From Armatimonadota bacterium (lineage in GTDB: Bacteria; Armatimonadota; Fimbriimonadia; Fimbriimonadales; GBS-DC): a stretch of 64,000 nucleotides of DNA. Shown here one piece after another: positions 1 to 64,000 of this stretch (positions are counted from its first letter, which is position 1; each line of letters opens with the position of its first letter). The notes under the pieces were generated by a model. That model was not told the DNA's origin. It did no database searches and worked only from the letters and a program-made list of their open reading frames with translations. The DNA lies in assembly GCA_037445735.1 (NCBI GenBank), contig JBBIJY010000001.1, forward strand, positions 133,987 through 197,986. Direction: 5' to 3'. The translations under genes were made by a program, and so were the position numbers.

Positions 1-876
1 GCCGGTGGGCGTGGGCACGCTCACCTCGCCGCCGAGCGCGGCAGTGAGATAGTCCACATCGACTTCGGTGTAGAGGTCGTTGCCCTGCCGTTCGAAGCGC
101 GGGTCGGGCGCGATTTTGATGCGCAGGTAGAGGTCGCCACGCTGTCCATCGCTGCCGGGGGCGCCTTCACCCTGCAGGCGCAACCGTTGCCCTTCGGCGA
201 CGCCCGGCGGCACCGTGACGGTCAGCTGGCGCGTGCGCTGGACGATGCCTCTGCCGCGGCACTGACCGCAGGGTGCACCGATGCGCCCGGTGCCGTTGCA
301 CTCATCGCAGGGCATCTCCACGCCGAGCAGGCTGAACCGTCGGCGTCCGCGCCCACCGCAGGCGGGGCAGCTCTGGCGATGCTCTGCGCTCTCGCCCGTG
401 CCACCACAGCGCGAGCAAAGCTCTTCTGTGTTCAGACGAATGGTGCGGGTTGTGCCCCGAATGGCTTCGTCGAGGCTGATTTCGAGCGTGTGTTCGATGT
501 CGCGGGGAGCGGTGCGCACGCCGAAGGTGGCGCCGCCACCACCGCGTAGCAGCTGTTCGATGAACTCGGCGAAGCTGGTGAAGGGCATCTCGGTGCCCCA
601 GGGCGCGCCGTCGAAGCCCTCGCCGTACTGCTCGCGCATGCGCTGATAGGCTTGCCACTGCTCGCCATAGCGGTCGTAGGCGGCGCGCTTTTCAGGGTCG
701 GACAGCACCTGATAGGCTTCGTTGATCTCCTTGAACTTCTCTTCGGCTTCTTTGTCGCCGGGGTTGACATCGGGGTGATACTGGCGTGCGAGTCGGCGAT
801 ACGCCGCCTTGATCTCCTTCTCGGTGGCGTTGCGCGGCACCCCAAGAATCGCATAATAATCTTTGAACCCTCGCAT
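1..876 (-). CDS. dnaJ: Chaperone DnaJ, class A (C-terminus runs off the window edge)
   Basis: Manual translation from ATG at 876: [13 protein letters not shown]...YHPDVNPGD (J domain, HPD); four CxxCxGxG repeats ([32 protein letters not shown]). Not in the ORF track because it has no stop in the window. Confidence 0.95.
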
Positions 877-907
877 CGCTCGTTCACCCCGATACGGGCT
901 GCTGTGG

Positions 908-950
908 CCCCCTCACCCCTGTACCCTCTCCCCCGCGCGGGGGAGAGGGT
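908..950. repeat. REP-like palindromic repeat (single hairpin)
   Basis: cccctcacccctgtaccctctcccccgcgcgggggagagggt, between dnaK and dnaJ; same core as copies at 3017, 36409 and 62573. Confidence 0.8.
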
Positions 951-955
951 CGCTT

Positions 956-2854
956 TTACGACTCGCGATACTCGGCGTCGATCACATCATCGCCGCTGGA
1001 GCGGGTGCTCCCGTCGGTGCTGCTGCCTGTGCCGCCCGACGGCTCCGCCGCGACGCGCTGATACATCTGCTCGGTGATTCGGTAGCTGAGCTGTTCCAGC
1101 TCGCTCATCAGCGACTGCACGCGCTCGTGGTCCTGCGTCTGAATGGCGCTGCGCAGGTCGCGGATAAGCGTTTCGGCGCGTTCGCGGTCGCCCGCTGCGA
1201 CCTTATCGCCGTGCTCGCGCAGGAGGCGCTCCACATCGTAGGTGAGTCGGTCAGCGCGGTTGAGCAGTTCGGCGCGTTCGCGCGCCTGGCGGTCGCGCTC
1301 GGCGTTCGCCTCCGCCTCTTTGATCATCCGCTCCACCTCCTCGCGCGAGAGGTTGGTGGAACCTGTGATGCGGATGCTCTGCTGGCGCCCCGTGCCGAGG
1401 TCCTTGGCGGTGACATTCAGGATGCCGTTGGCGTCGATGTCGAAGGTGACCTCGATCTGGGGCACGCCTGCAGGCGCAGGCGGGATGCCGTCCAGATGGA
1501 ACACGCCGAGCAGGCGGTTATCGCGCGCCATCGGTCGCTCGCCCTGATAGACGCGCACCTCCACGCTGGTCTGCCCGTCGGCAGCAGTGGTGAAGATTTC
1601 CGACTTGCGCGTCGGGATGGTGGTGTTGCGGGGCACCAGCACGGTGAAGATGCCGCCTTTGGTCTCGATACCGAGCGAGAGGGGCGTTACATCCAGCAGC
1701 ACGATATCTTTCACCTCGCCCGACAGCACGCCCGCCTGAATCGCGGCGCCAATAGCGACCACCTCGTCGGGGTTCACGCCCTTGTGCGGCTCCTTGCCTG
1801 TGATCTGGCGCACCATCTCCTGCACTCTGGGGATGCGCGTGGAGCCGCCCACCAGGATCACCTCGTCCACATCGGTCGGCTTCAGCCCCGCGTCCTCCAG
1901 CGCACGGAACATCGGACCCTTGAGGCGTTCAAACAGGTCGGCGCACAGCTCCTCGAACTTGGCGCGGGTGAGCGTCATATCGAGATGCTTCGGACCGCTG
2001 GCGTCCGCCGTGATGAACGGCAGGTTAATCGTGGTGGTGGTGACGCTGGAGAGCTCGATTTTGGCGCGTTCGGCGGCTTCCTTGAGGCGCTGCAGCGCTT
2101 GCCGATCCTGGCGCAGGTCGATCCCATGCTCGCGCTTGAACTCATCGGCAAGGTAATCGACGATGCGCTGGTCGAAGTCGTCGCCACCGAGGTGGGTGTC
2201 GCCCGCCGTTGCTTTCACCTCGAACACGCCGTCGCCGACCTCCAGAATCGACACATCGAAGGTGCCGCCGCCCAGATCGAACACCAGAATGGTCTCGTTG
2301 CTCTTTTTATCGAGTCCGTAGGCGAGCGCGGCGGCGGTCGGCTCGTTGATGATGCGCAGCACTTTCAGCCCCGCGATTTCGCCCGCGTTCTTGGTGGCGG
2401 TGCGCTGGGCGTCGTTGAAGTAGGCGGGCACGGTAATGACCGCTGCCGTCACTGGCTCGCCCAGATAGGCTTCGGCGTCCGCCTTGAGCTTTTGCAAAAT
2501 CATCGCCGAAATCTCTTCGGGGCGATAGGTTTTGTCCACCGCGGGGATGTAGACCGCCGCATCACCTTTGGAATCGGCGACCACCTTGTAGGGCACGCGC
2601 TTGCGCTCCTCCTCCACCTCGTCATAGCGCCGCCCCATAAAGCGCTTGATAGAGAAGATGGTATTTTCGGGGTTGACGATTGCCTGGCGCTTGGCAGGTG
2701 CGCCGATGAGTCGTTCACCCGTTTTGGTGAAGCCGACAACCGAGGGGCAGAGCCGTCCGCCCTCCGCCGTCGGAATGACCACCGGCTCGCCACCTTCCAG
2801 CACGGCAACCACCGAGTTCGTTGTGCCCAGATCAATACCCACAACTTTTGCCAT
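956..2854 (-). CDS. dnaK: Chaperone DnaK (Hsp70)
   Basis: [43 protein letters not shown] motifs; AGGGAG RBS upstream of ATG 2854. Confidence 0.98.
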
Positions 2855-2933
2855 CGCTGTCTCCCTCCGTCTGTTATCTATTCTGGCTATACGGCAACTG
2901 CTGGTCAGCAGGTTCCCGTTTTTGAGTGGCTCC

Positions 2934-2965
2934 ATTATACCTGACTTGAGGGCACTATTGTCAAG
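2934..2965 (-). promoter_or_regulatory. dnaK sigma70-type promoter overlapped by a HAIR-like (HspR) inverted repeat
   Basis: Minus strand TTGACA (2964-2959), 19 nt, TATAAT (2939-2934); CTTGAGG-N7-TGTCAAG at 2945-2965 versus HAIR consensus CTTGAGT-N7-ACTCAAG. Confidence 0.6.
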
Positions 2966-2972
2966 AGGAAAG

Positions 2973-3090
2973 GTGGGTGTTCGAAAATTCGCGGGCATCA
3001 TATCCGTCTGTGTGAAGCCCCTCACCTGCACGCGGGGGCGAGGGGCTTCGTTTCTCCCTCTCCCCTCTGGGAGAGGGTCGGGTGAGGGGT
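2973..3090. mobile_element. Degenerate copy of the REP-containing MITE at 62516-62705
   Basis: tgttcgaaaattcgcgggcatcatatc...gtgaagcccctcacc...gggagagggtcgggtgagggg aligns by eye with the reverse complement of 62573-62705. Confidence 0.65.
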
Positions 3091-3149
3091 TGAGCTGGCG
3101 GAGTGGCTGGGCTACTCTTTGGTGCGCGCGTTGCCGATAATCTTTGCCG

Positions 3150-4814
3150 ATGGTTCGGCGATTCACCGATGTGCTGATCGAGGAGGGCATTCTGGACGCG
3201 CAACGGCTGGGCGAGCTGATAGCGTCCCGCACCGACCTGCAGGAGCCGATTGAAGATTATCTGGTGCGCATCGGCGCGATTGATGAGCGCACGCGCGCAC
3301 GGGCGTTGAGCCTGATGTACGGTGTGCCCCTGCTCGATTTCCAGACGCTCACTATTCAGCCCGAAGCAGTGGCGCTGGTGCCGCGCGAGGTCGCCCTGCG
3401 CTGCAAGGCGATGCCGATCGCCCTCAACGGCACGCAGCTGGTCGTCGCGATGGCGGACCCCGCCGATATTGTGGCGGTGGACGACCTGCGTGCCGCCACC
3501 GGGCGCGACATCACGATTGCTGTCGCCTCCCGACCCCAGATTCAGGACGCGCTCATGCGCTACTACGGGCTGGACGAGGATGTGCGCAGCGTCGTGCAGC
3601 GCATCCGCACCGCCGAAGAAGAGGACATCTCTGTCATCCGTCTGGTGGAAGCCGTCATCAACCGTGCGATTGCCGACCGCGCCAGTGACCTGCACATCGA
3701 GCCGCTGGAGAACCACACGCGCGTGCGCGAGCGAATCGATGGCGTGCTGCGCGAAACCTCCGAAATCCCCCAGGAGCTGCATGACGCCGTCGTCGCCCGA
3801 ATCAAAATCATGTCGAATCTCGACATCGCTGAGAAGCGTGTGCCGCAGGATGGGCGCATCGCCTATCGCATCGGCGGGCAAGCCTACGACCTGCGCGTCT
3901 CCACCTACCCCTCCATCTACGGCGAGAAAGTGGTGCTGCGTATCCTGGAGAAATCGACCGAGCGGTTCGATTTAGAGAAGCTGGGGCTCGATCCCCAGCA
4001 GAAAATACGCCTCAAACGCATCATCGAGCGTCCGTACGGCATGCTGATTGTGTGCGGTCCGACGGGTTCGGGCAAGACGACCACGCTCTATGCCGCGCTC
4101 AGCCATCTCAACACGCCCGAACGCAACATCATCACGATTGAAGACCCGGTGGAATATCAGTTGCCGGGCATCGTGCAGGCGAACATTAACCCGCGTGCGG
4201 GGCTGACCTTCGCCACCGGGTTGCGGGCGATCCTGCGTCAGGACCCCGATGTGGTGCTGGTGGGCGAGATTCGCGACCGGGAGACGGCGGTTATCGCGGT
4301 GGAAGCGGCGCTTACAGGGCACATGGTGTTCTCCACGCTGCACGCGAACGAGGCGGCGGGCGCGCCAGGGCGACTGATCGAGATGGGGGTGGAACCGTTC
4401 CTGCTGGCGTCCGCGCTGGTGGGCGTGCTGTCGCAGCGACTGGTGCGCCTGCTCTGTTCCGAGTGCCGCGAGCCGACCGAACCCGATGCGGAGCTGCTGG
4501 CCCGCCTGCGCCTGACGCCCGACATGCTGAAGGGCTGTACCGTGTACACCGCGCGCGGCTGCCATCGCTGCCAGTTCACCGGCTTTCGCGGGCGCAGCGC
4601 GATTATGGAGCTGATGGAGGTGGACGACGCCATCCGGCACGGCATCATGCACCATCAGCCGTCAGCGACCCTGCGCGAGGCTGCCATCCGCAACGGCATG
4701 GTGCCCCTCTATCAGGACGCCCTCCGCCTGGTCAAAGCGGGGCGCACCAGCCTCGAAGAGGTGCTGCGCGTGGTCGCCAACGATATCGACGAACCCATAC
4801 CCCAGGCGGCTTAG
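3150..4814 (+). CDS. Type IV pilus/T2SS assembly ATPase (PilB/GspE family)
   Basis: N-terminal domain of the GspE/PilB type, Walker [32 protein letters not shown], CxxC...CxxC. Confidence 0.93.
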
Positions 4815-4823
4815 CGAATCGCC

Positions 4824-6032
4824 ATGCCCATCTATGAGTGTCGTATTCGCACCAGGAGTGGGGAGCCGCGCCAGCTGACACTGGAGGCGCCCAGCCTGCA
4901 GGTGGCGGTCGAACGCCTGCACCGCGAGGGGCATTTTGTGCTGGCGGTGCGCGAGCAGCAGCGTCCGACCGAGCGACGTGGGATCACCCTCTTCAAACGC
5001 GCACGGCTGGACGAGCTGGTCGCCTTCAGCCGCGAGTTCGCCGTGATGATCCGCGCGGGCGTGCCCATCATGGAAGCCCTGCAGACGCTGATTGAGCATA
5101 TGAAGCCGGGCGTGCTGCGCGAGGCGCTCATGAAGGTGCGCGATGAGGTGGAAGGCGGCATCCCCCTCTCCGAATCGATGCGCCGCCAGCCGCACGCCTT
5201 CCCCGACCTGTATGTGAACCTGGTTCAATCAGCAGAGGTGAGCGGTAGCCTCGAAACGGTGCTGAAACGCGCCGCCGACTACCTGAGCAACGCGCTCGCG
5301 CTCCAGCGGCGCGTCAAGTCCGCCATGATCTACCCCGCAGTGGTGCTGACCGCCACGCTGTTCGTGATGGCATATATGGTGGTGTTCATCATGCCGAAGT
5401 TCTCCGAGATGTTTCGGCAGATGAATGTGAATTTGCCGCTCACGACGCAGGCGATGGTGTGGCTGGGCGATCTGGGTCAGCGGCACAAGTTGCTCGTGCT
5501 GGCATCGCCGATTTTCGTTCTGGGCGGGCTGTGGGGCGCGTGGCAGGTGCCACGCATCCGCGAGCCGCTCAGCTACTGGATTGCCCGCATGCCGCTCGTG
5601 GGCGACCTGACACGCAAAGTGGTGCTGACCCGCACGCTGGCGGCATTACAGACGCTGATCAGCACGGGCGTCGCGTTGCCCCGCGCACTGGAGCTGTCCG
5701 CCGCCACTTCCGGCGACCACCGCATGCGCCGCGCGTTAGCCACCGTGCGTGCCGAAGTGGAAGCGGGCATCCCGCTCGCCGTCGCCATGCGTGAGACGGG
5801 CGCGTTCCCCAACCTGGTCATCCAGCTGGTGGCAGCAGGCGAGAAGACAGGTGCACTCCCCGAAATGCTGGGCGAAATCGTCGAGTTCTACGACGACGAG
5901 GTACAGCAGAAACTGAAGGGGCTGACCTCCACGCTGGAACCGCTGCTGATGCTCTTTCTGGGGCTGATTATCGGCATCTTCGCCTTCTCGGTCATCTCAC
6001 CCATCTACGACCTGATGGACACCATCAAGTAG
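4824..6032 (+). CDS. Type IV pilus/T2SS inner-membrane platform protein (PilC/GspF family)
   Basis: AGVPIMEAL, SAMIYP, AGEKTGAL, LEPLLM motifs; three TM segments; directly follows the ATPase. Confidence 0.92.
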   Translation: MPIYECRIRTRSGEPRQLTLEAPSLQVAVERLHREGHFVLAVREQQRPTERRGITLFKRARLDELVAFSREFAVMIRAGVPIMEALQTLIEHMKPGVLREALMKVRDEVEGGIPLSESMRRQPHAFPDLYVNLVQSAEVSGSLETVLKRAADYLSNALALQRRVKSAMIYPAVVLTATLFVMAYMVVFIMPKFSEMFRQMNVNLPLTTQAMVWLGDLGQRHKLLVLASPIFVLGGLWGAWQVPRIREPLSYWIARMPLVGDLTRKVVLTRTLAALQTLISTGVALPRALELSAATSGDHRMRRALATVRAEVEAGIPLAVAMRETGAFPNLVIQLVAAGEKTGALPEMLGEIVEFYDDEVQQKLKGLTSTLEPLLMLFLGLIIGIFAFSVISPIYDLMDTIK

Positions 6033-6717
6033 CGTCCCGCCAGATTCGCTCGAAGACCCACGCGGCGCCAGCGGACATCATCAGCGCGTAGCCCAGCACG
6101 CCCTGTAAGGCGCTCCACACGCTCTGATTGAGCAGGGCAGCCTTTGTGCCCGCAATCAGCATCAGCAGCAGCGGCAACAGCAGCGGGAAGGTCAGCACCG
6201 CCAGCAAGGCGCCCCGTACCGCCGTGCGCGCCACCAGCGCGCCACACAGGGTCAGCACGCTCACCAGGCAGAACCCGCCCAGCAGCCACAGCAGCAGGAT
6301 GCCCGGCAGGTTGCCCGCAGGCGGCGCAATCATGATGGCGTAAAGGGGCAGCAGCACGAGGCTGATAATCAGATAGAGCGTGGCGTGAAAGAGCCACTTG
6401 CCCCAGAAGACCGCGCTGGGGCGTGCGCCCACACGCAACAGGTCCGCCGTGCCCGTTTCCTCCTCGGTGATGAAGCCGCGCGCCAGCGCGGGGAACAGCC
6501 CGAACAGCAGCGCGAGCCAGAACAGACCCGCCTGAACCCCACTCTCCAGCCGCTCGCCCAGCACCGCGAAGCCGATGCCCACCACCGTCACGACGCCCAT
6601 CAGCAGCGAGGCGACTATCCCCTGACGCAGGCGCCACTCCTGAAGCAAATCTTTGCGCCAGATCGCCACGCTCTCATGCACCCATCGCCAGACAGAGGTC
6701 GCCCCAGCGCTCTCCAT
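6025..6717 (-). CDS. ccmB: Heme exporter permease CcmB-like
   Basis: WRKDLLQEWR, F..EEETGT.DLL, L.FPLLLPLL; six TM segments; follows ccmA; start uncertain. Confidence 0.8.
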   Translation of the reverse strand: MESAGATSVWRWVHESVAIWRKDLLQEWRLRQGIVASLLMGVVTVVGIGFAVLGERLESGVQAGLFWLALLFGLFPALARGFITEEETGTADLLRVGARPSAVFWGKWLFHATLYLIISLVLLPLYAIMIAPPAGNLPGILLLWLLGGFCLVSVLTLCGALVARTAVRGALLAVLTFPLLLPLLLMLIAGTKAALLNQSVWSALQGVLGYALMMSAGAAWVFERIWRDAT

Positions 6718-7285
6718 CCGCGCGATTGGTGGCGAAGACCGCGATTCCACGCGCTCGCTGTTCATCGAGTACCCGCTCAATTAGCCGCAGACCCGCTGCA
6801 TCGAGACCCGCGTCGGGTTCGTCCAGCAGCAGCAGTGGCGGCTCGCCCAGCGTCGCGATAGCCAGGCGCAGCCGCTGGCGCATGCCTGTCGAATAGGCAC
6901 GCACCCGCTCATGGGCACGCTCTGCCAGCTCGAACCGCTCCAGATGGGACAGCAGCTGCTCCCGCGTTGCAGAAAGACCCCGCACCGTCGCCCACCAGTG
7001 CAAATGCTCACAGGCGGTCAGCTCGCGATAGAGCGCACCGTCGGTAGCGCACCAGCCCAGCCAGCGCGTGCGCTCCGTTAGCACCCGACCACCATAGAGC
7101 AGCTCGATCTGACCCTCGGTGGGCGCCAGCAGCCCCGCAATCAGACGAATGAAGGTGGTTTTGCCCGAACCGTTCGCGCCACGCACGACCAGCACCGTGC
7201 CCTGCGCCACCGTCAGGCTCAGCCCGCGAAACACCCATCGCTCGCCGAACCGCTTGCCCACCGCCTGACAGCGCAACTCCCACAC
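6674..7285 (-). CDS. ccmA: Heme exporter ATP-binding subunit CcmA-like
   Basis: GANGSGKTT, YSTGMRQR, LLLLDEP; paired with ccmB. Confidence 0.82.
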   Translation of the reverse strand: MWELRCQAVGKRFGERWVFRGLSLTVAQGTVLVVRGANGSGKTTFIRLIAGLLAPTEGQIELLYGGRVLTERTRWLGWCATDGALYRELTACEHLHWWATVRGLSATREQLLSHLERFELAERAHERVRAYSTGMRQRLRLAIATLGEPPLLLLDEPDAGLDAAGLRLIERVLDEQRARGIAVFATNRADGERWGDLCLAMGA

Positions 7286-7379
7286 ACTTTAGCATACCTG
7301 CTCGTTGCCTATCCCAAAAGAAGGATTTTCGCTCCGTCTGGGGTATTATAAGGTCAGTCAACTGAATGAGGTGAATGGG

Positions 7380-7835
7380 ATGATACGACTGCTCGATTTT
7401 GGGGCGCGCACAGAGTACGCGATCCGCGCGCTGGCACAGTTAGCGCAGCGCGGCGAGGGCGCGATTGTTACCGTCAAGGAACTGGCGGAAGAGACGGGGA
7501 TCTCAGTCCACTTCCTCTACACGATATTTGACATGCTAACGCGGGCAGGACTGGTACAGTTGCATCGGGGTGCCCAGCGCGGCTTCTCACTGACCCGCCC
7601 TGCCGACCAGATCAGCTTCTACGACATCCTGCTGGCAATTGAGGGACCCATCGAGAAACACCACTGCCTGCTGGATCATCGGGCGCCGTGTCGGGCAGAT
7701 ACCCCATGCGCCGCGCACCACCTGTGGCAGAACCTGCGCGAGAGCGCAGAGCTGGCACTGCGTACCGTCACTCTCGACCGAATCGCTGCGCAAAACCCGC
7801 CCTGGCAGCGTCTGAAGGAGCTGGTTCACCCCTGA
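7380..7835 (+). CDS. Rrf2-family transcriptional regulator with three Cys (possible Fe-S ligands)
   Basis: TEYAIRAL, RG..GFSL.RP...IS..DI..AIEG, C-x7-C-x5-C..H.LW. Confidence 0.88.
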   Translation: MIRLLDFGARTEYAIRALAQLAQRGEGAIVTVKELAEETGISVHFLYTIFDMLTRAGLVQLHRGAQRGFSLTRPADQISFYDILLAIEGPIEKHHCLLDHRAPCRADTPCAAHHLWQNLRESAELALRTVTLDRIAAQNPPWQRLKELVHP

Positions 7836-8121
7836 AAAACGCTCCCTCCGGCACAAAAGTTGCTGCATGCTCTATCGGAAGCAGATGCCTTCATGAAAGG
7901 AGAAGGCTGGCTATCCAGAAAACCAGCGAAAGGGAGCGAAGCCGTTGTCTGGGGGTGATTCAGCCCCTGGGTGAAAGGGGTCTGGAGTGTGGTGATGGGC
8001 GGGGTGCGAATGCGCCCCGCCCTTCATGTTTAGCCGCCCGCACCGAAGTTGAACAACACAATCAGCCTTAACCTGCCCCGTCGTGCGCTCAATCACGAGG
8101 AAGCGGTTGGGATTATCGGGA

Positions 8122-9291
8122 TTATAGCCCATTTTTCGCGATGATGGTTGCGCTTTTGGCTTCGGCGATGGTGCGGCAGCCGATGAGACCGAGCGTCAGG
8201 TCGAGTTCGGCGAGGAAGTTGCGCAGATAGGTCTGCACGCCCTCCGCGCCGCCGATAGCCAGCGCCCACATCACGGGTCGCGACAGCAGCACCGCTTCCG
8301 CGCCGAGCGCAACCGCCTTCAGCACATCGGCACCGCGCCGAACGCCGCCATCGAACAGCACAGGGATGCGTCCCTCCACCGCCTTTGCCACCGTCGGCAG
8401 GGCATCCAGCGCGGCAATCGCGCCGTCCACCTGCCGCCCACCATGATTGGACACGATAATCCCATCCACACCGCGTCGCACCGCCTCCCGCGCATCGTCG
8501 GGATGCAGAATGCCCTTGAGCAGGATCGGCAGGCGCGTCTGCTGGCGCAAGAACCCGAGATCGTCCCATGTGAGCGCAGGGTTGCCGAAAATCTGCGCGA
8601 AGTGCAGCACTGCGCTGCCAGGGTCCTCCTCTGGCGGCTGGGCGAGTGCAGCGCGAAAGGCAGGATCGGTGAAGTAGTTCGCCAGCCCCTCACCGTGCAT
8701 AAAGGGCAGATAGGCATGGCTCAGGTCGCGGTCGCGCCACGCCAGCAGGTAAGTGTCCACCGTGACCACGATTGCCTGATAGCCTGCGGCTTCGGCGCGA
8801 CGCACGAAGCTCGCCGCCACATTCGGGTCACGGCTCCAGTAGAGCTGGAACCAGCGCGGGGCGTCACCTGCCACCTGCGCCACCTGCTCGATGGGATACG
8901 AAGAGACCGTACTCAAGATGAAGGGGATACCCAGCGCGGCAGCTGCCCGCGCGACCGCCAGCTCGCCGTCAGGATGGAGAATCTTCTGCACACCCACAGG
9001 AGCAATCAGCAGGGGCGCAGGGTAGCGAGCGCCGAACAACTCGATGCTCAAATCGCGCCGGGACACATCGCGCAGGAGGCGCGGCACCAGCCGATACCGC
9101 TCGAACGCTTCCCGATTCGCCCGCACCGTCGATTCGGAACCAGCCCCACCCGCCACATAGTCATACGCCTCTGGCTTCAGCACGGCGCGGGCAGCCTCCT
9201 CCAGCGCCTCCGGCGAGATCGGAAACGCCTCCCGCTGCCCCATCAGCCCCTTCTGAAATATCTCCAGCTGCCTCTGCATGCCATCTTGCAT
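8122..9291 (-). CDS. FMN-dependent alpha-hydroxy acid oxidase (lactate 2-monooxygenase-like)
   Basis: YVAGGAGSE, WFQLY, LKGIL, SNHGGRQ, FDGGVRRG. Confidence 0.92.
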   Translation of the reverse strand: MQDGMQRQLEIFQKGLMGQREAFPISPEALEEAARAVLKPEAYDYVAGGAGSESTVRANREAFERYRLVPRLLRDVSRRDLSIELFGARYPAPLLIAPVGVQKILHPDGELAVARAAAALGIPFILSTVSSYPIEQVAQVAGDAPRWFQLYWSRDPNVAASFVRRAEAAGYQAIVVTVDTYLLAWRDRDLSHAYLPFMHGEGLANYFTDPAFRAALAQPPEEDPGSAVLHFAQIFGNPALTWDDLGFLRQQTRLPILLKGILHPDDAREAVRRGVDGIIVSNHGGRQVDGAIAALDALPTVAKAVEGRIPVLFDGGVRRGADVLKAVALGAEAVLLSRPVMWALAIGGAEGVQTYLRNFLAELDLTLGLIGCRTIAEAKSATIIAKNGL

Positions 9292-9312
9292 ATATGGGTC
9301 ACCTCCGATTGT

Positions 9313-10584
9313 TCAAATGCGTTTCAGGACTATGTCATTTTGAGAAACAGCATAGCCCAAAGTGATTACGGGTTCAACCTGAACCTGCAGTGGATGCTCA
9401 TACGGGATCTGGAATCGATATTGTGAAGAATAGGTTAAGTGACGAGCTTTTCTAAATCCAATCACGACAGGGGTAATAATAAATGGATTTGCAACTCTTG
9501 TTATTTGTGATGTAACTAATTGTGCAATCCAATACGAGTATTTAGTTATTTGGCTAATTGAATTCTGATCAATTAAATCCTTTTTCAGCTCAATAACTAT
9601 TGCGCGACAGCGAGTGCCTTCTTCATTCTGTGTGAGAATCAAAATGTCTGATTTTTCTCCACCTATACCAAACAAAACCTGATTAGAAAACCATTCAATT
9701 ATTTCTTTTTTATTTAATTCCAATAAATGAAATAAAGTTTGTGAATTTTTTAATAATTTATACATCATCCAGAACTCTAAAATAGTTTCATATATTACTC
9801 TGCCATGACTATCATGTAAATACCCCTGAACGCATAGATTGCTGCGCTTAATAGGGTACTTTTGAGAAAAATCTAAATAAAATGAAATTGATTTTATATT
9901 GCTTAAAGATGGGAAACATGGCGCTGTACATGGCACTGGAACAAGTTCGTTTTGCTTTTGGTCCTGTACACGCTGTAATAAGCGCCGGAGTTTGGTTGTC
10001 TCTTCTGGAAGAATGGGATTAACGCTTCGTTCTCGCCCGGCTCCATAAATCTTCCTGAATATCAGGGTACTCAGGCGACCGTTGTCAGTTATATCAACAT
10101 ATGCAGTATTATCATCTAAATAATTTGAATAAATGTGAACCTGTTGAAGCTGAGATCTTAGAGGCAGAATATGACCTTGCAGATACTGCTTACAAGCTGC
10201 GCAGACAGGTTTCCCTTCACTAAGCGAGGACTTTGGACAGCCACACTGTGGACAGCGTGCGTGAATTACGCATCCATCACCATATAAATCATTTGATAAA
10301 TCTTCGTATGCGACTGTTTCGGTATCTGGTAAAGGTATTGCTTCCCATTCACCCATAAAACCGCGCTCATCGGGAGGTTCATCAATACGCCGCTTATAGA
10401 AAAAGACGCGAGTGCCTTTTCTAATATTTGCTAAGTCGACGAGTATACTATAAAATTCCTTAGTATAATAAACATTCCTTGATTTTCTGCTATAATCGGC
10501 AGGATACTTAACACCTGCTGTTAGTCTGGCAAGGTGTGCACCGATAGAATACTTATCCACAACCATCACCACAGCGTTTTCCAT
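9313..10584 (-). CDS. Putative restriction-type nuclease: EVE/PUA-like N-terminus, Zn ribbon, C-terminal PD-(D/E)XK
   Basis: AT-rich DNA; IRKGTRVFFY; CPQC-x13-CAAC; KSDILIL...IVIELKK; abuts a methyltransferase gene. Confidence 0.6.
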   Translation of the reverse strand: MENAVVMVVDKYSIGAHLARLTAGVKYPADYSRKSRNVYYTKEFYSILVDLANIRKGTRVFFYKRRIDEPPDERGFMGEWEAIPLPDTETVAYEDLSNDLYGDGCVIHARCPQCGCPKSSLSEGKPVCAACKQYLQGHILPLRSQLQQVHIYSNYLDDNTAYVDITDNGRLSTLIFRKIYGAGRERSVNPILPEETTKLRRLLQRVQDQKQNELVPVPCTAPCFPSLSNIKSISFYLDFSQKYPIKRSNLCVQGYLHDSHGRVIYETILEFWMMYKLLKNSQTLFHLLELNKKEIIEWFSNQVLFGIGGEKSDILILTQNEEGTRCRAIVIELKKDLIDQNSISQITKYSYWIAQLVTSQITRVANPFIITPVVIGFRKARHLTYSSQYRFQIPYEHPLQVQVEPVITLGYAVSQNDIVLKRI

Positions 10585-11433
10585 TTATGTAGCTCCATTC
10601 ATTTTCTGAAGTTTCTCTATCAATCGCTGGCGATAGCGGACAGGGCGGTTCTTAACCAGCTCACTTCGCGGTGTGCGTGGCTTAAAGAACACCAGTACGT
10701 ACGAATGCACATTCATTGCCTGATATGGTTTGGCGCCGAAGGGACGGAAACCTCCCGATCGATAGTAGCGCCAGACATAGAGGTCAAATAGCTCAAAGCC
10801 GCGCTCCTGCATGAGCATAATCACATCCGCATGGAGCGGCAAGATAAGGCGGCTACGAGCAATCCGATAATCTGCCACAAAGATTGCTACATACCGCTCA
10901 GGCTTCAACACCCGTTTTATTTCATCGAAGGCGTTCCCCAGCTCCACAAGAAACTTACTGTAATCCGCTATTGTGCTGAGGTCATTCGTTAAATCTGAAT
11001 AGCGTATCATGTCCGCGTAGGGAATATCGGTGATGATAGCGTCTGCACACTCCGATTTGAGCGGGAGAGACCTTGCATCAGCTTGAATGAGCACCTGAGA
11101 ATCTATGTCAGGTGGTTCGCTGAAGAGCGAACCGACCATCGCGTTTAATTTTTTCCGAGCGACGCAAAGTGCCTGCGGGTTGATATCGATACTGATTGAG
11201 CGACGATGCTGAAGAGCGCACTCAACAGCAACAGTACCTCCGCCTGCGAAGGGATCAACAATCAGCTCGTGAGGCTGGCTGAGGCGTTCCACAAATGCCC
11301 CCATCACCTGGGGCAAGATTTTGGTGGGGTAGTCAGCGACATTGTGTGGAAAGGGCACGCTTGCCTCGCGCCCCAGGTCAATCACCGACTTATAGCCCAC
11401 AGTACCGATCTCCAGTTCGTGCGCTTTCAACAT
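10585..11433 (-). CDS. Amino (N4C/N6A) DNA methyltransferase
   Basis: DPFAGGGT (motif I), DARSLP, ITDIPY (motif IV variant), EIKRVLKP. Confidence 0.85.
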   Translation of the reverse strand: MLKAHELEIGTVGYKSVIDLGREASVPFPHNVADYPTKILPQVMGAFVERLSQPHELIVDPFAGGGTVAVECALQHRRSISIDINPQALCVARKKLNAMVGSLFSEPPDIDSQVLIQADARSLPLKSECADAIITDIPYADMIRYSDLTNDLSTIADYSKFLVELGNAFDEIKRVLKPERYVAIFVADYRIARSRLILPLHADVIMLMQERGFELFDLYVWRYYRSGGFRPFGAKPYQAMNVHSYVLVFFKPRTPRSELVKNRPVRYRQRLIEKLQKMNGAT

Positions 11434-11457
11434 ATCTTTATAGAGGATACCCGATGG

Positions 11458-13572
11458 CTACTCTTCTACCACTTTTGTGAAGTCCGCCAGTGCGAGGTAG
11501 AGGCGGTTGGCACAGGCGAGCAGATTGAGGCGATTGCGACGCAACGCCTCGTCCTCCGCCATCACCAGCACATGGTCAAACAGCTTGTTCACCGGCTCGT
11601 CCAGCTGCTCCTGCAGAAGGGCGTAGAGCGTGCCGTAGTCATGTCGGTAGGCGAGCGCCTCAAACTGCGGGGTCAGCGACTGCAGCACGGCGTAGAGGCG
11701 CGATTCGACCTCATGCTCAAACAGGGCGGGGTCCACCTCGTTCAGGCTGGCAACCGCGTTGATGTTTTTCTTGCGGGCGGCGGCGATGATATTGGCAGGG
11801 CGCGTCGCGGTCAGCACCAGCGCGCGGAAGCCCGGCTCATCCTGATGCGCTTGAAGCAGTCGCGCTCGCTGAACGAAGCCGTACACCGAATCGTCCCAGC
11901 CGCCGCCCAGCGCCGCGCGAATCAAATCGTACCGAACGCCCTGCTCCTCTAACAGCGCCTCCAGTCGGCTATAGAACAGGGTGCGCAGGTCGGCCTGCAC
12001 GGCGGGCAGCGGCTTGAGCGCGACGCCGCCCGCGCGGTACTCATCGTGCGCCACCTGCACCAGCTCCGACAGCGTGGGGTAATCGGGTTCCTCCGCGAGG
12101 ATTTCCACCACACCTGCCGCCGCGCGGCGCAGTCCGAACGGGTCCGAGGAGCCTTTGGGCAGGTAGCCCAGCCCCACATAGCCGACCAGTGTATCGATGC
12201 GATCCAGCACGGCGAGCGCGCGTCCAGCGGGCGTGCGAGGCGGTTCGTCGTCGGCGGTGCGCGGCTGATAATGCTCGGCGATGGCTCGCGCCACGCACAG
12301 CGGCTCGCCCGACCGAACCGCGTACTCCTCGCCGATAATCCCCTGCAGGTCAGGAAACTCCATCACCATCTGGGTGGCGAGGTCGGCTTTGCACAGGAAA
12401 GCGGCTCGCAGCAGGCATTCGCGCGTCGGCTGATCCCAGTCGAGTGCGCGCGCCAGCCGCTCCGCCAGTCGCTGGAGACGGCGCGTCTTATCCGCCAGCG
12501 TGCCCAGCTTCTGCTGGAACAGCATCCGCTCCAGCCCCTGCACGAACGCCTCCAGCGGCTGCTTCAAATCCTCCTCAAAGAAGAAGCTCGCATCGTTGAA
12601 GCGGGCAATCAGCACCCACTCGTTGCCCTCGCGCACATGGTCTGGCTTGCCGTTGTTATAAACTGAGACGAAGCCGGGCAACAGGTTGCCCTCGGCGTTC
12701 ACCAGCGGGAAAAACTTCTCGTGCTTCTTCATCGCGGAAATCAGCACGGGCGCGGGCAGGCGCAAAAAGGTTTCGGGAAAGGCGCCACGCAGAAGATGGG
12801 GATACTCCACCAGGAAGGTGTTCTCTTCCAGCAGGTCATCACTGAGGAGCGGCTGGGCGTCCACCTCACGGGCAAGCCGAACGGCTTCCTCCTGGATGAA
12901 AGCTCTGCGCTCCTCCGGGTCTGCCATCACCCACGCCTCGCGCAGCTGCTGGAGAAAGGTTTCGGGCGAGCGCACTTCGAACGGTTCTGGCGCCCTGAAT
13001 CGATGCCCGCGGCTGAATCGTCCCGATGGGATACCGTCCAGCTCGAACTCGATCGCCTGCTCGCCCAGCAGGGCGACGATCCAGCGGATGGGTCGCCCGA
13101 AGCGCAGTTTGTGCGTGCCCCAGCGCAGGGTTTTGGGGAAGCTCATCTCGCGGATGAGCGCGGGCAGGGCGTTCGCCAGCACCGTAACGGCGGGCTGACC
13201 CTCGTCGCGCTTGTGCACGACGGCGTATTCGCCCTGTGGCGTCTCCACAAACTGCACCTGATCAGGCTCCACACCCTGCGAGCGGGCGAAGCCGAGCAGC
13301 GCCTGCGTGGGTTTGCCCTCCGCATCGAAGCATGCTCGCCTGGCGGGGCCGCGCACTACGCGCTCTTCAGGCGTCTGATGGGTTGCCACCGAATCGGCGA
13401 GTGCGATCAGGCGGCGGGGCGTGCCATAAACGCGCACGGTTTCAAATGGCAGGCGCGAGTCGCGCAGGCTCTCTTCCAGCCGCGCTCTCAGCTGCTCCAG
13501 CGCACCGCGCATGAACGCCGCGGGTATCTCCTCACAGCCAATCTCCAGCAACAGCGACGCAGTTGTACTCAT
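11458..13572 (-). CDS. glyS: Glycine-tRNA ligase beta subunit
   Basis: LLLEIGCEEIP, TPRRL, FGRPIRW, MVMEFPDLQG, GSSDPFGLRR, RRNRL. Confidence 0.97.
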   Translation of the reverse strand: MSTTASLLLEIGCEEIPAAFMRGALEQLRARLEESLRDSRLPFETVRVYGTPRRLIALADSVATHQTPEERVVRGPARRACFDAEGKPTQALLGFARSQGVEPDQVQFVETPQGEYAVVHKRDEGQPAVTVLANALPALIREMSFPKTLRWGTHKLRFGRPIRWIVALLGEQAIEFELDGIPSGRFSRGHRFRAPEPFEVRSPETFLQQLREAWVMADPEERRAFIQEEAVRLAREVDAQPLLSDDLLEENTFLVEYPHLLRGAFPETFLRLPAPVLISAMKKHEKFFPLVNAEGNLLPGFVSVYNNGKPDHVREGNEWVLIARFNDASFFFEEDLKQPLEAFVQGLERMLFQQKLGTLADKTRRLQRLAERLARALDWDQPTRECLLRAAFLCKADLATQMVMEFPDLQGIIGEEYAVRSGEPLCVARAIAEHYQPRTADDEPPRTPAGRALAVLDRIDTLVGYVGLGYLPKGSSDPFGLRRAAAGVVEILAEEPDYPTLSELVQVAHDEYRAGGVALKPLPAVQADLRTLFYSRLEALLEEQGVRYDLIRAALGGGWDDSVYGFVQRARLLQAHQDEPGFRALVLTATRPANIIAAARKKNINAVASLNEVDPALFEHEVESRLYAVLQSLTPQFEALAYRHDYGTLYALLQEQLDEPVNKLFDHVLVMAEDEALRRNRLNLLACANRLYLALADFTKVVEE

Positions 13573-13650
13573 CGCCCGCATTATACCCCTGCCGCCAGCA
13601 AGCAGGAAAGCACCCACCATGGGTGGTATCCTTATTTACAGGCGTCGCTT

Positions 13651-14175
13651 ATGGACACAGAGCAAAAGGTCAGCGAAGCGGTTGAGAGCGGCGAAGGTAG
13701 CAACCTGAAACCGCCGCAGCTGCCGATTGGTATAGAGCTACTGGGCGGTGCAATCCTTTTTCTCTGCTCGGTCGGGTTGCTGGATGTGCTGGGGCTGTGG
13801 CGCGGGCGATGGCTCGACGCGGTCCCTATCATGGCGCTGGGTGCCCTCTGGCTGATCGCGCTGCTCCAGCGCTATACCGAGCGCCCTTACCACCTCATGT
13901 ATCCCCAGCTACTTAACCCGCCAGCAGAATGGCTTGGATATCCTGCCCCCGAATGGGTGCGATTGCCGCGTGGCACGCCGTCCATGCTGGCAGGCTGGCT
14001 GACTATCGGTGTCTGCACCTTCCTCTTCATAGTGGGTATTGGTGCGCTCTTCCATTGGGGCACGAATTACAAATTCCATGCGCTCATCATCTCGCTTCAC
14101 ACCCCGCTTGTCCACTTCATGTTCGATCGCTGGATTACAAAGGGTTCCCTGCATGCTGAGGAAGTAAACGCTTGA
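13651..14175 (+). CDS. Hypothetical membrane protein
   Basis: Fills the gap between glyS and the deacetylase; several hydrophobic segments. Confidence 0.55.
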   Translation: MDTEQKVSEAVESGEGSNLKPPQLPIGIELLGGAILFLCSVGLLDVLGLWRGRWLDAVPIMALGALWLIALLQRYTERPYHLMYPQLLNPPAEWLGYPAPEWVRLPRGTPSMLAGWLTIGVCTFLFIVGIGALFHWGTNYKFHALIISLHTPLVHFMFDRWITKGSLHAEEVNA

Positions 14176-14200
14176 GGTATAGTTCTATCGTAACCCTACT

Positions 14201-14842
14201 GTGCGGAGGGAGCGGGCAGTGAGTCTGAGTTTGGACAAGATTATGCGGGGGAACCCCTATCTGCGGGCGGTGGCACTCACTTTTGACGACGGTCCCCATC
14301 TGAACCGCACGCCACGCCTGTTGCGCATTCTGGAGCAGCAGCGCGTGCAGGCAACTTTCTTCGTGGTGGGTAAGCAGGCGCTCAAGTTCCCCCATCTGGT
14401 GCGTGCCATCCATGATGCAGGGCACACGCTGGGCAATCACAGCTTTACCCATCGTCGCCTGATTTCCTTGCCGCCTGCCATCGTGCGAGCGGAGTGGCGA
14501 CTGTGCAACCGCGCAGTTGAGCTGATTACGGGCTACCGAATGCGTTTTTGTCGTCCGCCGGGCGGCGATTGCAATCGCAAGGTGATTGAGATGGCGCGGG
14601 CGGAAGGGCTAACGACGGTGCTATGGACCGTTGCGCCCAAAGATTACCGCACGCCGCAGGGCGCGCTGATCGAGGCGCGCGTGCTGGAGCGCGTGGTCAA
14701 CGGCGCGATTATCCTTTTGCACGATGGCATTCTGCCGATGCTGGAGGTATTACCCCGTATGCTGATCAAGCTGCGGGCACGCGGGTATGAGTTCTACACG
14801 ATGGAACAGGTCGAAGCCAGCCTCTATCTGCTGTTGTTGTGA
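14201..14842 (+). CDS. Polysaccharide deacetylase (NodB/CE4)
   Basis: ALTFDDGP, GNHSFTH, RPPGG, IILLHDG. Confidence 0.92.
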   Translation: MRRERAVSLSLDKIMRGNPYLRAVALTFDDGPHLNRTPRLLRILEQQRVQATFFVVGKQALKFPHLVRAIHDAGHTLGNHSFTHRRLISLPPAIVRAEWRLCNRAVELITGYRMRFCRPPGGDCNRKVIEMARAEGLTTVLWTVAPKDYRTPQGALIEARVLERVVNGAIILLHDGILPMLEVLPRMLIKLRARGYEFYTMEQVEASLYLLLL

Positions 14843-14848
14843 GCGGTT

Positions 14849-17800
14849 TCAATCGAGAGCGGGTTTCTGGGTGGACGCGGGCGTGACGGTCACGGTGCCG
14901 TGCCGTCGCAATTTGCCCCAGCTCTGGCGTGTGCCCGCAATGGCAGCGGCAATCGCACGCCACATCACCAGATGCAGCAGCCATCGATACGCCAGTCGCT
15001 GCCAGAACAGCCAGATCAGCAGGCGGCGTGGCTCCCGATCCAGCCCGAACGCCAGCCACGCCATCAGCAATTCCAGGCAGTAAAACAGGCTGTAGAACAG
15101 TCCGACGCGCCCCAGCGCCGCCATCCAGTCCGCTGGCGGCGCCCAGTGGTGCAGCACCAGCCCCGCCTGCAGCCAGCCAATAGACCCATAGCCCAGCAGC
15201 CAGAACAGCTTAAGGTCAATAAAGGGTGCCACCAGCTGAAACAGCACCTGAAACAGGATTACCGAAGGCAGCAGCCACCAGCCGAACCATGCATAGCGCC
15301 CCAGTGCCCGCCGATGCTTCCACAGGCACTGCAGGGTTCCGAAGCTCCATCGGAACCGCTGGCGCAGGAAGGCGCGGAGCGTGGTCGGCGCTTCGGTATA
15401 GGCGTGTGCCAGCGGCTCATGCTCAATGCGCCAGCCCGCCATGCGCAGCCGCCAGGTCAGATCCATATCTTCAGCCAGCGTGTCGGTCTCATAGCCGCCT
15501 GCACCCTGCACTGCCTGACGCCGCCACGCGCCCAGCGCGCCCGGCACCACCAGCACCGCGTTCAGCAGGGCGCCAGCACGCCGCTCCGCGTTCTGGCTGG
15601 TGATATACTCGATGGCTTGCCAGATCGTGAGCAGATTCTGGCGGTTGCCCACCTTAATATTGCCCGCAACCGCACCCACCTGCGGGTCCGCAAAGTGTGC
15701 CACGAGGCGCCGAATCGCATCGGGGGCAACCTGCGTGTCGGCATCGATGCAGACCACGATTTCGCCGTGCGCATGCTGAAGAGCGCGATTGAGCGCGGCG
15801 CCTTTACCCATGTTGGGCTGACCGATTAGCCTGACGCGCGGGTCGTCGCCAAACCGTTGCTGAACAACCTGCGCCGTGCCATCCTGCGAACCGTCGTCCA
15901 CCACTACCACTTCCAGTGCAGGATAATCACTATGGAGTACGGTCTCGATGGTGCGGGCGATGACAGGCTCCTCATTGTAGGCAGCAATCAACACGCTTAC
16001 GAGAGGCGGCTCGACGGGCAGACCAGGCGCCGTCAGCACGCGCCGACGCGCCTCCCACACCGCCAGCGGCACCACCCACAGCAACCGCCCCACACCCAGA
16101 ATCAGACTCACATACAGCAGCACAATCAGCGCATTTTGCCACCAGAACATCAGGGTGAACACGAGGGCATCTGCGCCCGCCAGCACGCGCTCCTTACCCG
16201 TGAGCGGCGGCATCACCTGCTCGCGGGAGACGCCCATCAACGCCGACACAGGCACAAACCGATAGCCCCGCCGCTGCAACTCGGGAATGAGAATCTGCAG
16301 CGCTTCCACTGTTGCCGAACGGTCGCCACCACCATCATGCAGCAGGATCACATTGCCCTGACGACTGTCAAGCTGGTTCAGCACATCCTGCGCTATGTCC
16401 GCCCCAGTGCGCCGATGCAGATGTCCCGCACCGTCCGCCCATTCCGTTTGCCAGTCGATGGGGTCGATCAGTTCGCCGATGGTGAGATAGCCCATGCGGG
16501 TGGCGATAAGAATAGGACGCACTTCGGCAGCGGTGCTGGGTTCTGCATCGGCATCATAGGGTGGTCGGAACAGGCGCGTGGCGCGTCCCAGCAGGCTCTG
16601 CAGGAGGCGTTGCGTCGCGTTCAATTCCAGCTCCGCCCGCCACTCCGATATTGCGCTCATGTTCGGATGGCTGAAGGTATGATTGCCGATTTCGTGCCCC
16701 TGCTGCCACATGCGGCGAATCAGCTCAGGATACCGCTCCGCGTTCAGTCCGATCACGAAGAAGGTCGCAGGCACATGATAGCGGCGCAGCAGATTCAGGA
16801 TCAGGGGCGTGTAGCGCGGGTCAGGTCCGTCATCAAAGGTGAGCGCCACCGTGTGCGGATGGTAGCCCCATCGCTCTATCAGGTAAGGCGAGGGATAGCG
16901 CTGATAGACCACATCGGTGCAGAGCTGCGTGCGCGCATCGATCTCCAGCGTGCGTTCACCTTTCGCCGGTGCAGAACGCAGCTGCAATATCTCCCCTTCA
17001 CCATCGAACTCAATATCAAACGGGTAATGAATTTCGCGCAGGGTGCGGGCGTCAGGAGTCATCAAGTGCTGGCGATCCAGCAGGTTCCACACGGTGGGGT
17101 CTTCCAGCCCCAGCACCCACAGGCTCACGCCGCGCACGCCGTAGCGCCGCGCAACCTGCCACTGATTGTAAAAGGAGATGGCATCCAGCAGCCACACCTC
17201 ATGTTCGTGTCCCGCTTCATCGAGGTACTCAAAGGTGGTGTTGAGCGCGACAGGGTCGAAGTCGACCACTTTCTGGGGTGGTTCATCAGGGCGGTTGTCG
17301 CGGGCCCGCGAGAGTGCCTGCGTGAAGGACAACACTTCGGCGTCGCGCCGACCACGCTGCCAGTCATAGGCATAGTTCGCGAATCCGGCCACCACCTTCT
17401 GCGCAGGCACCTGCGTGAGCACCTGCCGCAGCAACCGATCTGTCCAGCCAATCGACGCGATGGCACCTGGCTCGCCTGACTGGTAATGCTCGTCATAGAG
17501 CATCAGCACGATGAAGTCGCTGCTTTCTGCCAGCGCACGCACAACAGAAACGGGCATCTGCGCCTCCACATCGACGCTGACCTGCAGGTGCGCCGGCGCC
17601 AGCACGCGACGCAGTCGGCGCACGAATGCCACCAGGTGCGGGTAGTCGGCAGGCGACAGCGACTCAAAATCCACATTCACGCCCTGAAAACGATTGGCAA
17701 GCAGCCAGTGGCACAGCGATTGAGCGATGCGCCACTGGGAAGCAGGCGATTGCAGCAGTCGATGGGCACGCTGCGCGTCGAAGCCATTCGTGCCCGCGTT

Positions 17801-18373
17801 GCTGAACACAGGATGAATCTGCAAGCCGGCGCGGTGGGCAATCGCCAGCACCTGCTGGTTGAGGGGCGCCAGCTTGATCGATGCGGGGCGCGTGTCCAGC
17901 TGTTGACCGTCAGGGGTCAGATTCAGCCACACCGGGAACAGATGGGTCAGATGGCTGGCGTTCGCCCGCAGCGTATGCAAGCCCACCTCCTGCCAGGGCG
18001 CGTAGAAGGCTGCCACAATCGGCGCTGCAGAGGCTGACGAACGATGAGGGCGGTCACCATCCTCATGTTGACCCTGCTGGTTGCCCTGCTGTTCGACCTG
18101 AATAGCTTGCCGCTCGTGCTGAATGGCGCGGAGCAGCTGGGCGCGAGCGCGACGATAGAGGTAACGCCGTAGCGCCACACTGCGTGCCACTGGGCGCGGC
18201 AACAACGAACGGTCGCTCCAGCCCTGCCGCCATTGCGGAATGAGCGCGGGCAGCAGCAAACTCAGCACGAAAGCCGTGCCCAGCACGCCCATCAGCGCAA
18301 GCAGCACACCGCTCGCCATCTGCACCCGGCGGCGACGCCTGCCCGATGGGTCAACAAAAATCGCGCGCTGCAT
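14849..18373 (-). CDS. Multidomain GH18-like + CE4 deacetylase + GT2 glycosyltransferase
   Basis: GVNVDFE and MLYDEH (GH18-like); LTFDDGP/GNHTFSH/LLHDGGG (CE4); AYNE, DDGS, DADT, AEDMD, QRFRW (processive GT2). Confidence 0.9.
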   Translation of the reverse strand: MQRAIFVDPSGRRRRRVQMASGVLLALMGVLGTAFVLSLLLPALIPQWRQGWSDRSLLPRPVARSVALRRYLYRRARAQLLRAIQHERQAIQVEQQGNQQGQHEDGDRPHRSSASAAPIVAAFYAPWQEVGLHTLRANASHLTHLFPVWLNLTPDGQQLDTRPASIKLAPLNQQVLAIAHRAGLQIHPVFSNAGTNGFDAQRAHRLLQSPASQWRIAQSLCHWLLANRFQGVNVDFESLSPADYPHLVAFVRRLRRVLAPAHLQVSVDVEAQMPVSVVRALAESSDFIVLMLYDEHYQSGEPGAIASIGWTDRLLRQVLTQVPAQKVVAGFANYAYDWQRGRRDAEVLSFTQALSRARDNRPDEPPQKVVDFDPVALNTTFEYLDEAGHEHEVWLLDAISFYNQWQVARRYGVRGVSLWVLGLEDPTVWNLLDRQHLMTPDARTLREIHYPFDIEFDGEGEILQLRSAPAKGERTLEIDARTQLCTDVVYQRYPSPYLIERWGYHPHTVALTFDDGPDPRYTPLILNLLRRYHVPATFFVIGLNAERYPELIRRMWQQGHEIGNHTFSHPNMSAISEWRAELELNATQRLLQSLLGRATRLFRPPYDADAEPSTAAEVRPILIATRMGYLTIGELIDPIDWQTEWADGAGHLHRRTGADIAQDVLNQLDSRQGNVILLHDGGGDRSATVEALQILIPELQRRGYRFVPVSALMGVSREQVMPPLTGKERVLAGADALVFTLMFWWQNALIVLLYVSLILGVGRLLWVVPLAVWEARRRVLTAPGLPVEPPLVSVLIAAYNEEPVIARTIETVLHSDYPALEVVVVDDGSQDGTAQVVQQRFGDDPRVRLIGQPNMGKGAALNRALQHAHGEIVVCIDADTQVAPDAIRRLVAHFADPQVGAVAGNIKVGNRQNLLTIWQAIEYITSQNAERRAGALLNAVLVVPGALGAWRRQAVQGAGGYETDTLAEDMDLTWRLRMAGWRIEHEPLAHAYTEAPTTLRAFLRQRFRWSFGTLQCLWKHRRALGRYAWFGWWLLPSVILFQVLFQLVAPFIDLKLFWLLGYGSIGWLQAGLVLHHWAPPADWMAALGRVGLFYSLFYCLELLMAWLAFGLDREPRRLLIWLFWQRLAYRWLLHLVMWRAIAAAIAGTRQSWGKLRRHGTVTVTPASTQKPALD

Positions 18374-18387
18374 CTGCCTGAAGGATA

Positions 18388-19545
18388 TTACTCCCCTTCA
18401 GCCCGCGCCAGTTCCTGCGGGTTCAGACCCTGCAGTTCAGGCAGCACGAACAGCCCATCCTTGCGCACCAGTCGCCCATCGAAATAGATTTCGCCGCCGC
18501 CATATTCGGCACGCTGAATCACCACCAGGTCCCAGTGCACCGACGAACGGTTGCCGTTGTCCGCTTCCTGATAGGCGTTGCCCGGTGTGAAGTGGAACGA
18601 ACCCGCAATCTTTTCATCGAAGAGGGTGTCGTTCATCGGGTAGAGGATGTAGGGGTTGAAGCCGAGCGACCATTCGCCGATGTAGCGGGCGCCCTCGTCG
18701 GTGTCCAGAATGGCGTTCAGCTTGCGCGGGTTGCCCGCGCCGGGGCGGTCGCCATCATCGGCGCAGGTCGCCTCCACAATCCTGCCCTGCCGCAGGCGGA
18801 ACCGAATATCGCGGTAGAGGTTGCCCTCGTACACGCTGCTGGTGTTGATGGTGATCTCGCCCTCCACCGAGTCGCGCACGGGACAGGTAAAGCATTCGCC
18901 ATCGGGGATGTTGCGCAAGCCGAAGCACGGCACGACGCCGATGCCCTCGATGGAGAAACGCAGATCGGTGCCCGGTCCCTTGATGTGAACCTCGCGCGTG
19001 CGCTCCATCAGCTCCACCAGCGGCTGAACTGCCCGCTCCATACGGGCATAGTCCAGCGTGCAGACCCGAAAGTAGAACTCCTCGAAGGCTTCGGTGCTCA
19101 TGTTCGCCGCCTGTGCCATGCCGACAGTGGGCCAGCGCAGCACGACCCATTTCGTTCGGGGCACGCGCACCTCCTGATGGACAGGTGTCCACCACAGCTG
19201 GCGCACCAGTTTCATCTTATCGGCGGGCACATCGGACATCTCAGCGAAGTTAGGCGTGCCGCGCAAGCCGATATAGCCCTGTACCTGCTCCATGCGGGCG
19301 CGCTCCAGCCCCGCGATGAAGCGAATCTGCTCCTCGCTGGCGTTCTGATAGAGCGCGCGCAGCACCGTGCTGCTCTTGAGCTCAACAATCGGCACGCCAC
19401 CTGCCTGTGCGATGGTGCGGGCGAGCAGCGCGACGAACTCCGGCGGCATATCGAACGCTTCAATCAGCACGCGCTCACCTGGCTGAACCCGCACCGAATG
19501 GAACACCAGCACATCCGCCAACCGTTGCCAGCGTGCGTCGATCAT
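18388..19545 (-). CDS. Aminopeptidase, M29 (AmpS/AmpT) family
   Basis: NIPDGECFT.P, D.GARYIGE, LFDEKI.GSFH..G.AY, N.SSVHWD. Confidence 0.92.
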   Translation of the reverse strand: MIDARWQRLADVLVFHSVRVQPGERVLIEAFDMPPEFVALLARTIAQAGGVPIVELKSSTVLRALYQNASEEQIRFIAGLERARMEQVQGYIGLRGTPNFAEMSDVPADKMKLVRQLWWTPVHQEVRVPRTKWVVLRWPTVGMAQAANMSTEAFEEFYFRVCTLDYARMERAVQPLVELMERTREVHIKGPGTDLRFSIEGIGVVPCFGLRNIPDGECFTCPVRDSVEGEITINTSSVYEGNLYRDIRFRLRQGRIVEATCADDGDRPGAGNPRKLNAILDTDEGARYIGEWSLGFNPYILYPMNDTLFDEKIAGSFHFTPGNAYQEADNGNRSSVHWDLVVIQRAEYGGGEIYFDGRLVRKDGLFVLPELQGLNPQELARAEGE

Positions 19546-20279
19546 AGCGTATACTCCGACACAATCTGGGTGAGTGTGGTGAAGCGGGCGTTATGCTTCT
19601 TGAGGAACAGAATGGTCTCGCGCAGTGTTTCGGTGCTGTCCTGATAGTCGTAGCCGCCGATACAGATTACAGGCGTCTGCGCCTCCAGATGATACTCCAG
19701 AATGGAGCGCACCACATCCCAACCCTGATCCAGATAGGCAATCCTGCCGTTTGCGGTGGCTATCGGCACCATCAAAATCTTCGCTTCGCCGGGGCGGCGC
19801 AGGTCTTCGTAAGAGGGGTGATAGGGGCGCGAGGGCGCACCGCGCCAGTCCACAAACATCCTGTAGTCGGCGTCAGGCACTGCGGACGAATCGACCAGAA
19901 TGCCCATATCCTCCAGATATTTCAGGTCGGGCGGGATCAGCGCGTAGCTGCCCGCGCGGAAGGCGGTCGGCTTCAGGTGCGCCTGCTTCAGCATATCCTT
20001 GCCCATCTGGATGAGTTCGCCACGCTCGCGCGGATCCTCCACATAGCGCCCATCCCTGTCCTCAAAATGCAGATGCAAACCGAACTCATGCCACGACGGG
20101 ATCCGATGCAGATACTCCCGATAATAGAGCTGCACATTGCCCATGGGGTCTTTGCCAGAGACCTGAATCATCCAGGTGATGGGGATGGTGAACTCTTCAG
20201 CCACTTTGATGTAGTCACGGGTGTAGCAGCGTGGGTAATCGGCTGCCTCACAATCCAGCGTTATCGCAACTGTCGGCAT
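19542..20279 (-). CDS. Hypothetical protein, polysaccharide-deacetylase-like fold
   Basis: ITLDCE, HEFGLHLH, FRAG, DSS motifs. Confidence 0.65.
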   Translation of the reverse strand: MPTVAITLDCEAADYPRCYTRDYIKVAEEFTIPITWMIQVSGKDPMGNVQLYYREYLHRIPSWHEFGLHLHFEDRDGRYVEDPRERGELIQMGKDMLKQAHLKPTAFRAGSYALIPPDLKYLEDMGILVDSSAVPDADYRMFVDWRGAPSRPYHPSYEDLRRPGEAKILMVPIATANGRIAYLDQGWDVVRSILEYHLEAQTPVICIGGYDYQDSTETLRETILFLKKHNARFTTLTQIVSEYTL

Positions 20280-20366
20280 AGCGCATCACTCTCCTCCGTT
20301 TTGGTTTTTGCTCCAGATACAGGTTTCGCTCCTCGCCGATTCGATTCCTGCTTCCGCACTCAGAAT

Positions 20367-21611
20367 TCATGCGCCGAACTTCTGCTGGGCGCCCATCAGC
20401 TGGGTCAGGATGGGCACGAGGTCGCACCCGCGCAGGCGTCCCAGCCCACCCCGCATGCAGGCGCGCTCGTGGAACTGCTGCACCGTATCGCCGCGCAGGT
20501 CGGGTCCCCAGATCAGCAGTGGCACAGGGTCGCCCGAATGGTCGCGCACCGAGCAGGGCGTGGAGTGGTCAGCGGTCAGCGCGATATAGAGGTCGCGACC
20601 CGCAGAATCTAATATAAGCCCCAGCATCGCGTCCATCCGCTCAATCACCTCCACCTTCTGGATGGGGTTGCCGTCGTGCCCGCAGATATCGGGCGCTTTA
20701 ACATTGCACAGCACAAAATCGTACGCCTGCAGCGCCTGCAGCAGCGTGCGCCCCATGCCTATCAGGTCGGAGTCGAGCCCGCCCGTGGTGCCGGGCGCGT
20801 GCAGGGTGTCCATGCCGACGAATCGGGCGATGCCGCGGATCAGCCCCGTTTCGACGACGGCGACGGCGCGAACGCCGTGCCGTTGGGGGAACGGCTCCAG
20901 ATGGGGCGCGACGCCTGCCCCGCGCGGCAAAATGATGTTCGCGGGCAGCAAGCCCTGCGCCACCCGCTCCCGATTGACGGGATGGTCCTTGAGCCGCTCA
21001 TAGGAGAGGCGCACGAAGGCGTTCACCACGCGCGCCGTGCGCTGGGCGGCAGGGTCATCGGGGTCGATCGGGCGACACTCAGCGACGAACTCACCCTCGG
21101 CGTGCGGGTCCACATCGGTGATGCGCGCGCTCAGTCCCTCGCCGCGCAGCACCAGCGCACCCCGATGCGCCACCGACTCCTTGAAAAAGCACTGCACGCC
21201 CTCGATCTCGACGCCGTTCAGCGCGGTCGCGAGCTGATCGGTGCCCTGTGTAATGCGTCCTGCACGGCGGTCAATCACGCGCCACTGCTCATCGACGGTG
21301 CTGAAGTTGCAGCGCAGGGCAATATCGCCCCCACGCACCTCCATGCCGATGCCCAGCGCCTCGAACGGACCGCGCCCTGTGTAAACTTTGTAGGGGTCGT
21401 AGCCTAAAATGGCGAGGTGCGCCGTGTCGGAGCCTGCGCGAATGCCAGGCGCAATCGGGTCCATCAGTCCGCACTCGCCCTCCCGCGCGAGGCGATCCAT
21501 GCAGGGCGTATGCGCGGCTTCCAGTGGCGTGCGATGTCCCAGCTCAGCCACCGGACGATCGCCCATCCCGTCGCCGATAATCAGCAACGCTTTACGCGGC
21601 ACACGGCTCAT
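20367..21611 (-). CDS. apgM: 2,3-bisphosphoglycerate-independent phosphoglycerate mutase (archaeal-type)
   Basis: DGMGD, TPLEAA.TP.MD, GSDTAHL, YTGRGPFEA, D..GHDG, TADHSTP, HSGDPVP. Confidence 0.93.
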   Translation of the reverse strand: MSRVPRKALLIIGDGMGDRPVAELGHRTPLEAAHTPCMDRLAREGECGLMDPIAPGIRAGSDTAHLAILGYDPYKVYTGRGPFEALGIGMEVRGGDIALRCNFSTVDEQWRVIDRRAGRITQGTDQLATALNGVEIEGVQCFFKESVAHRGALVLRGEGLSARITDVDPHAEGEFVAECRPIDPDDPAAQRTARVVNAFVRLSYERLKDHPVNRERVAQGLLPANIILPRGAGVAPHLEPFPQRHGVRAVAVVETGLIRGIARFVGMDTLHAPGTTGGLDSDLIGMGRTLLQALQAYDFVLCNVKAPDICGHDGNPIQKVEVIERMDAMLGLILDSAGRDLYIALTADHSTPCSVRDHSGDPVPLLIWGPDLRGDTVQQFHERACMRGGLGRLRGCDLVPILTQLMGAQQKFGA

Positions 21612-21661
21612 GCGCGAAGTATACCTCGCATGACCTGGGCATCCTGCGCAGACACCTTCTC

Positions 21662-22543
21662 TTATGCCCGAATCACCCGCACGGGGCGCAGCAGCGGCGG
21701 CAACCAGCGGGCAAGGAGCGCGATCCGCTGCTCATCCTCCATCACCAGCACATAGCCGCCAGGCGTCCACAGCGGGTTTTCCGCCTGCACGAAGTTGCCG
21801 TTCAGCAGTCGCTCCAGATAGGGTGGCGAGGGCTTCCAGCGCGGCAGGTGCGGCAGGGCGTCCGCCGGCGGGATCAGATGCGCCGCCACCGAGTCGGCAT
21901 CGGTGAACAGCTCCAGCGGCTGCGCCGCCTCCAGCGTGAAGTGCCCCACCGCGATGCGCGTGAGCTGCTTCAGGTGTGCACCTGTGCCCAGCGCGTCGCC
22001 TATATCAGATGCCAGCGTGCGTACATAGGTGCCCGCCGAACACTCTAAATAAAAAGTCGCCGTCGGGAACTCGCCTGGCTCGAAATCAAGAATCTCCAGC
22101 TGATAGATGGTGACGGTGCGGGGCGGGCGCTCCACCTCTTTGCCCTCGCGCGCCAGCTGATAGAGCCGTTTGCCCTCGATTTTCACGGCGGAATACATCG
22201 GCGGTATCTGCTCGATGCGCCCGATGAACCGCCGGGCAACCGCCTGCACCGCTTCGAGGGTGAGGTGCGGCGCAGGTATCTGTGAGAACACCTGCCCTTC
22301 GATGTCCTGTGTGGTGGTGCGGATGCCGAACTGAATGACGCCCCGATACTTTTTGGGCAGGGGCTGAATCACGGGGGTGAGGCGGGTGGCGCGTCCGAGG
22401 CAGAGAACCAGCACACCGTCCGCCATCGGGTCGAGCGTGCCCGTGTGCCCCACCTCCTTCTGGCGGGACAGTTCGCGGATGCGCTCCACCACATCGTGCG
22501 AGGTCATGCCGATGGGCTTGCAGAGGTTAAGCACGCCATCCAT
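21662..22543 (-). CDS. truB: tRNA pseudouridine(55) synthase
   Basis: KP.GMTSHDVV, GHTGTLDP, QIPPMYSAVK, CSAGTYVRTL. Confidence 0.97.
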   Translation of the reverse strand: MDGVLNLCKPIGMTSHDVVERIRELSRQKEVGHTGTLDPMADGVLVLCLGRATRLTPVIQPLPKKYRGVIQFGIRTTTQDIEGQVFSQIPAPHLTLEAVQAVARRFIGRIEQIPPMYSAVKIEGKRLYQLAREGKEVERPPRTVTIYQLEILDFEPGEFPTATFYLECSAGTYVRTLASDIGDALGTGAHLKQLTRIAVGHFTLEAAQPLELFTDADSVAAHLIPPADALPHLPRWKPSPPYLERLLNGNFVQAENPLWTPGGYVLVMEDEQRIALLARWLPPLLRPVRVIRA

Positions 22544-23508
22544 TTCTGCACCTCCTGCAGCAGCGCCTGCTCGGCGTCAGCCAGGCTCATCTCCAGCGTG
22601 CAGCCGGCAGCGTTCTCGTGCCCGCCACCGCCGAACTGCTGGGCAATCTGTGCCACATTAATCGCGCCACGACTGCGCAGGCTCACCCGAATCTTGCGGT
22701 TAGGCGATTCGCGCAGCAGCATCGCCACCTGCACGCCGTGAATGGAGCGCACGAAGTTCACGATGCCCTCGGTCTCCTCCTCGCTGGCGCCCGCCTCTTC
22801 GAACGCGCTGCGCGGGATGACCGCCCACGCAATGCGCCCATCCGCCGTGCGCTTGAGTGTGGCGAGCGCCAGCCCCAGCAGCTTGACCGCCGAAAAGGAG
22901 CGCGTTTCGAACACCTGCTCGTTGATCTCGCTGATGTTCGCGCCACAGCTTTGCAGATGCGCCGCGATGCGCAGGGTGCGCGGTGTGGTGTTCGGAAACT
23001 TGAAGGAGAAGGTGTCCGTCACGATGCCCGTGAGCAGGCAGGTCGCCATCTCCGGAGTGAGCGGGATGCGCAACGCCCGCAGCAGCCGATAGGCGATCTC
23101 GGCGGTGGCAGCCGCGCGCTCGTCCACCAGGCGCACATCGGCGAACGGCTCCTGCGCCACATGATGGTCAATCTGCAGGATGCGGCGGGCAGCGCGCACC
23201 AGCGGCTCGTGCCGCCCCGCCCGATTCAACTGGCTCATGTCGCACACCAGCGCGAGGTCATACACCGTGACGGGCTGCAGCTCGGTCGCCACCACCTCGC
23301 TGCCAGGCAGAAAGCGATAAATCTCAGGCACCGGGTCGTGGCACAGCAGGCGCACGGTGTGCTTGCGCAGAGCGCACAGCCCGTGATAGAGCGCCAGCCC
23401 ACTGCCCAGTGTGTCGCCATCCGGGTTCAGATGGCACACCACCAGACAGGTCTCCGCCTCCATGATGAGCTGCACCGCCTGCCGCAACGGGCTAATCCGC
23501 CTCGCCAT
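22504..23508 (-). CDS. nrnA: DHH/DHHA1 phosphoesterase (NrnA-like oligoribonuclease/pAp phosphatase)
   Basis: H.NPDGD, IDHH, TDT, SLRS, GGGGH.NAAG. Confidence 0.9.
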   Translation of the reverse strand: MARRISPLRQAVQLIMEAETCLVVCHLNPDGDTLGSGLALYHGLCALRKHTVRLLCHDPVPEIYRFLPGSEVVATELQPVTVYDLALVCDMSQLNRAGRHEPLVRAARRILQIDHHVAQEPFADVRLVDERAAATAEIAYRLLRALRIPLTPEMATCLLTGIVTDTFSFKFPNTTPRTLRIAAHLQSCGANISEINEQVFETRSFSAVKLLGLALATLKRTADGRIAWAVIPRSAFEEAGASEEETEGIVNFVRSIHGVQVAMLLRESPNRKIRVSLRSRGAINVAQIAQQFGGGGHENAAGCTLEMSLADAEQALLQEVQKWMACLTSASPSA

Positions 23509-24074
23509 CACGCTTATTGTACCTGTGTTCCCGCTCACAACAGACCCTTATTCTGGCTGGACTCCACCACCCGCAGATTGCGCTCGAAGACCTCTAACGG
23601 GTCGAATTCCTCCACATAGGGTGCAAAGAGGCTCAGGCAGGAACGGATATAGTCCTGTCAATCGCGGCAGTGTCCAGTGGGTTCACGCGACGGTGCCTCC
23701 AGATAGCGTCGAAAAACCGCCTGCACACGCGAAACCAGCGGTGAAGGCGTGGCGTAGCCAGACTGGTGATGGGCGCGTCCCCAGAGGGCATGATAGAGAT
23801 GAAGCGGTTCCTGGGGGGTCAGCTGGCGCAACCAGTGTGCCTTCTCGCGCTCCAGCACTGCCTGCGCCTGACGGATACCTGTCAGCCAGGCACGAAACTG
23901 CTCCCCATCAACGACAGGGCGGGGTTCCGCTTGCTCGCGCTGACGATTTGCCTCGTGTGAGTGTCGACTGGCGCCGCGCATCACATAAACGATTGTACCC
24001 CATGCGAAAAGCTTCCTCATGCACCTGCCAAACATCTGTCGAAACGGGTAAAATCTGATACGGAGGCTGTTGGA

Positions 24075-24311
24075 ATGGCACAACAGGAGCAAGAATGGCT
24101 GGTTCCCGACATGAGCTGCGAAGGGTGCGTGCGGGCAATCCAGCGGGCACTGAATGAGCTGGCAGGCGTGCAGCAGGTGACAGTTACCCTCGAAGGGAAG
24201 CGTGTGCGCGTGTTATACGACCCGGCACAGGTGGATGACAGCGCGATTGTGAGCCGTCTGCGGCAAGCTGGGTTCAGTCCGCAACTCGCATCCCCCAGGC
24301 AAGGGGAGTGA
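24075..24311 (+). CDS. Heavy-metal-associated domain protein (CopZ-like)
   Basis: DMSCEGC motif; GGAGG RBS before ATG 24075. Confidence 0.88.
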   Translation: MAQQEQEWLVPDMSCEGCVRAIQRALNELAGVQQVTVTLEGKRVRVLYDPAQVDDSAIVSRLRQAGFSPQLASPRQGE

Positions 24312-24317
24312 TGTGCA

Positions 24318-25532
24318 GTGGCAACCCAGCTCAAGCGTCAATATTGGCGGTTCCAGCGCGTCAATTTCAGCGTCTGGATGGTCGTGCTGGCATCGATCGG
24401 ATGGGGCGTGTTGCGCCATCTGCAGGGCACGCTCGACCTCACCCTCGCCCAGCTGATTACGCTCATCGTGCTGGCGATTCTGTCCGCATCTGCCCGCACA
24501 TGGGTTGGCTTGCGCGACCCGCACATCATGTACTCGTTCACCATCCCGTTAGCCACTTACGATGTCCTGCTCATCTCGGTTGCGGTGGCGATGACGGGTA
24601 AGTACGCCAGCGAGGTGTGGCTGCTCTACTTTATGCTGCTGGTGTCCGAAGCCGCGGTGATGACCACGCCGATGCTGTTCGTGATGATCGGGCTGGCGGG
24701 GCTGGGCTACGCGCTGGCGTGCTATCCCCTGCCATCAGGATTATGGATCGACTTCGGCTATCGGGTGGCGTCGCTGGGGCTGCTCTCGTGGCTGATTCAT
24801 CAGGTGCATCGCACCCACTTAGAATACAGGGCGGAGCTGGCGGAGCTGCGCGAGCGCGTGGAACTCGGTCGCGAGCGCGAACGCATCGCGCGTGAGTTCC
24901 ACGACGGGCTGGGCAGCACCCTCGTGCAGGTAATCCTGGGACTGGAGCGCGTCCGCCATGAGACCCGTTCGAACGAATCTGCCAGCCAGCAAGCCTGTCC
25001 CATCCAGGAACAGATCCAGCTGCTGCGAGCGGCGCTGGACGAGACCCGCCTGATTATTCAGCAACTGTACGCCGATGAGCACCTCGATCTGTGCCAGCGC
25101 ATCCAGCAGATGGGCAACCATGTGGCAGCGCGCCTGAATATCGAGTTCCAGTTCGAATGCCCGCAGCCGCTACCAGCGCTAAGCCCTTCACGAACGCTGA
25201 CCATCGCCCGCGTGGTGCAGGAAGCACTTAACAACATCATCAGACATGCCGCAGGCGTGCGCACCGTGCGAATCACACTCGCGCAGCAGGATAAGCAGCT
25301 CGTCGGGCGAATCGAAGATGACGGCGAGGGCTTCGATGTCTCCAGAGCGCTGCTGGGGTTCGGTCTGCGCTCGATGCAGGAGCGCATCGAAAGCCTCGGC
25401 GGGCAGTTCACCATCCAGAGCACGCCCGGCAGGGGCACCTGCATCGAGTTCAGCGTGCCCATCGAACCTGATGAAGAGGTGTCTGATGATGGAAATGCAA
25501 GAAAAGGTGCGCCTGATTATCGCGGAGGATGA
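24318..25532 (+). CDS. Membrane sensor histidine kinase (HisKA_3 type)
   Basis: Multi-TM N-terminus; ERERIAREFHD; QEALNNIIRHA; DDGEGF; GFGL. Confidence 0.92.
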   Translation: MATQLKRQYWRFQRVNFSVWMVVLASIGWGVLRHLQGTLDLTLAQLITLIVLAILSASARTWVGLRDPHIMYSFTIPLATYDVLLISVAVAMTGKYASEVWLLYFMLLVSEAAVMTTPMLFVMIGLAGLGYALACYPLPSGLWIDFGYRVASLGLLSWLIHQVHRTHLEYRAELAELRERVELGRERERIAREFHDGLGSTLVQVILGLERVRHETRSNESASQQACPIQEQIQLLRAALDETRLIIQQLYADEHLDLCQRIQQMGNHVAARLNIEFQFECPQPLPALSPSRTLTIARVVQEALNNIIRHAAGVRTVRITLAQQDKQLVGRIEDDGEGFDVSRALLGFGLRSMQERIESLGGQFTIQSTPGRGTCIEFSVPIEPDEEVSDDGNARKGAPDYRGG

Positions 25533-26148
25533 AACGCAGCTGCGGGAGCATCTGAAGGCTATTTTGATGCGCCACGATTCGCTCGACCTGCTCGGCTCCG
25601 CTGCCGATGGCGAGCAGGCAGTCCAGCTCGCGATGCAGTTCGAGCCGCAGGTGGCGTTGATGGACATCCGAATGCCCCGTATGGACGGTATCGAGGCGAC
25701 ACGCCGCATCAAAAGCGCCCTGCCAAGCGTGCAGGTGGTCATCTGGACCATCTTCGGCGATGACCAGAATGTGTTCGAGGCGATCAAGGCGGGCGCGATT
25801 GGCTACCTGCTCAAAGACAGCCCGCCTGACACGATCGTGCAGAGCATCCTCAGCGCGGCGCATGGCGAATCGATCCTGCATCCGACCGTCGCGGCGCGAA
25901 TCATTACCGAGTTCCAGCGCCAGCATGCCCAGATGCCCCAGGCTGCCCACCTGTTCGCGGAGCTAACCGCCCGCGAGCTGCAAATCCTGAAGATGATTGC
26001 TGCAGGGAAACGCAACCGCGAAATCGCCGATGAGCTGTTCATCACCGAGAAGACCGTCAAAAACTACATTTCTAACATTCTGTTCAAGTTGCAGGTGAAC
26101 TCGCGCACGGAGGCGGCGCTGCTGGCGGTGCGTGAGGGGCTGGTCTGA
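25486..26148 (+). CDS. NarL/LuxR-family response regulator
   Basis: MDIRMP, GYLLKD, LT.RE, N.EIA..L.I...TVKNY. Confidence 0.95.
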   Translation: MMEMQEKVRLIIAEDETQLREHLKAILMRHDSLDLLGSAADGEQAVQLAMQFEPQVALMDIRMPRMDGIEATRRIKSALPSVQVVIWTIFGDDQNVFEAIKAGAIGYLLKDSPPDTIVQSILSAAHGESILHPTVAARIITEFQRQHAQMPQAAHLFAELTARELQILKMIAAGKRNREIADELFITEKTVKNYISNILFKLQVNSRTEAALLAVREGLV

Positions 26149-26152
26149 AGCG

Positions 26153-27082
26153 ATGCGTGCGACCTATCTCTCGCTGCGCCCGCTGATTTTGTGGAAGCAG
26201 GTGGCACGCCCGCTGGACTGGGTGGCGATTTTCGGGCGCGACGCGCCCCGCGAGCTGGAAATCGGCTTCGGGAATGGCGACTATCTGGTCGCCCGCGCCC
26301 GCCAGCACCCTGAACGCGACTTTGTGGGCATCGAGATCGAGTGGGAGAGCGTTCAGCGCACGCTGCGCCGCATCGCGCAGGCACAGGCGCCCAACATCCG
26401 CCTGCTGCTGGGCGACGCAACGCCCATCCTCCATCGCGCCATCCCGCCCGAATCGTTCACCCGCATCTATTCGCTCTTCCCCTGCCCCTGGCCCAAAAAG
26501 CATCACCACAAATATCGCCTCTTCAGCCAGTCGTTTCTACAACTGCTCAACAGCCGCCTGCAGGCGAACGGCGAGGTGCAGGTGGTCACCGACCACGCCG
26601 ACTATTTCAGCTGGGTGTTGAGCCAGATTACCGACACGGGCTTTGTGGCTTACGCGCGCACGCTGCCGCCCAGCTTCGGCACCAAGTACGAGCGCAAGTG
26701 GCTCGCTGGCGGACAGACGATTTTCTATGAGCTGACCCTGCGCCGTGTGGAGCCGATACCCATGCCGTTGAAGGAGGATGTGCCGATGCAGACCCATCGT
26801 GTACCCCATTTTGACCCCGACACCCTGCAGCTGAGGGATCAATCGGAGCCCGTGCATGTGCATTTCAAAGCGATGCTGTACGACCCGCGCCGTCAGGTGG
26901 CAATGGTGCGCGTGGTGGTGGTGGAAGAGGACCTCACCCAGCACTTCTGGATAGAGATCACTCACACGCCACAGGGCTGGCACATTCGCCCGGCGCAGGG
27001 CTGCGGCGTGGTGCCAACAGTGGGCGTTCAGCAGGCTTTGGATGCCGTGCGCGATGCCTGTCTTCAACAGGTAAACTCCTGA
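26153..27082 (+). CDS. trmB: tRNA (guanine-N7)-methyltransferase with C-terminal extension
   Basis: LEIGFGNG, FPCPWPKK.H, TD...Y, TKYERKW. Confidence 0.9.
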   Translation: MRATYLSLRPLILWKQVARPLDWVAIFGRDAPRELEIGFGNGDYLVARARQHPERDFVGIEIEWESVQRTLRRIAQAQAPNIRLLLGDATPILHRAIPPESFTRIYSLFPCPWPKKHHHKYRLFSQSFLQLLNSRLQANGEVQVVTDHADYFSWVLSQITDTGFVAYARTLPPSFGTKYERKWLAGGQTIFYELTLRRVEPIPMPLKEDVPMQTHRVPHFDPDTLQLRDQSEPVHVHFKAMLYDPRRQVAMVRVVVVEEDLTQHFWIEITHTPQGWHIRPAQGCGVVPTVGVQQALDAVRDACLQQVNS

Positions 27083-27097
27083 TTGAGGGAGTCTATC

Positions 27098-28147
27098 ATG
27101 AGTGATGAACTACTGCCGGGTGCTTATGTCGAACTGCTGGAGGAGCTGAAGCAGCGTATCCGTGTGGCGCGCATACGGGCTGCGCTGAGTGTGAATCGAG
27201 AGCTTATCCGCCTCTACTGGGAGATTGGCAGGGCAATTCTGGAGCGCCAGAAAGAACATGGCTGGGGTGCCAAAGTAGTCAGCCAGCTGGCAGCCGATTT
27301 GCGCCGTGAGTTTCCAGACATGCGAGGACTTTCGCGCGCTAATCTGTTTTACATGCGTGCGTTTGCCGAAGCCTACCCGGATGAGGAATTTGTCCAACAG
27401 GTTGTTGGACAATTGCCATGGGGGCACAATATCATTATTTTCACCAGACTGAAAGACCCTGCTCTGCGCGAGTGGTATATCCGTGCCTGCATCGAATACG
27501 GCTGGAGTCGAGCAGTGCTGGAGGCTCAAATCGAGACCCGGCTCCACGAGCGTAAGGGGCGTGCCCTTACCAACTTTACGGCTTCACTCCCTGCCCCACA
27601 ATCCGAGTTAGCCCAGCAACTGATGAAAGACCCCTACGCACTTGAGTTCATCGCTGCGCACGAGGCTCTTAGAGAACGCGAGCTGCATGCCAAACTGCTG
27701 GAACGCTTGCGCGACTTCATGCTGGAGCTGGGAGCTGGGTTTGCTTTCGTTGGCAGCCAGTACCCCATCGAGGTTGGTGGCGAAGAGTTCTATATTGATA
27801 TGCTTTTTTATCATCTTCACCTCCGCTGCTATGTGGTGGTGGAATTGAAAACCACGCCGTTCAAGCCAGAATATGCAGGCAAGCTTAACTTTTACCTTTC
27901 CGTTGTGGATGACAAGTTGCGCCAGCCTGCTGACAACCCTTCCATCGGCATTCTGCTCTGCAAAGGCAGGAATCGAGTGGTGGTGGAGTACGCCATTCGC
28001 GACATAAATAAGCCGATGGGCGTAGCCGAGTACCGCCTTGGCGAGGCTTTGCCAGAGCATCTGCGCTCGACCCTTCCCACAGTAGAGCAGTTAGAGGCGG
28101 AACTCCAGCGGCTGGAGGCTCCACCGGAGGTGGAAGACGAATCGTGA
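27098..28147 (+). CDS. DUF1016/YhcG PD-(D/E)XK nuclease-domain protein
   Basis: [36 protein letters not shown]...[18 protein letters not shown]. Confidence 0.92.
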
Positions 28148-29160
28148 GCGTTGATCTCCGATCCGATACCGTGACGAAGCCCACGCCCGCTATGCGTCAG
28201 GCGATGGCAGACGCCGAAGTGGGCGACGATGTGTTCGGCGAAGACCCCACGGTCAATCGCCTGCAGGAGATGGCAGCGGAACTGCTGGGGCACGAAGCCG
28301 CGCTCTTTGTGCCCAGCGGCACGATGGCGAACGAAATCGCCATCAAGGTCTGGACCCAGCCTGGCGACGCCGTGCTGGTGGACGCCGAGAGCCATATCCT
28401 GCACTACGAGCTGGCAGGTCCAGCGGTGCTGTCGGGCGTGCTGCTGGAGCCGTACCCCATCACGCGCGGAAAGATTGACCCCGCTGAAATCGAGGCGCGC
28501 ATCCGCGTTGCCGATGATCATACGCCCGGCACGACGCTGCTCTGCCTGGAAAACACCCACAACCGCTGTGGCGGCACGATTCTGCCACCAGAGCAGTTTC
28601 AGGCAATCTGTCGGCTGGCGCATCGGCGTGGGTTGATGGTGCATTTAGATGGGGCGCGGCTATTTAATGCAGCCGTCGCGCTGGGCGTCTCGCCGCAGGT
28701 GTGGACACGCCATGTCGACTCGGCGTTCTTCGCGCTTTCCAAAGGGCTATGTTGCCCTGTGGGTTCGGTGCTGGTCGGCTCGCGCGAGTTCATTCGTGAG
28801 GCGCATCGGGTGCGCAAGCTGTTCGGGGGCGGCATGCGGCAGGCAGGCGTGCTGGCGTCGGCGGGCATCGTCGCGTTACAAACAATGATTGAACGCCTTG
28901 CCGAAGACCATCGCCGCGCTCGCCAGCTGGCGGAAGCGATTGCTGAACTGCCAGGCTTCGAAGTCGACCTGGAAACCGTTCAGACCAATATCGTTTTTGT
29001 GCGCACGGCGCGTCCCGCCCCCCAGGTGGAGCAGCAGCTCGCCAGGCAGGGCGTGCTGACCATCGCGCTCGATCCGCACCGCCTGCGCCTCGTCACGCAC
29101 CACGATGTGGACGATGCAGGCATTGACTACGCCATCCGCGCGTTCCAGCAGCTCGGGTAA
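28144..29160 (+). CDS. ltaE: Low-specificity L-threonine aldolase
   Basis: [47 protein letters not shown]. Confidence 0.95.
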
Positions 29161-29182
29161 TATAACTGCGGAGGTTATCTGG

Positions 29183-30109
29183 ATGGAGAGCAACAGCATA
29201 CCGCATGGGTCAGGGACTGTCAAGCGAAATGGCAGATTGCTCGCTTTTGGCTGGTATGGTGGCAAGTTCAGCCATCTTGACTGGCTTCTGCCCCTATTGC
29301 CGCCCGCGCACCACTATTGTGAACCTTTCGGTGGTTCGGCTGCCGTGCTGCTCAATCGCGAGCCGTCGCCAGTGGAAACCTACAACGATATCGACGGCGA
29401 GGTGGTGAACTTCTTCCGCGTCCTGCGCGACCAGCCCGATGAACTGATTCGCCTGATTGCTCTCACACCCTTTTCACGCAGAGAGTTAGAAATCGCCTGC
29501 AGTCCTGCGAATGAAGAGCTATCTGATCTCGAACGCGCGCGGCGCTTCTATGTGCGCGCCTGCCAGACTCGTACTGGATTAGCACAAACCGCCTCGCCCG
29601 GTCGCTGGGCATATTGCGTCGCCACCAGCCGTGCAGGGATGGCAGGTGCTATCTCACGCTGGTTTGGCGGCATCGAAGAACTATTTCACATCGCCGACCG
29701 TTTGCTTCGCGTCCAGATCGAAAACCTGTCAGCCATCGAGGTCATTCAAAAATATGATAGCGAGGATACGCTCTTTTATTGCGATCCACCCTATGTTCAT
29801 GAGGTGAGGGGCGATCGAAGCGCGTATGCCTACGAAATGAGCGATCAGGAACATATTCAGCTGGCAGAAGTTTTACATAGTGTCAGGGGTAAGGTCGCGC
29901 TTTCTGGCTATCGCTGTGAATTGATGGATCACCTCTACCGCGATTGGTTCTGCATCGAGGCACCACCGCGAATTTGCCACTCTATCAAGAAGGTTCGACA
30001 GGAGGTTCTCTGGACCAACTACGACCCGCAGGAGGCTATCCGATGGAACCAGATCAAATCCTCGAAGAGTGTTACAAAGAGGCATCAACTCGACTTGATC
30101 AACCCCTGA
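29183..30109 (+). CDS. Dam-like DNA adenine methyltransferase
   Basis: WYGGK, EPFGGS.AV, YNDID, YCDPPY. Confidence 0.92.
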   Translation: MESNSIPHGSGTVKRNGRLLAFGWYGGKFSHLDWLLPLLPPAHHYCEPFGGSAAVLLNREPSPVETYNDIDGEVVNFFRVLRDQPDELIRLIALTPFSRRELEIACSPANEELSDLERARRFYVRACQTRTGLAQTASPGRWAYCVATSRAGMAGAISRWFGGIEELFHIADRLLRVQIENLSAIEVIQKYDSEDTLFYCDPPYVHEVRGDRSAYAYEMSDQEHIQLAEVLHSVRGKVALSGYRCELMDHLYRDWFCIEAPPRICHSIKKVRQEVLWTNYDPQEAIRWNQIKSSKSVTKRHQLDLINP

Positions 30110-31164
30110 TTACAAATTCTGCGGAGGTGAAGCTGATAGAGCAGATATGCCGAAGCTCTACTCGTGCGCCCATGCGCGCCTTGCTGGCATGTTTACTGGC
30201 AAAGGTTCATCGCCTGCAACTGGATATCCGCAAGCCGTACACCGAGATTGGAACTGACGATTCGTACTCCGGGCGTACCTATGAGGAACGCTATATTACC
30301 CCGTTCATTTATCGCTATGATCTTCCCTGTAATCCGACCACGGCATTTTTGACGCCCGCTTTTCGCACATTCAATCAACCACTTGAACCCGATGCTCGGC
30401 TATCTGGTAAACCGCGCGAGCCATATGATGCCTTCATTAGCCTGTTGCAACTGGTGCAAAATGGCTTGCTGGATGCGAAAGCGCTCCTCACAGAGGTAAT
30501 CCGACAGCTTATCTTGTTAAAAAAAGAACAACAACAGCAAATAAGTTTACTAAGCCAGAGAGCCAATGCCAGAGGTGAACTTTCGGCAGAATCTATTATA
30601 CAAATTGTAAGCCAGCATTTAGAATCAAGGCGCTCAAGTCGTTTACCGGTGCTTTTGATAACCGCTGCATATGATGTCGCACAGGAATATCTGCGCAAGC
30701 GTCCGAAGCCTCTACAACCTCATACTGCAGCTGATATTCGGGCAGGCACAATTGGTGACCTGGAGATAGAATCTGCAACCGACAACCGACTGACTATTGT
30801 ATACGAGATGAAAGCCCGTCGAATAACAACTGCCGATATCGATAGAGCGGTGCAAAAGGTTACTGAATCTGCCAATAAAATCGATCAATATGTGATTGTA
30901 ACAACGGTTCCTGTAGGAACCGTCGCGCATGAACATGCTAAAAAACTTTCAGAAAAATTTAAAATTGAATTTATGATTTTAGATTGTTTTCAATTCATAA
31001 AATATTTTATTCATTTACTTTATGAATTGAGAATGAATTTTTTAAACAGATACGAACAGCTGCTGCAGCAGGAGCCTGAGAGTGCTGTGAGCCACGAACT
31101 CAAACGAAAGTTTCTTGAACTTCGCGCATCTGTTCAACCGTCATCTGGGACTGGAGATGATTGA
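30043..31164 (+). CDS. Putative type II restriction endonuclease (SacI-family-like)
   Basis: Overlaps the MTase; HTAAD...IGDLEI...YEMK PD-(D/E)XK-like core; AT-rich 3' part. Confidence 0.7.
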   Translation: MEPDQILEECYKEASTRLDQPLITNSAEVKLIEQICRSSTRAPMRALLACLLAKVHRLQLDIRKPYTEIGTDDSYSGRTYEERYITPFIYRYDLPCNPTTAFLTPAFRTFNQPLEPDARLSGKPREPYDAFISLLQLVQNGLLDAKALLTEVIRQLILLKKEQQQQISLLSQRANARGELSAESIIQIVSQHLESRRSSRLPVLLITAAYDVAQEYLRKRPKPLQPHTAADIRAGTIGDLEIESATDNRLTIVYEMKARRITTADIDRAVQKVTESANKIDQYVIVTTVPVGTVAHEHAKKLSEKFKIEFMILDCFQFIKYFIHLLYELRMNFLNRYEQLLQQEPESAVSHELKRKFLELRASVQPSSGTGDD

Positions 31165-32211
31165 CTGGTGGTTTGTATTGGCAGGCTATTACGGGTATCG
31201 AAACTGGGGGGATGAGGGGGCGCTGGCGGTGCTAACAGCACGGCTGAGTGGCTCGGCGACACGGCTGGTCGCGCTGTCGGGCGATGTCGCCTTCACGCGC
31301 CAGTGCTTCGGCATCGAGGCAGCACCGCGCAACGATTTAAGACAGGTTCGGCAGGCAATCGAGCAGTCGGACGCGCTGATCCTGGGTGGCGGGAGCCTCC
31401 TGCAGGATGCCACCAGCCTGCGCTCGCTCATCTATTACCTCCTGCTGATAGAGTGGGGCTTGCGCGCGCATGGGCGTGTGTGGCTGGTGGGACAGGGCAT
31501 GGGACCCTTTCACCGCCGTATCAGTCGCTGGCTGGTGCGGCGCGCGCTGAATCGTGTGCCCTTTTTGAGCGTGCGGGATGAGTCATCGGCGCAGCTGTTG
31601 CGCTCCATCGGCGTACGGACTCCCATTCGCATCGATGCCGACCTCACCTGGGCGCTGACGCCGCGCCCACCCCATTTTGAGCTGCCACACGGCAAGCCCT
31701 GTGTGGGTCTGGCGCCGCGCCCCTGGCGCGACCTGCCCGTGCAGGAGCTGTTCACGACGCTCTGCTGGCACCAGATAGAGGCGGGCTGGCTACCCGTGTT
31801 GATCCCGATGCAGGAGACTCAGGATCGCCCGCTGTGTGAGGCGATTGCTGATGCGGTGCAGGCGCGAACAGGCGTGCGTCCCGTTATTGCGCCGCCGCCT
31901 GCGCATCCCGCTCAGCTGATGGGGCTGATGGCGAGCCTGCAGGCGATGGTCAGCATGCGGTTGCACGGCGCGATTTTCGCTGCTGCCCAGCGCGTGCCCC
32001 TGCTCTGCATCCGTTATGACCCGAAAGTGGACGCGCTGGCGAAGCAGATCGGCGTGCCCGTGCTGGAAGGCGAAGAAGGCTGGCAAGCCCTGCAGGCGCA
32101 GTCGTGGAACGAGCTGCTTCCCCTGCTCGCCGCGCCTGATGAGACGCGCATCACTCACCTGCGCCAGAAGGCAGAAACACTGATTCAGGCTATTCCGCCC
32201 GATGAGTGTGT

Positions 32212-32224
<13 letters not shown>
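31157..32224 (+). CDS. csaB: Polysaccharide pyruvyl transferase CsaB
   Basis: GYYG..N.GDE, GGGSLLQDATS.RSL.YY, QG.GP, VRD, MRLH, YDPKV. Confidence 0.9.
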
Positions 32225-34820
<2,596 letters not shown>

Positions 34821-34900
34821 TCACCCCATCCCAATCCCGCTCGGTTAAGGTACACTCTCTACAGGCTCGATGTCGAGCCAGGAGGAAGGAGGTTGAAACG

Positions 34901-36400
34901 ATGAAACCTGTAGAGGCGATGAACCTGATTCGAGGGCAGTGGCAGGAATCGGTTTCGGGCAACCGTTTCGAGAGCTATAACCCTGCCGACACGCGCGAGA
35001 TTATCGGCACCGCGCCGCGTTCCACCCCGGAAGATGTCGATAGAGCTGTTAACGCCGCCCGCGAGGCGTTCGAGAGCTGGCGACGCACCTCGCGCGTCAA
35101 GCGCGGCGAATATATCGACCAGTTAGCGCAGCTGATCAAGCGCGACCTGAACGCACTGGCGGAGCTGGTGACGCGCGAGTGCGGTAAGCCCCTCAACGAG
35201 GGGCGCGCCGATGTGGTCGAAGCGCTCCATATGGCGCAATATGTGGCGGGCATGGCGCGCATGCCGCACGGCGAGATTATTGAGAGCGAAATCGCCGAGA
35301 AGGACGCCTACATCCTGCGCAAGCCCAAAGGCGTGGTGGCATGCATCACCCCGTGGAACTTCCCGATTGCTATCCCTCTCTGGACCATTCTGCCCAGCCT
35401 GTTAGAGGGCAACACGGTGGTGTTCAAGCCGTCCGAAGACACGCCCATCTGCGCCCATCGGCTGATCGAGCTGTTCGTGGAGGCGGGCTTCCCGCCAGGC
35501 GTCATCAATGTGATTCAGGGCTACGGCGAGGACGCGGGCGACGCGCTGGTGCATCACCCTGGCGTCGATGTGGTCGTGTTCACAGGCTCCTATGCTGTCG
35601 GACGCTATATCGAGCAGGAGTGCGCCAAACAGCACAAGTTCTGCGCCGTTGAGATGGGCGGCAAGAACGCCGTGATTGTGCTGGACGACGCGAACCTCGA
35701 TATCGCCGTCCATGCCGCGATTCTGTCCGCCTTCAAGACCAGCGGTCAGCGGTGCGTCTCCGCCAACCGCATCATTGTGCATGAGAAGATCGAGCCGGAG
35801 TTCACCCGCCGCTTTGTGGAGACCGCCCGCCAGATTAAAATCGGCAACGGTCTGGACCCCGACACCTTCATGGGACCGCTGATCAACGAGCAGGGCGTGC
35901 AGAAGTACCTTCATCATAATCAGAAGGCGATTGAGGAGGGCGCGGAGGTGCTGCTGCCGGGCGGCTTGCTTAAAGAGGGCGAGCTGCAGTACGGGCACTT
36001 CGTCGCGCCGTTTGTCTATCGCATGCGCCACCGCTCCGACAGCTTTGTGTTGCGCGAGGAGGCGTTCAGCCCCCATGTGGCGATTATCCCTGTCAGCAGT
36101 CTGGAGGAGGCGGTGTTCGTGTATAACGACACGCCCTACGGGCTGGCGATGGCGGTCATCACCGAGGACTACCGCAAGTGGCGCTATGTGCGCGACAACT
36201 GCGAGTTCGGCGTGGGCTATGTGAACCTGCCGAGCATCGGCGCGGAGGTGCATCTGCCGTTCGGCGGGGTCAAGGGCAGCGGCAACGGGCATCCGAGCGC
36301 GTCCGCCCTGTTTGATGCCGTCACTCACAAGGTCGCCTTCACGGTGAACCACGGCACCGAAATCAAGATGGCGCAGGGGCTGAGCGCAAAGATTCGCTGA
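34901..36400 (+). CDS. Aldehyde dehydrogenase
   Basis: ITPWNFP, KPSE, FTGS, EMGGKN, GQRC, PFGG.K.SG. Confidence 0.95.
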   Translation: MKPVEAMNLIRGQWQESVSGNRFESYNPADTREIIGTAPRSTPEDVDRAVNAAREAFESWRRTSRVKRGEYIDQLAQLIKRDLNALAELVTRECGKPLNEGRADVVEALHMAQYVAGMARMPHGEIIESEIAEKDAYILRKPKGVVACITPWNFPIAIPLWTILPSLLEGNTVVFKPSEDTPICAHRLIELFVEAGFPPGVINVIQGYGEDAGDALVHHPGVDVVVFTGSYAVGRYIEQECAKQHKFCAVEMGGKNAVIVLDDANLDIAVHAAILSAFKTSGQRCVSANRIIVHEKIEPEFTRRFVETARQIKIGNGLDPDTFMGPLINEQGVQKYLHHNQKAIEEGAEVLLPGGLLKEGELQYGHFVAPFVYRMRHRSDSFVLREEAFSPHVAIIPVSSLEEAVFVYNDTPYGLAMAVITEDYRKWRYVRDNCEFGVGYVNLPSIGAEVHLPFGGVKGSGNGHPSASALFDAVTHKVAFTVNHGTEIKMAQGLSAKIR

Positions 36401-36408
36401 GTGAGTCC

Positions 36409-36497
36409 TCCTCACCCCAACCCTCTCCCACGCTGTGGGAGAGGGAGCCATTTGCCCCTCTCCCCCACCTGCGGGGAGAGGGTACGGGTGGAGGGGG
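36409..36497. repeat. REP-like double-hairpin repeat
   Basis: cctcaccccaaccctctcccac...gtgggagaggg...ccctctcccc...ggggagagggtacgggtggagggg, just after the ALDH stop. Confidence 0.8.
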
Positions 36498-36693
36498 CAA
36501 AGCACCCCTGTGCAGCGAGAAGGATTTTGAAGAAGAGAGGGCGTCGATAGGCAGGCGCGAAACAGCTCCTTTCATTCAGCTGAGCCGCAAAGCGGGCGGA
36601 CCCACCTCGCGCTGCAGCACGACGCCCCAATCAAGCATAAGGGCTATGAACCCTCTGAAGGAGTAGCAGCAACTTCTGTGCCAAACACCCCGC

Positions 36694-37947
36694 TTATGAA
36701 GATTCCTCAAGTGATATGGCAGGTTTGCCCGCCACATAGACCGTTCGCACAACCGGTGCACCCAGCGTGTAGGGCAAATCGCGCCAGTCGGGACTGGTCA
36801 GCACGAGGAAGTCGGCGCGTGCACCGGGTATTAATGCGCCCCGATCGCTCAACCCCAGCGCGGACGCCGCGTTGACCGTGCCCGCCACCAGCGACTCGGC
36901 AGGCGTCAAGCGGTTCAGGCGCACGGCGAGCGCCAGCGCCAGCTGCATCGAGCAGAGCGGGCTGGAGCCAGGGTTCAAATCGGTGCCGACAGCGACGGCA
37001 GCGCCCGCCTCTATCAGCGCGCGTGCAGGCGCAGGCGGCAAGCCCAGATGCAGGCTCACACCAGGCAGAATCGTGGCGATGGTCGAACTGTTCGCCAGCG
37101 CGCGAATCTGCGCCTCGCCCGACGCCTCTAAATGATCCACCGAGCGTGCGCCGAGCCGCACCGCCAGCTCCACACCACCCTGCGCGTGGAACTGGTCGGC
37201 GTGCGCTTTGATGTCCAGCCCGTATGCCTGCGCAGCTCGCAATACTTGCTCCGCTTCCGCCACGCTGAACGCCTCCCGCTCGATAAAGATGTCCACCGCT
37301 CGCGCCAGCCCCCGACGCGCCACTTCAGGAATGAGCTGGTCGCACACTGTGTGCAGATAGGTGTCGCGCCCCTCGCGCGGCGGCACATGGATCAGCAAAG
37401 TGGGCACAATTGTGGGCGGCGTGATGCCCCGCTGTGCCATCACTTCGGGCAGGCGGGCAATCGCCTCCAGCATCCGAATCTCAGCGTCAGGGGTCAGCCC
37501 GTAGCCCGACTTGATTTCGAGCGTGGTTGCACCCGAACGCATCAGTTGAACAACGCGCGGCACGGTCAGCTCGATCAGCGTTTCGATGCTGACTTGCGCC
37601 GTGTGGCGGACGGTGTGATAGATGCCGCCCCCGCGCGCCAGGATGGCTTCATAGGGCACGCCCTGCGCTCGCGCCTCAAAATCGTCCAGTCGGTCGCCTG
37701 CCCACATCGCGTGCGTGTGGGGGTCGATCAATCCGGGTACGACGGCGCGCCTATCCAGATCGATGGTCTGGCGGGCGCGTCCATGCCACTCCCTGCGTGC
37801 GCCTGCCCACACGATGCGCCCCGCCCGTGATGCGAGGGCGGCGTCGGGGATGACCTGCACCTGCGCCATCTCCGCGCCCCGATGCACGCCCAGTCGCAGC
37901 GGCGTCGCCAACTGCGCAATGTTCACAAACAGCTGGTCGGCTTCCAT
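36694..37947 (-). CDS. hutI: Imidazolonepropionase
   Basis: PGLIDPHTH, GGGI..TV, EIKSGYGL, HADQF, S.DHLE, TD.NPGSS. Confidence 0.95.
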   Translation of the reverse strand: MEADQLFVNIAQLATPLRLGVHRGAEMAQVQVIPDAALASRAGRIVWAGARREWHGRARQTIDLDRRAVVPGLIDPHTHAMWAGDRLDDFEARAQGVPYEAILARGGGIYHTVRHTAQVSIETLIELTVPRVVQLMRSGATTLEIKSGYGLTPDAEIRMLEAIARLPEVMAQRGITPPTIVPTLLIHVPPREGRDTYLHTVCDQLIPEVARRGLARAVDIFIEREAFSVAEAEQVLRAAQAYGLDIKAHADQFHAQGGVELAVRLGARSVDHLEASGEAQIRALANSSTIATILPGVSLHLGLPPAPARALIEAGAAVAVGTDLNPGSSPLCSMQLALALAVRLNRLTPAESLVAGTVNAASALGLSDRGALIPGARADFLVLTSPDWRDLPYTLGAPVVRTVYVAGKPAISLEESS

Positions 37948-37953
37948 CAGCGC

Positions 37954-38685
37954 CTACAGGTTCACTTTATCGTTCGGCAGCAGCACCTGCAGTTGCAGGT
38001 CGCGGCAGCCCAGCAGGTTCGCCTCGCGGTGCGGTCGGGCGCGAGCGCGAACGATCACCACCTGCCCGCGCTGGACACTCAGCGTATTACCCTGCACGAG
38101 GCACCATGCGTTCTCGTCGACCCCGATGCCCGTCAGGCTGGGATACTCCAGCACGGCGCAGAGCAGTCGGGGTAGCCGTCGCCGCTTCAGAAAGTGCTGG
38201 TCAATCACGGTATTGGGCAGGAGGTTGAGCGCGGGCGCGAGCGCGCTGCTGCCTGCCTGCAGGTTGCCATCGGGCGATTCCTCACCCGTGGGCATGCGGG
38301 CGCCCATCAGTGAAGCGCCCGCGCTCGTGCCGCCCACCACGCCCCCACGCGCCAGCACCGCCCGCAACGCCGTACGCAGGCGCCAGGATGCACCCAGCCG
38401 CTCCATGAAGCGGTTCTGGTCGCCGCCCGGTATCCAGACGCCCTGCGCCGTTTCGACAAGCGCGGCGATTTCGTCGGGATCGAGCGTGTCAGGCGCGATC
38501 AGGTTGCGTGCGCCGTTCTCCCGAAAGAACCCGGCGGAGCGCTGTGCCCCGCGCACCACCTCGCGCTGACTGTGCGCCAGCACCACGATTCGCGCCTCCG
38601 TGCCACCCGCCAGCCGAATCAGCATCTGGGGCACTTCCGAGGGCGTCGCGCCGCCTCCCACCAGTATCACTGCGCCCTGCCGCAC
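37954..38685 (-). CDS. Cyanophycinase (peptidase S51)
   Basis: VGGG, GGDQ, GGTSAGA, IDQHF..R.R..RL, GVDE; GTG start chosen 7 nt after a GG-TATTCT box. Confidence 0.85.
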   Translation of the reverse strand: MRQGAVILVGGGATPSEVPQMLIRLAGGTEARIVVLAHSQREVVRGAQRSAGFFRENGARNLIAPDTLDPDEIAALVETAQGVWIPGGDQNRFMERLGASWRLRTALRAVLARGGVVGGTSAGASLMGARMPTGEESPDGNLQAGSSALAPALNLLPNTVIDQHFLKRRRLPRLLCAVLEYPSLTGIGVDENAWCLVQGNTLSVQRGQVVIVRARARPHREANLLGCRDLQLQVLLPNDKVNL

Positions 38686-38725
38686 AGAAGTGAGAATACC
38701 CGCAAGGGGGTATACTCCTGCTAAT

Positions 38726-40573
38726 ATGGGCGCTGTGCGCACGGATGCGGAAGTTCAGATGGAGGTCTACTATCGTCCCCATCGTTCCAGTCGGGCGATT
38801 CTGGAGCCTGAACCGCCGCTGAGCGAGCTGGGCGCCACTTTCTGGGTGATTGTGCACAATCGGCGACGCCAGCCCCGCAATGTGAGCGCGATTTTAATCA
38901 ACGGTGTGCCCGCCGAATCGCTCACCAGCGGCAACGGGCTGAACTGGTTCCGCCTCACGCCGGAGCCGCTGCCACCAGGTGGCACCGCACTGCTGATTCT
39001 GAACATGCAGGCGTCGCTGCTGCGTCGGTCGCCGCTGCGCCTGAGCCTGTGGCTGGCGGACGGCGCACGCCATGAATGGGTGCTGCCCACCGATTCGTCG
39101 CCGCTGACGCTCGCCAGCGCGTGGCTGGACGGGCGCGAGCTGACAGTGGTGGTGCGCAACGATGACCCGCAACGCGCATGGCGCATCGAGCGGCTGCGCG
39201 TGGACGGCAGACCCGTGCGCTTCCGAACGCCCGATGCCACCCTCGCGCCCCGCACGCTCACCTTCGTCCATGCCCGACTGCCCCACACGCCTGAACCCCA
39301 TACAAGCCCCATCCTGCAGGTCGATGCACGCGCGGGTGTGGCGACCACCATGACAGCAGGCACGGTGCGACCCACGCCCCGATTCTTCCCGATTGGCACA
39401 TGGCGTACTGCGGCGTGGCAGGATGAGGCGCTCATGCGGGAGCTAACCGAGCGCGGCTTCGACACCTTCGTGTTCAGCGCGTCGGATGAACCAAACGAAG
39501 TCGAGCGACGTGCCTTCGAGCAGATATGCCCGCAGCGAAGTGTCAGGGCGCTGGTATTTGCGGGCTTTCCACGCCCCGCCGCGCGCTTTATCGAACGCCA
39601 CGCCCGCAACCCCCACATCGCAGCTTATATGATCAAGGACGAACCCGACTGGACCTCGCCGCGCGAGGTGGATGGCTGGCACCTGCCCACGCTGTGCGAA
39701 CGGATTGCCCGGTTCATTCGGGATCGGCAGGTGACGCCGCCGCTCTATCTCAATCTGGCGCGTTCGCGTCGCTTCGGCGAGTTCGCCACCATCCCCGACA
39801 TCGCCTGCTACGATGCCTATCGCGTCGGTGCACCGATGCCCGATTTGTCGCCTGTGCCGTGGGGCAATCGGCTGGAACTGGCGGCGACCTACACAGAGGA
39901 TTTGCGCGCGAACTGCGAGCCGCTGCCCTTCTGGGTGTGGGCGCAGGGAGCGCACGCATGGGATGAGCGCGTCTGGGTTGATGGACAGATCGGGCGGGCA
40001 TGCCCCACCCCCGAGGAGATTCGGGTTCAACTCTGGCTCCAGCTGAGCCGTGGCGCGAAGGGCGTCCTGTGGTTCACCACCTTCCGCGAGGAGGAGTTCC
40101 GCCGCCGCTACAGCGTGAATCCCGCCCTTCAACGCCTGCCCGAAACGGAGCGCCAGCGCGTGATGGAGCAACTGGTCGCGCACGGGCGCGAGGCATACGC
40201 GGAGCAGACACGCCTGAACCGATTTGTGCAGGCTGTGCGCGACCGCCTGCTGCGCATGGAATGGGCGGGCAACGCGACGATTGAGCAGGCAAGCAACCCG
40301 AAACGGCTGGACGCCGCGATCCTGCTGGGCGAGCGCGAAGCCGCGCTGTGGCTGACCAATCTGGACTATGAGATGCACCCGCAGGGATATCGGTTCCGTG
40401 AACAGCGCAGCATTCGGGTGCTGGTGCCGTTGCCGCGCTGGTTCAAGCCGCGCCGTGCGCAGTTTCGTGACCCTGCCAGCGAGCGCGAAATCGAGTTTCA
40501 GCCCGTGCCTGAAGGCGTGCGCATCGCGCTGGACACCCTGCCCGAACAGGTGGGCAGCCTCTGGCTGGAGTGA
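38726..40573 (+). CDS. Hypothetical protein, possibly glycoside-hydrolase-like TIM barrel
   Basis: FPIG.W, Y.IKDEPD, D.Y, P..EEIR.Q....L..GAKG..WF pattern. Confidence 0.6.
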   Translation: MGAVRTDAEVQMEVYYRPHRSSRAILEPEPPLSELGATFWVIVHNRRRQPRNVSAILINGVPAESLTSGNGLNWFRLTPEPLPPGGTALLILNMQASLLRRSPLRLSLWLADGARHEWVLPTDSSPLTLASAWLDGRELTVVVRNDDPQRAWRIERLRVDGRPVRFRTPDATLAPRTLTFVHARLPHTPEPHTSPILQVDARAGVATTMTAGTVRPTPRFFPIGTWRTAAWQDEALMRELTERGFDTFVFSASDEPNEVERRAFEQICPQRSVRALVFAGFPRPAARFIERHARNPHIAAYMIKDEPDWTSPREVDGWHLPTLCERIARFIRDRQVTPPLYLNLARSRRFGEFATIPDIACYDAYRVGAPMPDLSPVPWGNRLELAATYTEDLRANCEPLPFWVWAQGAHAWDERVWVDGQIGRACPTPEEIRVQLWLQLSRGAKGVLWFTTFREEEFRRRYSVNPALQRLPETERQRVMEQLVAHGREAYAEQTRLNRFVQAVRDRLLRMEWAGNATIEQASNPKRLDAAILLGEREAALWLTNLDYEMHPQGYRFREQRSIRVLVPLPRWFKPRRAQFRDPASEREIEFQPVPEGVRIALDTLPEQVGSLWLE

Positions 40574-40582
40574 ACCTGCCAC

Positions 40583-40927
40583 TTAGCCCGGCGGCCAGGT
40601 CATCTGGCGCCCGCCCAGCAGATGAAAATGCAGGTGGAACACCGACTGCCCTGCGGCGCGGTTCGTGTTCAGCACCACACGATAGCCCTCCGCTTCGATG
40701 CCCTCCTGGCGAGCAAGCTGCGCGCACACCCTTAGCAGATGCCCCAGCAGCAGCGCATGATCGGGCTGCACCTGTGCCAGGCTCGGAATGTGCGCACGGG
40801 GCACCACCAGCACATGCACGGGCGCCTGCGGGTTAATATCCCGAAAGGCGACCGCCTGCTCGTCTTCATAGATGATATTAGCAGGTATCTCCCGCGCCAC
40901 GATTTTGCAAAACAGGCATTCACTCAT
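40583..40927 (-). CDS. HIT (histidine triad) nucleotide-binding protein
   Basis: CLFCKI, AFRDINPQAP.H.LV, GQ.VFHLHFHLLGGR...WPPG. Confidence 0.96.
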   Translation of the reverse strand: MSECLFCKIVAREIPANIIYEDEQAVAFRDINPQAPVHVLVVPRAHIPSLAQVQPDHALLLGHLLRVCAQLARQEGIEAEGYRVVLNTNRAAGQSVFHLHFHLLGGRQMTWPPG

Positions 40928-41666
40928 GGTGGCTCTCCTCCTTCAGGTGTGTCAGGCGCACGCCCGTCAGCAGCTCCCGCAGCTTCTGCAGCACCTCCTG
41001 CTCCATCTGGCGCACCTCGTCGACCTTGAGCGAGAACATCTCGGCGACCTCTTCGTGCGTATGCACGCGCTCGCCGTGCAGCCCGTGCAGGAGCTTGATG
41101 AGCGCGCGTTCAGCTGGCAGCAGGGTCGCCAGCGCGCTCTCTAACTGTTTGCCGTCGACGCTCAGCGGGTCCAGCGCCTCGGCTTGCGCGGCGAGCGTGG
41201 CTTTCTGGCGCTTCTCCCGCTCATGCCACATGCGCACCACGCCCTCCACCTGCCGATAGTTGACCGTCTCCACATAGTAGCCCTCCGCCCAGAAACTGCG
41301 CTTGCCGATACGCCGCTCCAGGCGCGGCATCGCCTCAAACAGGCGGTGCGCTGTGCCACGCTTGATATTGCCCACTAAATCGGTCAGTGCCACCGTCGGC
41401 TTATAACTGACCAGCAGATTCACCTGGTTCGGTTTCAGATAGTAGGCGACGAGCTGATACTCATATTGCTGGCAGACCTCGCGCAGCGCATGGATGAAGG
41501 CGGGGATAACCTCTTCATCCAACAGCGGCTGGCGGGCGCGAGTGTAGAAAGTCGCGAGGCAATACAAACGGTAGGCGCTCGATCCACTGGTGTGGACCTG
41601 CTCATAAGGCGACCCCGTAGTCTGTCGTGCTGGTGAACCAGCCGTCTGCTCGCGTTGTGCTGGCAT
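40920..41666 (-). CDS. Inactivated IS200/IS605 TnpA-like (Y1) domain fused to a sigma70 region-4 domain
   Basis: TnpA-like YRLY....TR.R.PLL ... P.VAL..LVG.IK....H.L ... FWAEGYYVETV, with HxH read as QVN and no Tyr in the final helix; C-terminal L...ER..I.L..GL......T.EEVA..F.L....VRQ.E...L.KLR; purine-rich RBS before ATG 41666. Confidence 0.8.
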   Translation of the reverse strand: MPAQREQTAGSPARQTTGSPYEQVHTSGSSAYRLYCLATFYTRARQPLLDEEVIPAFIHALREVCQQYEYQLVAYYLKPNQVNLLVSYKPTVALTDLVGNIKRGTAHRLFEAMPRLERRIGKRSFWAEGYYVETVNYRQVEGVVRMWHEREKRQKATLAAQAEALDPLSVDGKQLESALATLLPAERALIKLLHGLHGERVHTHEEVAEMFSLKVDEVRQMEQEVLQKLRELLTGVRLTHLKEESHHE

Positions 41667-41769
41667 TCCTTCCACGCCTCCACACAAAAAAGCCCTGTAC
41701 AGCCTATCTTCCATAGTATACCCTACTTCTTGCGTTCCTTCCTGCCCGCGCAGGTAAAATTCCTGTGGA

Positions 41770-43143
41770 ATGGGCGCTCCGAAACGACCAGTGCTGGCGA
41801 TTGTGGGACGACCGAATGTGGGCAAATCGACGCTTTTTAATCGCCTGCTGGGTCGGCGGGTGGCGATTGTGGAGGCGATACCCGGCGTGACGCGCGACCG
41901 CCTCTATGGGGAAGCCGAATGGCAGGCTCGCCCCTTCATCGTGATCGACACGGGCGGAATCCTGTTCGGTGCGGACGACCCGCTGCTGGAGCAGGTGCGC
42001 GTGCAGGCGCAGATCGCCATCCACGAAGCCGACTGCGTGCTGTTTCTGGTGGACGCCCGCGAGGGGTTGAACCCCGTCGATGAAGAGATTGCCAATCTCC
42101 TGCGCCGCAGCGGCAAGCCCGTGCTGCTGCTGGTGAACAAAGCCGATAACCCCACACGCTGGGAAGCCCAGCGCGCCGAGTTCTTCCGACTGGGGCTGGG
42201 CGAGCCGATCCCCATCTCCGCCATTCACGGGCATAACTTAGCCGAAGTGCTGGAGGAAGCCTTCCAGCGCATCGAGGCGGACACCCCACCCAAAATAGAG
42301 GAAGCGACCACCGAGCCGCTCCGCCTGGCGATTGTAGGGCGACCGAATGTGGGCAAATCGTCGCTGCTGAACGCGATCCTGAACGAGCCGCGCGCGATTG
42401 TGAGCGAGAAGGCGGGCACCACACGCGACGCGCTCGACACACCCTTCACCTGGAACGGTCAGCCGATGGTGCTGATCGACACGGCGGGCATCCGTCGCCC
42501 CGGTCAGGTGCAGGGTTCGCTGGACTATTATGCGCAGTTGCGAGCGGAGCGCGCCCTGCAGCGTGCCGATGTCGCGCTGGTGGTCATCGACGCAAACGAG
42601 GGGCTGACCCACCGCGATCGCCGAATCGCCCAGCTCGCCATCGACGCTGGACGCGCATGCGTCTGGGTCGCCAACAAGTGGGACCTGGTGGAGCCGCCCG
42701 ACAGTCAACTCGCCCAAAATACGCCCGCCAAACGCGACTTCATCCGACTGGTTCAGCAGAGCGCGCCCGCGCTCGATTTTGTGCCCCTCCAGTTCGTGTC
42801 AGCGCTCCATCAGGCGGGCATCGAACCGCTGCTGAAGACCGCCCTGCAGGTCGCCGAGTTCCATAGCATGCGCGTCTCAACGGGTGAACTCAATCGGCTC
42901 ATTCACGACGCGCTCTATGAACGACCCTACTCGCGCAAGGGCAAGCCGCTCAAGATTTACTATGCCACGATGGCAGAGGTGCGCCCGCCCACGATTGTGC
43001 TGTTCGTGAACGACCCCGATATTGTCCACTTCTCGTACCTGCGCTATCTGGAGAATCGGCTCCGCGAGCGGTACGCCTACACGGGCACACCCATCCGCTG
43101 GGTGGTGCGACCCGCCCACAAGGAGCCGGAATCAACCGCCTGA
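41770..43143 (+). CDS. der: Ribosome biogenesis GTPase Der (EngA)
   Basis: Two GRPNVGKS G-domains, DTGG/DTAG, NKAD/NKWD, C-terminal KH-like domain. Confidence 0.97.
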   Translation: MGAPKRPVLAIVGRPNVGKSTLFNRLLGRRVAIVEAIPGVTRDRLYGEAEWQARPFIVIDTGGILFGADDPLLEQVRVQAQIAIHEADCVLFLVDAREGLNPVDEEIANLLRRSGKPVLLLVNKADNPTRWEAQRAEFFRLGLGEPIPISAIHGHNLAEVLEEAFQRIEADTPPKIEEATTEPLRLAIVGRPNVGKSSLLNAILNEPRAIVSEKAGTTRDALDTPFTWNGQPMVLIDTAGIRRPGQVQGSLDYYAQLRAERALQRADVALVVIDANEGLTHRDRRIAQLAIDAGRACVWVANKWDLVEPPDSQLAQNTPAKRDFIRLVQQSAPALDFVPLQFVSALHQAGIEPLLKTALQVAEFHSMRVSTGELNRLIHDALYERPYSRKGKPLKIYYATMAEVRPPTIVLFVNDPDIVHFSYLRYLENRLRERYAYTGTPIRWVVRPAHKEPESTA

Positions 43144-43167
43144 AACCCTTTGAGTATAATAAGGGCT

Positions 43168-43953
43168 ATGCGACGGCTGAGGTGGTTGCTTGCAGGGGCG
43201 CTGATTCTCGGCGGGTGTCAGCGGGCAGATGAGCGGCAGGCGGCGGAACGCTGGCTCAAAGAGGGCGAGAGGAAACTGCAGGCACGCGATTACACCGGCG
43301 CCGCCGACGCCTTCACCCGCTATGTGAACGAACGCAATAATCTAACCGCTGCGCTTCCGGAGGTCTATCGCGCCTATGTGCGCCAGCGTGCCCTCGAACC
43401 CGCCTATGAGTTTCTGGTAAGGTACGAGCCACGCTCCCGCGAGATCAAGGTCACGGTCGACCGCTCCGACTACTATCGCGTGCTGGGCAATCTGGCGTAT
43501 CAGACAGGTAAAGTGGACGAGGCGTTCCGCTGGTACGAAAAAGCCATCCAGCTCAACAATCAGAACCACGAGGCGTTCAACAACTATGCGTATGCACTGG
43601 CGGAGCAGGGTAAAGAGCTGGAGCGTGCCCTTAAATTAGTGAACCATGCGCTGGCGCTTCGCCCCAGCGCGGGCAGCTATTACGACACGCGTGGCTGGAT
43701 TTACTACAAGCTGGGGCGGTACGAGGAGGCGTTAAAAGATTTGCGCATGGCGGTGGACATCGCACCTCAAACTGCTGAACTGCGCTATCACCTCGCAGCC
43801 GTCTATGCGAAGCTGGGTCGGCAGCAGGACGCGCTGGTCGAACTCGAAAAGGCGCTCGCGCTGGACCCCAGCTACCAGCCCGCGCGCGAGCTTCAGCAGT
43901 CGCTTCAGGGCGCAAAGCCCGAACCGTCCAGCAGCCACTCCGCTGCCCAATAA
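43168..43953 (+). CDS. TPR-repeat lipoprotein
   Basis: Signal with LGGC lipobox; NNYAY.LA, DTRGW.YY..G, YHLA TPR motifs. Confidence 0.85.
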   Translation: MRRLRWLLAGALILGGCQRADERQAAERWLKEGERKLQARDYTGAADAFTRYVNERNNLTAALPEVYRAYVRQRALEPAYEFLVRYEPRSREIKVTVDRSDYYRVLGNLAYQTGKVDEAFRWYEKAIQLNNQNHEAFNNYAYALAEQGKELERALKLVNHALALRPSAGSYYDTRGWIYYKLGRYEEALKDLRMAVDIAPQTAELRYHLAAVYAKLGRQQDALVELEKALALDPSYQPARELQQSLQGAKPEPSSSHSAAQ

Positions 43954-45236
43954 AACCGAATCGGTTCGGGGAGGTCGGGCGGGGGCACAATATCGAGGGT
44001 TATCAGGTTCAGTGTGGCTTGTGGATGGTTGTTCGCTGCGGCGAGCAGCGCCCGCACTTCACGCTCGCGCGTCGCCGAATCGCTCACATCGACACAGACC
44101 TGGATGAGATGGCGCGTGCCATCGGGCGCTATCGCAAGAAAGTCGACCTCGTACCCCTCAGCTGTACGCAGGTAATACACCTCCATCTTGCGGCGCAACA
44201 GCTCAATCAGCACGCTGGTCTCCAGCGCATGCCCCATCGGTACAGGGCGGGGCGACACATAGAAGGGGATAAAACCCATATCGACGGGATAGACCTTGCG
44301 CGGATGAACCCGTTGCTGGGCATGCGAATAGGCGAAGAAGGGCACAGTCTGAACCAGAAAGGCGTCCTGAAGATAATCCAGCATCGCGTGCAGCGTGTCC
44401 TTGCTGACGGTTAATCCCTGCGAGCGCAACGCATTGTAGAACCTGTTCACGCTGAAGGGCGTGCCCGGGTTGCTGAGCAGATGGCGCACGAGGCGACGCA
44501 GCACCGCGATATTGTTCGTCCGATACCGCTCCATCACATCGCGCAGGATAACCCCATCGACATAGCTCATCAGCAGTTCACGCCTGTCCAGGGTTGCCAG
44601 CCCGACCGCTTCCGGGAAGCCACCTTCCACCAGGTACTGGAGCAGGCGCGACTGGATAGCCGTGCGCTGGGCTTTGGGCAATCGGTTAAACGGCAGGTCG
44701 GGTTCCTCACCTGAATGGCGCAGGAACTCCCGAAAGCTGAATGGGAAGATGGGCACCGCAATTACTCGCCCGCGCATGCTGGTGCCCACCTCGTACGCCA
44801 GCATCCGCGCCGATGAACCCGACAGGAAAAGGGTGATGCGCTCGCTGTCCATGAGCCGCCGCGCGAAACTCTCCCAGCCGGGAATACGCTGGATTTCGTC
44901 CAGCAAGAACAGCACCTGCTCCCTGTCACGCGTCTCTGGATAAAGCTGATAGTAGGTCTCCACGATCAGCTGGAGGTCGGTCACCTGCATATCCAGCAGG
45001 CGCTCATCCTCGAAGCTGAAATAGAGGGCATGTTCGCGCGGCATGCCTGCCTGCGTGTGGTGCTGGATCACCTGCCAGAGGAAGGTCGTTTTGCCCGCTC
45101 GCCGCACGCCGATGATGGCATACGCCTTGTTCGGGATAGGAGGCAGGCGCACATCACGACGAGTAAACGACGGCAGCGGGCGCGTGGTGCCCTCCACCAC
45201 CTTCTCATGAATGACCGCTCGCAATTGTCCGTCCAC
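43905..45236 (-). CDS. AAA+ ATPase with DUF4143-type C-terminus
   Basis: GVRRAGKT, LLDEIQ, SGSS, GGFPE, EVDF...LIQV. Confidence 0.88.
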   Translation of the reverse strand: MDGQLRAVIHEKVVEGTTRPLPSFTRRDVRLPPIPNKAYAIIGVRRAGKTTFLWQVIQHHTQAGMPREHALYFSFEDERLLDMQVTDLQLIVETYYQLYPETRDREQVLFLLDEIQRIPGWESFARRLMDSERITLFLSGSSARMLAYEVGTSMRGRVIAVPIFPFSFREFLRHSGEEPDLPFNRLPKAQRTAIQSRLLQYLVEGGFPEAVGLATLDRRELLMSYVDGVILRDVMERYRTNNIAVLRRLVRHLLSNPGTPFSVNRFYNALRSQGLTVSKDTLHAMLDYLQDAFLVQTVPFFAYSHAQQRVHPRKVYPVDMGFIPFYVSPRPVPMGHALETSVLIELLRRKMEVYYLRTAEGYEVDFLAIAPDGTRHLIQVCVDVSDSATREREVRALLAAANNHPQATLNLITLDIVPPPDLPEPIRFYWAAEWLLDGSGFAP

Positions 45237-45379
45237 GAAGGATAATATACCCGCTTTTTGTCCTTCGCGGAAGGATAAATCGATCGAAGCAGGTGGGGAA
45301 CCCTCCCCATGACGGCTGATCAAACAGGACTGGGCCGCTGCCCTCAGCCCGGCGAGGGTTCCCCCCAGGCGCACCTCCC

Positions 45380-45571
45380 CTATTTGCCGCCGTACTTCTT
45401 ATAGGTCGCCTCGTCCACGAACTTGGTCAGCTTGCGCCCGTTGTACTCGGCTTTCAGGGCGTAGCGCACCTGCTTCTTGCCGGACTTGGTGGTCCGCTCA
45501 TACTTGACCGCCTTCACCTGATTGTCCGGCACATCAATCATCTTGCGGTCCTTCACGCTGAAGAACTGCAT
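45380..45571 (-). CDS. Small Lys-rich protein (63 aa), putative nucleoid/DNA-binding
   Basis: Strong AGGAGGGAGG RBS; codons strongly G/C-ending; sequence MQFFSVKDRKMIDV...RYALKAEYNGRKLTKFVD. Confidence 0.8.
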   Translation of the reverse strand: MQFFSVKDRKMIDVPDNQVKAVKYERTTKSGKKQVRYALKAEYNGRKLTKFVDEATYKKYGGK

Positions 45572-45704
45572 AGAGCCTCCCTCCTTACTGGTTGGATTAC
45601 AGACAGGTTCACCTGCCTGCATCGACTCTATTCTACACCATCCTGCACGATTCCTGCTTTTTGCAGGGGAGATTCGGGTCAAAATCGCCTGAAAAAGAGG
45701 CGTT

Positions 45705-48695
45705 TTACCATCGAATCAGCACGGGTTCGAGCGGCTGGAGGGTGAGTCGCCCCTCGATGCGCTCGCCTGTGAGGAGGCTGGTGGCGCGGATGGGCTGCTC
45801 TTTGTCGTTCACGAGGCGCACTGTGATGGGTTTGCGCGTGTAGTTGCAGAGGCTGGCGATGAAGCCGCCCTGATAGGGTGCGCTGCGATAGGCGATGCCC
45901 CATGCAGGCTGACCCTCACTATCCAGCAGGCGCAACGGGCGATTGATGCCCCACTCGTTCAGCAGGCGATTCAGGCGCATCTGGAGCAGGCGGGCGTCCA
46001 GCAGGGGGTCACGATCGATGGTCTGGATGGGCAGGCGTGAGGTGCGCGGGCGACCGTAGCGGTCAAAGCGCAGAATCGGCTCGCCCAGCCCGGCGAACGC
46101 GCCCCCCCGCTGACGATAACTGTCCAGCGCCGCCAGCGCCGAATCGGAAATATACTGCACCGCGGGCAGCACGATGCGCCTGCCCTCGGATGGCAGTTCG
46201 CGTGCCACCGCCTGACGCTCGGTGATAAACCCGACGCGCACGCCCAGCATCGTCAGTGCGATATAAAGATTGTTGCGAGCCACCACCGCATCGGCGCCCT
46301 GCAGTACCAGATCCAGCGGCGAGTGATACAGATAGAGGTCGGGCGGCTGGTTCTGCAACGCGGCGATATAGGGCGCGAAGCGGTTCAAATCGAGCGCGGT
46401 GTGCGCCAGCGATTCGATCAGCGCAGGGCGATGGAGCAGGCTGCCCGCGAAATCGCTGGTGGGGTCATCGGTGCGCTCCCACACCCAGAAGGTGGTCGCC
46501 GACAGTCCGTGCAGCGCCGCCTCCCACAGCGCGGCACGCCCATGCGCGGGCGGCACCACCCGCTGCTCCCGATCCGGGACGATATGGTTCTCCGAGTTGA
46601 AAATGGGCGCGTCGCGCAGGGAGCGCTGCAGGTCGTGCGCCATCAGCGTGCCCACCCAGTCGAACGCCCACTGCGCATCGGGCGCATGCAGATAGTAGAG
46701 GCTGGCATCGTTGCCGTTCAGCTCGCAGAACGGCGCGAACAGCTCGGGGTCGATGCCTGCCCGCTGCCCGCTGTCGCTCAGAAACAGCCCGCTCATCAGC
46801 TTGGCATGCACGGGCACATTCGGCAGGTCGCGTTTGACCGCCTGCGCCAGCGCGCGATGCCAGCTCGCCATCCACTCCTGATTGAACTCGCAGAACTCGG
46901 CATAGGGCGCGCCTTCCGTCGGGATGGGAATCTCCTCCCAGCTCTGATAGTTCGTTTGCCAGCGGGTGTTGAGCGTGATGAGCGTCTTATGGCGGTTGCG
47001 CAGCCATTCGCGCCACTCCTTCAGCTGGAGGGGCGACTGCGGGTCCTCAATATTCACTGGTTCGTTGGAGAGGCAGATGCTGTTGAGCGCGGGCTGATTG
47101 CGCAGATAGGGGGCGAAGCGGGCAATATAGTCGCGCAGCAGGCGCAGGCTCTGCGGGGCGAAGGTGCTGTATTGAATGAAGCCCTCACGCGGCTGGCGCA
47201 GCTCCGGATACTCCTGCAGCGCCCAGTCGGGCATATAGTGGGGGCTGATGAGCAGATCAACGCGCACATTCGCCTGCGCCGCGCGACGCAACACGGGCAG
47301 GATATCGCTCTCCAGCTTCTGCAGGCTGACCTCGCCCTTGCGCGGAAAGATGTCCCGCACGCCCATCTCGATCTGGATGAGATTGAACCCCATGCGGGGG
47401 AGCTTTTCCAGGTCCTCACGCACTTTGCCGAAGTGTCCGAAACCGACGAAGAACACGGGGCGTCGCTCGCGCCGTCCTGTAAGCGGGTCGATCGTGTCGC
47501 CGATCAGCGAGGCGCCTTTGATGTCCACGCGCGAGGTTATATAGCGGGGCACGGTAGGCAGGCGCCGCCTGCCGTTCAGCACCTCGCGGAGCGTGGTATC
47601 CAGCCGTTGCGCCATCGGCTCCATCTCGTCCAGCTGCTGGAAGGCGCGCGGTAGCAGCCCTTTCTGCAAATCGTCAGCCACATAGCGCACGAACTCCTGC
47701 AGGATGGTGAAGCTGGCGAGCGGGTAGGCGATGTCCTGCCCGCGCTGGCGAACGGCGTTGAGCTGCGTCTGCCAGCGGGGTAGCGACTGGCGAACGGCGT
47801 CCAGTCGCTGTTGGGCTGCGCGGCGGGTGAAGAAGCGCAGCGGTCGGCTCGCTTCGACCGCGGGCATGCCAGGCACACTGATGCGAACCTGCAGGCGCTG
47901 GTCGCGGGCGGGCGGCTCACTGAACTGGAACGCGGCGCGCACCATGCCAGCTGGCAAATCGGCTCGCTGCTCCACACGCTGCTCGCCCAGCTGAATCTCC
48001 ACGCGCACGCCCTGTGCCGCCGACGGCAGGTAGAACTCCACCGCCCCACGCCATACAGGGTCTGCCAGATAAACGGAATCGGGCAAATCGGCAAGCGTTA
48101 GCAGGGGGCGGTCGGGTGTCTCGGCGGGCACGAACGCGCTCATCTCGCGACTCGCTTCCAGTTTCAGGTCATCAATATACAGCCCCTTCGTGGGCGCCTC
48201 GATGGTGATGACCAGCTCGAAGTTGGTCTCGTCGCTGGCGGTGGCGAAGGTAATCGCCGCGCGCTTCCACTGCCCGCCCGTGTCTTCGAGGGGCAATCGC
48301 ACGCGCCAGTTCCTGCCGCCGCCCACGAAGCCGAGATAGCTCCCCTGCGCCCTGTAGCGCACGCTCAGCGTGTAGATGCTGCCGGGCTGCACGGGCACAC
48401 CACCCTCATAGCGCAATAAGCCGTACACATTGGAGCCGAACGGGGTTGTGCTGGTGAGCTTCAGGCAGCGCGCGCCCGTCGCCGCGTCGCCCTCCACGAC
48501 GGTCAGGGTCGCATCGGTGTTGCGTTTGTCCCACCGCCAGCCGACAGGCAAGCCGTTCTGAACCTGTTCAAAGCTGCCGTTGCGTATCAGGTTGGGGCGA
48601 ACGGGTGTGGAAACAGGGGTCAGTTGCAGGCTATTCTGGGCATAGGTGGCGCCCATCAGCAGAACCAGCATCAGCCCTCCTGTCAGCCTCCGCAT
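45705..48695 (-). CDS. Secreted GH42/beta-galactosidase-like hydrolase with N-terminal carbohydrate-binding module
   Basis: Signal peptide; NLIRNGSFE...IDD (CBM-like); H..PDW, LSNEP, NSENH. Confidence 0.75.
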   Translation of the reverse strand: MRRLTGGLMLVLLMGATYAQNSLQLTPVSTPVRPNLIRNGSFEQVQNGLPVGWRWDKRNTDATLTVVEGDAATGARCLKLTSTTPFGSNVYGLLRYEGGVPVQPGSIYTLSVRYRAQGSYLGFVGGGRNWRVRLPLEDTGGQWKRAAITFATASDETNFELVITIEAPTKGLYIDDLKLEASREMSAFVPAETPDRPLLTLADLPDSVYLADPVWRGAVEFYLPSAAQGVRVEIQLGEQRVEQRADLPAGMVRAAFQFSEPPARDQRLQVRISVPGMPAVEASRPLRFFTRRAAQQRLDAVRQSLPRWQTQLNAVRQRGQDIAYPLASFTILQEFVRYVADDLQKGLLPRAFQQLDEMEPMAQRLDTTLREVLNGRRRLPTVPRYITSRVDIKGASLIGDTIDPLTGRRERRPVFFVGFGHFGKVREDLEKLPRMGFNLIQIEMGVRDIFPRKGEVSLQKLESDILPVLRRAAQANVRVDLLISPHYMPDWALQEYPELRQPREGFIQYSTFAPQSLRLLRDYIARFAPYLRNQPALNSICLSNEPVNIEDPQSPLQLKEWREWLRNRHKTLITLNTRWQTNYQSWEEIPIPTEGAPYAEFCEFNQEWMASWHRALAQAVKRDLPNVPVHAKLMSGLFLSDSGQRAGIDPELFAPFCELNGNDASLYYLHAPDAQWAFDWVGTLMAHDLQRSLRDAPIFNSENHIVPDREQRVVPPAHGRAALWEAALHGLSATTFWVWERTDDPTSDFAGSLLHRPALIESLAHTALDLNRFAPYIAALQNQPPDLYLYHSPLDLVLQGADAVVARNNLYIALTMLGVRVGFITERQAVARELPSEGRRIVLPAVQYISDSALAALDSYRQRGGAFAGLGEPILRFDRYGRPRTSRLPIQTIDRDPLLDARLLQMRLNRLLNEWGINRPLRLLDSEGQPAWGIAYRSAPYQGGFIASLCNYTRKPITVRLVNDKEQPIRATSLLTGERIEGRLTLQPLEPVLIRW

Positions 48696-48719
48696 GCGCG
48701 TCTCCCTCCATGTGATGGA

Positions 48720-48794
48720 TGGCGCCCCCGGCAGGAATCGAACCTGCGCACCAGGCTCCGGAGGCCTGCGCTCTATCCACTGAGCTACGGGGGC
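48720..48794 (-). tRNA. tRNA-Arg (CCG)
   Basis: GCCCCCG acceptor stem, AGCTCAGTGGATAGAGC D-arm, CAGGC-CT-CCG-GA-GCCTG anticodon arm, GGTTCGATTCC T-arm, encoded CCA. Confidence 0.97.
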
Positions 48795-48839
48795 GCGCCC
48801 TTAATTAATACCCGAATCGGTCATCGGGTATAATCCATC

Positions 48840-49997
48840 GTGTCTGTGAAACATTTCACGGAGGCGGGCATGCGCGTCCCGGAGCTGATCCTGGGCAAAG
48901 AGCTGATGCCCCTGTATGAGAAGGTGCGGAACGGCGAGCGCCTCTCCTTCGAAGATGGGCTGCTGCTCTATCGCACGCCGAACCTTTCGGGTGTCGGCTA
49001 TCTGGCGAATATGGTGCGCGAGCGCCTGCACGGCAATCGCGCCTATTATATCCGCAACCTGCACATCAACTACACCAACATCTGCAACAAAGGCTGCAAG
49101 TTCTGCTCGTTTTATGCGAAGAAGGGCGGACCGAAGCCCTACACACTCACGATGGACGAGGTGCGCGAGCGATTGCGTGCCTACCGCGACATTCCCATCA
49201 CGGAGGTGCATGTGGTTGGCGGGGTGAACCCACGCCTGCCCTATCAATATTATCTCGATCTCATTCACACCATCCGTCAGGAGCGCCCTGAAGTGCATAT
49301 CAAGGCGTTCACCGCGGTGGAATGGGAGGAGATTGCCCGTGTCGCCCGCAAGCCGCTTGGGGAGGTGCTGCTGGAGATGAAGGCGGCAGGGCTGGGCAGC
49401 GTGCCCGGCGGCGGTATTGAGGTGTTGAGCGACCGCATCCACGCCGAGCTGTTCCCCAAAAAGATTGACGGCAGGCGCTGGATGGAGATTGCCCGCGAGA
49501 TTGCCCGCGCGGGTCTGCCCCAGTACGCCACCCTGCTTTACGGCATGGGCGAGACGATGGAAGAGCGTGTTCAACACTTTATCGCCCTGCGCGAGTTGCA
49601 GGACGAAACAGGGCACTTCCTGGCGCTGACCCCGCTCGCGTTCCATCCCGAAGGCACCGAACTGGCGCACCTGCCCCACACCACTGGCTACGACGACCTG
49701 CGCAATATCGCCGTCGCCCGCCTGATGCTCGATAACTTCCCGCATATCAAGTCGTTCTGGATAATGAACACGCCTGCCGTCACGCAGGTTGCGCTCTGGT
49801 ACGGCGCAGACGATGTGGACGGCACGGTGCACGAGTACGAGATTGTGTATCAGGACGATGCGCCGGGCGTGCGCCAGCAGGTGCTGACCCGTGCGCAGCT
49901 GATTCGGCTGATTCGCGAGGCGGGACGCGAGCCTGTGGAGCGCGATAGCCTCTATAATATCGTGTCCAGCGACAGGGAAGGCGCACGGACCGTCTAA
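48840..49997 (+). CDS. mqnE: Aminofutalosine synthase MqnE (radical SAM; futalosine menaquinone pathway)
   Basis: NYTNIC...C.FC.F, HIKAFT.VE, PGGG.E, LQDET, RLMLDNFPHIK.FW; alternative start at ATG 48870. Confidence 0.88.
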   Translation: MSVKHFTEAGMRVPELILGKELMPLYEKVRNGERLSFEDGLLLYRTPNLSGVGYLANMVRERLHGNRAYYIRNLHINYTNICNKGCKFCSFYAKKGGPKPYTLTMDEVRERLRAYRDIPITEVHVVGGVNPRLPYQYYLDLIHTIRQERPEVHIKAFTAVEWEEIARVARKPLGEVLLEMKAAGLGSVPGGGIEVLSDRIHAELFPKKIDGRRWMEIAREIARAGLPQYATLLYGMGETMEERVQHFIALRELQDETGHFLALTPLAFHPEGTELAHLPHTTGYDDLRNIAVARLMLDNFPHIKSFWIMNTPAVTQVALWYGADDVDGTVHEYEIVYQDDAPGVRQQVLTRAQLIRLIREAGREPVERDSLYNIVSSDREGARTV

Positions 49998-50021
49998 ACT
50001 TCTGCATGGAGGGGCTGAACG

Positions 50022-50363
50022 ATGCGATGGATGCGGCGAGCAGTGCTGATAGCGACGGTGGGGCTGTTCGGTTTTTTGAGCGGAGTCGTGTGGATGAAGG
50101 CTGGTCGCGAGGCGCAACGCAAACCGCGCGTGCAGGATTCGGTCGTCGCCCGCGAGTTCAAACTGGTTGACAGCGAGGGTAGGGTGCGTGCCGAGCTGGG
50201 CATTCCGTTCGGTGAGCCCGTGCTGTTCCTGTATGACCGTGCGGGCAAGCCGCGCGCCTGGCTGACGCTGGATAGCCAGGGCAACCCGCGCCTGATGTTT
50301 GTGGACAAAAACGATGCTCCGCTCTGGCAGGCGCCCCCGGCGGAGGCGAAAGCGTCGCCATGA
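50022..50363 (+). CDS. Hypothetical membrane-anchored protein
   Basis: N-terminal TM; repeated L.D..G..RA.L beta motifs. Confidence 0.7.
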   Translation: MRWMRRAVLIATVGLFGFLSGVVWMKAGREAQRKPRVQDSVVAREFKLVDSEGRVRAELGIPFGEPVLFLYDRAGKPRAWLTLDSQGNPRLMFVDKNDAPLWQAPPAEAKASP

Positions 50364-50722
50364 TTGGTGGCATCGGCATCGATTCCATCGAGCTGGGTCG
50401 CATCGAGCGGGTGTGGCGTCGTCAGCCGCGCTTCGTGGAGCGGATTCTGACCCCTGCGGAACGCGACTACTGCCTGCGCTCGCCGCGCCTCGCGCTCCAG
50501 CGCATCGCGGGACGCTGGGCTGCCAAAGAAGCCATCGCCAAAGCCGTCGGGCGACCCCTGCGCTGGCAGGAGGTGGAAATCCTGCCCGATGAATGGGGCG
50601 CACCCCGGGTGCAGCTGTACGGACACTCCGCCCAGCTTGCAGGCGCGGGCAAACTGCTGGTGAGCATCACGCACACCCGCACCGACGCGCTGGCAATCGC
50701 CCTCTGGATTCAGGAGCCATGA
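50360..50722 (+). CDS. acpS: Holo-[ACP] synthase
   Basis: GIGID, AGRWAAKEA..KA, G.P, VSITH. Confidence 0.95.
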   Translation: MIGGIGIDSIELGRIERVWRRQPRFVERILTPAERDYCLRSPRLALQRIAGRWAAKEAIAKAVGRPLRWQEVEILPDEWGAPRVQLYGHSAQLAGAGKLLVSITHTRTDALAIALWIQEP

Positions 50723-51348
50723 AACGAATCGTGATTTTAGTGTCGGGTAAGGCGCGCGGCACGAACATGGCAGCGATTATCGACGCCTGCCAGCGCGGGG
50801 AGATACCCGACAGCCAGGTGGCGCTGGTGATTGGCACACGCGCCGATGCGCCCGCGCTCGAAAAAGCCCGTGAGCGCGGCGTGCCCGCCTGCATCGTCGA
50901 CCCCAGCGCCTTCCCCGACGACGAGGCGTACGGCGACGCGCTCCTGCGCACGCTGAGCGAAGTGCAACCTGATCTTATCTGCCTGGCAGGCTATGTGCGC
51001 CTGCTGCCCGCGAAGGTGGTGCGCGCCTATCCCTATCGCATTCTGAACATCCATCCTGCCCTGTTGCCGCTGTTCGGCGGCAGGGGCATGTACGGTCTGC
51101 GCGTGCATGAAGCCGTGCTGCAAAGCGGCATGAAAGTCGCGGGCTGTACCGTGCATTTTGTGGACGAGCAGTATGACACGGGTCCCATCGTGTTGCAGAG
51201 CGTGATCGAGGTTCGCGATGACGACACGCCCGAAACGCTGGCGGCGCGGCTGCTGCCCGTGGAGCATGCGACCTACATTCGCGCGATTCGGCTCTTTGTG
51301 GAGGGGCGGTTGCGCGTGGAGGGGCGGCGCGTGCGCATCGACGCCTAA
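50719..51348 (+). CDS. purN: Phosphoribosylglycinamide formyltransferase
   Basis: SG..RGTN, LAGY, NIHPALLP, GCTVHFV...YD.GPI, EH. Confidence 0.96.
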   Translation: MKRIVILVSGKARGTNMAAIIDACQRGEIPDSQVALVIGTRADAPALEKARERGVPACIVDPSAFPDDEAYGDALLRTLSEVQPDLICLAGYVRLLPAKVVRAYPYRILNIHPALLPLFGGRGMYGLRVHEAVLQSGMKVAGCTVHFVDEQYDTGPIVLQSVIEVRDDDTPETLAARLLPVEHATYIRAIRLFVEGRLRVEGRRVRIDA

Positions 51349-51785
51349 CGCCAGAACGCGAAGCGCAGGATGCCGTGAACCAGCCATGCCAGGATCAGAA
51401 TAATCAGCCCCCAGTTGAGCAGTAAGGGATGGATGCGGACGCCACGCCGAAACAGCAGCACCATCAGGCTATTGATGCCGAGCGCGAGCGCGCCCATCAG
51501 CACCACAATCCCGAACGGGTTCGCCCGCCAGCCCAGTTGCCAGTCGCCGTGCAGCCACGCGCTCACGCTGGTGGTCAGCCCGCATGAGGGGCATGGGCGA
51601 CCCGTCAGAAAATAGACACTGCACGGGGGCAGGTGCAGCTGCTGGTGCGTGCCGTGTCCCGACGGGTTCGGCTTCAGATACAGTCCCAGCCCGATCAGGG
51701 TCAGCACGCCCAGCACAACCAGCGCGTGCCCGAGCCGCGCTGCCCGATCAACGGGCGTGCAGGCAACAATCTCCACCGCCTTCAT
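51345..51785 (-). CDS. DUF2752-like membrane protein
   Basis: GTHQQL.LPPC....TG.PCPSCGLT......HG......NP. Confidence 0.85.
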   Translation of the reverse strand: MKAVEIVACTPVDRAARLGHALVVLGVLTLIGLGLYLKPNPSGHGTHQQLHLPPCSVYFLTGRPCPSCGLTTSVSAWLHGDWQLGWRANPFGIVVLMGALALGINSLMVLLFRRGVRIHPLLLNWGLIILILAWLVHGILRFAFWR

Positions 51786-52453
51786 AGCAATAGATACTCA
51801 CCCAGAGCTGGCTCGCGCCGCGCCCCATGCGGCTGCGGGATCGGCACACCCAGTCGCCGCGTGAAATCGAACAGCACATGCGCGTCGTTGAGCGGGTAAT
51901 CGTCATCCTCGTGGGCGTACAGCTCGGCGTCCGACTCCCACTCCTCTTCGGTGAGCGGGATCAGGTATGGCTCGATCTCCGCTGGCTCCACTTTGAACAG
52001 GTCGCTGAGCAGGCGCACCTCACCACAGAACTCGGTGATGTCGCCCGCCATCAGCTCCGCCAGCTCCGACGGCAGCGCTGCCAGCACCGATTCAGGGTCA
52101 TTCACATAGGCATCCTGCATCGCGCCGTCCTGAAACACCATGTAGCTCCACAGCTGGCTCTCCTGCAACGCGAAGCTCACCACCGCCGTCTCCAGGTCCT
52201 GCGACAGATGCTGGAGCACCCCATAGAAATCTTCGGCGTCCAGAGCGAAGGTGTCAGGCATAATAAAGCGTTGCCAGCCGTTGAGAGGGGCGAAGCGATA
52301 GAACCGATCCTCGGGGTCCAGCTCCCACTCCTGAAGCGTCGTCTCGTTGGGTTCCAGCTCGATTTCGTAGGCTTGCAGGAATCGCTGGAGCGAGCGGATG
52401 ACCTCGGTGTGATCCTGTGTGCGCACGATCAGATAGTGTATATTGAGTGCCAT
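51782..52453 (-). CDS. Hypothetical acidic protein
   Basis: Coupled to both neighbours; D/E-rich. Confidence 0.7.
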   Translation of the reverse strand: MALNIHYLIVRTQDHTEVIRSLQRFLQAYEIELEPNETTLQEWELDPEDRFYRFAPLNGWQRFIMPDTFALDAEDFYGVLQHLSQDLETAVVSFALQESQLWSYMVFQDGAMQDAYVNDPESVLAALPSELAELMAGDITEFCGEVRLLSDLFKVEPAEIEPYLIPLTEEEWESDAELYAHEDDDYPLNDAHVLFDFTRRLGVPIPQPHGARREPALGEYLLL

Positions 52454-52454
52454 G

Positions 52455-53063
52455 TCAGTCCTCCCCCAGCTGGAAGAGCAGGCTCCAGCTGGTTCGCTGC
52501 TGGATGATGCTGGCGCGCAGTTGCAGTTGCGGGATAGGCTGCCAGACGAAGGCGGCGTTCAGGTTCCGCCCCGTATGCTCGGCAAGGATGAACAGCTGGT
52601 TGGTGAGCGGGATTTCGAAGCCGACGAACAGCGCGGGCATCCCTTCGAAGCCGACGCCCAGATGGAAGCGCAGGTCGTGATCCAGTGGAGTCTCACCCAG
52701 CGTTGGCACACTGTAGGAGAGCGCCAGATAGTAGCCGCGCCCGCTCGCCGTGCGATCGAACAGGTTGACGACACCGACCGACAGCCCGGGCGTGTAGCCC
52801 GCGATTTCGGGGTAGAGGTTCACCTGCACGCCCACAAGATCGGCTTTGCTGCTCTGTCCCGTCTGTGCCGCCGACAGCTCCAGATAGCTGCCCAGCCGAC
52901 AGTTGAACAGCCAGCGCTCGCGCGTCCGATCCGTGCGCAACACGCCCAGCTCCGCCTTGAAGAACTGCGGATAGAGCAGGCGACCCGTCGGCATCTCAAT
53001 CACCCGGTCGGCATATGCCCATCCCGAAAGAAGCAGGGCAAGCGTCACCCAGCCCATTCGCAT
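52455..53063 (-). CDS. Putative outer-membrane beta-barrel protein (YjbH-like)
   Basis: Signal peptide; amphipathic beta strands; MPT, LF.GF, AE......N motifs. Confidence 0.6.
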   Translation of the reverse strand: MRMGWVTLALLLSGWAYADRVIEMPTGRLLYPQFFKAELGVLRTDRTRERWLFNCRLGSYLELSAAQTGQSSKADLVGVQVNLYPEIAGYTPGLSVGVVNLFDRTASGRGYYLALSYSVPTLGETPLDHDLRFHLGVGFEGMPALFVGFEIPLTNQLFILAEHTGRNLNAAFVWQPIPQLQLRASIIQQRTSWSLLFQLGED

Positions 53064-53100
53064 GTCAGAAGTGTACCTGTTTTTTACAGCCCGCGCCCGC

Positions 53101-53176
53101 AATCCGTCCCCAATACAGGGGAAGCGGGATTGCGTTAAACCCCTCCCACAGTGTGGAAGGGGTCCAGGATGAGGGG
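53101..53176. repeat. Degenerate REP-like double hairpin
   Basis: aatccgtcccc...ggggaagcgggatt and ccctcccacagtgtggaaggggtccaggatgagggg. Confidence 0.45.
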
Positions 53177-53195
53177 CAAAGGCAAAAGGTCAGCG

Positions 53196-54005
53196 CTACT
53201 GCCAGCGCTCCCAGAGTTCGGGATACTGATTCGGGTTCAGATCGATGCGAGAGCAATAGGTATTGTCGTCGCGCTCGCACTCCTTTTCGGGCAGCCCGTA
53301 GAGCTGTTCAAACGGCGTCGCCTTCGTGTGCCCATCGGCGAAGGTGACCACCACCTGCTTTTGATGGCGCCCGTGCGGACGCTGGTGGAACCCCGCGCCA
53401 ACCTGCAGACCCTGTGCCGACGGAAACGGCGAATAGACCACATTCATATAGTAGCCGTAATCGCGCCAGAGCGGATAACTCTGAGTGCCCGATGGAATGC
53501 TGTCCATCGCAAACACATGGCTTGCCGGCTTGTCCAGCGCAGCCAGCGATTTGCTGTTCACCGCCCAGGGGTTACCGCAGGTCCACAGATAGCCCATCGG
53601 CGAGGGATAGGCAGCGCCGTAGCCGACGCGACCCTCGCACAGCAGGCGCCGACCTGTCGCCGTCGACTCAATCACCCGCTTCGCTGTGGGACAGCGCGAA
53701 AAGAGATTGTCCTTCGAGTAGGGCTGAAGCCAGTAGAGGTAGCCAATCGAGGTGCAGCCCGAATAGCCACCACCACAGAAACCGGGCGGCGGCTCCATCG
53801 CAATCTCCGCGAAGGGGAACATCTCGTCGTAGTCCTGAATATACATCATCGTGGCAAGCCCGATCTGCTTGTTCTGCGACAGACACTGCGTTTTGCGCGC
53901 CGCCTCCCGCGCCTGCGCGAACACCGGAAACAGAATCGCCGCCAGAATCGCGATAATGGCAATCACCACCAGCAGCTCAATCAGAGTAAATCCGCGTCGA
54001 TTCAT
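53196..54005 (-). CDS. Prepilin-type N-terminal cleavage/methylation protein (DUF1559, H-X9-DG)
   Basis: [32 protein letters not shown]...CLS; RH...V.F.DGH. Confidence 0.93.
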
Positions 54006-54057
54006 CACCGTCTCCTCCTGTATAACCATTATACCCCATCCTCAAAGGGTTATCGGC

Positions 54058-54354
54058 TCAGTCGAACACATCGAAAATCTCCTCCAGCCAGTTGCGCTTG
54101 CGTTTGCGCGGGTGCTGGGGAGAAGGAGGGGGTTCGTCATCCTCGCAGGGTTCGGGGTATGCGGGTGTGGGGCGTGGGCGTGCCGATGGGGGCGGCGGCG
54201 CAGGCTCGACAGACGATGCGGTGGCATAGCGCTCAATAATCTTGTCCAGCTCACCCCGATCGAGCCAGACGCCGCGACAGTTCGGGCAGTAGTCGATCTC
54301 GATGCCCGCGCGCTCGGCAATCTTCAGCTCCACCTGACAGACAGGACACTTCAT
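54058..54354 (-). CDS. TFIIB-like zinc-ribbon protein (zf-TFIIB)
   Basis: MKCPVC...IEIDYCPNCRGVWLDRGELDKII...WLEEIFD. Confidence 0.9.
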   Translation of the reverse strand: MKCPVCQVELKIAERAGIEIDYCPNCRGVWLDRGELDKIIERYATASSVEPAPPPPSARPRPTPAYPEPCEDDEPPPSPQHPRKRKRNWLEEIFDVFD

Positions 54355-54431
54355 CGCACCCAGAATCATACCCGCTCATGCGTCAGGGTGCATGGGGTAT
54401 ACTATCGTTTGCCTGACAGGAGGATCACGCC

Positions 54432-55484
54432 TTGAGTACACGGGTCAAAAATCGGATGACGGAAGAGGAAAAACTCGCGCGGTATCGCGATCGACTCACC
54501 CGCGAGGATTTGCTGGAGATATACCGGCGGATGTGGTTCGCACGGGTCTTTGACGAAACGCTTTACGATTTGAAAAAGAAGGGGCGACTACGACGTGGCA
54601 ATGTGTACGGCTCGCGCGGGCAGGAGGCGATCCAGGTGGGCACGAGCTATCCGCTGCGCCCGACCGACTTCGTGTCGCCCATCCATCGCGATATGCCCAT
54701 CTTCGTCTTCAAGGGCATGAGTACCCGCGCGGTGATGTGCCAGATCTGGGGCAAGGCGAACGCGCCCACGCGCGGCAAAGACTCCTGGAGCCATATGGGC
54801 GACCTGAAGCTGGGCATCATCCACTCCACCAGCATGCTCGGCTCCACCATTCCCGTCGCCTGCGGTGTGGCGTGGGCGCTGCGGCTGGACGGCAAGACCG
54901 ATAGCGTCATCATGACCTATCTGGGCGAGGGCGCGACCGCCACAGGCGCGTTCCACGAAGGCATGAACTATGCTGCCGTGCATAAATTGCCCATCGTGCT
55001 GATTATCGAAAACAATCAATATGCCTACTCCACGCCCGTGGAGCTGGAGGTGCCCACGCCGCGCGTGGCAGACCGTGCGCTGGGTTATGGCATTCCCGGC
55101 TACTCGGTGGACGGTAACGATGTGCTGGAGGTGTACGACGCCACCTGCGCGGCGATTGAGCATGCCCGCGCCGGGCGCGGACCCAGCATCGTGGAGTGCG
55201 TTACCTATCGCCTGCAGGGGCACGCTGACCACGATGAAACGCGCGCCCGCCAGTATCGCCCCGTTGAGGAGATCGAGCTATGGGAGAAGCGCGACCCGCT
55301 GCCCCGCTTTCGAGAATATCTGCTCAGCACCGGGCTGTTCAGCGAAGAAGAGTTGCCCACACCGCCCCCTGATGTGGTCGCCGAGATTCAGGACGCCGTC
55401 GAGTACGCCATCCACAGCCCTGACCCGGAGCCGCACACGGCATTAGAGGACATTTATGATGAGAGCGCGGGGGTGTCCCGATGA
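54432..55484 (+). CDS. 2-oxoacid dehydrogenase E1 alpha subunit
   Basis: GQEA, GEGAT..G.FHE..N.A, ENNQYA.ST, VDGND, TYR..GH. Confidence 0.92.
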   Translation: MSTRVKNRMTEEEKLARYRDRLTREDLLEIYRRMWFARVFDETLYDLKKKGRLRRGNVYGSRGQEAIQVGTSYPLRPTDFVSPIHRDMPIFVFKGMSTRAVMCQIWGKANAPTRGKDSWSHMGDLKLGIIHSTSMLGSTIPVACGVAWALRLDGKTDSVIMTYLGEGATATGAFHEGMNYAAVHKLPIVLIIENNQYAYSTPVELEVPTPRVADRALGYGIPGYSVDGNDVLEVYDATCAAIEHARAGRGPSIVECVTYRLQGHADHDETRARQYRPVEEIELWEKRDPLPRFREYLLSTGLFSEEELPTPPPDVVAEIQDAVEYAIHSPDPEPHTALEDIYDESAGVSR

Positions 55485-56467
55485 GGGAAGTGACTCTGCT
55501 GGAGGCGATCCGCGCTGCCCTCTGGGAAGAGATGGAGCGCGACCCGAGTGTGTTCCTGATTGGCGAGGACATCGGGCGGCTGGGTGGCGCGTTCGGCGTG
55601 ACGCACGGCTTTCTGGAGCATTTCGGACCCGATCGGGTGGTGGACGCGCCCATCTCCGAGACCGCCATCATCGGTGTGGCGGTGGGCGCCGCCGCGATGG
55701 GCAAACGCCCCATCGCCGAAATGCAGTTTATGGACTTCATCTCCTGCGGATTCGATCAGGTGGTGAATGTGGCGGCGACCTATCGCTACCGCTCAGGTGG
55801 CACGGTGAGCCTGCCCCTCGTCATTCGGGGTCCGTCGGGCGGCTATGTGGGCGGCAGCCTCTATCACAGCCAGCAGTTCGAAGCGTGGTTCTTCCATGTG
55901 CCCGGTCTCAAGGTGGTTCAGCCCGCCTTCCCCGACGACGCCTACGGTCTGATGAAAGCCGCCATCCGCGACAACAACCCTGTGCTGTTTTTTGAGCATA
56001 AATATCTCTATCGCCGAATCAAAGGCACCATCCCGCAGGCGAGCGACGATTTTATTGTGCCGCTGGGTGAGGCGCGAATCCGCCGCACGGGCAACCATCT
56101 GACCATCGTGACCTACGGCGCACTGGTGCATTTCGCGCTGGAGGCAGCGCAGCAGCTGGAGGCGGAGGGCATCTCCGCCGAGGTGATCGACCTGCGCACC
56201 ATCAAGCCGCTGGACATGGAGACGATAGCGAACTCGGTGCGCAAGACGAGCAAGGTGCTGATTGCCTATGAGGCGCCGCTCACAGGCGGTGTGGGCGCGG
56301 AGATCGCAGCGCGAATTGCGGAGAATATGTTCGAGTGGCTCGATGCGCCCATTATGCGCGTGGCGGCGAAGGACAGCTTCGTGCCGTTCGCCGAGCCGCT
56401 GGAGAAGTTCGTGCTACCCAGCGTGGACGATATCCTGCTAACGGCGCGGCAACTAACACGCTATTGA
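55481..56467 (+). CDS. 2-oxoacid dehydrogenase E1 beta subunit
   Basis: GEDIG..GG.F..T, D.PISE, EMQF.DF, HSQ, FFEHK, IDLRT. Confidence 0.95.
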   Translation: MREVTLLEAIRAALWEEMERDPSVFLIGEDIGRLGGAFGVTHGFLEHFGPDRVVDAPISETAIIGVAVGAAAMGKRPIAEMQFMDFISCGFDQVVNVAATYRYRSGGTVSLPLVIRGPSGGYVGGSLYHSQQFEAWFFHVPGLKVVQPAFPDDAYGLMKAAIRDNNPVLFFEHKYLYRRIKGTIPQASDDFIVPLGEARIRRTGNHLTIVTYGALVHFALEAAQQLEAEGISAEVIDLRTIKPLDMETIANSVRKTSKVLIAYEAPLTGGVGAEIAARIAENMFEWLDAPIMRVAAKDSFVPFAEPLEKFVLPSVDDILLTARQLTRY

Positions 56468-56481
56468 GGGAGGCATACAGG

Positions 56482-57801
56482 ATGGCGGTCGCTGTGGTGA
56501 TGCCGGAGCTGGGCGAGAGCATCGTGGAGGGCACCATCGTGCGCTGGCTCAAAAACGAGGGCGAGCGCGTGCAGGAAGACGAACCCATCGTGGAGATTAT
56601 GACCGACAAGGTGAACACGGAGCTGCCTGCGCCCGCCAGCGGCGTGCTCACGCGCGTGCTGGTGCCCGCGAACGCCACCGTGCGCGTCGGTCAGGAGTTA
56701 GCCCTGATTGAGCCAGAAGGCGCACAGGCAGATCGTGGCGCGGGCGTCCCGCCCGCAGGAGCGGAGCCTGTCCCTGTGCCGCCGCCTGTGCCCGAAAGCG
56801 CTGGTTTTTACGCATCGGAGCCAGCCGAAGCGCCGTTAGCAACCGCGCCAGCCCCCGCACCCCCGGAAGGCGACGGCAAACGCACGGGCAGAGGGCTGTT
56901 TCTGTCGCCCGTGGTGCAAAAAATCGTGCGCGAGCAGAACATCAGCGAGGAAGAGCTGCGTGCTATCAGGGGCACCGGCGTCGGCGGGCGGATCACCCGC
57001 GCCGATATCGAGCGCTATCTCGCCCAGCGCACCGCTGTGCCGAAACCCGCGCCTGCACCGACTCCTGCCCCCGCGCCGACACCCGTCGCCGCGCCCAGCG
57101 AAGGCGAGGAAATCATCCCGCTGGTCGGCATGCGCAAAGCGATTGCCGAACACCTCGCCCGTTCCTACCAGACCGCTGTGCATGTCACCACTGTGGTTCA
57201 GGTGGATGTGTCGCGCTTGGTGGAGTTCCGCGAGCGCAACAAAGAATCGTTCCAGCAGCAGTACGGCGTGCGGCTGACCTACACGCCGTTCTTCATCAAG
57301 GCGGCGGTGGACGCCCTGCGGGAGTTCCCGATGCTGAACGCCTCGCTCGTGGATGACCAGATTATCGTGCGCCACTATGTGCATATGGGCGTGGCGGTCG
57401 CGCTCGGCGAGAAGGGCGAGGAGGGGCTGATTGTGCCCGTGATTCGCGACGCGCATAAGAAGTCGATCATTGAACTCTCGCAGGAGCTGGAGGCGATAGC
57501 CCAGCGTGCCCGCAGCAAGAGCATCAGCCTCGCGGAGGTGCAGGGCGCGACCTTCACGCTCACCAACCCGGGCAGCTACGGCGCCCTGATCGGCACGCCC
57601 ATCATCAACCATCCGCAAACCGCCATCCTGGGCACCTACGCCATCGTGAAGATGCCAGTGGTCATTAACGACATGATTGCGATTCGTCCCATGATGCATC
57701 TGTGCCTGAGTTATGACCACCGACTGATTGACGGGATGTATGCGGGTCGCTTCCTGCAGCGGGTCAAACGCGCGATTGAGGAGTTCGAGTTTTTCCGTTA
57801 G
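56482..57801 (+). CDS. Dihydrolipoamide acyltransferase (E2)
   Basis: Lipoyl MP.LGES..EG...TDKV; SP.V...GTG.GGRIT..D; DHRLIDG. Confidence 0.95.
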   Translation: MAVAVVMPELGESIVEGTIVRWLKNEGERVQEDEPIVEIMTDKVNTELPAPASGVLTRVLVPANATVRVGQELALIEPEGAQADRGAGVPPAGAEPVPVPPPVPESAGFYASEPAEAPLATAPAPAPPEGDGKRTGRGLFLSPVVQKIVREQNISEEELRAIRGTGVGGRITRADIERYLAQRTAVPKPAPAPTPAPAPTPVAAPSEGEEIIPLVGMRKAIAEHLARSYQTAVHVTTVVQVDVSRLVEFRERNKESFQQQYGVRLTYTPFFIKAAVDALREFPMLNASLVDDQIIVRHYVHMGVAVALGEKGEEGLIVPVIRDAHKKSIIELSQELEAIAQRARSKSISLAEVQGATFTLTNPGSYGALIGTPIINHPQTAILGTYAIVKMPVVINDMIAIRPMMHLCLSYDHRLIDGMYAGRFLQRVKRAIEEFEFFR

Positions 57802-57830
57802 CACGGCTTCCATCCGACCCGTCCCCCAAA

Positions 57831-57864
57831 GAAACCGCCCCGTCGTCCCCCACGGGGCGGTTTC
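57831..57864. terminator. Hairpin between convergent genes, probable bidirectional terminator
   Basis: GAAACCGCCCCGT-cgtccccc-ACGGGGCGGTTTC perfect 13-bp stem. Confidence 0.7.
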
Positions 57865-57868
57865 GCTT

Positions 57869-58954
57869 TCAGAACGAATCGGTGGGCAGGTAGATAGCGG
57901 GACGCGGCGGGTAGCGCGTGGTGAGGGTGCGAGGCAGGTCAGGCAGGTCTGAATCGTCATACAGTCCGAACAGCAGGCGCAGCGCCTGTGCCCCCGACAG
58001 GCTCTCCAGCTCGGCGGGTGGTGGGGCGCCCAGCCGCTCAAAAGCGTCCCTCAGCCGTTCGTGCTTGCCGATTCGCACCATCGGCAGGCGCACGGGCATC
58101 CGCACCAGCCGATCCAGGCGTGGCTGGAGCCACCGCTCCGAATCGCGCACGGGCACGCACCAGCGCACATAGTCTGCCCCTGCCTGCAATGCCACCGCGT
58201 TCACAAATCCCACAAGCGCGTCTACCGATTCATCATCCGCCTGCTCCATACCCATCTCGATGAGTGAGAGCGCCTCGACGCGGGTGGAGCCGTCGTCCAG
58301 CTGGCAGTGGTGGGTTTCGATGCCGAGATAGCCGCGCGGCTCGCCGTCGTACTCTGCGATATAGAAGCCGCGTCGCCAGTTCGGGTCGTCCCAGCGCAGC
58401 CAGACGCGCCAGTAGGTCTCATCACGCACCACCGTGAAGGGATGGTCGGCGTAGGTGCGCTCATGCCAGCGCTGAACCAGCGGCAAATCGTGCGGTTCAG
58501 CCGCACGAAACCGCCAGCGGTCGTTCAGCGCCGCTGGTCCGGGCGGCGCGACGGGAACCTGCACGGTTAGCGGCTCCCAGCCCAGCCGCGCATAGAAATC
58601 ATGAATGCCCGTGAACAGCAGAGCAAAGGTGAAGTCTTCCGAGTCGATCACGGTATGGGCGTCGCGCATCAGCTGGGAGGCGAGACCGCGCCCGCGATAG
58701 TCGGGCAGCGTCGCCACATTCGCAATCCCTGCCATCCACACCGTGTGTCCATTCAATCGCACGGCGCGGCGCACAATCTGCACCGTGGCAATTAGTCGCC
58801 CGTCCAGCTCGCACACACGCGTGTAGTCGGGCTTCCACAGCGGGTCGAGAAAGTAGCGTACGAAGTAATCTTCGCCTGGCGTGAAGATGCGCGTCCACAG
58901 CTGCAGGCACTCCTCCTGCTCGTTCAGGCGGAGGGTGCGGAAGCGGGGCGTCAT
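57869..58954 (-). CDS. GNAT acetyltransferase (Eis-like)
   Basis: GIANVAT.PDYRGRGLAS.LM, FYARLGW. Confidence 0.85.
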   Translation of the reverse strand: MTPRFRTLRLNEQEECLQLWTRIFTPGEDYFVRYFLDPLWKPDYTRVCELDGRLIATVQIVRRAVRLNGHTVWMAGIANVATLPDYRGRGLASQLMRDAHTVIDSEDFTFALLFTGIHDFYARLGWEPLTVQVPVAPPGPAALNDRWRFRAAEPHDLPLVQRWHERTYADHPFTVVRDETYWRVWLRWDDPNWRRGFYIAEYDGEPRGYLGIETHHCQLDDGSTRVEALSLIEMGMEQADDESVDALVGFVNAVALQAGADYVRWCVPVRDSERWLQPRLDRLVRMPVRLPMVRIGKHERLRDAFERLGAPPPAELESLSGAQALRLLFGLYDDSDLPDLPRTLTTRYPPRPAIYLPTDSF

Positions 58955-59247
58955 TCTTCGCTCAGCTCCTCTGGCAGCTCGTCGCCGCTTTCGAACAGGT
59001 CATCGCCGAGCAGCCGCTTGCGCTCCTCCGCTTCCAGGTCTTCCAGCCCGACCTCGCCCTCCACAAAGGCGATCTCATCATCGGGTGCAATCGCGATGCG
59101 TTCCTCCTCGTCATCGGCAATCGGCAGCGGGAACCACTGCTGCGGGTTCACCTTGCGGCAGGCGTCGCACACGAAACGGATATTGACCGTCGCCATCCAG
59201 AGGGGAACCTTATCCATCGTCTTGCCACATTCTGCGCAGGTAATCAT
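58951..59247 (-). CDS. Small zinc-finger protein with acidic tail
   Basis: MITCAECGK...FVCDAC then a D/E-rich tail; GGAGG RBS; coupled to both neighbours. Confidence 0.75.
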   Translation of the reverse strand: MITCAECGKTMDKVPLWMATVNIRFVCDACRKVNPQQWFPLPIADDEEERIAIAPDDEIAFVEGEVGLEDLEAEERKRLLGDDLFESGDELPEELSEE

Positions 59248-59510
59248 CGGGTAGTCGCCTCCTGTTGACCGCTTGCGGGCTGGTTCGCCTTTCTGGCTTT
59301 CTCCTCTTCCAGTTCGCGCAGGTACTGCCGATGGGAGAGGATGCCGTTGATGAGCATCACGAGCGCGGCGAGCAGATAGAGCCACGCCAGACGCGGGTCC
59401 ACATCCTGACCCGGATCGGCAATCACCTCGTTGCCGCGCGCCAGCCCCACGATGCCAATCACCGCCAGCATCAGCGCGATCCAGAAGTCGGTCTTCTTCC
59501 ACCAGCCCAT
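59244..59510 (-). CDS. Small two-TM membrane protein
   Basis: Two hydrophobic helices; 4-nt overlap with the next gene. Confidence 0.7.
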   Translation of the reverse strand: MGWWKKTDFWIALMLAVIGIVGLARGNEVIADPGQDVDPRLAWLYLLAALVMLINGILSHRQYLRELEEEKARKANQPASGQQEATTR

Positions 59511-59664
59511 AGCGGGGATTATTATACCCGTTCCGCTGGCGGGTGCATCAATGCATTTCGCTCATCCGCCCGCGCGGGTGGAGCCTGCTGATAGGCAACA
59601 TATTCGGGATAGAGGCGCAGGAGGCGTCGCTCCTCACGCGCCTCGAAAAAGTGTGAATCACCCG

Positions 59665-60357
59665 TCAGCGGCGTGGGTCATACAGATCGATGCGTCCGTC
59701 AGGCGTCCATGTCTGCTCGAAACGATACCATCGGGCGTGCCCGTCCACAAAGGTGTAGTTCGCGCCACCGCTGTGCCACTTCATCGCCAGCTCCAGCACA
59801 GGCTCGATATAGGTGCCGCAATCGTTGGGCCAGCGCCACGCTGCCGGGTGATAATGGTCAGCGACGCCACTGGCGTTCTCTTTCAATTCGGCGATGTAGA
59901 TGGTGCTGGCAGGTGATTGAATCGACGCCAGCCGATTATAGCCTGCGCAGTTGCGCGACAGATCGTCCACATCGAGGCGCGCCAGCATCCAGAAGTTGGT
60001 GCCGTAGGAGGTGCGTCGCACGGTGCGGTAGCCTGGAAGCGGTCGCTCCCAGTTGGTGCTGGGATCGCTGGGGCAGCGGTAGAGCAGTTGCGTCTTCACA
60101 TAGGGCTGGAGCGTCTGCAGCCACACCCAGGGCGCACTGCCCGCGCCACCCGTATGGCTATCCAGTGGGAAGGTCTCGTCATAGTCCTGCAGGTACATCT
60201 GCACGCCAAGCCCCATCTGGCGCATATTGGACAGGCACTGCGTCTGGCGGGCTTTCTCCCGCGCCTGCGCAAACACAGGGAACAGGATCGCCGCCAGAAT
60301 CGCGATGATCGCGATTACAACCAGCAGCTCAATCAGTGTAAACGCTTTGCGTTGCAT
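59665..60357 (-). CDS. Prepilin-type protein (DUF1559, H-X9-DG)
   Basis: [48 protein letters not shown]. Confidence 0.93.
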
Positions 60358-60433
60358 TGTTGCTCACCTCCCGACATCGTTTGTGGGGGCAGGAGCGGTC
60401 ATAGCGCCCCTGCCCTTGCTCACAGTGCGGTTC

Positions 60434-61042
60434 TCATCGCTGGCGACGCTGGCGGAGCGCAATCAGCCCCAGCCCGATTATCAGCACGCCCGCGGAGGCA
60501 GGCTCTGGCACAAACGCCAGCGTGTACTCCACCGCCGAATCGTTCAGCGGAGCACCATCGAACGCCGTGCCGCTCACCAGGCGGAACCGAAAGAGGAGCG
60601 GGTCGTCTTCGGTGGGAAGCCGGTTAGACGCAAAGATGATGTGCTGGTGAACCGATTCGGGGTCGCTCGGATCGTAGGTCAGCGTCCAGCGGCCGGGCAG
60701 ACCCTCGCCGAAGATGGGGTTGGTCTCACCCTCCACCACGCCGTACAGCCCGCTGGCGATGAACACCTGCTGGACTGTCACCTGCAGCAGCTGAGGGTTC
60801 GACGCTCCCTCCTCCGTGTAGAAGTCCCAGCCGACATCGACGCCGAAGATGCCAGGCAGAAGCTCGTCCAGCGTGTATTCGAGGCGATAGGGCGGCTCCG
60901 CCAGCTCATGCGGTTCAATCACCGCCAGCGTGTCGCCCACATAGCCGAGATGGATGTCCTCCTCATGATCGTGCTGAGCGAAGCTGCTCAGCGTCAGCGC
61001 CATCAGCATCAATCCCGTGATCAGCATGTGCCATCGTTTCAT
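60434..61042 (-). CDS. PEP-CTERM surface protein with His motifs
   Basis: Signal peptide then QHDHEED; HQH; VPEP + TM + RQRRQR. Confidence 0.88.
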   Translation of the reverse strand: MKRWHMLITGLMLMALTLSSFAQHDHEEDIHLGYVGDTLAVIEPHELAEPPYRLEYTLDELLPGIFGVDVGWDFYTEEGASNPQLLQVTVQQVFIASGLYGVVEGETNPIFGEGLPGRWTLTYDPSDPESVHQHIIFASNRLPTEDDPLLFRFRLVSGTAFDGAPLNDSAVEYTLAFVPEPASAGVLIIGLGLIALRQRRQR

Positions 61043-61069
61043 CGTTGTTTACCTCCGTTTCAGCGTGTG

Positions 61070-61999
61070 TCAGGGCTGGGAGCCTTCGCCCACCCGCCCG
61101 AAGTTGAACAGCACGGTCAACAAATCGGCGTCGTCGACCGTGCCATCGCCGTTCACATCTTCCGCCAGCGACGAACCCGTCTGACCGAAAGCGAACAGCA
61201 CGGATAGCAGATCGGCGTCGTCGATCACATCGTCGCCGTTGATGTCGCCCGCGTAGGGGAACTGCCAGTCGGCGCGAGCGCTGCCGCCAAGCGGGAAGTT
61301 CGTCAGTCGGCGCGAGAGGTGCTTGCTCAATCGGGCGACGATGGTCGCGACACCTGTGCGGTTGAAGCCCACCATATAGGTGTGAATGGCGTCGGGATTG
61401 GGCGGCAGGCTCTGGCTGACCTCCGACTGGTTCGGCTGGCGAACCGAGACGGTCAGCATCAGGTCGTAGAGGGAGCCAGCGTAGCCCTGTGCAGGAACCA
61501 CATCGCCATACAGAATGGAGGGGCTGCCCGCCACCATATAGATGCGGTAGACCTGCCGCATATCGGCAAGAGGCGTGCCATCGAACGCCACGCCCTGCAC
61601 CGCCTGCAGGTCCCACACAAACACGCCCGACGCCGCTGTGCTGAAGATGAAGTGATGATGTGGCGTGCCGCTGGTGGGCAGATCAAAGAAGTTCGGGCAT
61701 CCAGAGGCGCAGAAGATGTTGCCGATGCCCGAACGCCTGCCAGTAAGACCCGGCGTGATCCAGCGCTGGGTAATCCGACACGACTGGAGCTGGGGAACCC
61801 CGTTCTCATAGTAGAAATCCGTGCCCACATCCAGCAGATAGGCGCCGGGCACGCTGGACATCGCGCGTACAGGGTGCGGATTCGGCTGAATCACCGCCAC
61901 CGCGCCGTCCTGCACGCCAAACAGCAGATCGTCCTCATGCTGTGCCGATGCTATCAGCACCAGCGTGATGACCATTATCCATAAAGCCCATCGTCTCAT
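61070..61999 (-). CDS. Secreted His-motif protein with dockerin-like C-terminus
   Basis: Signal peptide, QHEDD, PHHHF; GDINGDDVIDDADLL and DVNGDGTVDDADLL repeats. Confidence 0.85.
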   Translation of the reverse strand: MRRWALWIMVITLVLIASAQHEDDLLFGVQDGAVAVIQPNPHPVRAMSSVPGAYLLDVGTDFYYENGVPQLQSCRITQRWITPGLTGRRSGIGNIFCASGCPNFFDLPTSGTPHHHFIFSTAASGVFVWDLQAVQGVAFDGTPLADMRQVYRIYMVAGSPSILYGDVVPAQGYAGSLYDLMLTVSVRQPNQSEVSQSLPPNPDAIHTYMVGFNRTGVATIVARLSKHLSRRLTNFPLGGSARADWQFPYAGDINGDDVIDDADLLSVLFAFGQTGSSLAEDVNGDGTVDDADLLTVLFNFGRVGEGSQP

Positions 62000-62026
62000 C
62001 GTTCATCCTCCTGTGTTGTGTGAATC

Positions 62027-62175
62027 GTCGCGAGCGATGGCTCGCGAACGGGAAAAGTTTGTGAGACTGCTGCTATCGCTGTGCCCGATGGCGAATCGGG
62101 CGATAGAGACCTGCACCTGTGGCTCAGGGCGTTCTGGCGGCATCCACCGCCAGCGAGGGAAGATCAGCGATAGCG
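62027..62175 (-). promoter_or_regulatory. Structured intergenic leader RNA downstream of the RAPP leader peptide
   Basis: GCTATCGCTG/CAGCGATAGC outer stem enclosing GCCCGAT/ATCGGGC and CTGGCGG/CCGCCAG hairpins, plus a TCGCGAGC/GCTCGCGA hairpin. Confidence 0.55.
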
Positions 62176-62179
62176 GGGT

Positions 62180-62473
62180 TCAGGCGATGGGCGGGGCGCG
62201 CGGAACACGCTGCGTTGCTTGGGGCGATTGAACAACCAGAGAAGGTTCAGAACGGAAGCGTTGAAGGGGTTCCCAGGCTGGCTCCAGCGCCTTCTGAAGG
62301 GCGTTTGCATCCCCACCGGGGAGAGCGGGCAGGCTCTGGAGCGTGCAGACCAGACAGTCATGGGTGAGACCCGATGCATCGTGCGTGAGCGGGTGCAACA
62401 GGTTGCCCGTGAGCAACACGAGCAGCCACAGCGAAGCCACCCATGCCCAGCGCATCCGCACTGTCGGTCGCAT
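62180..62473 (-). CDS. DUF2946-like leader peptide with CxxC and C-terminal RAPP
   Basis: N-terminal hydrophobic helix, H...H......HDCLVC, ends PRAPPIA*. Confidence 0.8.
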   Translation of the reverse strand: MRPTVRMRWAWVASLWLLVLLTGNLLHPLTHDASGLTHDCLVCTLQSLPALPGGDANALQKALEPAWEPLQRFRSEPSLVVQSPQATQRVPRAPPIA

Positions 62474-62515
62474 CACCTCTATTATACCCCAGTTTAGTCC
62501 CTGTCAAGGGGTTCG

Positions 62516-62705
62516 GAGGCTATTCGAAAAATCCCATCTGGAAGCAGGATTCCTCGCCCAGAGAAAAGTATGCCCCTCACCCCGGCTCTCTCCCCAGCGG
62601 GGAGAGGGAGCAACGAAGCCCCTCTCCCCCGCCTGCGGGGGAGAGGGTACGGGTGAGGGGGCTTCACTGAGGTCGATATTATGCCCCGAGTTTTCGAACA
62701 GCCTC
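62516..62705. mobile_element. MITE-like element: 15-bp terminal inverted repeats enclosing a REP-like double hairpin
   Basis: GAGGCTATTCGAAAA (62516-62530) and TTTTCGAACAGCCTC (62691-62705), 14/15 match; hairpins at 62573-62661; no transposase. Confidence 0.75.
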
Positions 62706-62710
62706 ACTCT

Positions 62711-63790
62711 TCAGCCGACGCGGCGGCAGCGCAGGTAGAGGGCGCTGCCGCCCACCATCACTATCAGGATAGTAACGGCGCCCGGTTCAGGCACGCCGTC
62801 GCCGCCCCAGTTGCTGCCCGCACCCCAGCGGTCGATCCGAACCCGCAAAAACACAGGCGCATGATCGGAGGCGTTCGGGCTGTCGTTAATATCAAACCCC
62901 TCGGGCAGCATGCCCTCTGGAAAACGGCGCGTGTTAAATAAAATCGCCTCCAGCACGGTGAGCCGATCGCGTCCGAACTCTACCTCTGAAGTGAGCAGGT
63001 AATCGAACCGATTGCGCAGGTCAGAGTTGCGCGTGCTGACTTTATAGGTGCGCTTGCCGTCCAGCGCGTCGACAGGCATATGGTCGCGCAGGCGAGCCGA
63101 CTTAACGGTGCTGATGGGCGCGTAGGTGCGTCCGTCGGGCAGCGTGCCACCGATATCGAACAGCGAGTTCAGGTCGGGGTCTTCGTTCTCGTTCAGGTCA
63201 CCGCCCAGCACATAGGCGGAGCGTCGGTGCTGGAGCCGCCACTGGCGCACCTCGTCGCGCGTGCGCTCGGCGTTCGTCTGGCGTTTGACCGCATCGTTGG
63301 TGTAGCCGCCCGCCTTGAAGTGCGCCCCAAAGATGCCCAGTCCGTTCGTGCCCGGCACATCCACCCAGCCGATGGTCAGCCCCCGATTGGGCGAGCCGAT
63401 GTTCACATCGCCAATCTCCAGAAACCGATAACGGCTGATAACGGCGGAACTGATCCAGCCGTCGCTGTTGCGGTTCACATAAACATAAAAGTTGACGCCA
63501 GGCTGCGGATTGGCGCCATAGCAGGTGAGATGGGTCTGCACGAAGCTGATAAGCGCAGCTTCCTGTGCAACAGGGTCCCAGCCCGAATTGTTGCCACCCA
63601 CCTCGTGCAGAAGCCAGATGTCGGGGCGGAGATAGTTGGCGATTCTGGCGACATAGGGTTGCGCTGCGCTGTTGGGTTCGTTCGCGCCGATTGCCCGCCC
63701 GATGTTCCAGCTCAGAATGCGCAACTCTGTCGCCCACGCGCCCGTTAGAAGCCAGCCGAGCGCCAGCACCACACCAAATCTCGCTTTCAT
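62711..63790 (-). CDS. Secreted endonuclease/exonuclease/phosphatase (EEP) family protein with PEP-CTERM
   Basis: SWNI, L.E, HFK, GDLN, RFDY, SDH.PV; VPEP-TM-RR tail. Confidence 0.88.
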   Translation of the reverse strand: MKARFGVVLALGWLLTGAWATELRILSWNIGRAIGANEPNSAAQPYVARIANYLRPDIWLLHEVGGNNSGWDPVAQEAALISFVQTHLTCYGANPQPGVNFYVYVNRNSDGWISSAVISRYRFLEIGDVNIGSPNRGLTIGWVDVPGTNGLGIFGAHFKAGGYTNDAVKRQTNAERTRDEVRQWRLQHRRSAYVLGGDLNENEDPDLNSLFDIGGTLPDGRTYAPISTVKSARLRDHMPVDALDGKRTYKVSTRNSDLRNRFDYLLTSEVEFGRDRLTVLEAILFNTRRFPEGMLPEGFDINDSPNASDHAPVFLRVRIDRWGAGSNWGGDGVPEPGAVTILIVMVGGSALYLRCRRVG

Positions 63791-63980
63791 ACCACCCTAT
63801 TATAGCCCATACGCCCCTGAAAGGGATGGTCATCGCGGTCAAACAGCACAACAGGCTCCACCACCCCCCTGCAAGCAACATAGCCGACACATCTGCTTCA
63901 GGCGAATGGCAGCAAATACCCACAAAAAGCAGGAATCCTTTCGCAGCCCGCGAATCTTATCAACCCGAAGGAGGACAACG

Positions 63981-64000
63981 ATGGCAGCACCGTTGCTGAC
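63981..64000 (+). CDS. Start of a CDS running off the window edge
   Basis: AAGGAGG RBS followed by ATG GCA GCA CCG TTG CTG. Confidence 0.5.

Follow-up and report, generated by a model that had tools for sequence, protein, structure and literature searches.

Bertels et al. (2017, PMC5581495) describe the RAYT (TnpA-REP) proteins as domesticated members of the Y1 group that are present in single copy and inherited vertically; they keep their catalytic centre and sit among their REPs. In TnpA-REP subclass 2.1 ("TIRYT"), the Y1 core is followed by a C-terminal helix-turn-helix (HTH) extension (Bac_DnaA_C, HTH_23, HTH_28; Quentin et al. 2018, PMC6006769). These belong to class 2 and were picked for carrying HuH and Y motifs, and sequences without the motifs were, by the account given there, set aside as probably non-functional; the word "sigma" is absent from the main text of that paper. 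From TnpB, the partner protein of the IS200/IS605 family, derive the TldR proteins, described as nuclease-dead, RNA-guided repressors (PMC10705468, PMC13622181).

The locus analyzed here encodes a protein in which a disabled IS200 TnpA-type core is fused to a sigma-70 region 4 domain, and for this architecture we found no published description. The natural partner of sigma region 4 is the beta flap tip of RNA polymerase. The two-subunit sigma SigO-RsoA of B. subtilis offers an example of a region-4-only protein, and phage T4 gp33 and AsiA/MotA bind the beta flap, where they take the place of region 4 or remodel it.

The fusion protein resembles each of these systems in part. It shares the fold and the family HMM with active TnpA (ISDra2, IS608) but has no HUH, no catalytic Tyr and no metal-site Gln, and it carries an extra N-terminal motif and the C-terminal sigma-4 domain; unlike active tnpA, the gene is a single-copy, fixed chromosomal gene under purifying selection, with neither subterminal hairpins nor tnpB. 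Like the RAYTs, it is single-copy, vertically inherited and domesticated, but it is, as far as its sequence tells, catalytically dead, and the REP-like repeat of the genome neither adjoins the gene nor co-occurs with it. The RAYT model NF047646 scores 33.7-34.9 bits on the fusion protein (cut-off 80) and matches no other protein in the genome. The layout of subclass 2.1 is shared, whereas both motifs by which those proteins were selected are missing. With sigma-70 factors, the protein shares a bona fide 4.1 + 4.2 domain that is closest to RpoD/SigA, but the presumed -35-contact arginines are replaced and a transposase core is fused to it; because regions 2 and 3 are lacking, it is not a sigma factor by itself. 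TldR is likewise an IS200/IS605 protein domesticated into a catalytically dead transcription factor, but it is a TnpB with a RuvC fold and a guide RNA, whereas the present protein is a TnpA without an evident RNA guide, whose link to transcription would come from the fused sigma domain. T4 gp33 and AsiA/MotA provide a precedent for a small protein at the region-4 site on RNA polymerase, although they are phage-encoded and their folds are unrelated to that of the fusion protein, for which flap binding is our proposal only. Domesticated bacterial transposases are few, and the known Y1 case, the RAYTs, keeps its chemistry; a TnpA stripped of catalysis looks like a new kind of domesticated transposase.

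The features below are given in coordinates of the window, that is, the whole stretch of 64,000 nucleotides of Armatimonadota DNA that was analyzed.

40583..40927, minus strand: HIT (HinT-like) gene (Pfam HIT, E 5.4e-30)
40920..41666, minus strand: coding sequence of the 248-aa Y1(dead)-sigma4 fusion protein, stop included (start ATG 41666-41664, stop TGA 40922-40920)
40962..41150, minus strand: sigma-70 region 4 domain (4.1 + 4.2), residues 173-235 (Pfam, NCBIfam, Foldseek)
41151..41210, minus strand: linker, residues 153-172, where pLDDT falls to about 52
41211..41576, minus strand: Y1 transposase (IS200 TnpA) core, residues 31-152 (Pfam Y1_Tnp, AF2, Foldseek)
41214..41252, minus strand: former catalytic helix, QVEGVVRMWHERE, residues 139-151, with V143 for the Tyr nucleophile and W147 for the metal-site Gln
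41418..41429, minus strand: former HUH metal site, N-Q-V-N (N80-N83), with Q81 and N83 replacing both His
41577..41666, minus strand: N-terminal 30 residues, basic and predicted to be disordered, with the conserved motif S19, E22, T26, G28, S29, S30
41667..41681, minus strand: ribosome-binding region (GGAGG 41677-41681; GGAAGGA 41667-41673)
41715..41723, minus strand: -10 box GGGTATACT in the fusion gene's promoter; most orthologues have the box conserved upstream
41739..41745, minus strand: GCAGGAA, candidate -35-position element, 18 nt upstream of TATACT
41770..43143, plus strand, divergent: der/engA GTPase (Pfam MMR_HSR1 x2 + KH_dom-like)

Domains and former active site of the fusion protein

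A first-pass annotation, made from the DNA letters, had read this region as an intact 248-aa ORF joining a Y1 TnpA-type N-terminal part to a C-terminus resembling region 4 of RpoD, and had proposed HMM searches as a check. The ORF is indeed intact, on the minus strand, with a start Met whose position is common to the orthologues in the alignments, and both domains gave significant Pfam matches: Y1_Tnp (PF01797) at E 2.8e-19 (69.9 bits, cut-off 23) and Sigma70_r4 (PF04545) at E 4.8e-7 (29.6 bits, cut-off 24.1). The NCBIfam model transpos_IS200 (NF033573) scored 74.7 bits (cut-off 55), and RpoD-type NCBIfam models matched the sigma-4 domain with E down to 6e-9. Among PDB sequences, the best counterparts were ISDra2 TnpA (E 4e-9) and SigA region 4 (about 1e-6). 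Both folds were matched in the AlphaFold (AF2) model, with pLDDT of 81-91 across the Y1 core: Foldseek aligned the core with ISDra2 TnpA (2xm3; E 2.6e-9, TM 0.75 on target) and the sigma-4 domain with SigA region 4 (6onu_H; TM 0.73, rmsd 1.9). Neither Sigma70_r2 or Sigma70_r3 nor any other HTH family of Pfam was found in the protein at E up to 1. The linker between the domains differs in length among the orthologues and is much longer in distant members.

Outside the family, the nearest relatives of the protein are ordinary single-domain TnpAs, with an H-u-H string somewhere in the aligned stretch in 39 of the top 40. Tandem Y1-Y1 proteins, whose dead half might have given rise to the Y1 core, were considered as its source; this origin found no support, since single-domain TnpAs, mostly with an HUH, reach equal or higher scores.

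When HMMER aligns the protein with ISDra2 TnpA, the H-V-H of the metal site falls on Q81-V82-N83, the Tyr of QKYIESQ on V143, and the Gln that follows this Tyr by four residues on W147; in the class 1 context Y---Q described by Quentin et al. (2018, PMC6006769), this Gln belongs to the metal site. The reading N-Q-V-N is found exactly where the first-pass annotation had put it, and the catalytic helix is devoid of Tyr, as noted there. Its claim that all catalytic residues are lost is true of the window protein; the check that it had proposed, whether orthologues retain the dead site, turns out only partly in its favour. The first His is Gln in 27 of 27 orthologues, Q81 being invariant in all 32 family members as well, whereas the position of the second His is occupied by H in 19 of the 27 orthologues, by N and Y in 3 each, and by I and Q in 1 each. 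No conserved Tyr is present in the former catalytic helix in either the 32-member or the 27-orthologue alignment, the metal-site Gln column is Trp in 25 of 27 orthologues, and W147 and R150 are invariant in alignment A1. None of the orthologues looks like an active transposase. Judged by these replacements, the fusion protein is non-catalytic.

The sigma-4 domain aligns without gaps to region 4 of the genome's own SigA, its best NCBIfam and PDB matches are RpoD/SigA, and the region 4.1 motif LLPAER...L.GL.GE is invariant or nearly so; on this evidence, it is a genuine region 4 that derives from a sigma factor of the primary-like (RpoD) type. The recognition helix reads T-R-E-R-V-R-Q in the genome's SigA, K-V-D-E-V-R-Q in the window protein and K-(P/V)-(E/D/H)-E-V-x-Q across the family, that is, both Arg of the SigA "RER", which we take from the sigma-70 literature to be -35-contact residues, are absent and the following Arg is variable. 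K214 and E217 are invariant and Q219 nearly so, and the basic residues of region 4.1 (R187, R/K191) are retained. The net charge of the domain (-5 to +2) does not discriminate, because this range overlaps the charges of the region 4s of the two primary-like sigma factors of the genome (+1 and -4).

Distribution and selection

The absence of tnpB and of obvious IS ends, noted in the first-pass annotation for the vicinity of the gene, extends to the entire genome in the first case and to the flanks in the second: no TnpB domain was detected genome-wide, no hairpin ends or inverted repeats flank the fusion gene, and it is the only Y1 gene (PF01797) of the genome (99.2% complete). Exactly one intact copy is present in 27 of the 29 genomes of one GTDB family, covering all 6 genera, and in all 19 high-quality genomes, with no internal stops; the two genomes without it are 87% complete. 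In a 401-genome sample of the phylum, full-length matches are confined to the 3 genomes that belong to the family, with none in the other 398 and a next best match that is partial (64 bits); a search of protein clusters returned 60 clusters at 210 bits or more and then a fall to 73 bits; and only 5 of 1.84 billion representative proteins matched at E 1e-30 or better.

All 27 orthologues, the most divergent of which share 39-44% identity, have an unbroken frame, with 48 invariant alignment columns, and the fusion is kept, with a Y1_Tnp match in 32 of 32 members and a Sigma70_r4 match in 31 of 32. The dN/dS ratio (NG86) of the gene is 0.10-0.12 in genus g1; 120 pairs from genus g2 give a median of 0.10. 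By domain, the g2 medians are 0.09 for Y1 and 0.07 for sigma4, compared with 0.06 for the neighbouring HIT gene; for the Y1 core, values of about 0.05-0.09 were obtained. The first-pass annotation had inferred exaptation, expecting orthologues to keep the fusion with dN/dS below 1 rather than a single genome in neutral decay. Single copy, confinement to one family, upkeep of the fusion, loss of the first His throughout and dN/dS of about 0.1 in both domains support that inference well. Three outcomes that the first-pass annotation had listed as refuting did not arise: a lack of significant domain matches, a fusion restricted to one genome, and orthologues that are active transposases.

Single copy with clade-wide orthology and purifying selection, two of the operational marks of a domesticated transposase, are both observed. 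Because the gene is single-copy, inherited vertically across the clade, under purifying selection and devoid of mobility features, we consider it a domesticated host gene, and have little doubt about this part of the explanation: a single-copy gene with a disabled Y1 core and an RpoD-type region 4, a housekeeping-type promoter and ribosome-binding site, located mostly before hinT. A fusion gene kept under selection across an entire family of uncultured Armatimonadota also implies that selected genes exist among the Y1 sequences without HuH and Y that earlier surveys set aside.

Gene neighbourhood and promoter

In the window, the gene lies between der and HIT, as the first-pass annotation had it, with both identities confirmed by Pfam; the expectation that this synteny would be kept holds for HIT in 4 of the 6 genera, where it follows the fusion gene, and fails for der, a neighbour in the window's genus only (loci L002-L004). 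HIT begins within the fusion gene, sharing its last 8 nt, and therefore the two probably form one operon. Among 24 loci from relatives, 23 have HIT next to the fusion gene and in the same orientation; in genomes G421 and G422, HIT lies on a different contig, and the context of the fusion gene is pyrB/VKOR and nrdR, respectively. Because the context varies at depth, it gives no functional lead. In sister families, 10 of 14 loci (leaving out locus L055, from genome G437) have a radical-SAM gene of the MiaB/MtaB-like kind upstream of hinT. The idea that an IS200 element inserted into a sigma gene next to hinT and so gave rise to the fusion is not supported, as the sister loci carry the MiaB/MtaB-like gene and no Y1sigma4-like sequence. 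A defence-system reading was rejected, PADLOC having given only domain-level matches (MzaA for the sigma-4 part; ThsC as HIT family).

The gene has its own ribosome-binding site, with GGAGG preceding the ATG in orthologues too, and the "GG-TATACT" box of the first-pass annotation is the GGGTATACT box. This box is of the genome-wide -10 type, represented by 170 GGTATACT and 291 GGTATAAT sites with TTGACA enriched 27-fold upstream; by this comparison, the promoter is of the housekeeping type. At the -35 position, GCAGGAA is found upstream of many, although not all, orthologues in genera g1, g2 and g212, and the genome of the window contains 21 GCAGGAA-N15-20-TATAMT sites, that of the fusion gene among them.

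Candidate functions

The fusion protein is probably a transcription-linked regulator, as far as can be read from its sequence. The first-pass annotation had hypothesised a hairpin- or ssDNA/RNA-sensing factor that contacts RNA polymerase. Under the mechanism that we prefer, the protein no longer cuts DNA, and its Y1 core would serve as a dimerisation and nucleic-acid-holding module, for ssDNA or a hairpin, by analogy with TnpA relatives. The sigma-4 domain, with the -35-reading residues gone and the region 4.1/4.2 scaffold kept, would be a protein-contact module docking on the beta flap tip of RNA polymerase or on another region-4 partner, so that the product would be an RNA-polymerase-associated regulator coupling nucleic-acid structure to transcription. 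The loss of the arginines is compatible with a protein-contact role, though it is no proof of it. Taken as a whole, host gene and docking mechanism together, this explanation is tentative, with a chance of about one in three. Several observations speak against the mechanism: the retained R187, R/K191, K214 and Q219 leave DNA binding possible; dimerisation and ssDNA binding by the Y1 core are assumed from homology only; and, although the flap-tip helix in four genera of the family is unlike that of the sister families, no parallel substitutions in region 4 of SigA and of the fusion protein were seen to track this change. A Zn-ribbon-like insertion in the beta flap is order-wide rather than family-specific. 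A complex prediction for residues 165-240 with the genome's own beta flap (P0099, RpoB 838-1012 of the ORF; identity as beta flap checked separately) scored 0.33 versus 0.16 for the control, a difference that counts neither way. If the sigma-4 domain does dock on RNA polymerase, it would represent a cellular, non-phage case of a free-standing region-4 module. Alongside TldR, the fusion protein would make both IS200/IS605 proteins recruits to transcription control.

The strongest competitor, somewhat behind the docking mechanism at perhaps one chance in four, is an ordinary dimeric HTH transcription factor, in which the Y1 core would dimerise or sense a ligand or ssDNA, and the sigma-4 HTH would bind a duplex operator with a new specificity, possibly autoregulating the Y1sigma4-hinT operon. 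HTH domains usually bind duplex DNA, and are by default taken as DNA binders. The other Y1 proteins with C-terminal HTH extensions (Bac_DnaA_C, HTH_23, HTH_28) are likewise regarded as DNA-binding (Quentin et al. 2018, PMC6006769), which counts for this alternative and against the docking mechanism. Invariant K214 and E217 and near-invariant Q219 suggest a conserved contact surface, and GCAGGAA recurs at the -35 position in three genera. Against these points, the recognition helix, K-P-E-E-V-x-Q-I-A-Q-E, is acidic and without either Arg of "RER", and no conserved palindrome or operator-like repeat was seen across genera between the promoter and the start codon.

Rather unlikely, at little better than one chance in ten, is a trans-acting "region 4", that is, a sigma-like accessory factor. 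Here, the sigma-4 domain would take the site of SigA on the beta flap while the dead dimer holds ssDNA or a hairpin in the manner of region 2, redirecting the polymerase to a special promoter class, for which GCAGGAAT-N-GGTATAAT is the candidate. Promoters of this form precede the fusion gene and about 20 others, including those for prepilin-type, secreted dockerin-like and cold-shock proteins. The -35-like GCAGGAA(T) element, considered as a target of the sigma-4 domain, has 224 matches in the 29 genomes of the family and 11 in 62 sister genomes, compared with 569 and 71 for the TTGACA control. Because sister genomes have few exact GTATAMT boxes, its family-specific appearance shrinks to a ratio of 0.39 versus 0.15, about 2.5-fold and from one clade; the unpublished genome G437 is inside both counts (0 and 1 matches), and dropping it changes nothing.

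Two further proposals appear slightly less probable still, and about equally so. According to the first, the sigma-4 domain would be a decoy that mimics region 4 of SigA and titrates its binder (an anti-sigma-like protein, an activator or a WhiB-type protein), with Y1 as a dimeric scaffold. The combination of a retained scaffold and lost DNA-contact residues suits a decoy, and region 4 is a hub for regulators, the PDB matches including SigA region 4 with WhiB1 (6onu, 6ono); however, hinT is the only conserved adjacent gene that could encode a partner, and in part of the genera only, and the selective upkeep of the Y1 core is left unexplained. The second proposal is an ssDNA- or fork-associated factor acting in replication-transcription conflicts or repair, together with a DinG/XPD-like helicase and HIT. 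In genus g2 (17 of 24 relatives' loci), the gene just upstream, in the same orientation, encodes a 700-aa Helicase_C_2/DEAD helicase with a Cys cluster, and the HIT family includes nucleotide-adduct hydrolases. Furthermore, an interaction of IS608 TnpA with DnaN and with fork-like DNA has been reported (PMC6006769). Yet the orthologue of the helicase in the window's genome is about 112 kb away, the fusion gene has its own promoter between the helicase and itself, and the linkage may be historical, hinT being already placed behind another gene in the sister families.

That the protein is still an enzyme, a non-canonical HUH-type nuclease or REP processor that works through other residues and perhaps spreads REP-like repeats, is very improbable. 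The genome of the window (G000) harbours 282 copies, with at most 2 mismatches, of a REP/REPIN-like G-rich hairpin element and only one Y1-family gene, the fusion gene, and most orthologues keep one His (Q-V-H), but the catalytic helix lacks Tyr in every clade and Trp replaces the metal-site Gln. Nor does the repeat track the gene: genome G419 has 106 copies, two other genomes of the genus 1-2, and the remaining family genomes 0-2 each, most of these repeat-poor genomes carrying the gene, whereas one genome from a different family, in which the fusion protein has no full-length match, contains the bare hairpin 23 times on each strand. The nearest copy in the window is a degenerate pair (36409-36494) about 4.4 kb from the gene, and the closest exact one lies at about 21 kb. 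On the same distribution, the repeat was rejected as a ligand of the Y1 core.

Least probable of all is the idea that the gene is an IS relic in decay, retained solely for the promoter and translational coupling with which it drives the seemingly essential hinT: although the overlap with hinT, the promoter upstream of the fusion gene and the different upstream gene that drives hinT in sister families agree with it, the intact frames, the low dN/dS of both domains with many invariant columns, and the persistence of the gene unlinked to hinT in G421 and G422 bring it close to refutation.

Domain architecture and loss of the active site

The fusion gene is an intact ORF encoding 248 aa, as originally annotated; it lies on the minus strand, with the following features:

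40920-41666 (minus), fusion ORF of 248 aa, from the ATG at 41666 to the TGA at 40920, by sequence reading
41715-41723 (minus), -10 box GGGTATACT, conserved in most orthologues, 35-60 nt before the start
41739-41745 (minus), GCAGGAA at the -35 position, present in many, not all, orthologues in three genera

An alternative in-frame ATG at 41714 would lengthen the ORF; because it lies inside the -10 box and is not shared by the orthologues, the start was kept at 41666.

Both domains proposed for the protein are significant in Pfam, Y1_Tnp with E 2.8e-19 and Sigma70_r4 with E 4.8e-7, each above the curated cut-off. Among NCBIfam models, the N-terminal part matches transpos_IS200 (74.7 bits, cut-off 55) and does not reach the RAYT model (33.7 bits, cut-off 80), and the C-terminal part matches RpoD/SigA-type models. 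Sequence matches in the PDB are ISDra2 TnpA (E 4e-9) and SigA region 4 (about 1e-6). The AlphaFold2 model, built from 32 family sequences, has a mean pLDDT of 72, with 81-91 in the Y1 core, 80-90 in the sigma-70 region 4 (sigma-4) domain, and residues 1-31 disordered; Foldseek matched it to ISDra2 and IS608 TnpA (E 2.6e-9, TM 0.75 on the target) and to SigA region 4 (6onu_H; TM 0.73, rmsd 1.9 A).

The first-pass annotation held that the catalytic residues are gone, and its reading of NQVN at 41418-41429 is exact. In the HMMER alignment with ISDra2 TnpA, Q81-V82-N83 stand opposite H-V-H of the HUH motif, V143 opposite the Tyr of QKYIESQ, and W147 opposite the Gln four residues after the Tyr, which completes the metal site as described in Quentin et al. 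2018 (PMC6006769). We tallied these columns over 27 orthologous genes taken from genomes. The first His is Gln in all 27, W147 is retained in 25, and no Tyr is conserved in the former catalytic helix (a Tyr one column off occurs in 1 of 32 aligned family sequences). The second His column contains H in 19, N in 3, Y in 3, I in 1 and Q in 1, and is free to vary, since L002, a relative with 99% identity, has His where the window has Asn. Thus, the dead site extends to the orthologues for the first His and the Tyr but not for the second His, which most of them keep.

A host gene of one bacterial family

The fusion is confined to a narrow clade. Searching 5.8 billion proteins by word index yielded 44 relatives, all 200-254 aa long, of which those with names come from Armatimonadota or Fimbriimonadales MAGs. 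The family profile found 60 clusters at 210 bits or more, followed by an ordinary TnpA at 73 bits; of 1.84 billion representatives searched exhaustively with HMMER, 5 reach E <= 1e-30, every one from the fusion family; and the ESM Atlas contains one cluster with this architecture (140 members). Among 401 genomes sampled from the phylum, the only ones with full-length matches are the three that belong to the window's GTDB family. Within that family, a single stop-free copy is present in 27 of 29 genomes, including 19/19 of high quality and all 6 genera; the two genomes without it are 87% complete. The fusion is kept throughout, with Y1_Tnp in 32/32 and Sigma70_r4 in 31/32 aligned members.

As predicted, dN/dS is far below 1. 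Nei-Gojobori values are 0.10-0.12 for diverged pairs of the window's genus and 0.03 for the near-identical pair of the window's gene and L002; with this pair excluded, they are 0.04-0.06 for the Y1 part, 0.09-0.15 for the sigma-4 part and 0.04-0.13 for the downstream HIT gene. In the largest genus, the median over 120 pairs is 0.10 (Y1 0.09, sigma-4 0.07, HIT 0.06, with 102-113 of the 120 pairs left by partition once those with saturated dS were dropped).

The gene is not a mobile element. In the window's genome (2.78 Mb, 59 contigs, 99.2% complete), it is the only PF01797 match and the only Y1 gene; no canonical Y1/RAYT gene and no TnpB domain were found there, and the RAYT model matches nothing besides the fusion gene. 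The only inverted repeat across 40400-42000 is a weak 10-nt pair within der, so the reported lack of tnpB and IS ends holds, genome-wide for the former. The fusion gene is, then, a clade-specific host gene under selection. With the active site lost and one copy per genome across the family at a dN/dS of about 0.1, sequence analysis confirms the protein as an exapted, non-catalytic transposase.

The der/HIT synteny is kept only in part. Of 24 loci from relatives, 23 have the 114-aa HIT (HinT-like) gene next downstream on the same strand, and the remaining one ends within the fusion gene; the two ORFs share 8 nt in the window. For the two genera that diverge most (genomes G421 and G422), HIT is on a separate contig, and the neighbours are pyrR-pyrB and VKOR/DsbA, or nrdR; der adjoins the gene only in the window's genus (3 loci). 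A DinG/XPD-like helicase (Helicase_C_2 and DEAD, with a Cys cluster) is directly upstream in 17 of the 24 loci, all from the largest genus (e.g., L018, 3834-5936), and about 112 kb away in the window's genome. At 10 of 14 loci from sister families (the locus of an unpublished sister genome excluded), the gene preceding hinT is MiaB/MtaB-like, and no sequence resembling the fusion was found at these loci. Because the neighbours differ between genera, the stable unit is the fusion gene itself, linked to hinT in the family crown. One database protein, P0052, reads as a helicase fragment joined to the fusion and is probably a miscalled gene. Convergent with the HIT gene in the window is a 657-aa ORF (38600-40570, plus strand) without a Pfam match at E 1e-5; it is conserved, with 74-92% identity, in the window's two nearest relatives.

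In the literature searched, we found no description of a protein combining Y1_Tnp with Sigma70_r4, in agreement with the initial assessment, although the supplement of Quentin et al. 2018 might list such variants. That paper (PMC6006769) records Y1 proteins with C-terminal HTH domains and excludes sequences lacking HuH/Y motifs as likely to be non-functional; criteria for calling RAYTs domesticated appear in Bertels et al. 2017 (PMC5581495). The fusion protein is a domesticated transposase with an architecture that we did not find described, limited to one family of uncultured bacteria.

The sigma-4 domain and its possible partners

Region 4 of the genome's own SigA, and that of a second primary-like sigma factor it encodes, can be aligned to the sigma-4 domain with no gaps. 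In the fusion family, the 4.1 segment, LLPAER..(V/L)..L.GL.GE, varies little or not at all. In 4.2, T-R-E-R-V-R-Q of SigA is replaced by K-V-D-E-V-R-Q in the window and, for most family members, by K-P-E-E-V-x-Q; neither "RER" arginine is retained, the next Arg is variable, and K214 and E217 are invariant. In sigma-70 factors, these arginines are -35 contacts. The domain retains the scaffold, but its ancestral DNA reading has probably been lost, which is why we prefer a putative role as a protein-contact module, which would dock on the flap tip of RNA polymerase, the natural partner of region 4. A serious rival is that the domain binds duplex DNA with a new specificity. Comparison of the family with its sisters yielded no parallel changes between region 4 of SigA and that of the fusion; the flap-tip helix is TEQ(R/K)LVRIIFG in four family genera versus TAEERLIIAIFG in 15/15 sister genomes. 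Hairpin sensing combined with RNA polymerase contact is a plausible hypothesis for the fusion protein.

Two other features of this machinery were noted. Throughout the order, an insertion rich in Cys and resembling a Zn ribbon follows the flap tip in the beta flap (rpoB, contig C19 of the window's genome, 25387-29505; loci L067-L096). SigA has a C-terminal extension past region 4.2 (IGERIEDLRR...) that is conserved in the family (sigA, contig C15, 16158-17504; loci L098-L127), whereas most sister families have a shorter form or none.

The genome's G-rich, REP/REPIN-like hairpin (282 copies with up to 2 mismatches, frequently as inverted doublets about 110 nt apart) was rejected as a conserved ligand because its distribution does not follow the gene: it is abundant only in the window's genome and its closest relative (106 copies), and almost absent from the rest of the family, and one genome from another family, in which no full-length fusion match was found, contains the bare hairpin 23 times on each strand. 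The element reads CCCCTCTCCCCC, a 3-4 nt loop, then GGGGGAGAGGG-TAC-GGGTGAGGGGGC. Copies in the window include:

62641-62659, exact copy
36409-36427 (minus) and 36476-36494 (plus), degenerate copies

Promoter classes and related proteins

The GG-TATACT box described upstream of the gene is a conserved -10 element of the general type in this genome (170 GGTATACT and 291 GGTATAAT), and 571 such boxes show a 27-fold enrichment of TTGACA upstream. A second promoter class carries GCAGGAA(T) in the -35 position, spaced 15-20 nt from TATAMT; its 21 GCAGGAA-N15-20-TATAMT sites in this genome include that of the fusion gene (others are at, e.g., C1:41503, C8:45653 and C12:61814) and precede genes for four prepilin-type proteins, a cold-shock protein, three dockerin-like secreted proteins, apt and others. 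Considered as a candidate target of the fusion protein, this class has 224 matches in the 29 family genomes and 11 in 62 sister genomes, an excess of only about 2.5-fold within a single clade, given that the TTGACA control class itself has 569 and 71. Many promoters of this genome are arranged back to back, the two divergent -10 boxes (AGTATACCC ... GGGTATACT) being merely about 10-30 nt apart (e.g., C2:150527/150533 and C7:47449/47475).

Several other database proteins were noted. P0127 (197 aa) is a canonical IS200 TnpA, with HUH and Tyr intact, in which a region 4 of RpoD type follows in frame right behind the catalytic helix. This protein reflects either IS200 insertion into a sigma gene or a chimeric assembly, and illustrates a possible origin of the fusion. 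Tandem Y1-Y1 proteins of about 280 aa (P0105, P0120, P0128, P0131, P0132, P0141, P0163, P0170 and P0205), in which a canonical C-terminal half follows an N-terminal half that has no HUH where one would be expected, resemble a single-chain TnpA dimer with one dead site. Finally, P0103-P0118 and others, about 460-1720 aa long, match the sigma-4 part of the profile in 5-12 separate stretches and are apparently tandem arrays of region-4-like domains.
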